Assembly: GCA_028826165.1 (NCBI GenBank)
Contig: JAPDFW010000043.1
Location: 1-55,299 of the forward strand
Reading direction: 5' to 3'
Origin: Anaeramoeba ignava BMAN
Lineage: Eukaryota > Protista > Anaeramoebae
Length of the DNA stretch: 55,299 nucleotides
The notes beneath the pieces are model-generated. The model saw nothing but the letters and a program-made list of their open reading frames with translations. It made no database searches and was not told the origin of the DNA. The position numbers and the translations under genes are program-made. Below, piece by piece: positions 1 to 55,299 of this stretch (within the stretch, counting starts at the first letter, position 1; every line of letters begins with the position of its first letter).

Positions 1-14
1 TTATTTATGATTAG

Positions 15-1121
15 AATGTAAATTTTATAAAAAAGTTTTAATTTAAATTTGAATTTAATTTGATTCAAAATATTTTCCTTCTTTTTTTTAAAAAAAATAA
101 GAAAATGACTGGTTTGCATCTTGCTTGTTTACATAATTCTCAAATTGATGTTATTAGAATTTTAGTAATTTCTGGAGCAGATGTTAATGCATTAGATGTA
201 AAATAACAAAAATAAGATGATTTCCATTTTAAAATTATATTAAAATTTTCTTAATTATTTATTTAGAGAGTAAATTTAATAAAATTTTTGATTTTTCAAA
301 TTAATTTATTTTGATAAACAAAATTAATTTTAAAAGAGAGTAAAAATAATGAAATTTTTCATTTCGAAATTTTATTATTTATTAAAATAATTATTTTTAT
401 AAATTTTTCTTTTTTTAAAAAATGAAATTATAAAAGAACAAAACACCTCTTCATTACGCTTGTGAAAATCAAGTTAGTTTTGAAATTATTCAATATTTAC
501 TTGATAAAGGATCTGATCCAAATTTAAAATCAGTAAATTAAAATTAAAATTAAAATTAAAATTATAACTAAAATCCAAAAAATTAAAATTAAATAGAATG
601 TAAATTTTTGGATTTGGAATTAAATTTAAAAAATTTGTTTTTAATATTGATTTGTTTTTAATTTTAGTTTGTAAATAATTGAAAAAGAAAAAAATATCAA
701 ATTTTTTAAAATTAAATAATTTTTTTTCTTTTTAGGGACAAACACCTCTTCATCTTGCATGTAAATTTGAATGTGAATCTCGTGTTATTAATTTACTTCT
801 TAAAATGGGAGCTGATCCAAAAATTGAAGATGTAAAATAAAAATAAAAATAGAAATTAAAATTTAATTAAAATTTTCTTACTTTTTAGATTGTAAATTTA
901 TTTTTATTTAAATTTCAATTAAAATTTATTTAAATTCAAATTTATTTTAGAAAGTATTTTGTTAAAAAAAAATTATTTAATTTAATTTGATTTAATTTGA
1001 TTTGATTTAATTTAATTTCCTAAAAAAAAAAAATAATTAAAAATAGGGAAAAAAAGCTGTTGATTTTGCAAGAGAAAACAAATTATCACAAGAAATTATT
1101 GATAAACTTTCAATTCAATAA
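15..1121 (+). CDS. Ankyrin-repeat protein, 3' part (5' end outside window). Exons: 15-17, 102-197, 267-269, 337-339, 437-532, 597-599, 668-670, 736-831, 889-891, 951-953, 1047-1121
   Basis: Manual translation: N|KMTGLHLACLHNSQIDVIRILVISGADVNALD|R|R|NKTPLHYACENQVSFEIIQYLLDKGSDPNLKS|N|F|GQTPLHLACKFECESRVINLLLKMGADPKIED|I|K|GKKAVDFARENKLSQEIIDKLSIQ*. All introns are GT-AG and phase 0. Confidence 0.9.
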
Positions 1122-1309
1122 ATTCAAAAATTTTTAAAAAGAAAGAAAAAGAAAAAAAGAAATATTTTTAATTTTTAATTTTAATTTTAATTTTAATTTT
1201 AATTTTTAATTTTAATTTTAATTTTTATTTTAATTTTAATTTTGATTTTAATTTTTGATTGAAAATTTCAAATGAAGTAAAAAATTATTTTAAAAAGAAA
1301 AAAATTATT

Positions 1310-4272
1310 TTAAAGAAAATTCTTTTTCAATAAATGAATTAAGAAATTAACATTCAAAGCAACATGATCAAGTTCAAGAAAAATTTCTGAATTATGTTGA
1401 GCTTCCAAAATAGTTTCCATATGAAGATTAGTAACATAAAGAGGATTTGGTTTATTCTTATAACAAAGTTCGAAATTAAAAATACCAGGTGAAGAAGTAG
1501 TTGATATTTTGAAGTAAACAAAAGTTCTTCTTTCTTTTGGAACTTCTGAATCTGATAAAACTCCAATTTTCTCAAGTTCGTTATGAGAAAATTTCATTAC
1601 TTTCTTTTTTCTTTGTTGAGATCCTTTAAAAGTTTTTTGATTCTTTTCAAATGCTTGTTTTCTGACATTATCCAAATATTCCCTATAAATTCCAAGTTGG
1701 TTCTTTAAATAATCAAAATGTCGATCAACACTTTCTTTCACTGACATGAGTAGTGAAGATTCATTAACAATTCTTTGATGATTGATTTGTCTCTGTTTGA
1801 TATAATTTGTGACATCAGACCGAAGTTTTTTGAAATTATTATTTTTTGAGATAATTTTTTCTTTCAATAACTTCTTCATATTAAACATGATGCGTTTAAT
1901 CTTGCGATTTGCTTTTCTGTCTTTTGATGCCTTTGCTTCGTTCCTCAATTTCTGTAAATTTTTTACAAATATTTTAGCATCAACTTCTTCTTCCTTCAAT
2001 CCATCCAATAATTGTTGATAAATTGTTGCCAACATTTCTTTTGTTTCTTGATACATTTTAAGAACATTTCCTCGTTCTTTTGAGAGTGGATTTGCGTAAT
2101 GATTTGCTAATGTAAGTTGAACAGTTGGGTTTTGATCTCGATCAAGTTGTTTTGGTGCTTCTCCCATTTTATCAAGTGCAGTTTTTAAAGGATCATTTTC
2201 ATCTTGAATAACTTTATCTGAATATTTTGCAAATAGTTCATGAATAAAAAACAGTTCATTAAGTGTCACACTAATAGTCACATTCTCTGAGGAAAGTGCG
2301 AGAAATTGATCAAGTTCATCATCTGTTTCCAAGTCTGCAACATCGCAAATATCCTCAAGAAATATTGCAAGTTGTTTTTTTTCTCAACCATAAAATCCCT
2401 TAAAAATTGCCATATAAATTTCTTTTTTCCCAAATGAATCAACCATGTTTGATAATAACTGTAAGAGTTTTGCAAGAAGTGTTAAATTTCTTCTTGCATT
2501 TGGTGTTAATTTTCCTTCTACAATGTGATATGCTGTTGGGGTTACAACTGCTGGATTAAGAAATCTAAGAATAAAAAAACCACCAACAAGTGCAGCAATA
2601 TCATATTTATCTGCATTAGGGAAAAATTCAAGAGTTAATTTTCTGATTTGTTTACAAATTAAACGAATTCCATAAGGAACCATATCGATTTTGTCTGCAA
2701 TTAATTGTAATAACTTTAAAAAATAATTTTATAAATAAATTTTATAAATAAATTTTATAAATGAATTTTAATTTTAATTTTAATTTTAATTTTATAAATA
2801 AATTTTAATTTTGATTTTAATTTTAATTTTAATTTTAATTTTAATTTTAATTTTTAATTTTAATTTTAATTTTAATTTTAATTTTAATTTTAATTTTATA
2901 ACAAACATCATTAAATAATTCTTGTAATTTTAAAACTCTTGGACCTAATAATTCTATAACTTTTGGATGTTCAGCAGCTTCTTCATAAGTTACTTTCTTT
3001 TTCATTTCAGAAGTTATTCCAGTTCTTGATTCTTCTTCATTAACCCATTGTTCATAAATTCTAACAGGATTAATTTCAAGATTAAGTTCTTCATCAGAAG
3101 CAATAGCTTGAAGATGATCCGCCAATAATTTTTTCAAGTAAAGTTGACCAGGACCTCTTCTAGTATAAGTAAATAATAATTTTGTAATTGTAGTATTTGC
3201 TCTCAATAAAGTATTAGTATGTGTGCAATTTTTAAACTCAGAATAAAGTGCAAGTTCAAATAAATTAAGCAGTAATTTTTCTTCTCTTTGATCATAATGA
3301 TTTCCATAAATTGTAAACATCACAATTTGAAGTAATTTTTCACATTCGCCGGGATTCACATATCTTGTTACTGTCGCTATATACTTAGGCATGTGATACA
3401 TTAAATAGAATAATCCACTGTATTGATCCCTTACTCTCTCATCTTTTATTGATATTACTTTTTCTTCTTGATCTTCTATGTTCGATATTTGTACTTCGTT
3501 TAATGTAATTCGATTTTTGATTAAAAGTGCGATTTTTTGATCTAATTGTTTGATTTCTTTTTCAATTTCAAAGTTTTTTTTACTTTGAACAGATATTGCT
3601 CTTTTTAATTGGTTTAAATCATCAAGATCTAAAAATTTTAATTTTAATTTTAATTTTTATTTTTATTTTATAAATGAATTTTAATTTCAATTTTAATTTT
3701 AATTTATAAATGAATTTTAATTTTAATTTAATAAATGAATTTTAATTTTAATTTTATTTTTTAATTTAAATTTTAATTTATAAATGAATTTTAATTTTAT
3801 AAATGAATTTTAAATTTATAAATGAATTTTAAATTAATAAATACCTTTTTGATAATTCCCTGAAGTTATTTGTGGTTGTATTTCTGGGTTCTTTGTTTGA
3901 TAAATTTTATTATAATTAGTTTCTTTTGTTTCTTTTTCTTTTATATTTATATATATTTATTTTTTTTAAAAAAGAAAAAAGCAAAAAAAAAACACAAAAA
4001 AAATTTTTTTTATTATTTCTTTTGTTTTGTTTTGTTTTGTTTTAATTTTTAATTATTTTACTTTTAATTTCTTTTATATTTTGATTTTCTTTGTTTGATT
4101 CTAATTTATTTGATTGATTTGATTTATTTTCAACTTCTCCAAATGATGGTATAGGAATAATAAAATCATTTTCTTGTTCAATTTTTGGTGTTTGAATAAT
4201 ATTTGTTTCAATTTCGTTATTTTTTTCGATTTTTTCTTTGTTTGGATTAAGAAAATCTGGAATATTTGTCAT
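1310..4272 (-). CDS. IQGAP-related RasGAP-domain protein (Dictyostelium GAPA/DGAP1 type, RasGAP plus RasGAP_C), multi-exon, one apparent frameshift near 2340-2390
   Basis: Motifs LLRANT, YGIRLICK, GGFFILRFLNPAVVTP, RRNLTLLAKLLQ, N-terminal LDQKIALLIKNRI and C-terminal LNVNFLIHLLKKNF. Introns at about 3938-4061, 3629-3844 and 2714-2906 join ORFs 4042-4272, 2847-3401, 2384-2683 and 1310-2332. Confidence 0.88.
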
Positions 4273-4571
4273 TATTTTTTTTTTAATATTAATTAATTAA
4301 TTAATTAAAAAACACAAAAAAAAAGAAAGTGAAAATATTATTTGTTTGTTTTTAAAAAAAAAATGAAAAAAGAAAAAGAAAAAAAATGAAAAAAAAATAA
4401 AAAATAATTTTTCCAAATAAAAAAAATTTTATTTTTTGTTTCTTATTTTTTGTTTCTTCTTAAATAATAATAATTAAAAATTTCCTTTTAAATCAAAACC
4501 CCCTTTTTCTAATTAAATCAAATAATTTATTAAAATCATTTTTTTCTTTTTTAATTTTCTTTTTAAAAAAA

Positions 4572-5117
4572 ATGGAAAAACATTTTAAAAAATTTCAATC
4601 TTTTTATAAAAAAATTAATCAAGTTTTTGAAGATTGGAAAGAAGTAAATGATTATTCAAAACTTATTATTGAAAAAATTCTTGATATTTCTTCAAGAACA
4701 TCACTTTTTTTTAAAGAAAAATGTTATGGAATTTTAATAGGATTTTCAAATATTAAAAACGATTTAATTTCAAATCAAATTAAATCAATAGAAAATTTAC
4801 TTTATGAATTAAGAAAACTAATGCTACAATTTGAAGGAATTTATCAAAATTTTTTATCTATTTATGAAGAAATTTTTAATTATTTTGATAAATATCAATT
4901 ACAAATGAATAATTTAAATATTTGTTGGGAATCTAAAATTGGACCAGATTTTTTAACAATTTCTTCTTTTTTAGAATTAATTCAAACAAAGAAAAACATT
5001 TTTTCTAATTATTTATTAATTAGAGAATGTATTTTAGATGAAATTGAAAAAATTGGTCATGTTTTTAATGAAAAAACTCAAAAGAAATGGGAAGAATTAT
5101 TTGATTCTTGGAATTAA
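4572..5117 (+). CDS. Helical protein resembling the C1orf109/AIRIM (CA109-like) family
   Basis: Intronless 181-aa ORF. The pattern W..., GIL..F...L...Q, IS.FLE.IQ, terminal W recalls C1orf109. Recognised from memory only. Confidence 0.5.
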   Translation: MEKHFKKFQSFYKKINQVFEDWKEVNDYSKLIIEKILDISSRTSLFFKEKCYGILIGFSNIKNDLISNQIKSIENLLYELRKLMLQFEGIYQNFLSIYEEIFNYFDKYQLQMNNLNICWESKIGPDFLTISSFLELIQTKKNIFSNYLLIRECILDEIEKIGHVFNEKTQKKWEELFDSWN

Positions 5118-5598
5118 TTTATTAAATATAAAAAAATTTAAATTTGAATTTATTTCTTTTTCTTTTTCTTTTTCTTTTTGAAAAATTTTTGTTCCACTTT
5201 TTTATTTCAATTTATTTAAATTTTAATTTTGATTTTGATTTTGATTTTGATTTTGATTTTAATTTTGATTTTGATTTTGAAAATTTTGTTCCACTTTTTT
5301 ATTTCAATTTAATTAAATTTTTATTTCAATTTATTTAAATTTTAATTTTGATTTTGATTTTAATTTTGATTTTGATTTTGATTTTGAAAATTTTGTTCCA
5401 CTTTTTTATTTTATTTAAATTTTAATTTTTAAAAATATTTTTTTTTTTCAAAATTAAATTTTTCATTTTTTTTCTTTTTTCTTTTTTAAATATATTTTCT
5501 TTATTTGATTTATTATATTTTTTTTTTCAATTATCAAAAATAAAAATAAAAATAAAAAACGAAAACAAATCAAAAATTATAAATAAAATTAAAAACAA

Positions 5599-8500
5599 AT
5601 GAATGATCAAATTGAGAGAATTCCACCTTCAATTTTTTTTAGAATACTTTCATTAATAATAAATATAACTGTTAATTCTACAACAAAAACCCCAAATGTA
5701 AATAAAGAAAGAAAAAAGAAATAATAAAAAACAATTTAAAATAATTTTTCAATTTAAAAAAAAAAAGGATTTAAAAAGAAAAAAGAAATCAAAAGAAAAA
5801 TTTTATGAAATTACAATATTTATTAAATTTGCAGCTTGAATACAATTCGTAGTTTTACTGAATTACGAAAACTGGCAAAAGATATTCAAAAAGTAAAAAT
5901 TTATTGAAAAATTTAAATTAAAAATTTAATTCAAAAACAAAAAGAATTCAAAAATAAATCAAATTTAACAAAAAGAAAATATTCAAAATTGGGTTCAAAA
6001 TCTTTTAATGAATCAAGGATTAGCAACTCTTGAAAATTCAGCTAAAATACATCTTATTCCATTATTAATAAATTTTTTTGAATTTATAAATCGTAATTAA
6101 ATAATATTTATATTTTTGAAAAGGAAATGAGAATTAAAATGATTGAAATTTTATATAAAAATAGCTTTGGGTTTGTTCTATTTTTCCATATGATGAAATT
6201 TTTACAGACTATTTAAATAAAAGACCACTTAGAAGTATTATGATTAAATCAATAAATACAGGAAATACACCATTACATTGTGCAATTTTATCAAGAAATT
6301 ATAATTCTGTTGAAAGTATTTCTTTTCCAAATTATTTTAGAAATAGAAAAAGAAAAAGGAAATTTTTTTAATTTATATTCTTAATTGTGTTTGCTTTTAT
6401 TTATGTTTTTTATTATTCAAAAGTTTTATTAAGAAGATTATCAGCAAATTCAAAATTATTAAATATTCAAAATTCTAAAGGAGAAAATGCTTTTCATACA
6501 GCATTAAAATTGATGAAATATATTGAAATTGATGAACAACAACATAAATTGAAAATTGAAATTATCAAAAATTTAGCAAAATATCATTTTGATTACAGTC
6601 AAGTAAATTAGATTGAATATTTAATTATAATTATAATTATAATTATTATAATAATTTTTATTTGTTTTTGGATTATAATCTTTTTTTTTAAAAAGAAAAA
6701 CAAAAAGGACGAAATGTTCTTCATGTCGCAACAAAAATATTGTAATGAAGAAATTTTGAAAGTATTAATTGATCGGCATAAAGAGGCAAATTTAGATTTA
6801 TTATTTGAACCAGATGGTGAAAAATAATACACCATTTGCAAATTCAGAAAAAAAGATTTGCTAATATTGATTTTGAGAAAGGAGAATTTACAGAAAAATG
6901 AAGTTTTATTTGAATTTGATAATATTGTTGATTCAAAAATCAGAATCAAAATCAGAATCAAAAACCGATTCACTTTCTCGTTCATTAACAGAATCACAAA
7001 CAGGAAATAAATCAGCTCAAAATGACACAGATGAGAATATTGATACAGAAATTGATTTAGGAACAGAAACAGAATTTAGATTAGGATTAGGTACAGAATT
7101 GGGAAGTGGAGGTGAAATGGAACCAGAAATTGATTTTCAAACTAAACTTTTATTTGGAACACCAAGAAAAATTGAACAAAATAAAAATGCTAATGTTAAT
7201 GTTAATATGTTCCAAAATTTATCAGATACTCAACTTCAAATTGAGATTGATAGATTATCTAAATTGAATATTGAAAATCAAACAAAGATTGAGAAACTTT
7301 TACAAGAACTTGAAGAAGTTGAAAATGAAAATGAAAATATAAATTTAATTGAAAATGAAAATATTCAAAATGAAAATGAAAATATTCAAAATGAAAATAT
7401 TCAAAATGAAAATATTGAAGATGAAGATGAAGATGAAGATGATTGGGTTATTCCTGATTCTCCTGGCTTTAAAAATACTCCTCCTTCAAATAAGTAAGAA
7501 TAAATATAAATATAAAATAATATAAAATAAATTAATCCAAATTTTAAAAAATTAAAATTGTTTTTCTTTATTCATTCATTTTTAATATTTCTTAATTAAG
7601 TAATCAAAATAATTCTCAACAAAATGAAATTCAATCAAGTGATTTTTCTGAAAATGATTCTTTACCTAAAAATGAAGAAACAAATTCAAATATTTCAACA
7701 CAATTTGAAGGTTATTTTCCAACTTTTGAATCAGATGAAGAATTTAACAAACAAGAAATGATTAAAGAAGAATTTATAAATTCCTTATTTAATTCTCAAA
7801 TATTTGAATCAGATTTTTGATTTAGATCCAAAAAATTCATTATTTAATGAAGAAAAAGAAAACAAAAACAAAATTCAAAACAAAAATCAAAAGAAAAAGA
7901 AAAAGGAAAAACAAAATTCAAAAAGAAAAAGAAAACGTTCAAAAAGATTCACCTCATTCTCTTCCTGAAAGAACAGTAGTTTCCTTTGATTTTAAAAATA
8001 TGATTGATTCATTAGAAATTGATTCTAGAATAAAAATAGATCCGATTTTGATATAAAAATTTCATATAATAAAAAAAGAAAACAACGAAATTGATTTAAC
8101 TAGTCAACAAAATCGAACTAAAAATAAAAACAAAGAAAATCCAAAAAGTAAATCCAAAAAGATGTAGCTTTAGTAAGATTTTTCCAAGGAAGTGGAAACA
8201 AGAGAAATAGAAATAGAATTCTTAGAAATTCTTTATCACATTCAGAATCAGTAACTGTTCATGATTTTTAATAATATGAAAGCAAAAATTGTGAAAAGTG
8301 AAACAGTTCGACTTGTAAAATTACAATTTTTATCAATCTTTATATAAAAACATTTACTTAATTTTACTGATAATGAATATGAACAAGATTATGAATCAAA
8401 AATCACAAAATCTTGAAAATATTCTTCATTAAAAAGCAAATCAACTTCTTTTTTGGTTTCATGTTCATAATTATCAACAATTTTGTTTGTTATGGGAAGA

Positions 8501-8816
8501 TTCAATTGCAAAAATTCATGCTGAATATATAATTAATAATTTTCTTAAAGAAGATTCACAGAATACAATTAATATTCCTCAAGAAATTCAACAAAATATT
8601 TTATTACAATTAAATCAAATGGGAGAAAATCCAGTTGCAACTCTTTTTGATGAAGCTTTAAAAATTGTTCATTCAAGTTTAATATCTGATAAAATTCTTC
8701 ATTATAGATTTTTAAGAAGTTTACATTATAAAGAACTTTTATCTGAAATTAATGAATATAAAGGATTATCTTCTCAAAATAAAAAAATAATAACAATAAT
8801 AACAATAATAATGTAA
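5599..8816 (+). CDS. Multi-exon protein with ankyrin repeats, acidic linker and C-terminal RGS domain (possible N-terminal PX-like region); several frameshifts
   Basis: ANK motifs TGNTPLHCAI (~6258), NSKGENAFHTA, KNKKGRNVLHVA. RGS signature AEYIINNFLKEDSQNTINIP...LFDEALKIV...YRFLRS in ORF 8487-8816. GT-AG introns at about 6317-6423, 6603-6694 and 7494-7600. Confidence 0.72.
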
Positions 8817-9041
8817 AATTCTAAATTAAATTAAATTAATTAAGAAATATTATTTTAAATTATTATTTTAAATTTTGTAATTAATTTGTTTTTGTTTGTT
8901 TTTGGAAATTTAAAAATAAAATTTTTGAATTGAAGTTTGATTATCGTTTTTATCAAAAAGTAAAAGTAAAAGTAAAATTAAAAGTAAAAGTGAAATTAAA
9001 AAGTAAAAGTGAAAGTAATTGAAATTGAAAAAAAGGAATTT

Positions 9042-11208
9042 TTAATCGAAAGGAAGATCGTTAATGAAAAACGATACATTAAATCATATGTATTTTCGGG
9101 TTGATCAATCTATTATTAATATTTATTTATATTTATTATAATAAAATAAATTTAAAAAGAATATAAATTTGATAATTATTTTCTTTGTTTTTTTTTTAAA
9201 ATTAAAAATTTTACAACTCTATTTTGTTTTAAAAGAAAAAGAATGAATTGTTTAATTTTGAATTTTTAAATTGTTTAATTTTAATTGTTAAAATTACCCT
9301 TCATGTCCAGCACCAATAATAAGTGTAATATACCAAAGATTCTTATAATTTTTAGTATATCCAGCAACTTTTCCATCAACTTTCCAAACAATTCGGAGTT
9401 GAGTTATTAAAATCATTCATATATTCCCAATTAGTAGTAGCATTTAATAAACCAAGAGTTGACATTAAATCAATTATTAAATCATATTGACCAGTAAATA
9501 ATAAATATTTTAGTTCCATTAGCCAAAAAGAGCTTCAAATTCTGGTTTAACTGATTTAGAGATATCGTCATATAAATAATGAATTGGAGGTCCATTACAA
9601 TTATACCAAGTTGTATTAGGATCAACTCCAAAAAGCTTCTTTTGTTGAATTTGGATTCCATAAAATTAGTTAATTCTGTCATCATGTTATATATGGATCT
9701 CATATACCTTATATACCATACATAATTTGCATTTCCTGACATGTGTTGACAATTTCATCCCAGAGAGAAAGCATACAAGCTGTTGCAAGGTGCCAACTTT
9801 CATTTTTATTAAACTTTTTACATTCAAGTTTTTCATGAATTATTGGATATTCATTAACTCCAATTAATCCAGTTGTATATGAATAATATGAATAATTCAT
9901 TTGACTATAAGGATCTGTTAATCCATCACCTAATATAAATCAATATATTTAAATGGAGTTTAATATTTAAATTAATATATTTTAAATTAATATATAAATA
10001 AAATATATTAATATTTAAATTAATATTTAAATTTGATATTTAAATAAAATATATAAATTAATATTTAAATTGATATTTAAATAAATATATAAATAAATAT
10101 ATAAATAAAATATTTAAATTAATATATAAATTAATATTTTAAATAAAATATTTAAATTAATATTTAAATTAATATTTAAATAAATATATAAATATATATA
10201 TAAAATAAATATATAAATAAATATATAAAAAAATATTTAAATTAATATTTAAATTAATATTTAAAAATTAATATATAAATTAATATATATAAATAAATAT
10301 ATAAATAAATATATAAATATATATATAAATTAATATATAAATAACCAATATATATTTTAAAAATATTTTCAAATTTAAATATATAAATTAATATTTAAAT
10401 AAATAAAATATATAAATTAATATATAAATAAATATATAAACAACATATACAACATATGGAATAAAATATAAATATATAAAATCAAAGGCAAAAAATTAAT
10501 ATTTAAAATAAATATTTAAATTAATAATTTTAAAATAAATAAATATAAATTAATATATAAACGATATTTTAAATCAATATTACCAATAAATTTCCTTTTT
10601 AAAAAGGAATTACAAAATTCTCTTGCATAATCTTATAAACCAATAGCAGGAAGGAAGATATTTTCCCACAATAACTTAGCACAATAAATATAAAAATCAT
10701 TATTTTTATAAATCTGAAACTTATCAAAGAAGAAGACAGACAAAGCATTATAAATTTGTTGAGAAACCAAAGTTTGATTAATAGGATAACCATCAGGATC
10801 ATCAATATAAGAATAACCAGCAACCAGGAGGATTATCAATATAAAGCAAATTAAGCATATTAGTCCAAGAATAACGATTTGGAATAAAAAGATCCATCAG
10901 ATCGAAGGATTGAAGGACCAATTGTCAAAAAGAGAGTATGCTCAGATGCATCCTGGTCCACCAGCAATTATCAATTCAACAGGAGCAGATTCATCCATTG
11001 ATGGAACAAAGATAAAGAATAAATTCGCCCTGATGATCTTAAGTTTTGCTTGCATCCACTGTAGCTTCGAAATCCCTCCTATTTTTGTTTTTGTTTTGCT
11101 GTAGATTTCTTTCCTGCTGTTATGTTGTTTATTATTACTTTGGATGTGTGTGAATTAATTGAATAGAAATAGAAATCCTATTATGTAAATTAGCAATTTT
11201 TGTTTCAT
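9042..11208 (-). pseudogene. Serine carboxypeptidase (S10) copy 1; many frameshifts (pseudogene or consensus errors)
   Basis: Near-collinear with 11948-13751. AGGPGC, DNP..AGYSY, GDGLTDP and GAGHE motifs are spread over shifting frames. Includes a 4-nt microexon at 9215-9218. Confidence 0.75.
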
Positions 11209-11947
11209 TTTTTTTCTATTTTAAATGGAATTAGAAAAATGAAAAATGAAAAATTGAATATCGAAGCAATTAAACTTTAAAAATTGGAATTTCGAATTTC
11301 ATTTTAAAAATCACAAAAATCTTGAAAAATATTCTTCATTAAAAAGCAAATCATTTTTCTGGTTTCATGTTCATAATTATCAACAATTTTGTTTGTTATG
11401 GGAAGATTCAATTGCAAAAATTCATGCTGAATATATAATTAATAATTTTCTTAAAGAAGATTCACAGAATACAATTAATATTCCTCAAGAAATTCAACAA
11501 AATATTTTATCACAATTAAATCAAATGGGAGAAAATCCAGTTGCAACTCTTTTTATGAAGTTTTAAAAATTGTTCATTCAAGTTTAATATCTGATAAAAT
11601 TCTTCATTATAGATTTTTAAGAAGTTTACATTATAAAAGAACTTTTATCTGAAATTAATGAATATAAAGGATTATCTTCTCAAAATAAAAATAATAACAA
11701 TAATAACAATAATAATGTAAAATTTAAATTAAATTAAATTAATTAAGAAATAATATTTTAAATTATTATTTTAAATTTTGTAATTAATTTGTTTTTGTTT
11801 GTTTTTGAAATTTAAAAATAAAATTTTTGAATTGAATTTTGATTATCGTTTTTATCAAAAAGTAAAAGTAAAAGTAAAAAGTGAAATTAAAAAGTAAAAG
11901 TGAAATTAAAAGTAAAAGTGAAAGTAATTGAAATTGAAAAAGGAATT

Positions 11948-13751
11948 TTAATCGAAAGGAAGATCGTTAATGAAACGATACATTAAATCATATGTATTTT
12001 CGGGTTGATCAATCTATTATTATTATTATTTATATTTATTATAATAAAATAAATTTAAAAAAGAATATAAATTTGATAATTATTTTCTTTGTTTTTTTAA
12101 AATTAAAAATTTTACAACTCTATTTTGTTTTAAAAGAAAAAGAATTAATTGTTTAATTTTGAATTTTTAAAATTGTTTAATTTTTAATTGTTAAAATTAC
12201 CTCCATGTCCAGCAAGCACCAATAAGTGTAATATACCAAAGATTCTTATAATTTTTAGTATATCCAGCAACTTTTCCATCAACTTTCCAAACAATTCGAG
12301 TTGAGTTATTAAAATCATCCATATATTCCCAATTAGTAGCATTTAATAAACCAAGAGTTGACATTAAATCAATTATTAAATCATATTGACCAGTAAATAA
12401 TAAAATTTTAGTTCCATTAGCCAAAAGAGCTTCAAATTCTGGTTTAACTGATTTAGACATATCTTCATATAGGTAATGAATTGGAGGTCCATTACAATTA
12501 TACCAAGTTGTATTAGGATCAACTCCAAAAGCTTCTTTTGTTGAATTTGATTCCATAAAATCGTTTAGAACTGACATATTATACTCTCCGTATACTCTTA
12601 TATCATACAAACTTACATTTCCTGACATGTTGACAACATCTTGCCAAATAGAAATCATGCAAGTTGTTGCGTTGTACCAACTTTCATTTTGCATTAAACT
12701 TTTACATTCAAGTTCTCTTGCATAAATTGTTGGATATTCATTAACTCCAATTAATCCAGTTGCATATGAATAATATGAATAATTCATTTGACTATAAGGA
12801 TCTGTTAATCCATCACCTAATATATAAATCAAAAATATAAATTAATATTTAATTAAATATATAAATAAATTTATAAGATATTTAAATTAATATTTAAATT
12901 AATATTTAAATAAAATATATAAAATTAATATTTAAATTGATATATAAATTGATATTTAAATTAATATTTAAATTAATATTTAAATAAAATATATAAAATT
13001 AATATTTAAATTAAAAATTAAATAAATATATAAATAAAATAAATTAATATATAAATTAATATATAAATTGATATTTAAATAAAATATATAAATTAATATA
13101 TAAATCAATATTTAAATAAATATTTAAATCAATATTACCAATAACAACGCCTTTTAAAGGAATTACAAAATTCTCTTGCATAATCTTATAACCAATAGCA
13201 GGAATATATTTTCCACAATAACTAGCACCATAAATATAAAAATCATTATTTTTATAAATCTGAAACTTATCAAAGAAGACAGACAAAGCATTATAGAGTT
13301 GTTGAGCAACCAAAGTTTCATTAATAGGATTACCATCAGGATCATCAATATAAGAATAACCAGCACCAACAGGATTATCAATATAAAGCAAATTAAGCAT
13401 ATCAGTCCAAGAATAACGATTTGGAATAAAAGATCCATCAGATTGAAGGATTGTAGGACCAATTGTCAAAAAGAGACTAGGTTCAGATGCGCATCCTGGT
13501 CCACCAGCAATTATCAATTCAACAGGAGCAGATTCATCCATTGATGGAACAAAGATAAAGAACATATTTGCTCCTGATGATTCGTTTGTTGTAATGTATC
13601 CACTGTAGCTTCGAAATCCTCCTATTTCTGTTTCTGTTTTGCTGTAGATTTCTTCTGCTGTTATGTTGTTTATTATTACTTTTGGATGTGTGTGAATTAA
13701 TTGAAATAGAAATAGAAATCCTATTATGTAAATTAGCAAATTTTGTTTCAT
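11948..13751 (-). CDS. Secreted/lysosomal serine carboxypeptidase (peptidase S10, CPVL-like) copy 2
   Basis: Signal peptide MKQNLLIYIIGFLFLF; SYSGYIT, AGGPGCAS, YIDNPVGAGYSY, GASYCGKYIP (catalytic Ser), GDGLTDP, GQYDLI (Asp), terminal IDQP. Introns at about 12818-13137, 12120-12200 and 12014-12115. Confidence 0.88.
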
Positions 13752-13899
13752 TTTTTTTTCTATTTTAAATGGAATTAGAAAAATGAAAAATGAAAAATAA
13801 AAAATTAAAAAATTGGAAATTAAAAAATTGGAAAAGTCAAAAAAAAAAAACATTTGAAATTGAAATTAAAAAATTGAAAAAATTTGAAATTGAAATTTC

Positions 13900-16800
13900 T
13901 CTTGTTTTTTATTTTAATTTTTTAAATATGATGGAATAAAAACAGAAATTAATGAATCTGCTGTTGCTGCTAAATAAATTTGATATGGATGAAATGAAAC
14001 TGCATGAACCATTCCAAGTTTTTGAACAATAAAAGAATCATAATATCCAATAATATTCAATAAATCTCCATTTGTATTAAAAATCTTTACAGAATGATTA
14101 TTAGAACCACTAAATAAATATTAAAATAAATATTAAAATAAATATTAAATTAAATATTAAAATAAATATTTAATTAAATATTAAAATAAATATTAAAATA
14201 AATATTAAATTAAATATTAAAATAAATATTCCAAAATAAATATTAAAATTAAAATAAATATTTAAAATTAAATATTATTCCAAAATAAATATTAAAATAA
14301 ATATTCCAAAATAAATATTAAAATAAATATTAAAAAAATAATATTCCAAAATTAAATATTAAAATAAATATTAAAAAAAATACTAAAATATTCCAAAATA
14401 AATATTAAATTAAATATTAAAAATAAATATTAAAATAAATATTAAAATAAATATTAAAATAAATATTCCAAAATAAATATTAAAATAAATATTAAATTTA
14501 AAATAAATATTAAAATAAATATTAAAAATAAATATTAAATTAAATATTAAAAATAAATATTAAAATTAATATTAAAATAAATATTAAAATAAATATTAAA
14601 TTAAATATTAAATTAAATATTAAAATAAATATTAAATTTAATATTAAATTAAATATTAAAATAAATATTAAAATAACTATTAAAATATCAATTCAAAATT
14701 ACCAAGCAATTAAAGGACAATAATCATGTATCTCAAGTGCAGTCATCAAACCTTGATAAGGTGTTAATGTTTTTAAAGCATAAGGCTTTCGCAAATCCCA
14801 AAACTTAACATCACCTTGAACAGAACCAGAAATCAAAACTTCTTCTGAATCAAATTGCTTTTTAAAATTAATAATTTGATTCTTATGCTCAGTTAAACAT
14901 TGAACAAGAGACATAGCAGGTTTTACACGAATATCATAAACTAAAAGTTTTTCCATTATAAGATCCACCAAATAGAATATTAGAATTTTTGGATCGTGAT
15001 TCAAACAACTTAAACCACGTTCGCTATTTGTTGGCAAAGTTTGTAGTTGATTTTCTGTTTCAACATTCCAAAGTCGAATCATGCGATTTGCTCCAAATCC
15101 TGATACAATTCCATTATTTGGATTCCAATCAAAAACAGAATTGGAATCTGCAATGTTTCCTTTGTTCTCAAATGATGGGAACATTGCCCATGCTGTTACT
15201 AAACTGGGTTTTTCTTTTGATTTGTTAATATCTTGATTTAAAATTTCTTGATTTTTGATTTTCATTTTGGTTTTCATTTTCATTTTCATTTTGGTTTTCA
15301 TTTTTTTCGTGATGATTATAATTCTCATTTTCATTTTCATTTTCATTTTCATTCTTGTTTTGGTTTTGAATAAAGCAATTCTTCCAAATTTTCACGACTC
15401 CGTTTGTTGTTCCAGAAATAACATAAGGATTTGCAGTCAATTCATTCATTAAAGACAAATAAGAAATTCTTGATTGTCCCGAATTTCCGTTATGGAAATG
15501 ATGAAGTAATTTGCCTGAATTTTCGACCCAATCCCAAACAAAAATTTCATCTTCACCATCGGAACAAAAACAAGCATTGATTCATATGGATGGAAAAACA
15601 ACTGAGGTAACTTTTGCTGTTTGGTTATCAATAACTGCGCGTTGATCGTTGAGTTGGATTTTTGCTTTTTGGATTGATGATTCTTTGACATTTTGGATCA
15701 TTGATCTTTTTGTTTTTTCAATTTCTCTTATTCTCCATGCTTTGTGCTGATTGTTTGATTCTGAGATTTGCGAAGATATTGGAAAAGACATGGAAATTGA
15801 GATTGAAACCGAGTTATTTGCTTGAAAATCTTCAGGAGGAGAATAAGAATTAACACATAAATCAAATAGAGTTGATTGTAAAGGAACCATTTTTTCTTCC
15901 TTTTCGGTTTCTTTTGTTTCCTGACTGATTTTACTTCTTGATTCTTTTGAAGGTTTTTGAGCTTCCTCTTGGTTTTAAATTTGAAACATCGCTTTCATTT
16001 TTATTTAATGGACAACTTTCCATTTCCATTGTTTGATCCTGAATTCCTTTTAATATTTTATGTGTAGCCATTTTATTTTTAGTTGGTGAATTTGAGAAAG
16101 CAAAGCTTTTTGGAATGTTTTTGGTATCAACAGCTTCAGCGAATAAGGATTTATCACTTCGATTTCTTAATAAACCGAGTGCTATTGTGATTTTTATTCA
16201 ATGATCCTTTTCTTGTTTGTTTTTGTTTTTGTTTTTAATGTTGAATTTTCTGTTTCTTCTGAATCAATATATTCTATTGGTTTCCAATGATTTCTTAATT
16301 TATTAATAAAATCATCTGCTAATTCTTTGATTTCATCATAAGGATCTGAACTAAATTGCATTAAAGTGTTCCACCACATTGAAAATATTGCAGAATGATG
16401 ATCTGAGTTTTCATCTTCAATAGATTCAGTTTTAAATTGTGATAATTCTTCATCTATATCCATAGCAACTTTTTGAACTTTTTCTATTTAAAATGAAATT
16501 ATTTAAAATTAAAATTAAAATTAAAAATTAAAATATTTTTAAATTGAAATCAAAATCAAATTTCAACCTTCATGAAGACAAATTAATTTTGATAAAAAAA
16601 CAAGTAATTCTCTTCTAACAATAGGGCTTCCATCATTTGCTGTTCCTAGTAATGAAATACTAATACTAAATTCTTCTGAATTTCTTGATTCTTGATCATT
16701 ATTTTCACTAATTGTATTTGATAATCCATAAATTACACAAGCTCTAATAATTGGATTTGGATCTTTAAGTAATTTGAATAATTTATCTGAAATTCCTGCT

Positions 16801-19434
16801 GCAACTGCTTGTTTTTTTGCTTCTTCAAATCCTTCTAATAATTTTGATAAACATAAACAAGACCATTTTCGAGATTCTGATTTTTCTCCCAATTTTGATA
16901 AACAAATTGGAAGTAAATTTGAATTTAAACAACCTATTTGTGCTTCATGAGAATGATCTAGAATTAAAGAAAGAACGAAAGCAGCAGCAGATTCATGATC
17001 ATGTGAAATTTCAGAAGAAGCTAATAAGTCTATAAAATGTATATAACTTTTTTCTTTTACAATATCAGCTTGGCAAGACTTTTAACAATTAATTTTCAAA
17101 TGAATTTTCAAATAAATTTTCAAATGAATTTTCAAATAAATTTTCAAATGAATTTTCAAATAAATTTTCAAATAAATTTTAATTTTAATTTTGAAATGAA
17201 TTTTGAATTTTAATTTTAATTTTAATTTTAATTTTAATTTTAATTTTAATTTTATTTTTAATTTTATTTTTAATTTTAATTTGAAATTTAATTTTAATTT
17301 TAATTTCGAAATGAATTTTAATTTTAATTTTAATTTTAATTTTAATTTTAATTTTAATTTGGATTTTAATTTCGAAATGAATTTTAATTTTAATTTTAAT
17401 TTTAATTTCGAAATGAATTTTAATTTTAATTTGGATTTTAATTTTAATTTTATAAATGAATTGAATTTTGCTTGATTTGTACTTTATCAAAAAGTAAAAT
17501 CTTTCCCCAAATTGAAACCAAAATCAATTTCATTTCCAATTCATGAGTAGAAAGAAGCATAAGCATATAAGGAAAAATACCAACAGTCAAAGCTTTATGA
17601 ACAGCCCAAGAACCAAGATCCATAAATTTAGCAATTAAATGAAGAGCATGTTTTCTATAGCTTTGACTAAGAAGTAATTGTAATAGAATTGGGAGAAGAT
17701 CTACACCATATTTAGCTTGAGTACCTGAAAGAAGCCAATTTTCAAAACCAATAACATTATCTCTAAAAAAAGTACTTGATTTAAAAACATATGAAGAATC
17801 TGACAGGAATTCAGGTAGCTGAGATATGCAGATATCAACAGCAAGATCCCAGGTTTTCCACAACGGATGTTGATCTGTGGAGGGAAGCTGTGGAATAGAA
17901 AATGGTGTGCAATTCATTGATTTCATGATTCTTTCTGCAAGTAAAAAATTCCGAAAAATTGCTGCAACTAGAAGATCCTCTCGATATAACTTTTGAATAA
18001 ACGATTTTGAAAAAGAACTCCAAGCTATCATGTCAGTTATTGATGTGAATATCCAGTTGAGCTCACCCAATGGGGAGTGTCTTTCCATCAAACGTCCAGG
18101 AATTTTATCAAGATCTTCGACATGAATGTTGTTCAATAAAGTTTTTGAATAGATATTTGAGTGAGTATGCCAAAGAAGTGAGGTTTTAATTGGTGTTGTT
18201 AAACAACTTGTGAATAGATCAGCTGGGAATCTTGGATTTGTTGGTAAATCTTGCTTTTTTTGACATGGTGCTAGTAAAATGTAATCTTTTTCTTCTTCAC
18301 TATTAACTGAATTTAAAATTGTGTTTTCTTTTGATAAAAATGCTGGTGCAAGTAAGTCTGCTTTTGCACAATCTAATACTAAAATTGCTGAGTTCCCAAG
18401 CCATGTTAATATTTCGTATATTGATACTGGTATATATTGTGTGTAATTTTGATTGAAAAACCATAATTCTCGATTTTTTGTTGGTTTTGGTACTCCATGT
18501 CCATTGAAATGAAATAATATTCTTTCGTTTTGGGATAATCTTTGATGTTGAATACATGCTTTTTTAAGGTTATCTACTGATGGATCGAGTAATTGTTCAT
18601 ATCGAATCTTTTAATATTAATTTTAATTTTAATTTTATATTTAATTTTAATTTTAATTTTAATTTTAATTTTGATTTTAATTTTAATTTTAATTTTAATT
18701 TGAATTTTAATTTTAATTTTAATTTTAATTTTGATTTTAATTTTAATTTTAATTTTATAAATGAATTTTAATTTTAATTTTATAAATAATTTTATAAATA
18801 ATTTTATAAATAATTTTATAAATAATTTTATAAATAATTTTATAAATAATTTTATAAATAATTTTATAAATAATTTTATAAATAATTTTATAAATAATTT
18901 TATAAATAATTATACTTTAGATTGCCATCTTTTATATTGTTCTTCAAGTGTATCACCAATTGCAGAAAGTGCTTTTTGTTCATTTAAAGAAAGTGGATTT
19001 ATCCAACATTCAAGAATTGAACAAGGATCAGGTTTTTCAACATCAGGAGGATCAACTCCAATATTTAAACATAAATTCAAAATGGCACTTTTTGTTTTTT
19101 TCTTTTAAATATTTTTAATTTTTAATTTTTAATTTTTCAATTCAATTTTTTCTTTCAATTTTTTCTTTCAATTTACTCTGCTTTGTATTTTCCAACTTTC
19201 ATGTGAAACTTCTTTCATTTCTTCTAAAAATTTATTGTTTTGTTTCATTTCAATTTTATTTTCTAAATAAACTTTTGGTTGAGAATTTTCATTTTCATTA
19301 TTTTCATTTTGATTTTGATTTTCATTTTTATTTTCATTTTTATTTAAATCTGAATTTGAATTTGAATTTGAATTTGAATTATTTTTTATTTCATTTGAAT
19401 TTAAAGAATTAGAAGTAAAATTATTTTGACTCAT
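13900..19434 (-). CDS. RPTOR: Raptor/Kog1 (TORC1 subunit), multi-exon, some frameshifts in the 3' half; 3' end approximate
   Basis: RNC motifs LCLNIGVDPPDV, FHFNGHGVPKP, PADLFTSCLTTPIK, PLGELNWIFTSITD, WDLAVD; HEAT region; C-terminal WD40. Introns at about 19102-19176, 18608-18915, 17079-17482, 16484-16567 and 14110-14702. Confidence 0.95.
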
Positions 19435-19573
19435 AATGAATAATGAATAATGAATAATGAATAATAATAATAATAAAAAAAAGAGAAAGAAAAATGAAAA
19501 AAATGAAAAAAAATGAAAAAAAATTTTTTATTTAAAAAAAATAAAAATTAAAAAATAAAAAATAATAAAATAT

Positions 19574-19640
19574 AAATCTCAGCTCTGTATCTGTCCGTTT
19601 GAAATTTAACTTATTAATCAAACAGGTATCTAAAGAGCTT
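19574..19640 (-). ncRNA. Candidate single-hairpin small ncRNA (H/ACA-like architecture with AGA box)
   Basis: GC-containing island in poly-A/T intergenic DNA. Minus strand reads GCUCU-UUAGAUAC-CUGUUUGA-loop-UCAAACGG-ACAGAUAC-AGAGC-UG-AGA-UUU. TCATTTTT motifs lie upstream on the same strand (19722-19745). Confidence 0.4.
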
Positions 19641-19780
19641 TTAATTATTATTAATTATTTTAAATAAAATTTTTTTATTATTATTCTTTTTTTTTATATT
19701 TTTATTTAACAAAAAAAAAAAATGAAAAAATGAAAAAATGAAAAAATTTAAAATTAAAAGTTAATTTTTTTTTTCCGATT

Positions 19781-21724
19781 TTAAATAATTTTTCTTCTTT
19801 CTTTTTCATATAAAGAATATTGAAAAGAATTTAAATCTGAATTTGGTTTTCTTTTTTCATGTAATTGATTAAATTTTTTAAATTTAAAATGTTCAAAAGG
19901 TTTATAATTTTGATTATTATTAAAATTTTGATTTTGATTTGGATTTTGATTTGGATTGATAATAGTTTCATTGCTTTTGGATTGAGTTCTTAGATAATTC
20001 AAAAAAGGATTTGGTTTTTTATTTTGTGACATAAATTCAGTCATTGAATAATTTTGTGCATTTTCATAATTTGGTTTTTGAATAGGATTTGATAAAACTT
20101 GATTTTTAAGATTTTTTAAATTTGTAACGTTTGGATTTTGTTTTTGATTTATTGCAAAAGGAATTGAGTCTAAAGAATGACTTGATTTAAATTTTAAATT
20201 TTGATAATTGGTATCTGGATTTAAATTATTTGTTTTTGAATTTGTTTCTTTTTTTGGTGAATTTGGTAATGATGAAAGGATTGGAAATTCAGAAAATTGA
20301 TTAAAAAATTTTTTAGGTTTTGATAATTGGTTTTGTTCAATTCTAACTACAATATTATTAACAGAGATTTTTTGAGTTATTAAATTTTGACTAATGCCTT
20401 TTTCTTTTATTGATTTGTGAGTAAGTTGTAAATTTTGATGAGGAATTTCTGAAGAATCAATTATTGAAGTTTTTGATTTTTGGTTTTCTGTTGATAATTT
20501 AGATTTTTGTTCAAGTTGTTCATTATTATTTTGATTTTGATTTTGATTTTGATTTAATTTATTTTGATTTAATTGATTTTGATTTTGATTTTGATTTAAT
20601 TGATTTTGATTTAATTGATTTTGATTTTGATTTTGATTTAATTGATTTAATTGATTTTGATTTTGATTTTGATTTTGATTTTGATTTTCATTGAGTTTTT
20701 GTTCCTTTTTTGTCGCAATTTGAAAATAACTTGATAAAGGTTTGATATTTGATTTTACAGGTTCAATACATTTCTTATCTTTATTAATAATATTATTAAC
20801 ATGAGTTGAAACTTGATAATATTCAAGAGGAATATCTAAAGGTGATAATAATCCTTTTGGATCACTTTGAATATCATAATTTGGATCAAGCCATAAATCA
20901 ATATTTTCCTCATCAAGTAATACAGGCATTCTATCATGAATATGTTTAAGTCTAAGAGATGCTTTTGTTGTTATTACTACAAAATTAAATGATGAATCTG
21001 TTTCTGATGAATAAAGTCCAGCAATTAATAAGACATCACTATTTTTGCTTTTAATAAAATTAGGAATTTTACGTTTTCCTTTTTTTTCCCATTCATAATA
21101 TCCATCAACAACAATAATACATCTATTATGTTGATATAAATTTCTAAAAGTAAATTTTTCAGTCATTGTTTCAGATCTACAATTAATTATAAGGTTTTGA
21201 AATGAACCTTCAAATCCCCATCTCATTGAAGAAAAAATACGATTTTTATTAATTTGTTGAGAATTTTGAGATTGTTGATCTTGTAAAACTTGTGAAGATT
21301 GTTTTTTAACATTTAATAATTTTGGTTTTTCATCTTTAATTTGATTTGAATTTTGGTTTGGATTTTCATTTAAATTTTGATTTAAATTTTGATTTGGATT
21401 TTGGTTTGAATTTTCATTTAAATTTTGGTTTAAATTTTGATTTGGATTTTGGTTTAAATTTTGATTTGGATTTTCATTTAAATTTTCATTTGAATTTTCA
21501 TTTAAATTTTGATTTGGATTTTCATTTAAATTTTGATTTGGATTTTCATTTAAATTTTGATTTGATCTTATATTCATTGTAGTTGGGTTAAATAATATTG
21601 GTAAAAAATCTCTTGGTGAAGCATTATAACTTGGTGAATGTCTTTCTCCTTGAAGAAATTGAGAAGATTGAAATCTTTGGATTAATTGTTCTCTTGTTAA
21701 AGTATGTGCTGTTCTTCCACACAT
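19781..21724 (-). CDS. HMCES: SRAP-domain abasic-site processing protein (HMCES/YedK family) with N/Q-rich insert and long C-terminal tail
   Basis: N-terminal MCGR (Cys2), PSYNASP, MRWGF, INCRSET, RCIIVVDGYYEW, IHDRMPVLL. Confidence 0.93.
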   Translation of the reverse strand: MCGRTAHTLTREQLIQRFQSSQFLQGERHSPSYNASPRDFLPILFNPTTMNIRSNQNLNENPNQNLNENPNQNLNENSNENLNENPNQNLNQNPNQNLNQNLNENSNQNPNQNLNQNLNENPNQNSNQIKDEKPKLLNVKKQSSQVLQDQQSQNSQQINKNRIFSSMRWGFEGSFQNLIINCRSETMTEKFTFRNLYQHNRCIIVVDGYYEWEKKGKRKIPNFIKSKNSDVLLIAGLYSSETDSSFNFVVITTKASLRLKHIHDRMPVLLDEENIDLWLDPNYDIQSDPKGLLSPLDIPLEYYQVSTHVNNIINKDKKCIEPVKSNIKPLSSYFQIATKKEQKLNENQNQNQNQNQNQLNQLNQNQNQNQLNQNQLNQNQNQNQLNQNKLNQNQNQNQNNNEQLEQKSKLSTENQKSKTSIIDSSEIPHQNLQLTHKSIKEKGISQNLITQKISVNNIVVRIEQNQLSKPKKFFNQFSEFPILSSLPNSPKKETNSKTNNLNPDTNYQNLKFKSSHSLDSIPFAINQKQNPNVTNLKNLKNQVLSNPIQKPNYENAQNYSMTEFMSQNKKPNPFLNYLRTQSKSNETIINPNQNPNQNQNFNNNQNYKPFEHFKFKKFNQLHEKRKPNSDLNSFQYSLYEKERRKII

Positions 21725-21931
21725 TTTTAAATTGAAAATTGAAATAAAATTAAAATAAAAAAAGAAAAAGAAAAATGAATTATTTTTTTTTTACTTCCCA
21801 TTTCACTTCTTATATATTGTTTGATTCATCATAATTACTAATTTTTATTTTTTTTTAGTAATTTTTTATTTAAATCAAAAAAATTCAAAAATTCAAAAGA
21901 AAAAAGTTAACTTTCCCCTAATTAATCTTTT

Positions 21932-23047
21932 TTAAAAACACTTCTTATGAACAATAGATGCGCCATTTTCTTGATATTCTTCTTTAGAAATCCACATATT
22001 TTCAAAAGTAGATAATGAACTTAAAATAGATCCTCCAATCCAAACTGAATATTCTCTTTCAGGTGGTGGAATCACTTTAAACCTCATTACAGAGGAAGAT
22101 AATTGGGAAACTTCTTTCTGAAGTCGATTTGCAATCCCAGGAAAATTTGAGGAAGCTCCTGATAAAATAATATTAGCAGAAAAATCTTTTTGAATATCAT
22201 TATCAGATCTTTTAATAGTATTAAAAATTATTTCAGATATTCCTGGTTTTTCTAATCCAATAAGAGAAGGATGGAACAAAGGTTCAAGACACTTAAATAA
22301 TTCATTCCCAAATGCCATAATTTTTCCATCAGGCAGTTCATAATTTTTTTGGATTAATTTTTCTTCTTTATTCATTTCTTGATTAAAATCATCAGCAACA
22401 TAACTCAATTTTTCCTTAATATCTCTAACAATTTCTGTTTCGGAAATTTGAAATTGGATTTCTTTTTCATTCAATATTTTCATTAAATAATCAGTTAAAT
22501 CCTTTCCTCCAAGTTCCAAAGTTGTGACCAAATGGGGAAGAATTGTGCCACTATAATTAGGAGCAAAAAAGATTTCTTCATGTCCGAAATCAACAATAAA
22601 TCCTGTATTTCTTCCTGAAGCATATTGTGATAATGTTCCCTGATTGATAATATAAAAAGCTGGAGTGTTAAATATTTCAAACATAATTTGGGTTGTTTTT
22701 TCTCGGTTTTCTTTTGGATTCAAGGGATGCTCAGTTAATAAAATTGCGTGTTCTTCAGGAGGAATTCTTAATTGATTAAAAAAGGTATAATTCCAAATCT
22801 TTTCCATATCATCCCAATTCCTAATTATTCTTCTTTTGATTGGATATGATAGCGATAATACTTCTCTTTGTGATTGTGCTTCATCACCAATATATTCTTT
22901 GTTTCGGAACTTGATCATTTCATTGTTTGTTTTTGGTCTTCCAACTATTGAATGAAAAATTTTTTTGGGATGATCATCTCCTGAAATTCCTGATTTAATT
23001 GAAAAAGTTCCATTATCAATTACAATTGATGGAATTTCGTTTTCCAT
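21932..23047 (-). CDS. Divergent actin / actin-like protein, intronless
   Basis: IVIDNG, IVGRPK, WDDMEKIW, NREKTTQIMFE, YELPDG, YSVWIGGSILSSLSTF, C-terminal IVHKKCF; 371 aa. Confidence 0.95.
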   Translation of the reverse strand: MENEIPSIVIDNGTFSIKSGISGDDHPKKIFHSIVGRPKTNNEMIKFRNKEYIGDEAQSQREVLSLSYPIKRRIIRNWDDMEKIWNYTFFNQLRIPPEEHAILLTEHPLNPKENREKTTQIMFEIFNTPAFYIINQGTLSQYASGRNTGFIVDFGHEEIFFAPNYSGTILPHLVTTLELGGKDLTDYLMKILNEKEIQFQISETEIVRDIKEKLSYVADDFNQEMNKEEKLIQKNYELPDGKIMAFGNELFKCLEPLFHPSLIGLEKPGISEIIFNTIKRSDNDIQKDFSANIILSGASSNFPGIANRLQKEVSQLSSSVMRFKVIPPPEREYSVWIGGSILSSLSTFENMWISKEEYQENGASIVHKKCF

Positions 23048-23133
23048 AAGTTATTTCAAAAAAAAACCACAAAATTAGAAAAAAATGAAAAAAATTATTT
23101 TTAATTTTGATTAAATTTATTAATAATTTCTTT

Positions 23134-24912
23134 TTAAAAAATGAAACAATTTTCTTTTTTTTTTTGATTTTGATTATTAAATTTTTTAATTAATAAATCA
23201 AATAAATTTGGATTTGTTTGATTTAATTGAAAATAATCAATTCCAATTTGAATTTCATCAATTATTTCTTGTGTAATTTCAATTTCGTTTTTAATTTGAT
23301 TTGAATAAATCCAATATTCAAATATTTGGAATGATTTATTACTTAATTCACTATAATCTGTAACTTTATTAGATTTATCTTCTGTTACAGATAAAAACAT
23401 TCCTCGATATAATTCACTTCTCATTATTAATATTAATTTAGGAAATTTATATTTCTTTTCTTTTCTTTCAATTATAAAATCTTTTTCATTTTCATTTAAA
23501 TAAATTCTTTTAATTGTTTCTTCTATTTTTTCATTAGAATTTATAATTTCTTTAATTTCAGAATATAATTTTGGATTTATTATTCTGTTTGAATAAATCA
23601 TTTCAAATATTTGATTTGATTCTTTAATTGATTTATTTGAAATAATTTCTTGAAGTTTTTCAATTTGATTTTGATTTTGATTTAATCTATATTTCAATAT
23701 TAATTTATGAGCTTCAATTATTTCTCCATTTTCTGTTTTAAATGAAATATCACAAAATTCTTTTCTTCTAAATAATTTTATCAAATCTTCTTCAAGATTG
23801 GAAAAAGAAGAAGGAGAATAATAAAGAAATGAATTATGAAAAGATCCACAAGAAACATGATAATTAGAAATATTTTCATTAAATCTTAATTTAGGAAGTT
23901 CAATTTGAATTGGAATTTTTTTATTTTTTGTATTTCCAGTTCCTAATTGGCCATGTTTATTATTTCCAAATACTATCAGTTTTGAATTAGAAGTTAAAAT
24001 CAAATTATGATTGTATCCAACAGAAAAATCAATAATATTATCATTTTCAAATAAAGATGATTTGATTTCAGTAAATTCATAAGTATCTTCTTGATTTTTT
24101 CCAAGTCCATTACATTCATAATATCCACATGAATAAAGTTTTCTTTTTGGATTTTCAATCAAGATTATTGAATGAAAATTTCCACATTGAATATCAATTA
24201 TTTTGCCTTTTGGAATATTTTGGACTTTGGTTAATTTTTGAATTTTTGGTTCTCTTATCGATTCTCCTAATCCAAGTCGACCATATGCATTATATCCGCA
24301 TCCAAATAATTCTTGATTTGAATTTAAAAGAAAAACAAATTGTGAAGTATTTCCTGAAAATATTTTAGAAACATTTTTCATCATTAAAATTGGTTTTCTT
24401 GTTTTTTTAAATGTTTTAGAATCAAAACCAAGTTGACCAAAATGATTTGAACCAATTCCATAAGCATTATGATTTGAAGTTAATAAGTAAATTGAATTAA
24501 ATCCAGAAGCAATATCTTCAATTATTCTATCGTTTGTATCTTCAATTAGTGATGAAATATTGATAAATTCTTTTGGAGATTTTTTTGGATTAATATCATA
24601 TCCTTTGGCAAATACATTTCCTTCTATTGTTAAAATAGCTTCATCTTCACAACAAACAGTTACTTTTTGAATATTTTCAATTTGGATTTTTGAAGGATTT
24701 TGTTTTGAATATTTTAAATATTCTATTGCTTTTCCATTTTCAAAAAGGAAAATTGTTGAGGAATTTGATGATGAAATTTGTTTAATTTGTTTTTCATTTT
24801 CATTTTCATTTTCATTTTCAAATTTAAATTGAATTGGTTTTTTTATTATTTTTGGTTCATGTTTTAAAATTTTTGGATATTCATTTTCACCCCAAAATAA
24901 AATTTCATTCAT
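23134..24912 (-). CDS. RCC1-repeat beta-propeller + tandem BTB protein, paralog 1; ends in CaaX-like CFIF
   Basis: GxNxxGQLG and CGxxHS RCC1 motifs; BTB motifs FCDISF...AHKLIL and DFII...LILIMRSELYRGMF. Confidence 0.9.
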   Translation of the reverse strand: MNEILFWGENEYPKILKHEPKIIKKPIQFKFENENENENEKQIKQISSSNSSTIFLFENGKAIEYLKYSKQNPSKIQIENIQKVTVCCEDEAILTIEGNVFAKGYDINPKKSPKEFINISSLIEDTNDRIIEDIASGFNSIYLLTSNHNAYGIGSNHFGQLGFDSKTFKKTRKPILMMKNVSKIFSGNTSQFVFLLNSNQELFGCGYNAYGRLGLGESIREPKIQKLTKVQNIPKGKIIDIQCGNFHSIILIENPKRKLYSCGYYECNGLGKNQEDTYEFTEIKSSLFENDNIIDFSVGYNHNLILTSNSKLIVFGNNKHGQLGTGNTKNKKIPIQIELPKLRFNENISNYHVSCGSFHNSFLYYSPSSFSNLEEDLIKLFRRKEFCDISFKTENGEIIEAHKLILKYRLNQNQNQIEKLQEIISNKSIKESNQIFEMIYSNRIINPKLYSEIKEIINSNEKIEETIKRIYLNENEKDFIIERKEKKYKFPKLILIMRSELYRGMFLSVTEDKSNKVTDYSELSNKSFQIFEYWIYSNQIKNEIEITQEIIDEIQIGIDYFQLNQTNPNLFDLLIKKFNNQNQKKKENCFIF

Positions 24913-25498
24913 TTTTGAAAAGAAAAAAATGAAAAAAATGATTTTTGGAATTTTAATTTTAATTTTGATTTTAATTTTGATTTTAATTTTGATTTTAATT
25001 TTAATTTTAATTTTAAATTTGATTTTAATTTTAATTTTAATTTTAATTTTAAATTTGATTTTAATTTTGATTTTAATTTTAATTTTAATTTTGATTTTAA
25101 TTTTAATTTTGATTTTGATTTTAATTTTAATTTTAATTTTAATTTTAATTTTAATTTTAATTTTAATTTTAATTTTAATTATAATTTTAATTTTAATTTT
25201 AATTTTAATTTTGAATTTTAATTTTAAATTTTAATTTTAATTTTTAATTTTAATTTTAATTTTAATTTTAATTTTAATTTTAATTTTAATTTTAATTTTA
25301 ATTTTAATTTTAATTTTAATTTTAATTTTAATTTTAAATTTTAATTTTAATTTTAATTTTGATTTGGAATTTTAATTTTGATTTTAATTTTAATTTTGAT
25401 TTTGATTTTAATTTTGATTTTGATTTTGATTTTGATTTTAATTTTAATTTTAATTTTAAATTTAATTTTTAAATTTAAATTTGATTTTAAATTTAATT

Positions 25499-27277
25499 TT
25501 AATTTTGATTTTGATTATTAAATTTTTTAATTAATAAATCAAATAAATTTGGATTTGTTTGATTTAATTGAAAATAATCAATTCCAATTTGGATTTCATT
25601 AATAATTTCTTGTGTAATTTGAATTTCATCTTTAATTTTATTTGAATAAATCCAATATTCAAATATTTGAAATGATTTATTACTTAATTCACTATAATCT
25701 GTAACTTTATTAGAAGTATCATTTGTAACAGATAAAAACATTCCTCGATATAATTCACTTCTCATTATTAATATTAATTTAGGAAATTTATATTGTTTTT
25801 CTTTTCTTTCAATTATAAAATCTTTTTCATTTTCATTTAAATAAATTCTTTTCATTGTTTCTTCTATTTTTTCATTTGAATTTATAATTTCTTTAATTTC
25901 TAAATATAATTTTGGATTTATTATTCTGTTTGAATAAATCATTTCAAATATTTGATTTGATTCTTTAATTGATTTTTTTGAAATAATTTCTTGAAGTTTT
26001 TCAATTTCATTTTGATTTTGATTTAATCTATATTTCAATATTAATTTATGAGCTTCAATTATTTCTCCATTTTCTGTTTTAAATGAAATATTACAAAATT
26101 CTTTTCTTCTAAATAATTTTATCAAATCTTCTTCAAGATTGGAAAAAGAAGGAGGAGAATAATAAAGAAATGATTTGTGGTATCCACAATAAATATGATA
26201 ATTAGAAATTTCTTCATTAAATCTTAATCTAGGAAGTTCAATTTGAATTGGAATTAATTGCCATTTTGTATCTCCAGTTCCTAATTGACCATATTCATTA
26301 TATCCAAATCCAATTAATTTTTCATTGGTAGTTAAAATCAAAGTATGATCACATCCAAAAGAAATTTCAAGAATATTATCATTTTCAAATAAAAATGATT
26401 TGATTTCAGTAAATTCATAAGTATATTCATCTTCATCTTTGCCAAGTCCATTAGATTGATAATAACCACATGAATAAAGTTTTCTTTTTGGATTTTGATT
26501 TTCATCTTCAATCAACATTATTGAATGATTAAAACCACATTGAATATCAATTATTTTACCTTTTGAAATATTTTGGATTTTGGTTAAATTTTGGATTTCT
26601 TTTTCTTTTTTTCTTGATTCTCCTAATCCAAGTTGACCATCATAATTATATCCGCATGCAAATACTTCTTGATTCGAATTTAAAAGAAAAACATGTTCAG
26701 AAGAATTTCCTGAAAATATTTTAGAAACATTTTTCATCATTAAAATTGGTTTTTCTGTTTTTTTAAGTGTTTTAGAATCAAAGCCAAATTGGCCATAATG
26801 ATTTGAACCAATTCCATAAGCATTATGATTTGAAGTTAATAAGTAAATTGAATTTCTTCCAGAAACAATATCTTGAATTATTCTATCATTTGTATCTTCA
26901 ATTAATGGTGAAATATTGATAAATTTTTTTCGATTTTTTGGATTAATATTAAATCCTTTGGCAAATACATTTCCTTCTATTGTTAAAATAGCTTCATCTT
27001 CAAAACCAACAGTTACTTTTTGAATATTTTCTTCAATTTGGATTTTTTGAGGATTTTGTTTTGAATATTCTAAATATTCTATTGCTTTTCCATTTTTAAA
27101 AAGGAAAATTGTTGAAAAATAACTTGAAGAAATTTGTTTAATTTGTTTTTCTTTTTCATTTTCATTTTCATTTTCATTTTCAAATTTAAATTGAATTGGT
27201 TTTATTATTATTTTTTTTGATTTATTTTTGAAAAGTTTTGGATATTTATTTAAACCAAAAAATATAATTTCATTCAT
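25499..27277 (-). CDS. RCC1 + BTB protein, paralog 2
   Basis: 592-aa ORF collinear with paralog 1. Confidence 0.9.
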   Translation of the reverse strand: MNEIIFFGLNKYPKLFKNKSKKIIIKPIQFKFENENENENEKEKQIKQISSSYFSTIFLFKNGKAIEYLEYSKQNPQKIQIEENIQKVTVGFEDEAILTIEGNVFAKGFNINPKNRKKFINISPLIEDTNDRIIQDIVSGRNSIYLLTSNHNAYGIGSNHYGQFGFDSKTLKKTEKPILMMKNVSKIFSGNSSEHVFLLNSNQEVFACGYNYDGQLGLGESRKKEKEIQNLTKIQNISKGKIIDIQCGFNHSIMLIEDENQNPKRKLYSCGYYQSNGLGKDEDEYTYEFTEIKSFLFENDNILEISFGCDHTLILTTNEKLIGFGYNEYGQLGTGDTKWQLIPIQIELPRLRFNEEISNYHIYCGYHKSFLYYSPPSFSNLEEDLIKLFRRKEFCNISFKTENGEIIEAHKLILKYRLNQNQNEIEKLQEIISKKSIKESNQIFEMIYSNRIINPKLYLEIKEIINSNEKIEETMKRIYLNENEKDFIIERKEKQYKFPKLILIMRSELYRGMFLSVTNDTSNKVTDYSELSNKSFQIFEYWIYSNKIKDEIQITQEIINEIQIGIDYFQLNQTNPNLFDLLIKKFNNQNQN

Positions 27278-27375
27278 TTTTGAAATGAAAAAAATGAAAA
27301 AAATGAAAAATCAAAAATCATTTTTTTTTCTTTTCAAAAAAATAAAAATAGAAAATAGAAAATAGAAAATAGAAA
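27278..27375. promoter_or_regulatory. 98-bp bidirectional promoter region with TCATTTT initiator-like motifs on both strands
   Basis: AAAATGA repeats (minus-strand TCATTTT) at 27283-27310 and TCATTTTT at ~27318, between divergent ATGs. Confidence 0.55.
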
Positions 27376-29112
27376 ATGAATGAAATTATATTTTTTGGTC
27401 AAAATTCATATCCAAAACTTATCAAAAATGAACGAGAAGAAAGAGTAATAAAGCCTATTCAATTTAAATTTGAAAATGAAAATGAAAATGAAAAACAAAT
27501 TAAACAAATTTCAACAGGAAAAGCAACAACAATTTTCCTCTTTGAAAATTGCAAAGCGACTGACAACTTATATTATTCAATCATTTCCAAATTTGAAAAT
27601 ATTCAAAAAGTATCAAGTGGTTTTGAAGATGAAACTATTTTAACAAAAGAAGGAAATGTGTTTGCCAAAGGAAGAGATATAAATCCTCAAAATCCAAATA
27701 AATTTATCAATATTTCATCATTAATTGAAGATAAAAATGATAGAATAATTCAAGATATTGTTTCTGGATTTAATTCAATTTACTTATTAACTTCAAATCA
27801 TAATGTTTATGGAATTGGCGAAAATTACCAGGGACAACTTGGTTTTGATTCTAAAACACTTGAAAGAACAAGAAACCCTATTTTAATGATGAAAAATGTT
27901 TCTAAAATATTTTCAGGAAATTCTTCAAGTTCTGTTTTCCTTTTAAATTCAAATCAAGAACTATTTGGATGCGGAAATAATAATGAAGGTCAACTTGGGT
28001 TAGGGATAAGAAGACGAAAAATCCAAAATCTAGCCAAAATCCAAAATATTCCAAAAGGTAAAATAATTGATATTCAATGTGGTTTTAATCATTCAATAAT
28101 GTTGATTGAAGATGAAAATGAAGATGAAAAAAGAAAACTTTATTCATGTGGATATTATCAATATAATGGACTTGGTAAAGAAGAAGATGAATATACTTAT
28201 GAATTTACTGAAATCAAATCACCTTTATTTGAAAATGATAATATTCTTGATTTTTCTGTTGGAAGTTATCATACTTTGATTTTGACATACAATGAAAAAT
28301 TTATTTCATTTGGAAGTAATTTATATGGTCAATTAGGAACTGGAGATACAAATACACAATCAATTCCAATTCAAATTGAACTTCCTGAATTAAGATTTAA
28401 TGGAGATATTTTCAATTATCATATTTCTTGTGGATATAATAATTCATTTCTTTATTATTATTCTCCTCCTTTTTCCAATCTTGAAGAAGATTTGATAAAA
28501 TTATTTAGAAGAAAAGAATTTTGTAATATTTCATTTAAAACCAAAAATGGAGAAATAATCAAAGCTCATAAATTAATATTGAAATATAGATTAAATCAAA
28601 ATCAAAATGAAATTGAAAAACTTCAAGAAATTATTTCAAAAAAATCAATTAAAGAATCAAATCAAATATTTGAAATGATTTATTCAAACAGAATAATAAA
28701 TCCAAAATTATATTCTGAAATTAAAGAAATTACAAATTTAAATGAAAAAATTGAAGAAACAATGAAAAGAATTTATTTAAATGAAAATGAAAAAGATTTT
28801 ATTATTGAAAGAAAAGAAAAACAATATAAATTTCCTAAATTAATATTAATAATGAGAAGTGAATTATATCGAGGAATGTTTTTATCTGTTACAAATGATA
28901 CTTCTAATAAAGTTACAGATTATAGTGAATTAAGTAATAAATCATTTCAAATATTTGAATATTGGATTTATTCAAATCAAATTAAAAAAGGAATTAAAAT
29001 TACAAAAGAAATAATTAATGAATTAGAAAGAGGAATTGATTATTTTCAATTAAATCAAACAAATCCAAATTTATTGGATTTATTAATTAAAAAATTTAAT
29101 AATCAAAATTAA
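27376..29112 (+). CDS. RCC1 + BTB protein, paralog 3 (head-to-head with paralog 2)
   Basis: 578-aa ORF, same architecture. Confidence 0.9.
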   Translation: MNEIIFFGQNSYPKLIKNEREERVIKPIQFKFENENENEKQIKQISTGKATTIFLFENCKATDNLYYSIISKFENIQKVSSGFEDETILTKEGNVFAKGRDINPQNPNKFINISSLIEDKNDRIIQDIVSGFNSIYLLTSNHNVYGIGENYQGQLGFDSKTLERTRNPILMMKNVSKIFSGNSSSSVFLLNSNQELFGCGNNNEGQLGLGIRRRKIQNLAKIQNIPKGKIIDIQCGFNHSIMLIEDENEDEKRKLYSCGYYQYNGLGKEEDEYTYEFTEIKSPLFENDNILDFSVGSYHTLILTYNEKFISFGSNLYGQLGTGDTNTQSIPIQIELPELRFNGDIFNYHISCGYNNSFLYYYSPPFSNLEEDLIKLFRRKEFCNISFKTKNGEIIKAHKLILKYRLNQNQNEIEKLQEIISKKSIKESNQIFEMIYSNRIINPKLYSEIKEITNLNEKIEETMKRIYLNENEKDFIIERKEKQYKFPKLILIMRSELYRGMFLSVTNDTSNKVTDYSELSNKSFQIFEYWIYSNQIKKGIKITKEIINELERGIDYFQLNQTNPNLLDLLIKKFNNQN

Positions 29113-29340
29113 AATTAAAATTAAAATTAAAATTAAAATTAAAATCAAAATTAAAATTAAAATTAAAATTAAAATTAAAATTAAAATTAAAATTAAAATC
29201 AAAATCAAAATTAAAATTAAAATTAAAATTAAAATTAAAATCAAAATTAAAATTAAAATTAAAATTAAAATTAAAATCAAAATCAAAAAAATTTTTTTAA
29301 TTTTTCAATTTTCATTTTTTCATTTTTTTTCTTTTCAAAA

Positions 29341-31144
29341 ATGAATGAAATTTTATTTTTTGGTTTAATTATCCAAAACTTTTCAAAAATAAACCAAAAA
29401 TAATAAAAAAACCAATCCAATTTAAATTTGAAAATGAAAATGAAAATGAAAATGAAAAAGAAATTAAACAAATTTCATCATCAAATTCCTCAACAATTTT
29501 CCTTTTTAAAAATGGAAAAGCAATAGAATATTTAAAATATTCAAAACAAAATCCTTCAAAAATCCAAATTGAAAATATTCAAAAAGTAACTGTTGGTTAT
29601 CAAAATGAAGCTATTTTAACAATAGAAGGAAATTTATTTGCTAAAGGAGAAAATATCAATCCAAAAAATCCAAAAAAATTTATCAATATTTCATCATTAA
29701 TTGAAGATACAAATGATAGAATAATTGAAGATATTGTTTCTGGATTTAAAACAATTTACTTATTAAGTTCAAATCATAATGTTTATGGAATTGGTTCAAA
29801 TCATTTTGGTCAACTTGGTTTTGATTCTAAAACACTTAGAAAAACACAAAAACCAATTTTAATGATGAAAAATGTTTCTAAAATATTTTTAGGAAATATT
29901 TCAACTCATGTTTTTCTTTTAAATTCAAATCAAGAATTATTTGGATGCGGAAATAACGGAGTTGGTCAACTTGGATTAGGAGAATCAAGAAAAAAAGAAA
30001 AGAAACAAATATCCATAAATTAACCCAAATCCAAAATATTCCAAAAGGCAAAATAATTGATATTCAATGTGGATTTAATCATTCAATAATGTTTATTGAA
30101 AATGAAAATCAAAATCCAAAAAGAAAACTTTATTCATGTGGATATTATCGATATAATGGACTTGGCAAAGATGAAGAAGATAATTATGAATTTACTGAAA
30201 TCAAATCATTTTTATTTGAAAATGATGATAATATTCTTGATTTTTCTGTTGGAAGTTATCATACTTTGATTTTAACTTCCAATTCAAAATTGATAGGATT
30301 TGGATATAATGAATATGGTCAATTAGGAACTGGAGATACAAAATGGCAATTAATTCCTATTCAAATTGAACTTCCTAAATTAAGATTTAATGAAGAAATT
30401 TCTAATTATCATATTTATTGTGGATACCACAAATCATTTCTTTATTATTCTCCTCCTTCTTTTTCCAATCTTGAAGAAGATTTGATAAAATTATTTGAAA
30501 GAAAAGAATTTTGTGATATTTCATTTAAAACAGAAAATGGAGAAATAATCAAAGCTCATAAATTAATATTGAAATATAGATTAAATCAAAATGGAAATGA
30601 AATTGAAAAACTTCAAGAAATAATTTCAAAAAAATCAATTAAAGAATCAAATCAAATATTTGAAATGATTTATTCAAACAAAATAATAAATCCAAAATTA
30701 TATTCAGAAATTAAAGAAATTATAAATTCAAATGAAAAAATAGAAGAAACAATGAAAAGAATTTATTTAAATGAAAATGAAAAAGATTTTATAATTGAAA
30801 GAAAAGAAAAACAATATAAATTTCCAAAATTAATATTAATAATGAGAAGTGAATTATATCGAGGAATGTTTTTATCTGTTATAAATGATACTTCTAATAA
30901 AGTTACAGATTATAGTGAATTAAGTAATAAATCATTTGAAATATTTGAATATTGGATTTATTCAAATCAAATTAAAGATGAAATTCAAATTACACAAGAA
31001 ATAATTGATGAAATTGAAATAAATTTTTATTCTTTTTTTTTTAATTTTAATTTAAATGATCAAATAAAGTTAAATTGTAGAAAGAAAGAAAGAATTTTTA
31101 TTCTTTTTTTTTTAATTTTAATTTTCTTAATTTATTTTAAATAA
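29341..31144 (+). pseudogene. RCC1 + BTB paralog 4; frameshifted at about 29370 and 30010, family similarity ends at about 31020
   Basis: ATGAATGAAATTTTATTTTTTGG start at 29341. ORF 30089-31144 follows the family until ...IIDEIEI and then runs into unrelated AT-rich sequence. Confidence 0.75.
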
Positions 31145-31309
31145 AATAACAAGAAGATCAAATTTCATTTTCGTTATTTATTTTTTTTTTTTTTAATTAA
31201 TTTAAAACCACGTGTATAAGACATTTTTACTTTTTAAAAATTGTTCCAAAAAAGTTTGTCTTTTCATTTTTCAAATTTGTTTTTTAAAAATAAAAAACAA
31301 AAATTAAAA

Positions 31310-34300
31310 ATGAAAGCAAAAAATAATTTTCTTATTCAATTCTTATTAATTTTTTTAATAATTTTTAAGTTTTCTTTTCAAAATCAAAAATCAATTTCTT
31401 CATTAATATCAATATCACCAATATTAACAGAAATAGAAACAACAAGATTATTAACAGAAACAACAAGATATTATTCTACTCCAGATGAAGCTTGGATTTG
31501 GAATTTATTAGATCAATTTTCAGCTTCAGGTAATTTTGGATCTTCTATTTCAATTTATGAAGATGTTCTTGTTATTGGAGCTTATGGTGAAAATAAAGCA
31601 TATATTTACAGATATAATGGAACAAATTTTGAACTTGAACAAATTTTGAGTGAAACATCTTCATATTTTGGATCTTCTGTTTCAATTTATGAAGATGTTA
31701 TTGTTATTGGTGATTATAGTGCAAATAAAGCATATATTTACAGATATAATGGAACAAATTTTGAACAAGAACAAATTTTGAGTGAACCTTCAGCTTCAAG
31801 TTTTGGATATTCTATTTCAATTTATGAAGATGTTCTTGTTATTGGAGCTTATGGTGCAAATAAAGCATATATTTACAGATATAATGGAACAAATTTTGAA
31901 CAAGAACAAATTTTGAGTGAAATAGCTCAATATTTTGGATCTTCTGTTTCAATTTATGAAGATGTTATTGTTATTGGAACTTATGATGCAAGACAAGTAT
32001 ATATTTACAGATATAATGGAACAAATTTTGAACAAGAACAAATTTTGAGTGAACCTTCAGCTTCAAATTTTGGAAAAAGTGTTTCAATTTATGAAAATGC
32101 TACTGTTATTGGTGCTCATGGTGCAAATAAAGCATATATTTACAGATATAATGGAACAAATTTTGAACAAGAACAAATTTTGAGCGAACCTTCAGCTTCA
32201 AATTTTGGAAAAAGCGTTTCAATTTATGAAGATGTTATTGTTATTGGAGCTTATGATGTAAATAAAGCATATATTTACAGATATAATGGAACAAATTTTG
32301 AACAAGAACAAATTTTGAGTGGAATAGCTTCAACTTTTGGGTATTCTGTCTCAATTTATGGGAATTTTACTGCTATTGGAGCTTATATGACAAGTCAAGC
32401 ATTTGTTTATGAAGCTAGTTTAATTCCTCAAGTTAATATTCTTAATTGTTCATCTTTGTTTTCATCATTTGATTGTTATTGGAATAAAGTAGAATTTATT
32501 TCAACTTTGAGTTATCAAATTAATTATGGATTTGATTGGATTGATATTGATTCTCCAATTCTTGAAGATGGGAATGTTTATTATCAACAATTTAATTCTT
32601 CATTTTATGATAATATTACAGGAAATGAATATTATTCAATTCAAATCAAAGCTTGTGCCGATTCAACACCCAAATGTGGCGAACCTTCTTCTTTCATTAA
32701 TTTAACAACAAAAATTGATTCTGTAAAAGATTTTCAATTAACAAATGCAAATTCTTCAATCAATGTGACTTGGAATCCTCCTAATGTACAAATCAATGAA
32801 GGAATTGCTCATCTTGATCATTATAATATTTCTTATTTCAATCAATCTCAACCTGATTCAATATCTTTCTTTTCAGTTGATAATTCTTCACTTGATTATT
32901 TTTTGAATAATTTGGAAAGCGAAAATGATTATAATATTTCAATTTGGGGATGTAGAACACAAGAATGTGAAGGAGATGATAAAGGAGAAATTGTTGAATC
33001 ATCAATTTCATTACTTTTTTCAGAAGTTAGTGATCTCTCATGTTCAATTTCAAGTTCAATCGATATTAATTGTAATTGGAATCAACCAATTAATTGTTCA
33101 ATTCCATCTTATTATAATTTAACTTATCAAGCAATTTCAGAAGAAGATTCAGGAAATTATCAACCAACATCATCAAATCAACAATTCACAGCTCAATTCC
33201 CAAATCAAGAATATCAAATTAATGTATCAGCATGTAATTCAAATGGAAAATGTGGAAATATTTCAACAACATCAATTATCACTGATAATTTGCCAATAGC
33301 TCCAACAATTTATGAAACAATTTCTAAAATTGAAGAAATTGAATTAAATTTTACAAAATTAACAAATGCAAATAATTATTCAATTTCACTTGATAACGGA
33401 ACAAATTGGCAAAAATTCACATCTCTTGATTTAAATGGAAATGAAGTAATTGGAACAATAAATGGAATATCTGGAAATATTGAATATAATATTTCAATTA
33501 GAGGATGTGCAGATTTAAATTGTGAAACTCAATATTTAGGATTATCAAGTTCAATTATAACAAAAAAAGCTAAATTAGGAAATATTACTTCATTAAATTG
33601 TAATTCATTAATATGTGGATTTGAATGTACTTGGGATTTATTAAATTTATCAGATGGATTAGAAGGATATTCATTGAGTTATAATTCAACTTCAGTTTGT
33701 TTACCAAAAACACAAACAAATTATTCAATTTCAGGAGAATTAATTCCATTAGGAAATTATGAAATTTCAATTTATTCATCAGCTGATTTAAATTGTTCAT
33801 TTAATGAATATTCAGGAATTAATTCAACAACTTCAATTATCACTGATAATTTACCAGCTCCAACAATTTATGAAGCAATTTCTAAAATTGAAGAAATTGA
33901 ATTAAATTTTACAAAAGTTGAATATGCAAATAATTATTCAATTTCACTTGATAACGGAACAAATTGGCAAAATTTCACATCTCTTGATTTAAATGGAAAT
34001 GAAGTAATTGGAACAATAAATGGAATATCTGGAAATATTGAATATAATATTTCAATTAGAGGATGTGTAGATTCAATTTGTGAAACTCAATATTTAGGAT
34101 TATCAAGTTCAATTATAACAAAAAAAGCTAAATTAGGAAATATTACTTCATTAAATTGTTCATCCATTCCTTTTGGATTTGAATGTACTTGGGATTTATT
34201 AAATTTATCAGATGGATTAGAAGGATATTCATTGAGTTATAATTCAACTTCAGTTTGTTTACCAAAAACACAAACAAATTATTCAATTTCCCTTTTACTT

Positions 34301-35149
34301 CCATATCAATATTATGAAATTTCAATTTATTCATCAGCTGATTTAAATTGTTCATTTAATGAATATTCAGGAATTAATTCAACAACATCAATTATCACTG
34401 ATAATTTACCAGCTCCAACAATTTATGAAGCAATTTCTAAAATTGAAGAAATTGAATTAAATTTTACAAAAGTTGAATATGCAAATAATTATTCAATTTC
34501 ACTTGATAACGGAACAAATTGGCAAAATTTCACATCTCTTGATTTAAATGGAAATGAAGTAATTGGAACAATAAGTGGAATATCTGGAAATGTTGAATAT
34601 AATATTTCAATTAGAGGATGTGCAGATTTAAATTGTGAAACTCAATATTTAGGATTATCAAGTTCAATTATAACAAAAAAAGCTAAATTAGGAAATATTA
34701 CTTCATTAAATTGTAATTCATTAATTAATGGATTTATTTGCACTTGGGATTTATTAAATTTATCAGATGGATTACAGAAATATTCATTTCATTATAATAT
34801 GTTCTCAGTTTGTTTACCAAAATTCACAAATTTCTATTCAGTATCAGGATTAAATGGAGGAGAAGAATATACCATTCTTATTTTTGCCTCAACTGATGAA
34901 AATTGTATTGGGGATGAATATTCAGGAATTATATCCTCGGCTTCCGTGAAAATATTAAGTCCAACTGAAACATCAGAAAGTTCATCTAAAGCTCCAATAA
35001 TTGCTATGACAGTAGTTATTCCTGTTCTTGTTATTACAACAGTTATTATTATTGTTGTTTTGATTAAGAAACAAAAAAATAGCATCCAGAATTTTATCAA
35101 ACAAGAACAAAAAAAACTTGAAGAAGCAGGAGAAATTGAGATGATCTAA
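31310..35149 (+). CDS. Type I membrane protein: signal peptide, 7 FG-GAP-like repeats, multiple Cys-containing fibronectin type III-like repeats, TM helix, short tail
   Basis: Seven FG.S(I/V)SIY...VIG(A)Y blades; three ~185-aa tandem units starting APTIYE; TM IIAMTVVIPVLVITTVIIIVVLI followed by KKQK. Likely ATG at 31310 (MKAKNNFLIQFLLIFLII). Confidence 0.88.
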   Translation: MKAKNNFLIQFLLIFLIIFKFSFQNQKSISSLISISPILTEIETTRLLTETTRYYSTPDEAWIWNLLDQFSASGNFGSSISIYEDVLVIGAYGENKAYIYRYNGTNFELEQILSETSSYFGSSVSIYEDVIVIGDYSANKAYIYRYNGTNFEQEQILSEPSASSFGYSISIYEDVLVIGAYGANKAYIYRYNGTNFEQEQILSEIAQYFGSSVSIYEDVIVIGTYDARQVYIYRYNGTNFEQEQILSEPSASNFGKSVSIYENATVIGAHGANKAYIYRYNGTNFEQEQILSEPSASNFGKSVSIYEDVIVIGAYDVNKAYIYRYNGTNFEQEQILSGIASTFGYSVSIYGNFTAIGAYMTSQAFVYEASLIPQVNILNCSSLFSSFDCYWNKVEFISTLSYQINYGFDWIDIDSPILEDGNVYYQQFNSSFYDNITGNEYYSIQIKACADSTPKCGEPSSFINLTTKIDSVKDFQLTNANSSINVTWNPPNVQINEGIAHLDHYNISYFNQSQPDSISFFSVDNSSLDYFLNNLESENDYNISIWGCRTQECEGDDKGEIVESSISLLFSEVSDLSCSISSSIDINCNWNQPINCSIPSYYNLTYQAISEEDSGNYQPTSSNQQFTAQFPNQEYQINVSACNSNGKCGNISTTSIITDNLPIAPTIYETISKIEEIELNFTKLTNANNYSISLDNGTNWQKFTSLDLNGNEVIGTINGISGNIEYNISIRGCADLNCETQYLGLSSSIITKKAKLGNITSLNCNSLICGFECTWDLLNLSDGLEGYSLSYNSTSVCLPKTQTNYSISGELIPLGNYEISIYSSADLNCSFNEYSGINSTTSIITDNLPAPTIYEAISKIEEIELNFTKVEYANNYSISLDNGTNWQNFTSLDLNGNEVIGTINGISGNIEYNISIRGCVDSICETQYLGLSSSIITKKAKLGNITSLNCSSIPFGFECTWDLLNLSDGLEGYSLSYNSTSVCLPKTQTNYSISLLLPYQYYEISIYSSADLNCSFNEYSGINSTTSIITDNLPAPTIYEAISKIEEIELNFTKVEYANNYSISLDNGTNWQNFTSLDLNGNEVIGTISGISGNVEYNISIRGCADLNCETQYLGLSSSIITKKAKLGNITSLNCNSLINGFICTWDLLNLSDGLQKYSFHYNMFSVCLPKFTNFYSVSGLNGGEEYTILIFASTDENCIGDEYSGIISSASVKILSPTETSESSSKAPIIAMTVVIPVLVITTVIIIVVLIKKQKNSIQNFIKQEQKKLEEAGEIEMI

Positions 35150-35254
35150 TCTTTTTTTATTTCTTTCTTTATTCCTTTCTTTTTTTCTTTCTTTTCAAAA
35201 ATTCATCAAAGGAAGAATAAAAAAGATTTCAAAAAATAAAATTCAATTTTCTTT

Positions 35255-35916
35255 CTTCTTTTTCCAATCTTGAAGAAGATTTGATAAAATTATTTAGAAG
35301 AAAAGAATTTTGTAATATTTCATTTAAAACAGAAAATGGAGAAATAATTGAAGCTCATAAATTAATATTGAAATATAGATTAAATCAAAATCAAAATCAA
35401 AATGAAATTGAAAAACTTCAAGAAATTATTTCAAAAAAATCAATTAAAGAATCAAATCAAATATTTGAAATGATTTATTCAAACAATTCCAAAATAAATC
35501 CAAAATTATATTCTGAAATTAAAGAAATTATAAATTCAAATGAAAAAATTGAAGAAACAATGAAAAGAATTTATTTAAATGAAAATGAAAAAGATTTTAT
35601 AATTGAAAGAAAAGAAAAACAATATAAATTTCCTAAATTAATATTAATAATGAGAAGTGAATTATATCGAGGAATGTTTTTATCTGTAACAGAAGATAAA
35701 TCTAATAAAGTTACAGATTATAGTGAATTAAGTAATAAATCATTTCAAATATTTGAATATTGGATTTATTCAAATCAAATTAAAGATGAAATTAAAATTA
35801 CAAAAGAAATAATTAATGAAATTCAAATTGGAATTGATTATTTTCAATTAAATCAAACAAATCCAAATTTATTTGATTTATTAATTAACAAATTTAATAA
35901 TCAAAATCAAAATTAA
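35255..35916 (+). pseudogene. BTB-only 3' fragment of the RCC1-BTB family (no ATG)
   Basis: Begins abruptly at the SSFSNLEEDLIKLF codons and continues to the normal family stop. Confidence 0.8.
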
Positions 35917-36042
35917 AAATTAAAATTAAATTTAAAATTAAAATTAAAATTAAAATTAAAATTAAAATTAAAATTAAAATTAAAATCAAAAAAATTTTTT
36001 TAATTTTTCAATTTTCATTTTTTCATTTTTTTCTTTTTAAAA

Positions 36043-37833
36043 ATGAATGAAGTTTTATTTTTTGGTTATAATCAATATCCAAAACTTTTCGAAAACGAAT
36101 CAACTAAAATAACAAAACCAATTCAATTTAAATTTAAATTTGAAAATGAAAATGAAAATGAAAAACAAATTAAACAAATTTCAACAAGTTATTATTCAAT
36201 AATTTTCCTTTTTAAAAATGGAAAAGCAATAGAATATTTAAGTAAAAATAATTCAAAACAAAATCCTGAAAAAATCCAAATTGAAGAAAATATTCAAAAA
36301 GTAACTGTTGGTTGGGAGAATGAAGCTATTTTAACAATAGAAGGAAATGTATTAGCCAAAAGAAGAAATATTAATCCAGAAAATCCAAATGAATTTATCA
36401 ATATTTCAACATTAATTGAAGATACAAATGATAGAATAATTCAAGATATTGTTTCTGGATACAGTTCAATTTACTTATTAACTTCAAATCAAAATGCTTA
36501 TGGAATTGGTTCAAATCGATATGGTCAATTTGGTTTTGATTCTAAAACACTTAAAGAAACAGAAAAACCAATTTTAATGATGAAAAATGTTTCTAAAATA
36601 TTTTCAGGAAATTCTTCAAATCATGTTTTTCTTTTAAATTCAAATCAAGAATTATTTGGATGTGGTGATAATGAACAAGGTCAACTTGGATTAGGAGAAT
36701 CAAGAAAACAAGAAACAAAAATCGATAAATTAACCAAAATCCAAAATATTCCAAAAGGTAAAATAATTGATATTAAATGTGGATATGTTCATTCAGTAAT
36801 GTTGATTGAAAATCAAAATCAAAATCCAAAAAGAAAACTTTATTCATGTGGACATTATCGATATAATGGACTTGGCAAAAGTGAAGATGAAAATACTTAT
36901 GAATTTACTGAAATCAAATCATCTTTATTTGAAAATGATGATAATTATATTCGAGAAATTTCTTGTGGGATATTTCATAATTTGATTTTAACTTCCAATG
37001 AAAAGATGATAGTGTTTGGAAGTAATTTTTATGGTGAATTAGGAAATGGAAATACAAATGAACAATCAATCCCTATTCAAATTGAACTTCCTAAATTAAG
37101 ATTTAATGAAAATATTTCTAATTATCATATTTCTTGTGGATATTACAATTCATTTCTTTATTATTCTTCTCCTTCTTTTTCCAATCTTGAAGAAGATTTG
37201 ATAAAATTATTTGAAAGAAAAGAATTTTGTAATATTTCATTTAAAACAGAAAATGGAGAAATAATCAAAGCTCATAAATTAATATTGAAATATAGATTAA
37301 ATCAAAATCAAAATCAAAATGAAATTGAAAAACTTCAAGAAATTATTTCAAAAAAATCAATTAAAGAATCAAATCAAATATTTGAAATGATTTATTCAAA
37401 CAGAATAATAAATCCAATATTGTATTCTGAAATTAAAGAAATTATAAATTCAAATGAAAAAATTGAAGAAACAATGAAAAGAATTTATTTAAATGAAAAT
37501 GAAAATGAAAATGAAAATGAAAAAGATTTTATTATTGAAAGAAAAGAAAAACAATATAAATTTCCAAAATTAATATTAATAATGAGAAGTGAATTATATC
37601 GAGGAATGTTTTTATCTGTAACAAATGATACTTCAAATAAAGTTACAGATTATAGTGAATTAAGTAATAAATCATTTCAAATATTAGAATATTGGATTTA
37701 TTCAAATCAAATTAAAGAAGGAATTGAAATTACACAAGAAATTATTGATGAAATTCAAACTGGAATTGATTATTTTCAATTAAATCAAACAAATCCAAAT
37801 TTATTTGATTTATTAATTAAAAATCAAAATTAA
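36043..37833 (+). CDS. RCC1 + BTB protein, paralog 5
   Basis: 596-aa ORF, same architecture. Confidence 0.9.
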   Translation: MNEVLFFGYNQYPKLFENESTKITKPIQFKFKFENENENEKQIKQISTSYYSIIFLFKNGKAIEYLSKNNSKQNPEKIQIEENIQKVTVGWENEAILTIEGNVLAKRRNINPENPNEFINISTLIEDTNDRIIQDIVSGYSSIYLLTSNQNAYGIGSNRYGQFGFDSKTLKETEKPILMMKNVSKIFSGNSSNHVFLLNSNQELFGCGDNEQGQLGLGESRKQETKIDKLTKIQNIPKGKIIDIKCGYVHSVMLIENQNQNPKRKLYSCGHYRYNGLGKSEDENTYEFTEIKSSLFENDDNYIREISCGIFHNLILTSNEKMIVFGSNFYGELGNGNTNEQSIPIQIELPKLRFNENISNYHISCGYYNSFLYYSSPSFSNLEEDLIKLFERKEFCNISFKTENGEIIKAHKLILKYRLNQNQNQNEIEKLQEIISKKSIKESNQIFEMIYSNRIINPILYSEIKEIINSNEKIEETMKRIYLNENENENENEKDFIIERKEKQYKFPKLILIMRSELYRGMFLSVTNDTSNKVTDYSELSNKSFQILEYWIYSNQIKEGIEITQEIIDEIQTGIDYFQLNQTNPNLFDLLIKNQN

Positions 37834-38315
37834 AATCAAAATTAAAAATTAAAATTAAAATTAAAAATTAAAATCAAAATCAAAATCAAAATCAAAATCA
37901 AAATTAAAATTAAAATCAAAATTTAAAATCAAAATTAAAATCAAAATTAAAATTAAAATTAAAATTAAAATTAAAATTAAAATTAAAATTAAAATTAAAA
38001 TCAAAAATTAAAATTAAAATTATAATTAAAATTAAAATCAAAATTAAAATTAAAATTAAAATTAAAATTAAAATTAAAATTAAAATTAAAATTAAAATTA
38101 AAATTAAATTTAAAATTAAAATTAAAATCAAAATTAAATTTAAAATTAAAATTAAAATTAAAATTAATATTAAAATTAAAATTAAAATTAAAATTAAAAT
38201 TAAAATTAAAATCAAAAACAAAAACAAAAACAATTAAAATTAAAATTAAAATTAAAATTAAAATTCAAAAAATCATTTTTTCATTTTTCATTTTTCATTT
38301 TTTTTTTTTGAATGA

Positions 38316-38897
38316 ATGAATACAGAAATTGCAGTTGAACTTTTAAAAGAACTTCAACGAACAACTGAACAATTACCGAAATATGATCAATCATTAGTAC
38401 AAAAAGTAATAGAAGAAACTAATCGGAAGCAAGAACAACTTCACGAAATGGTGAAGCAAAAAAAATACGAAGACACAATTTCGAAAACAAAACTCCACAT
38501 ATTAAATTATATGATAGAAAGAAACGAGCAAATCTTGACATCATATCATTTAGAAAGAGGGAAAAAACTGATTGAAATGAGATGGGATTTTGGATCAGTG
38601 ATTCCAAATCAAATTCGGGAAAATATCACTCAAAATGAGGAATCTTTTCATCATGAATATTGCCAAATATTAGAAGACTATATGAATTCGTTGGATCTTG
38701 ATTTGACTCAAGATCATCAACCGCCTTCTAATGATCTTTATATTGAAGTTCGTGTTCTTAAAGATTATGGTCAGATTTTTATTGATGGTGGTCAAAGTAT
38801 TGTTGAATTGAAAAAAAATTCTAGGTTGTTTTTGAGAAGAGTTGATGCTGAAAATTTAATTCGTGAAGGTGTTTTGGAACATATTATTTCTAATTAG
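38316..38897 (+). CDS. PSF1: GINS complex subunit Psf1
   Basis: A.ELLKEL, ERN...L.SYH..R, DLTQDHQPP..LYIEVRVLKDYG, LKKNS..FLRR.DAE.LIREGVLEHI. Confidence 0.93.
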   Translation: MNTEIAVELLKELQRTTEQLPKYDQSLVQKVIEETNRKQEQLHEMVKQKKYEDTISKTKLHILNYMIERNEQILTSYHLERGKKLIEMRWDFGSVIPNQIRENITQNEESFHHEYCQILEDYMNSLDLDLTQDHQPPSNDLYIEVRVLKDYGQIFIDGGQSIVELKKNSRLFLRRVDAENLIREGVLEHIISN

Positions 38898-38981
38898 TTT
38901 TTTTTTCTTTTTTTTTATTCGAAATAAAAATTTTTTTAAATTCATTTTTTCATTTTTTCATTTTTTCATTTATTTTTTAAA

Positions 38982-40562
38982 ATGAACAAAATTTATTCAA
39001 TGAAATGTGTTGCACAAAACTATGCTGTACAAAATCAAATTAAAATGAAAATTCATTTATAAAATTAAAATTCATTTACAAAATCAAAATTAAAATTAAA
39101 ATTCGTTTATAAAATTAAAATTCATTTATAAAATTAAAAATAAAATGAAAATTCATTTATAAAATTAAAATTCATTTATAAAATTAAAATTGATTTGAAT
39201 TTAAAATTAAAAATTAAAATTAAAATTAAAATTAAAATTCATTTATAAAATTGATTTGAATTTAAAATTGATTTGAATTTAAAATTTATTTGGATTTAGT
39301 GGGGAAAACAAGGCCAAGAAAGTTTAGTCGCAAAATTATGGTCATTAAATAATAATAAAGAAATTACAAACAACAAAGAACCATTCGCAGAATTTTGGAT
39401 GGGAGATCATCCAAATGGACCATCAAAAATTATGGATTCCAACTCAAAAGAAATTGAATTTGAAGAATGGATTGAAAAAAACAAAGAAAAAACAGGAGAA
39501 GAAATTTTGGAATTCAATGAATCAAGAAACAATCCAAAAAATCAGTTGCCATTTTTATTCAAAGTTTTATCAATTAACAAAACACTCTCTATTCAGGCAC
39601 ATCCTGATCGAGAACTTGCGCAAAAATTGCACAAAAATTACCCAGATATTTATAAGGATCCAAATCATAAGCCAGAACTGGCGATTGCGATTTCTGGATT
39701 GGAAGCAATTATGGGATTTAAACCATTGCAGCAAATCAATCAAAATATCCAAAATTTTAATTATTTGCAAAATGTTATTGATGGAAACGCTGCGAATCAA
39801 TTCAGCACAGTTATTAACGATCCAAATTCGGATGAGAATCAAAAATCACAAGTTTTGAAATTGGTTTTTTCTTCCCTTTTAAATTGTTCTGATGAAGTCA
39901 TCAAAAATCAATTGGAAAACATGAAGAAAGAAATTGAAAGTAAAATAGAAAAAGGAATTGAAATTTCGGATGAAGAAAAATTAGCAATTAAACTCAACAC
40001 ACAATTTCCAAACGATTCAGGCGCTTTTTTGGCGTTTTTTATGAACCATCTTTTTTTACAAAAAGGAGAATGTGTTTTTATCAAAGAAAATATTTGTCAT
40101 GCTTATATTTCAGGCGATATTATTGAATGCATGGCTCGTTCTGATAACGTTGTGAGAGCGGGTCTTACTCCCAAATTTCAAGACAAGAAAACTCTTATTG
40201 AAATGCTTGACTATTCTCCTTCTCAAAACTCAAAAATCCAAAAACCAAAGCAAATTGATTCTTTTGTTTCTTCTTTTGAACCTTCTTTTGAAGAATTTAT
40301 TGTTCACCAAATTTCTGTTCCTAAAAATCAACTTTATTCTTATCGTCAAAATCAAAATTTATCCATTTTACTTGTTCTTTTTGGATCGGCAAATATTTCT
40401 CTTTCTGAGAAAATTGATTCAAATCATGATCTTTCTTTTTTCAAAATTAAACAAGGTGATGTTTTTTTGATTCCTGCTAAAACTCAAATTAGTTTTCAAA
40501 CTGAACAAGAATCAATTACTTGTTATTCAGTTACTTTAGGAAATAAAGGAGAAAAAATTTAA
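38982..40562 (+). CDS. MPI: Mannose-6-phosphate isomerase (type I PMI); intron 39027-39299
   Basis: Spliced QNYA|WGK, AEFWMGDHP, LPFLFKVLS, LSIQAHPD, YKDPNHKPE, HAYISGD..ECMA.SDNVVRAGLTPKF. Confidence 0.96.
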
Positions 40563-40631
40563 AATAAAAAATAAATAAAAAAGCAAAAATATTTTTTTCA
40601 TTTTTTTCTTTTTTAAAACACAAAAAATAAA

Positions 40632-42482
40632 ATGAATAATAATAATAATCAAAATTCAAATTCAAATTCAAATTCAAATTCAAATTCAAATTCGAATGAA
40701 ACAGAAACTGAAACAGAAACAGAAACTGAAACAGAAACTGAAACTCAAACTGAAACTGAAAATGAAAATGAAATTAAAATGAAAAATTTAGAAAAAAAAG
40801 TAACAAAAAATTTAATTAAAGATTATTCAAACCTTTTAAATGGAAATTCATTTAAAGATTTTTCAATTTTTGTTGAGAATAAATCAAATCCTTTTGAAAT
40901 TAAAGTTCATAAATCAATTTTATCTTCAAGATCTCCTTTTTTTAATTCATTTTTAAAAGGGAAAAATCATATTGATAAGATTTCTTTAAATGAATTTAAT
41001 AAAAAAGAAATGGAATCAATTTTGAGTTATATTTATTATGGAAATATTTCTTTTGAGAATCAAGAAAATCTTATTCAATTATTGGAAATTTCAATTTATT
41101 TTAAATTATATTTATTGAAAGAAATTATTCAAAAAAAAATTCCAAATTCAATTAATTATTCAAATTTTTTCCAATTTTTATTCCAAAATCGAAATTTAAA
41201 TTCAAATGAAATTGAAATAAAATGTTTTGAATTAATAAATCAAAATTTTTCCCAAATTCAAAATAATGAGAATTTATTCAATTTAACTAAAGAAGAAATT
41301 ATCAAATTTATTCAATTTAAACAAGAAAAAAAAGAAATTTTTCAATTTGATTTTTTTCAATTTTTAAATAATTGGATTGAAAAAAGAAACGAAAGATTAA
41401 AATTAAAGAAATATGAATACAAAGAGAATGAAAAGAAAAGATTATTTCATTCTTTTTTTTCATTATTTGATAAAGATTCAATTTCAAAACAAGATTTTGA
41501 TAAATTAAATCAATTTGATTTTTTTCCTAAATCTTTTTTAGTTGATATTCAAAACAAAGTTATTCAAGACAATCAAAAAGAAATTGAAGATAAATTGAAA
41601 AAAGAGCTTGATGAAATGAAATTGGAAATGAATAAAAAAGATAAGAAAAATAAAGAAATGAAAAGGAAAATTGAAAAGAAATGGAAAAGAGAAATGAAAG
41701 ATAGTAAATTCGAAAATCAACAATTAAAACAAGAAGTTCAGCAGAAAAACAAAGAAATTGAATATAAATGGAAAAGAGAAATGGATCAAATGCATATTGA
41801 AATTGATGAGAAAAACAGGGAAAATGATCAAATAAAATCAGAAATTAAGGAAAAAAGTAAAGAAAACGAAATATTGAAATCAAAAATTGAGAGAAAAAAA
41901 AAGAAAATCAAAATGGTTACACATTTTCCTAAATTTTCAGATTCAAAAATTATTGAAGATATTAAGCATGCAAAGAAATTAAATGAATGGATAAATGATA
42001 ATGATTTTTATTCTAAAATGAAAAAAGGATTTTCAGCAAAAAGAGATGGATTTGATTGTAAAAAATGGCATTCAACAGTTGATAATAGAGGAAGAACATT
42101 AGTTATTATCAAAACAAAAGATAATTTTATTTTTGGAGGATTTACTCAAATTGGATTTATGACAGGAGATTCAAGATATATTAAAGACTCAAATGCATTT
42201 ATTTTTTCATTAAGAAATGATAAAGGGGATAGGAAACCAGAAAAGTTTACAACTGAAAAATGGAAAGAACAATATGCAATTTATTATAATCCAGCTAATG
42301 GTCCATTTTTTGGATATCCTGATTTTTATTTAAATTCTAATTTACAATCTGGTTATTCTCTTTTTGGTACTTATTATAATCTTCCTAAGGGAATTCAAAA
42401 AGGAACAAATGAAGCTAAAAGTTATTTAGCTGGTTCTTATGATAATTGGGTTGTTGATGAAGTTGAAACTTATTTCATTTAA
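40632..42482 (+). CDS. BTB - coiled coil - TLDc domain protein
   Basis: BTB motif DFSI...VHKSILSSRSPFF; Lys/Glu coiled coil; TLDc motif FSAKRDGF...IFGGFT...AFIFSL...GPFFG...EVETY. Confidence 0.9.
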   Translation: MNNNNNQNSNSNSNSNSNSNSNETETETETETETETETQTETENENEIKMKNLEKKVTKNLIKDYSNLLNGNSFKDFSIFVENKSNPFEIKVHKSILSSRSPFFNSFLKGKNHIDKISLNEFNKKEMESILSYIYYGNISFENQENLIQLLEISIYFKLYLLKEIIQKKIPNSINYSNFFQFLFQNRNLNSNEIEIKCFELINQNFSQIQNNENLFNLTKEEIIKFIQFKQEKKEIFQFDFFQFLNNWIEKRNERLKLKKYEYKENEKKRLFHSFFSLFDKDSISKQDFDKLNQFDFFPKSFLVDIQNKVIQDNQKEIEDKLKKELDEMKLEMNKKDKKNKEMKRKIEKKWKREMKDSKFENQQLKQEVQQKNKEIEYKWKREMDQMHIEIDEKNRENDQIKSEIKEKSKENEILKSKIERKKKKIKMVTHFPKFSDSKIIEDIKHAKKLNEWINDNDFYSKMKKGFSAKRDGFDCKKWHSTVDNRGRTLVIIKTKDNFIFGGFTQIGFMTGDSRYIKDSNAFIFSLRNDKGDRKPEKFTTEKWKEQYAIYYNPANGPFFGYPDFYLNSNLQSGYSLFGTYYNLPKGIQKGTNEAKSYLAGSYDNWVVDEVETYFI

Positions 42483-42627
42483 AAATTTTTTTTCAACTTT
42501 TTTTTCAAAATTTAATTCTATTTTAATTTACTTTCAATCAAATTAAATTCTTCAAATCAATAAAAAAGAAACAAATCTAGTTTTAAACAATTTAATTTTA
42601 ATTTAAAAATGTTATTAAAAAGTTGAT

Positions 42628-45170
42628 TAAAATATTTTTTTCATTTTATTTAAATATTTATAATAATTTTATTTAATTTTAAATAAATAAATATTAATAA
42701 AATCATAATTAAAATTAATTTTAAATTGAATTATTTATTATTCTTGATTTCAATTCAATTTTTTTCTTATTAAAATATTTTATTAATTTTATTTAAATAT
42801 TTATAATAATTTTATTTAATTTTAAATAAATAAATGTTAATAAAATCTTATTTTAAAATTAATTTTAAATTGAATTATTTATTATTCTTTATTTCAATTC
42901 AATTTTTCTTATTAAAATATTTTATTAATTTTATTTAATTATTTATAATAATTTTATTTAATTTTAAATAAATAAATGTTAATAAAATCTTATTTTAAAA
43001 TTAATTTTAAATTGAATTATTTATTATTCTTGATTTATTTTTAATTTTTAATTGAAATATTTTATTAATTTTATTTAAATATTTATAATAGTTTTATTTA
43101 ATTTCAAATAAATAAATATTAATAAAATCTTATTTTGAAATTGATTTTAAATTGAATTATTTATTATTCTTTATTTCAATTCAATTTTTCTTATTAAAAT
43201 ATTTTATTAAATTTATTTAATTATTTATAATAATTTTATTTAATTTCAAATAAATAAATATTAATGAAATCTTAATTTTTAAATTAATTTCAAATTGAAT
43301 TATTTATTATTCTTTATTTCAATTCAATTTTTCTTGTTAAAAATATTTTATTAAATTTATTTAATTATTTATAATAATTTTATTTAATTTTTAAATAAAT
43401 AAATGTTAATAAAATCTTATTTTAAAATTAATTTTAAATTGAATTATTTATTATTCTTGATTTATTTTTTTTAATTTTTTTAATTGAAATATTTTATTAA
43501 TTTTATTTAAATATTTATAATAGTTTTATTTAATTTTAAATAAATAAATATTAATAAAATCTTATTTTGAAATTGATTTTAAATTGAATTATTTATTATT
43601 CTTTATTTCAATTCAATTTTTCTTATTAAAATATTTTATTAATTTTATTTAAATATTTATAATAGTTTTAATTAATTTTAAATAAATAAATATTAATAAA
43701 ATCATATTTTAAATTAATTTTAAATTGAATTATTTATTATTCTTGATTTCAATTCAATTTTTTTCTTATTAAAATATTTTTATTAATTTTATTTAAATAT
43801 TTATAATAATTTTATTTAATTTTAAATAAATAAATGTTAATAAAATCTTATTTTTGAAATTAATTTTAAATTGAATTATTTATTATTCTTTTATTTCAAT
43901 TCAATTTTTCTGATTAAAATATTTTATTAATTTTATTTAAATATTTATAATAATTTTAATTAATTTTAAATAAATAAATATTAATAAAATCTTATTTTAA
44001 ATTAATTTTAAATTGAATTATTTATTATTCTTTATTTCAATTCAATTTTTCTTATTAAAAATATTTTATTAAATTTATTTAATTATTTATAATAATTTTA
44101 TTTAATTTTAAATAAATAAATATTAATAAAATCATATTTTAAATTGATTTTTAAATTGAATTATTTATTATTCTTTTATTTCAATTCAATTTTTCTTATT
44201 AAAATATTTTATTAATTTTATTTAATTATTTATAATAATTTTATTTAATTTCAAATAAATAAATATTAATGAAATCTTATTTTAAAATTAATTTCAAATT
44301 GAATTATTTATTATTCTTTATTTCAATTCAATTTTTCTTATTAAAATATTTTATTAAATTTATTTTAAATATTTATAATAATTTTATTTAATTTTAAATA
44401 AATAAATATTAATAAAATCATATTTTTGAAATTAATTTTTAAATTGAATTATTTATTATTCTTGATTTATTTATTTTTAATTTTTAATTAAAATATTTTA
44501 TTAATTTTATTTAATTATTTATAATAGTTTTATTTAATTTTAAATAAATAAATGTTAATAAAATCTTATTTTAAAATTAATTTTAAATTGAATTATTTAT
44601 TATTCTTTATTTCAATTCAATTTTTCTTATTAAAATATTTTATTAGTTTTATTTAATTATTTATAATAATTTTATTTAATTTTAAATAAATAAATATTAA
44701 TAAAATCTTATTTAAAATTAATTTTAAATTGAATTATTTATTATTCTTGATTTCAATTCAATTTTTCTTATTAAAATATTTTATTAATTTTATTTAAATA
44801 TTTATAATAATTTTATTTAATTTTAAATAAATAAATATTAATAAAATCTTATTTTAAAATTAATTTTAAATTGAATTATTTATTATTCTTTATTTATTTT
44901 TAATTTTCTTATTAAAATATTTTATTAAATTTATTTAAATATTTATAATAATTTTATTTAATTTTTAAATAAATAAATATTAATAAAATCTTATTTTAAA
45001 ATTAATTTCAAATTGAATTATTTATTATTCTTGATTTATTTTTTTTAATTTTTTAATTGAAATATTTTATTAATTTTATTTAAATATTTATAATAGTTTT
45101 ATTTAATTTTAAATAAATAAATGTTAATAAAATCTTATTTTAAAATTAATTTTAAATTGAATTATTTATT
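42628..45170. repeat. Tandem array of about 18 copies of a ~142-bp, almost purely AT satellite unit
   Basis: Unit starts (TAAAATATTTT) counted at about 42628, 42771, 42913, 43053, 43195 ... 44913, 45058. Conserved core AAATTGAATTATTTATTATTCTT. Confidence 0.95.
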
Positions 45171-45313
45171 TTATTTTTATTTTATTTGAAGGGATTTCCC
45201 CAGAGAAATCCTCCAGCTATTGCTGGTAAATTAATAAAAATAAAAATAAAATAAAATCCAAGAAGAATTCTCAACGATTATTTTTGATCTTGAAGATGAT
45301 TTACTCATTAAAC

Positions 45314-48300
45314 TTAGTCTTTATTCCTTTCTTCTTCAGATTCATTTTGTGAATCTTCTTTTTCTGATGTTAATTCTGGGATGTATTCTGAATCTGATGT
45401 GTAATCGTTATCATCTTCAGAGTCTGATTCAGAATCTGAATTATAAAGTGAATATCGTTTGGAATTAAGTTTTATCACTTTTCTTAGGTTCATTTTTATG
45501 TTCATTTTATAGTCTCTCTTGAATTTTTTTCTTGTTTTATCTTTTAGGAAGTTTCTTTGATTGTCTTTGTTTTTGTTTTTTATTTCTTTTTCAATTCTCC
45601 ATTCAGTTTTTCTCTCATCTTGATCTTCTTTATTATCATAGTCTTCATTTTCATCTTGATTATCAATTTTTGATTCACTATTATATTCTTTGTTGATTTC
45701 AGATTCATTTTCATTTTCATCCTCTTTATCATATTCACTTTCATATTCACTTTCATATTCAATTTCATTTTCACTTTCATATTCACTTTCATTTTCACTT
45801 TGATATTCAATTTGATTTTCAATTTCATTTTCAATTTCATTTTCATTTTCATTTTCAATTTCATTTTCATTTTCATCCTCTTTATCATTTTCACTTTCAT
45901 ATTCGCTTTGATATTCAATTTGATTTTCAATTTGATTTTCAATTTGATTTTCAATTTGATTTTCAATTTGATTTTCAATTTGATTTTCAATTTGATTTTC
46001 ACTTTGATATTCATTTTCATTTTCACTTTGATATTCATTTTCATCTTCTTTATCATATTCACTTTGATATTCATTTTCATCCTCTTTATCATATTCACTT
46101 TGATATTCACTTCCATATTCATTTTCATATTCAATTTGATTTTCACTTTGATTTTCAATTTGATTTTCAATTTCATTTTCACTTTCATATTCACTTTCAT
46201 ATTCAATTTCATTTTCACTTTCATATTCAATTTGATATTCACTTTGATATTCATTTTGATTTCCAATTTCATTTTCACTTTCATATTCACTTTCATATTC
46301 AATTTCATTTTCACTTTCATATTCAATTTGATATTCACTTTGATATTCATTTTGATTTTCAATTTGATTTTCAATTTCATATTCAATTTGATTTTCAATT
46401 TGATTTTCAATTTGATTTTCACTTTGATTTTCAATTTCATTTTCACTTTCATATTCAATTTGATTTTCAATTTCATCCTCTTTATCATTTTCAATTTCAT
46501 TTTCACTTTGATATTCATTTTGATTTTCATTTTGATTTTCAATTTCATATTCACTTTCATATTCACTTTCATATTCACTTTCATATTCGATTTGATTTTC
46601 AATTTCATTTTCAATTTGATTTTCAATTTGATTTTCAATTTGATTTTCACTTTGATTTTCAATTTCATTTTCAATTTGATTTTCAATTTTATTTTCAATT
46701 TGATATTCACTTTGATATTCACTTTGATTTTCAATTTCATTTTCAATTTGATATTCACTTTGATATTCACTTTCATATTCAATTTGATTTTCAATTTGAT
46801 TTTCAATTTCATCCTCTTTATCATATTCACTTTGATATTCACTTTGATATTCATTTTCATTTTCACTTTCATATTCTCTTTCATATTCAATTTCAAATTG
46901 ATTTTGGTTTTCATCTTCTTTTTCTTTTTCAGATTCACTATAGTATTCACTTTCATATTCAATTTCAAATTGATTTTGATTCTCATTTTTGTTTTGGCTT
47001 TCTTGTTCATTTTGATTTACATTCTCACCTTCTCTTGTAAATTGGGATCGGATTTGTAAGGCTTCTTTAATATATTTGAGTGTTTTTTCATAGATTCCTT
47101 TGATTCCAATTTTTCTCAGCAATGTATTGGTATCATTTATTGGTTGTATTTTTCCGATCCATTCCTCTCTTATCATTGTGTATTCTTCACAAGTCCATAA
47201 AAAGTGATTGAGATTTTCTTCTTCTTTTTGACAACATGGACATGTTTTGGAAGTATTTTTCATGTTGTGGCTGTATCGGTTTAATCCGTTTGTGAATGAT
47301 CTTAGTTTGAGGATTATTGAACTTTGTGAATATTCTAGGTAAGGTTTCATTTTGAGTAACTTAGGTTCTTCCTTTATTATTTCAAAGTATTCCTTGGTTT
47401 TCCAGCTTTTTGATTCTTTCATATCTTGTAATCTTTGGATTAGTAGATAATTTTGGATATATTTTAGATCATCTTTTTCCCAAATTTGATCTACTTTTTC
47501 TTGTAAATTGGAGTCAATTAGGCAGAATTCTTGAAGATATTCCCTATCTATATCTCTCAACTTTTTCCTTAGTTTCCATTTTCTGATATTTATCTGAGTC
47601 CTGGAGTCTGGTGTGTTTGTTTCATTTCTGTATATTCTTACAGGGGTATGACGGTTTATCCTTAAAATTTGAGTTATTTGTGAATTAATCAATGTATCAA
47701 TTTGGTGATATTCCTTTTGTTTAAGTATTAATGTTTCTGTTCCATAAAGTATTTGTGGAATAATTACTGTTTTATATATTTTCATTTTTAAGTGATTATT
47801 TATGAATGGGCTCATTATAATTTTCAATCTTGTGAAGTTATTTTTTGCTTTTTCTAAATTGTGTTGAATATGTTTTCGAGGATCTAGTATAATTCCAAGA
47901 TATTTAATTTTATATAGTTTCTTGCTTATGACTGTTTTATTTTGATTTGGTTTGAGTCCAAAGTTTTTTAGTATTTCATAAATTATTTTAATTTTTTCTA
48001 ATGTGATATTTTTTGGTTCTTCTATTAAAATTATGAGGTCATCAGCGTACATTTGGACATGTTTTACATATGGTTCAATTTCCTTGATAATGAAATGGCT
48101 CACCATTGCAAAAATTATTGGAGACAGAGGATCACCTTGGTAGATGCCACATGAGTTACCTTTGTAATACTTGATGAGAAATTTTTTCAAATGGATGTTG
48201 CTTATGAATTTTTTTATTACTTTCCTAATGATTCTGTGGTCTACCGTATCAAAACATTTTTCAATGTCAATTGAAACTATGAATGGATTGATTGATGTAT

Positions 48301-50896
48301 TGATATTTTTCTTAAGTTCCAACACCGATATCCTTGAGTCTAAGTTTTTTCTAAATCCCATTTGTTTTGAGTTGATTTTTTCCCAAATATGTTCAATTTC
48401 CTCAAGGATTCGTTTCAAGAAAAATCTAGCGGTTGAGTTATTAATTGAAATGGGTCTGTAGTTTTTGATTTCTTCAGGGTTTCCTTGTTTGTAGATAAAG
48501 ATCATCCTTCTTTCTTGTATATATTCTATTATCTCATCATTTGGGTTACTTATCCATTTTTTGAACATTCTATTGATCGATTTTAGGAATTCTTGGTATC
48601 TTGAGTCTGTTTCATTTATGTAGGGATTTTTATACATGTCAATCTTATCATAGTCGCAAATTGAGTTATTTTTACATGTTTTGATTATTTTGCTTAATCT
48701 CTCAAGTGGAAATAATAGATTCAATTCTCTTGTGTCTTCCAATATTTCAATATTGGAGGTTTTAATTTTCTCAATTGTGATTTGTGAGGGTAGGAGTCTA
48801 ATTGAATTGATCATTTGTTGGAAATCTTGTTCCATTTTGGGTGTACCTAACACTACTCTTGTTTTCTTTTGTGTGATTCTTTTTATCTCAGCCCAGTAGT
48901 TCAATTCATTTCGATTATCAATTTCAATTCCCTTCATTGTTTTCTTCCATTTTTTATTCAATAACTTTTTCCAATTAAATTCTTTTTCTTCAAGAAAATT
49001 GTGGAGTTGATAATCAAGTTCACTTTTTGTTTCAATATGGATTGTATTCTTTTTTCTGAAGGAATTCTTCATGTCTTTTATTATATTTGTAGACAAAACT
49101 AGTTTTGAAGATGGGAATGCTTCTTCTTCCATTTTTTTTATGATTTTATTTTGAAATTCCTCTTGGGTGGGTTGGTAATATTGTAGTTGAGTGGTAATTG
49201 GAGTTTTGAATGAGATTTTATTCAGGAGCATTTTGTGATCAGACAATTTCCTGACTGTTGTATCTATTATTTGGGAATTGTTTATTTCTAGTTCATTATT
49301 AACACAGAAATGATCAATATTTCTGGTTCTCGATATGGATTCATTGGGGATTATTTTGAAATTTTGGATTGTAATTTGTTTTTCTATTTCCTCTTGTGTT
49401 AAATTAAAATCCCCTCCGATGATGTATTTCTCTGTTTGTATATTTTGTATTATTGTTTGTAGTTTTTTGAGCATTCCTCTTTGTGTTTTTTGTCTTAGAT
49501 AACAATTAATGATATGGAGATCAGTAATTTTTATATGTAATATATCTTGATCTTCATGTTTGATTTCTTCAAAAAATTTTTTGAATTCTTTTCTTATTGC
49601 AATACATAACCCACCTTTAGATTTCTTTTCTCCATAAGCTTCCTTTTGGAAACTTTCGAATTTTGTAAAATATATTCTTTTCTTTAAGTGAGTTTCTTGA
49701 ATTAAGACTATTTCAATTTTTTGTGATAACAAGAGTTGTTCCAATTCTTGTGTTTTTCCTAGTTTGAGAAGTCCATTTATGTTTATAGAAGCAATGTTGG
49801 TTGAATATTCCTCAATTGGAGATCTCTTTTTTCCTTTCAGTTTCTCTAATAGATTCTCATCAGGGTCGAGTAATTTGATTTGGATACTAGAAGGAATTCT
49901 TTCAATATTCTGTTTACATTCATCAAATATAGTTTGAATCATTGCCTTTCTATCCCAAATTTCCATTTTATGTTCACCCTTTTGGATCATTCTCAAGACA
50001 TCCCAATTCTGAATAGCTGATCTCGTTTCAAAAATATTCAAATGAGGTTTCTTAATTACAATTTTATTTGAGTTTTTGATTTTGATGATTTTCTTTTGGC
50101 TAAGATCAGTATATTCTTTAGAGTTTTTGTATTTAATCGTTCTCTTTAGAGTGGAATCAATTTGCCATTCATTTTCTTGTAATTTTTGTTTTATCTGATT
50201 TTGGAATTCTTGAATATTTCTTTTTGGAAGAGTATTGTATTCTTTATATGTTTTCAAATAAGTGTAGTTGGTCGATTTAAGTAAGAATTCTCGGAGATCA
50301 GCTTCGATTATCTTGAATTTATGAAGGTGATTTATTTCTTTGAAAATTATTCCTTTGATTTCTTCAGTAACGTAGTTTAGCTTTTCTTTATTGGTAATGA
50401 GATCATTTTCTTTGTCTAGTTTCAAGATAATGGGAGTTTTGAGCCAATTTTCAGAATCGAGTGTCTTGTAATGAATTACCTCTTCTTGATCAAATTCTTC
50501 ATTATGCGTTAAATTAACGGTTTCTTTTTCTTCTCTTAAGTAGAAATTTTCATCTTCGTTCTCTTCTTCAATAAATTCAAGATTGTCTTCTTCAAAAGAT
50601 TCAAAAAATTCACTGAAGTCATCGGATTTAGGATTTGAGGTGTCTATATTTCCATTGATAAGTTTCTTAAAATGATTTGAAATTGAAATTGTAATCTTGG
50701 TTCCATTTCGGATCACTCTCCTTCTCTCTTTTGCAGCTTTTCGAGGTTCTTCAACAAGGAAGTGTCCTTGACTATTTCTTTCATATTGGGTCCAATATCC
50801 TTTTATTGGACCATAATTCTCAATTAATCTTAAAATGAGATTTAAAGAGATAAAGGGAGAATCTGCAAAAATGAACAGATTTCCCCAATTGACCAT
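45314..50896 (-). CDS. LINE polyprotein: RRM-like N-terminus, AP endonuclease, reverse transcriptase, CCHC zinc motif, long acidic repeat tail
   Basis: APE motifs SININGL, LIQETH, GGDFN, IDH, SDH. RT motifs YRPISI, QMGFR, DIEKCFD, QGDPLSP, YADD, KYLG. Zinc motif CPCC..E...HFLWTC. Confidence 0.95.
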   Translation of the reverse strand: MVNWGNLFIFADSPFISLNLILRLIENYGPIKGYWTQYERNSQGHFLVEEPRKAAKERRRVIRNGTKITISISNHFKKLINGNIDTSNPKSDDFSEFFESFEEDNLEFIEEENEDENFYLREEKETVNLTHNEEFDQEEVIHYKTLDSENWLKTPIILKLDKENDLITNKEKLNYVTEEIKGIIFKEINHLHKFKIIEADLREFLLKSTNYTYLKTYKEYNTLPKRNIQEFQNQIKQKLQENEWQIDSTLKRTIKYKNSKEYTDLSQKKIIKIKNSNKIVIKKPHLNIFETRSAIQNWDVLRMIQKGEHKMEIWDRKAMIQTIFDECKQNIERIPSSIQIKLLDPDENLLEKLKGKKRSPIEEYSTNIASININGLLKLGKTQELEQLLLSQKIEIVLIQETHLKKRIYFTKFESFQKEAYGEKKSKGGLCIAIRKEFKKFFEEIKHEDQDILHIKITDLHIINCYLRQKTQRGMLKKLQTIIQNIQTEKYIIGGDFNLTQEEIEKQITIQNFKIIPNESISRTRNIDHFCVNNELEINNSQIIDTTVRKLSDHKMLLNKISFKTPITTQLQYYQPTQEEFQNKIIKKMEEEAFPSSKLVLSTNIIKDMKNSFRKKNTIHIETKSELDYQLHNFLEEKEFNWKKLLNKKWKKTMKGIEIDNRNELNYWAEIKRITQKKTRVVLGTPKMEQDFQQMINSIRLLPSQITIEKIKTSNIEILEDTRELNLLFPLERLSKIIKTCKNNSICDYDKIDMYKNPYINETDSRYQEFLKSINRMFKKWISNPNDEIIEYIQERRMIFIYKQGNPEEIKNYRPISINNSTARFFLKRILEEIEHIWEKINSKQMGFRKNLDSRISVLELKKNINTSINPFIVSIDIEKCFDTVDHRIIRKVIKKFISNIHLKKFLIKYYKGNSCGIYQGDPLSPIIFAMVSHFIIKEIEPYVKHVQMYADDLIILIEEPKNITLEKIKIIYEILKNFGLKPNQNKTVISKKLYKIKYLGIILDPRKHIQHNLEKAKNNFTRLKIIMSPFINNHLKMKIYKTVIIPQILYGTETLILKQKEYHQIDTLINSQITQILRINRHTPVRIYRNETNTPDSRTQINIRKWKLRKKLRDIDREYLQEFCLIDSNLQEKVDQIWEKDDLKYIQNYLLIQRLQDMKESKSWKTKEYFEIIKEEPKLLKMKPYLEYSQSSIILKLRSFTNGLNRYSHNMKNTSKTCPCCQKEEENLNHFLWTCEEYTMIREEWIGKIQPINDTNTLLRKIGIKGIYEKTLKYIKEALQIRSQFTREGENVNQNEQESQNKNENQNQFEIEYESEYYSESEKEKEDENQNQFEIEYEREYESENENEYQSEYQSEYDKEDEIENQIENQIEYESEYQSEYQIENEIENQSEYQSEYQIENKIENQIENEIENQSENQIENQIENQIENEIENQIEYESEYESEYESEYEIENQNENQNEYQSENEIENDKEDEIENQIEYESENEIENQSENQIENQIENQIEYEIENQIENQNEYQSEYQIEYESENEIEYESEYESENEIGNQNEYQSEYQIEYESENEIEYESEYESENEIENQIENQSENQIEYENEYGSEYQSEYDKEDENEYQSEYDKEDENEYQSENENEYQSENQIENQIENQIENQIENQIENQIENQIEYQSEYESENDKEDENENEIENENENEIENEIENQIEYQSENESEYESENEIEYESEYESEYDKEDENENESEINKEYNSESKIDNQDENEDYDNKEDQDERKTEWRIEKEIKNKNKDNQRNFLKDKTRKKFKRDYKMNIKMNLRKVIKLNSKRYSLYNSDSESDSEDDNDYTSDSEYIPELTSEKEDSQNESEEERNKD
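45700..47010 (-). repeat. In-frame 12-nt minisatellite encoding ENQI/EYQS/EYES/ENEI tetrapeptides
   Basis: Units GAAAATCAAATT, GAATATCAAAGT, GAATATGAAAGT and GAAAATGAAATT on the minus strand. Confidence 0.9.
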
Positions 50897-51019
50897 TTTC
50901 CAAAAAATTTTTTGAAAAACGAAAGAAAAAAATTAAATTGAATTATTTATTATTCTTGATTTATTTTTTTTTAATTTTTTTTCATTTTTTTTCTTTCCAA
51001 AAAAATTTCAAAAAAGGAA

Positions 51020-52258
51020 ATGAATAAAACCAATGAAGAAAAAGAAATAAAAAAAGAATTTGAACCAATTAAACATTTAATAGCAGGGGGAGTGTCCCGA
51101 ATAGTAAGTGTAATATTAACAGCACCTTTTGACACAATGAAAACAAGAGTACAATTTCACGGAAGTCACTTAAAGTCACGGGGGTACATGAAAGGGATAT
51201 TAGCAAGCTTGGTGTCAACGGTTCCAAGTACTGCATTATCGTTTTTTCTATATCATTATGTGAAAACTCAAAATCAATACAAAAATTTTGACGAAGATAT
51301 TCTTCCCATTCACCATTCTCATTTCCATGGACTTTTTCTCCACGCTAAGAACTTCCTCATTAACTCAAGACCCTTCTTAGATGCCGCACTGGCAAGGATG
51401 ATTGTTTTGTCGATTAGAAACCCGATCGAAATTTCAAAACAAAGAATGCAACTTGAGCGAACTGCACTTATTCCTCACATGACGTTATTTCAAACACTGC
51501 TCTATTTGTACCGCCATTATGGCATTTCCGAACTCTTCACAGGATACTCTGCATATCTGCTGAGGGACATTATTTCCACCCCTATTTATTGGTTTACTTA
51601 TGATTATATCAGAAATTTTCCAAAAAGTGGATCAAATAAAAAATTGAATTCAAATTTGAAAAATCAAAAAGAAAAAATCCAAAAAATTCATCCGATAAAA
51701 CACATACTCTCCGTTTCTGCCGCAACAATCATGTCTACTACTTTGACTATTCCTGTTGATGTGATCAAAACCAAAATGCAGACTCGCCGTCTTGTAGAAA
51801 ATGGGGACAAGAAGTACTCAACTATCATGCAAACAGCTAAGACTGTTTATCAAGAAAACGGAGTGAAATACTTTATAAAGGGTCTTGGATCTCGTTTGTT
51901 TAGTGTTCTTCCTTCTTCGATTATTTCTCACTTTGTATATGAATGGATTTTGGAAATTTGGGATCATTATAAATTAATTTTATCTCAAAAAATGTCTTCT
52001 TTTTATCTTTCTTCAACTTTATCAAAAGGTTCTCGCATTTCTATTCTTTCTTCTCCTTATTATTATCAAGAAAATTCTAGTTTTAATCCTCTTGATTATT
52101 TTTCTGAACATTTTCATTCCAAAAAGAAAAATTCAAATTTAAATCCAAATTCAAATTCAAATCCAAAAAATATTCTTTCTTCTTTAATTCCTTTTAATTT
52201 AACTTCTTTTAAAAAATTTCCAATTACTTTGAATCAAAGATTTTTAAATAATTTTTAA
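51020..52258 (+). CDS. Mitochondrial carrier family (SLC25) protein with C-terminal extension
   Basis: Three Px[DE]xx[KR]x[KR] signatures: PFDTMKTR, PIEISKQR, PVDVIKTK. Confidence 0.9.
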   Translation: MNKTNEEKEIKKEFEPIKHLIAGGVSRIVSVILTAPFDTMKTRVQFHGSHLKSRGYMKGILASLVSTVPSTALSFFLYHYVKTQNQYKNFDEDILPIHHSHFHGLFLHAKNFLINSRPFLDAALARMIVLSIRNPIEISKQRMQLERTALIPHMTLFQTLLYLYRHYGISELFTGYSAYLLRDIISTPIYWFTYDYIRNFPKSGSNKKLNSNLKNQKEKIQKIHPIKHILSVSAATIMSTTLTIPVDVIKTKMQTRRLVENGDKKYSTIMQTAKTVYQENGVKYFIKGLGSRLFSVLPSSIISHFVYEWILEIWDHYKLILSQKMSSFYLSSTLSKGSRISILSSPYYYQENSSFNPLDYFSEHFHSKKKNSNLNPNSNSNPKNILSSLIPFNLTSFKKFPITLNQRFLNNF

Positions 52259-52360
52259 TTCTTTATTTTCCAAATTTCGAAAAAGAAAAAGAAAAAGATT
52301 TTTTTTTTTTTTTTTGGGAAATTTTTGATTGTTTTTGTTTTTGTTTTTGAAATAAAAGTT

Positions 52361-54407
52361 TTAATCAAAATTTGCACAACGATTTTGAAGTTCTTTAATC
52401 TCAAAACGATCAGCATAATCTCTAACTTTTTGGAACATCTTCTTTTTGTCATATTTGAATATAAAAAGAAATGCATTGATAACGCAAGTAGTTATTTGAC
52501 AATCCATAAAATTCAACAGCATCGAGAAGATCAAGAGCGATATCTGAGTTAAGATAAAGCATGACAGAGTCTGAATAGAGATAGTTGACAAAGGCTTTGA
52601 GGGGAAAAATATGAGCGACCGCTGAGATCTGGAGCTGAATTCTCGTCAGATTGAACGCATGCAAACATGCCTTGAAAAAGATCACATCGCGCTGCAAGGA
52701 TCGGTTTATGAACCTTGATTGATTGAGGCTTTTTCTGCGAATCTTTGTCTGAGTTCTGTGCGGGAATCAGCTCAAAATCAGGCTCGCAATCTGGCACTTT
52801 TTCCTTGCAGTAATTTCTTCAAATCCGTTTTAAATGAAGAATATTTAAATTTTGCCCTCTTTTTAAATTTTCCACATTTTGCCCCCTAATTGAAGTATTA
52901 ACTTTGAAACCTAATTTTTGCCAGTTCAATTACTTCATTTCTTTCGGATTGATCAAATAACGGAAGTGTGCCTGAATAGATAAAAATAAGAAGAGATTTT
53001 ATTGTATTTTCGTCGACTTGATAACAAGTTCTCAAAATTTATCAACGTTTCCAACTCTAGCCTTCAAAATGCAACTATGCGCTTTTATTTCGTTTTTGAC
53101 AACAACATCGCACAATTCCTGCCTTATAAACAAGTTCTTGAGATCACTAACAAGTGTGGACGAAACAGGAAGTTGCAGGCAAAAACATCATTTAACGGTT
53201 CTCCACTGATCCCAAGTCCAAAACATCCGACAACTTGGTTTTTGTCTTGGATAGCTCATCATCGAATGGAACATCCGCGGTTGAGGTGTTGATCCGCTTG
53301 CCTCCACTCGCTTCCATGTCTCGCTTTCGAAGTTGAAGATGAAAACCTCGCAAACATATTGATCATTATAGTTGGTTGTATCAAGTGTTCCGCCAAAGAG
53401 AATCAAGTCCTCATTCACAACGGCTGTTTGATGACCCTTTCCGCGCAGTTGGTGGTATTCCATAGAAATCCTTCTCTTCGGTCCACTTTTGATCTGGCAA
53501 ATGAAAGAACCAAAAATCGTTAAAACTTTTTTCACTTTCCGGTTCAAATCCTCCGAATATCGCGATTGAGTCTTTGTAAATAGAAGAAGAGCAAAAGTAT
53601 GCGTGGTTTTGGTCTTACTCTTGTCTCCAGAGATAAATCCTTGACAATATGCTCATCAAATTGTTATCGATCGGTTTCTGATTTGTGCTTTTTCTCGCTG
53701 TCATTGCCATCCTTTTCAAGTTCTTTTTCATCATCATTGTCTTCTTCTCTGCTGTCACTTTCGTCATCAATGTCATCTCTTTCATCATCTCTCTCATCAT
53801 CAATGTCATTATCATTACCAAACAAATTAGGAGTAAAGCCAGATCTAAAGTAGCTCTTTTCCAAAGTGACATTGGCAGAATTTGGAACGCCATGAATTGC
53901 TTTTTCGCTTTTATCAATATCTCCATATATCAACTCCCATTTGCATCTGTCCATATTGAAGCGGAAAACTTGGTCCATGAGTTTGTATTCGTGATTTCCC
54001 CAAAGCAAATAGGCCCAGTTATCATAGCCGATAAAGACATGTTGTGATCGAGATTCGGGCCAAATACCGTATTCTTGAGGAGAAATTTCTTGAATTTCAA
54101 ATGTTTTCAAATCAATAGAGAAAACGTTGCTCACTTTTCTGTTGTTGTTAGAAACTCCTCCGTAAATAAACAGCTTGCCGTTGTATTCAGCTGTGCCATG
54201 AAAAGACATTTTGGGAATTTTTGGTAAAACTCTTTTCCAACTGTTTTCATTTAAATTATATTTAACTATATCATTAAGAGGAATTTCATTGTTTTGAATT
54301 TGTAAACCGCCAAAGAAATATAAATCATCTTCTATTATAACTCCACTTTGTGCAAATCTTTTGATTGGAGGTGATTTACTTTTTGGAAGAATCCAATAAT
54401 AATCCAT
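52361..54407 (-). CDS. Kelch-repeat + BTB protein (LZTR1-like architecture), multiple frameshifts
   Basis: Kelch motifs YFFGG, FIYGG, ILFGG, PQPRMFH; BTB motifs IKVHKPILAARCDLFQGMF and FVNYLYSD, split over several ORFs. Confidence 0.78.
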
Positions 54408-54536
54408 TTTTTAATTTAAATTAATTAAAAAAAGGAGAAAAAAAAAATGAAAAAAAAAAAGGAGAAAATTTAATTAAAAAAATAATTTTTTTTTTCATTT
54501 TTTTATTTTTTTCATTTTTTTAAATTAAAAAATTAT

Positions 54537-54648
54537 ATCAGAAACAATGAAGAAAAAATGTAACAAATTCACGACGGTCATATGAGATTATTTAATTTAA
54601 TCTTTGATTATAACCGTTACTCAATATTTTTATAACTGAGTTTCTGAT
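54537..54648 (+). ncRNA. Box C/D snoRNA, SNORD35(U35)/snR73-like, guiding LSU rRNA 2'-O-methylation
   Basis: Terminal stem ATCAGAAAC/GTTTCTGAT; box C-like ATGAAGA 54547-54553; guide TCACGACGGTC 54569-54579 complementary to conserved LSU GACCGUCGUGA; D' ATGA 54582-54585; C' TTGATTA 54604-54610; box D CTGA 54636-54639. Confidence 0.88.
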
Positions 54649-54731
54649 TAAAAAAATTTAAATTAAAAAATTAAATTAAAAATTAAAATTAAAAATTTTT
54701 TTTTTCATTTTTTTTCATTTTTTTTTTAAAT

Positions 54732-55190
54732 ATGAATCAAAAAGAATTTTTTCCAGTTTTTTCTCATTTAATTTTAAATCCAAAAACAACAGTTATTTAT
54801 TTTCAAGGAGATATTCAAAATTTTCAAAATGAAATTGAACGAATTTATGAAGAATATTCACTTGAAAAAACAATGAAAATTTTAAAAGAGAAATTTCCTG
54901 ATTCAAATATTTTAATGCCAAAGTAGTCAATAAAAATAAATTAAGAAAAATAAATTCAAAACATAAATTAAATTACGAATTAAAAATTAAAATATTTAAA
55001 AGACCTAAACTTATTAAAAGGTTTTTGCTGATTATTCAAAATTTCTTCCTCAAAAATCAGAAACATCAAATTATTGCTTTTAATTTTCTTTATAATTCTT
55101 TATTATTTTATTGTAAATCTTTAAAGATTGATTTTCCTGAACAATTTATTATTATTGGTTTTTCAAGAGGTTCTGTTGTTCTTGAAAGGT
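54732..55190 (+). CDS. C2orf69/UPF0565-like alpha/beta-hydrolase-fold protein, 5' part (continues past window)
   Basis: VIYFQGDIQNF...YSLE...IL.EKFP and IIGFSRGSVVL match the C2orf69 pattern (YFPGDVQN, LIGFSKGCVVL). Intron at about 54923-55002; next donor at about 55189. Confidence 0.72.
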
Positions 55191-55299
55191 TGTTTTCGAT
55201 ATCTATTTTAATTTTATAAACGAATTTTAATATAAATCAAAATATTTAAAATATAAATATTTAAAATATAAATATTTAAAAATATAAATATTTAAAATA

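Follow-up and report, generated by a model that had tools for sequence, protein, structure and literature searches.

Exons of three bases lie at the lower limit of exon definition by the spliceosome, and the known cases are isolated. In animals, 3-nt microexons have been described in cytohesin-1 (PMC6314551), MAP4K5 (PMC8632122), and Drosophila homothorax (PMC7392893), and plant microexons include 3-nt examples as well (PMC8831610). These exons encode a single codon in frame, possess normal GT-AG flanks, and frequently escape both annotation and read aligners; they mostly occur once per gene, and those of animals are often alternative. Another relevant organization is that of metazoan ankyrin genes, in which 99-nt exons follow an exon-per-repeat arrangement, one for each 33-residue repeat. 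Runs of very small exons are characteristic of Schistosoma MEGs, where symmetric microexons of 6-36 nt account for the greater part of the coding region in secreted proteins and variation by skipping has been proposed. Recursive splice sites, in turn, consist of a zero-length AG/GT exon, lie within introns of great length, and contribute no bases to the mRNA.

The DNA analyzed here is the start of contig C45 of the 42.8-Mb assembly of the anaerobic amoeba Anaeramoeba ignava, a stretch of 55,299 nt (the window) with a G+C content of about 20%. Positions 1-1121 are the 3' part of a Rho-GTPase/ankyrin gene, and we consider it likely, from the arrangement of its sequence, that the two loop-tip residues of each repeat are encoded by two separate 3-nt exons placed between ordinary short GT-AG introns, all in phase 0. 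These candidates resemble the animal and plant microexons in being single in-frame codons with normal GT-AG flanks of the kind that annotation and aligners often miss. However, they form pairs in tandem that recur at an equivalent structural position in each repeat and in dozens of genes, and they are flanked by strongly AT-rich introns of only 57-97 nt. The gene shares with metazoan exon-per-repeat ankyrins the use of one exon per repeat and phase-0 introns at the inter-repeat loop, whereas the A. ignava unit consists of 96 nt plus one or two 3-nt exons, with the loop tip split off. Runs of symmetric, phase-compatible microexons are a feature in common with Schistosoma MEGs, but 631 of the approximately 639 codons lie in exons of at least 72 nt and 8 codons in 3-nt microexon candidates. 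As in recursive splice sites, an acceptor and a donor stand nearly back to back inside an apparent single intron; the AG and GT are nevertheless 3 nt apart, the triplet would remain in the mRNA, and the introns are short, which places these elements outside that class.

Introner-like elements offer a further comparison, given that recent intron gain has been reported in A. ignava (PMC10710043) and that tandem, near-identical intron-like units are present at C1:409226-413275. However, the sub-introns of the window are mutually dissimilar, and the C1 unit family occupies one locus rather than being dispersed. In a search with window positions 1-1200 against the rest of the genome, only AT-rich simple repeats were similar besides the contig overlap described below. 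Literature searches retrieved no report linking Anaeramoeba to microexons or introners and none describing single-codon exons in tandem at a constant site within a repeat family.

The 5' part of the gene is found on contig C123. Exon 1 (L010:7138-8574; 479 codons) encodes a Rho-type GTPase domain (Ras-family Pfam PF00071), and intron 1, of 598 nt, separates it from the first ankyrin-like exon, which is 96 nt long and is located at L002:1292-1387, upstream of the part in the window. Window positions 1-620 overlap the end of C123 (L002:1500-2119) with 98% identity over 620 nt, and the start of C45 and the end of C123 therefore carry one gene split across two contigs. Every difference between the two overlapping copies, in what is a small sample, falls inside the sub-introns, and these differences comprise homopolymer lengths and one small cluster at window positions 215-225. 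The ankyrin assignment is reflected in the Pfam matches PF00023 and PF12796 of the deposited protein, P0001, and in the scores of the three 96-nt exons of the window (18-47 bits) against a repeat model derived from the genome's own arrays. The pre-mRNA would comprise 14 exons and 13 introns, with eight of the exons being single codons, and the predicted product would be about 639 residues long and contain junctions of the type ALD-R-R-NKTPLH (Table 1). Two neighboring features were also recorded: a 16-nt tandem repeat, AATTCAAAACAAATTT, with about 35 copies at L002:697-1269, occupies most of the 598-nt intron 1, and a 340-codon open frame on the minus strand (window 1310-2332) faces the 3' end of the ankyrin gene in convergent orientation.

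Table 1. Exons, candidate microexons, and sub-introns of the 3' part of the ankyrin gene (window coordinates unless a contig position is given).
Feature	Position	Strand	Remarks
Candidate 3-nt microexon AAA	L002:1447-1449, C123		partner of AAT 15-17
Candidate 3-nt microexon AAT (N)	15..17	+	second of pair upstream of exon 102-197
Sub-intron, 84 nt, GTAAAT...AAG	18..101	+	
96-nt ankyrin exon KMTGLH...NALD	102..197	+	repeat-model columns 2-32
Sub-intron, 69 nt	198..266	+	
Candidate 3-nt microexon AGA (R)	267..269	+	
Sub-intron, 67 nt	270..336	+	
Candidate 3-nt microexon AGA (R)	337..339	+	
Sub-intron, 97 nt	340..436	+	
96-nt ankyrin exon NKTPLH...NLKS	437..532	+	repeat-model columns 2-32
Sub-intron, 64 nt	533..596	+	
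Candidate 3-nt microexon AAT (N)	597..599	+	
Sub-intron, 68 nt	600..667	+	
Candidate 3-nt microexon TTT (F)	668..670	+	
Sub-intron, 65 nt	671..735	+	
96-nt ankyrin exon GQTPLH...KIED	736..831	+	repeat-model columns 2-32
Sub-intron, 57 nt	832..888	+	
Candidate 3-nt microexon ATT (I)	889..891	+	
Sub-intron, 59 nt	892..950	+	
Candidate 3-nt microexon AAA (K)	951..953	+	
Sub-intron, 93 nt	954..1046	+	
Last exon GKKAVDFAREN...SIQ	1047..1121	+	24 codons + TAA stop 1119-1121

All seven AG-NNN-GTA elements that a preliminary description had located in this part of the gene were found at their positions. The same description gave the large exons as exactly 96 nt, which holds for each of them (102-197, 437-532, and 736-831), and its intron range of 57-97 nt agrees with the measured lengths (69/67/97, 64/68/65, and 57/59/93 nt); its reading of the junctions as ALD-R-R-NKTPLH, LKS-N-F-GQTPLH, and IED-I-K-GKKA is correct. 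The placement of two elements per gap extends to all four gaps between ankyrin exons (4/4), giving eight elements in total. The eighth, AAA, had been predicted by the two-per-gap model and was encountered on the upstream DNA outside the window. No AG-NNN-GT element is present in the 598-nt first intron, which is not a junction between ankyrin repeats.

The splice signals around the triplets are of consensus quality: AG directly precedes and GT directly follows all eight triplets of the window gene, and all of its junctions are in phase 0. Across the six genes of the junction table described below, donors after the microexon candidates begin with GTA in 31 of 35 cases (consensus GTAAAT), acceptors before them read TAG in 29 of 35, and neither signal is inferior to its counterpart at the large exons. 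In the six genes, the sub-intron lengths have a sharp lower bound of 56 nt, with a concentration at 57-90 nt; genome-wide, A. ignava introns are 91.86% A+T (PMC11550330). No stop codon was found among the triplets of the window gene (0/8), those of the six genes (0/35), or, genome-wide, those preceding a G-x-T-P-L exon (0/80). Judged by eye, G or C is commoner in the triplets (for instance, GAT, GAA, ATG, CAA, and TGG) than in the flanking introns.

Sub-intron interiors are no more similar to one another than shuffled controls, so that a recent duplication does not by itself account for the signals; that the introns can no longer be aligned suggests that the arrangement may be old. A recent tandem duplication of introns was rejected as an origin, as the sub-introns lack mutual similarity, and a dispersed mobile intron was rejected because of this same lack of similarity and the single-locus distribution of the C1 unit family. 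Alternative donors or acceptors were also considered as the source of the two residues and rejected: a TAA stop follows each donor after 7-9 nt, and an alternative donor therefore cannot supply them.

The period of the repeat provides an independent measure of what the large exons lack. A 33-column ankyrin repeat model was built from the uninterrupted arrays of the A. ignava genome, in which 220 distinct repeat junctions have a complete loop in 209 cases, a loop one or two residues longer in 11, and a shortened loop in none (0/220). A direct join at every junction of the window gene would therefore be anomalous. The exons in the window cover columns 2-32, leaving two columns missing, and each gap holds two triplets; with the triplets, all 33 columns are filled and one extra residue lies between the helices, giving a period of 34 rather than 33. 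The comparison was extended to a table of 24 junctions from six genes with one 96-nt exon per repeat (the window gene, L060, L049, L043, L069, and L072). The exons of L060 likewise cover columns 2-32, and two triplets are present in every gap, whereas those of L049, L043, L069, and L072 cover columns 2-33, with one column missing and one triplet in most gaps. Altogether, the triplet count equals the number of missing columns in 18 of the 24 junctions, and one or two surplus triplets are present in 4. Two adjacent junctions of L069 have two columns missing with one triplet and then none missing with one triplet, so that their sums balance, and apart from this pair no junction among the 24 has too few triplets. 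The count of small elements thus tracks how many residues are absent from the large exons. Counting against this rule are surplus triplets in 5/24 junctions, all in genes other than that of the window, and the shared ancestry of repeats and genes within one family, owing to which the junction counts are not fully independent.

A gene at C1:697-701 kb shows two other states of the same boundary. The junction between its 99-nt and 105-nt exons is a plain 60-nt intron with no element, and at about 699.8 kb (L040, minus strand) a candidate 6-nt AG-N6-GT microexon, GGAGAA (G-E), lies between ankyrin exons 921-1013 and 1312-1407, and covers in one piece the two loop positions for which the window gene has 3+3 nt. 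An additional 87-nt ankyrin exon is present directly upstream of the GGAGAA element.

The splice signals, the non-random placement of the triplets, and their fit to the repeat period are properties of the DNA itself. The proposal made in the preliminary description, that the triplets are single-codon phase-0 exons, gains indirect support from the column count, the avoidance of stop codons, the splice sites, and the minimum intron length. Under such an arrangement, the 96-nt exon would span the repeat from the G or N before TPLH to the D or S after the second helix, and each 57-97-nt intron would be recognized as its own unit (intron definition). Removal of the two introns flanking a triplet would probably be sequential, since simultaneous occupation of an acceptor and a donor separated by only 3 nt is unlikely; excision of the first intron would join the triplet to a large exon, after which the second could be spliced in the ordinary way. 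The mature mRNA would carry both codons, and their use would presumably be constitutive rather than regulated. The loop may also explain how the pattern spread, since it is the module boundary of exon-per-repeat genes, and a microexon arising once at this point could spread with module or gene duplication.

A different outcome would be expected if the triplets were cassette exons, with skipping of one, both, or whole modules, either regulated or stochastic, varying the ligand-contacting loop tip. All introns are in phase 0, so any combination would keep the frame, and the residues encoded by the triplets fall between D and G-x-TPLH, at positions that Binz et al. reportedly randomized in 2003 in designed ankyrin proteins. 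Some junctions in other genes have one triplet beyond what is needed, and 5% of the loops in uninterrupted arrays are longer than the standard, which indicates that longer loops are tolerated. However, the splice sites of the microexon candidates are strong, unlike the usual weak sites of cassette exons, none of the uninterrupted junctions is shortened, which suggests that skipped forms are disfavored, and two codons per repeat would generate very little diversity. Cassette use, and with it the further idea in the preliminary description of a splicing- or recombination-based system that would diversify binding surfaces, therefore appears unlikely, and the DNA of the window gene, as far as its signals can be read, calls for nothing beyond constitutive splicing.

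The public protein model raises another alternative, in which the elements would be relics, decoys, or stepping stones within one long intron and absent from the mature mRNA, the direct join being right. Using the upstream exon as query, the deposited protein P0001 ('rho family gtpase', 577 residues) was matched, and it was the sole match in the protein search with exon 1; its 90% cluster has one member, with no transcript-derived copy among the proteins searched. P0001 fuses the large exons directly (...DIRM/KMTGLH... and ...NALD/NKTPLH...), and this join is in frame. It is truncated at the contig end, with two residues read from the intron (...NLKSVN). The sole match to its ankyrin part was an unrelated protein with 44% identity that came from other samples, and when one 32-residue exon from another gene was used as query, all matches were large multi-repeat proteins, none of them the A. 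ignava model. Ankyrin repeats with short loops occur in nature, and a direct join is structurally possible.

However, P0001 is an automatic prediction, and read aligners rarely place 3-nt exons (PMC8831610, PMC7821500). The A. ignava RNA-seq data were mapped with HISAT2, and microexons are not mentioned in that work (PMC11550330). Relics would be expected to decay, yet the eight sites are intact between intron interiors that cannot be aligned; in addition, the triplet count tracks the missing repeat columns, and the triplets avoid stop codons. No triplet begins with GT, and there is consequently no regenerated splice site through which the triplets would be removed, unlike in recursive splicing. 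We regard the relic or decoy explanation as very improbable, and the expectation of the preliminary description that gene predictors miss the triplets is borne out by the direct joining of the 96-nt exons in P0001.

If the triplets are spliced as single-codon exons, A. ignava would offer a natural system for studying the recognition of very small exons amid short introns, and its public proteome would be systematically wrong at the ankyrin loop tips. Loop tips are the usual ligand-contact positions of ankyrin repeats. The arrangement would also bear on intron gain beside existing introns, and it serves as a warning that gene predictors and spliced aligners can drop codons silently. What makes the pattern noteworthy is its scale and regularity, together with the systematic annotation error that it implies.

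The distribution of the motif within the window was compared with that expected by chance. On the plus strand of the whole 55 kb there are 14 AG-NNN-GTA sites, of which 7 lie within the first 953 bases. Among positions with AT-rich flanks, 6 motifs per 401 were counted in the gene versus 2 per 16,763 elsewhere in the window (Poisson P ~6e-11 for the enrichment in the gene), and the gene's antisense strand has none (0/397 such positions). The remaining AG-NNN-GT occurrences in the window have coding-like flanks with more than 20% G+C, with the exception of two intergenic sites. The spacing is also restrictive, since two triplets placed at random would divide all four gaps into three pieces each, none below 56 nt, with a probability of ~3e-6.

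At the genome level, a pattern of two triplets, a 50-95-nt intron, and a G-x-T-P-L/F exon start gave 60 matches on more than 30 contigs, compared with 1 in the reversed control. The corresponding pattern with one AT-flanked triplet and the same exon start occurs 80 times genome-wide versus 0 in the control. Both ankyrin-linked patterns are narrow, and 60 and 80 are therefore lower bounds. In contrast, a raw pair of AG-NNN-GTA elements 45-75 nt apart is not enriched (1,391 versus 1,723 in the reversed control), because coding DNA dominates both the pattern and the control, and pattern counts are informative only where AT-rich flanks or an ankyrin exon start are required. Judged by these sequence patterns, the same layout appears to recur in dozens of A. 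ignava ankyrin genes. The genome contains at least 7,824 ankyrin-repeat candidates, and most of the best-scoring ones lie in long uninterrupted frames. For the motifs of the window gene chance is excluded: a genome-wide background of matches in AT-rich DNA does exist (1,482 strict AT-flanked AG-NNN-GTA sites versus 714 in the reversed control), but chance has practically no probability against a local rate about 100 times the background, strand-specific sites, the spacing rule, and the near absence of ankyrin-linked patterns from the controls.

It is possible, although doubtful, that a process in A. ignava creates and spreads single-codon exons, with units of intron plus codon that would multiply locally and be kept alike while the codon varies freely. 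If the units of the C1 locus were spliced, they would represent a new mode of intron gain or codon-by-codon protein variation, and the ankyrin loop-tip microexons could be older, fixed products of the same process.

Several further arrays and repeats were observed on C1, on C2, and in the window. At C1:409226-413275 (minus strand; L013, L029, and L037), about 35 consecutive AG-NNN-GT units are flanked by a coiled-coil-like exon on one side and a gene's last exon on the other. The units are separated by an intron-like repeat of about 75 nt, GTAAATAATTAAAT...TTTAATAAATAG, and a stretch of (ATT)n of about 1 kb breaks up the chain. The NNN columns are the most variable of the chain, with 1.96, 1.71, and 1.0 bits versus a mean column entropy of 0.22; no NNN in the chain is a stop codon, and a few units have broken donors. 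Of 19 genome matches to this unit family, 18 are located at the same locus. Further runs of AG-NNN-GTAAAT, with elements about 60-90 nt apart, were detected at C1:1057917-1073173 (-), C1:942332-942802 (-), C1:1796385-1797786 (+), and C2:7159-8603 (-), some of them having a conserved intron-like unit of their own (...TTATCTTTATTAAAATAG + NNN).

In the middle of the window, the context ATTAAATCTTAATTTAG-GAA-GTTCAATTTGAAT is present in five copies, at positions 23895 and 26233 on the plus strand and 28384, 30374, and 37090 on the minus strand, and a repeat of about 555 nt occupies 33.7-34.8 kb (33696, 34254, and 34809, plus strand). These repeated contexts, together with the 555-nt repeat, suggest a duplicated gene family or a possible mobile element. 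Toward the end of the window, a 1,860-codon open frame is located on the minus strand at 45314-50896, and the G+C content reaches 29-34% at 48-54 kb versus about 20% elsewhere.
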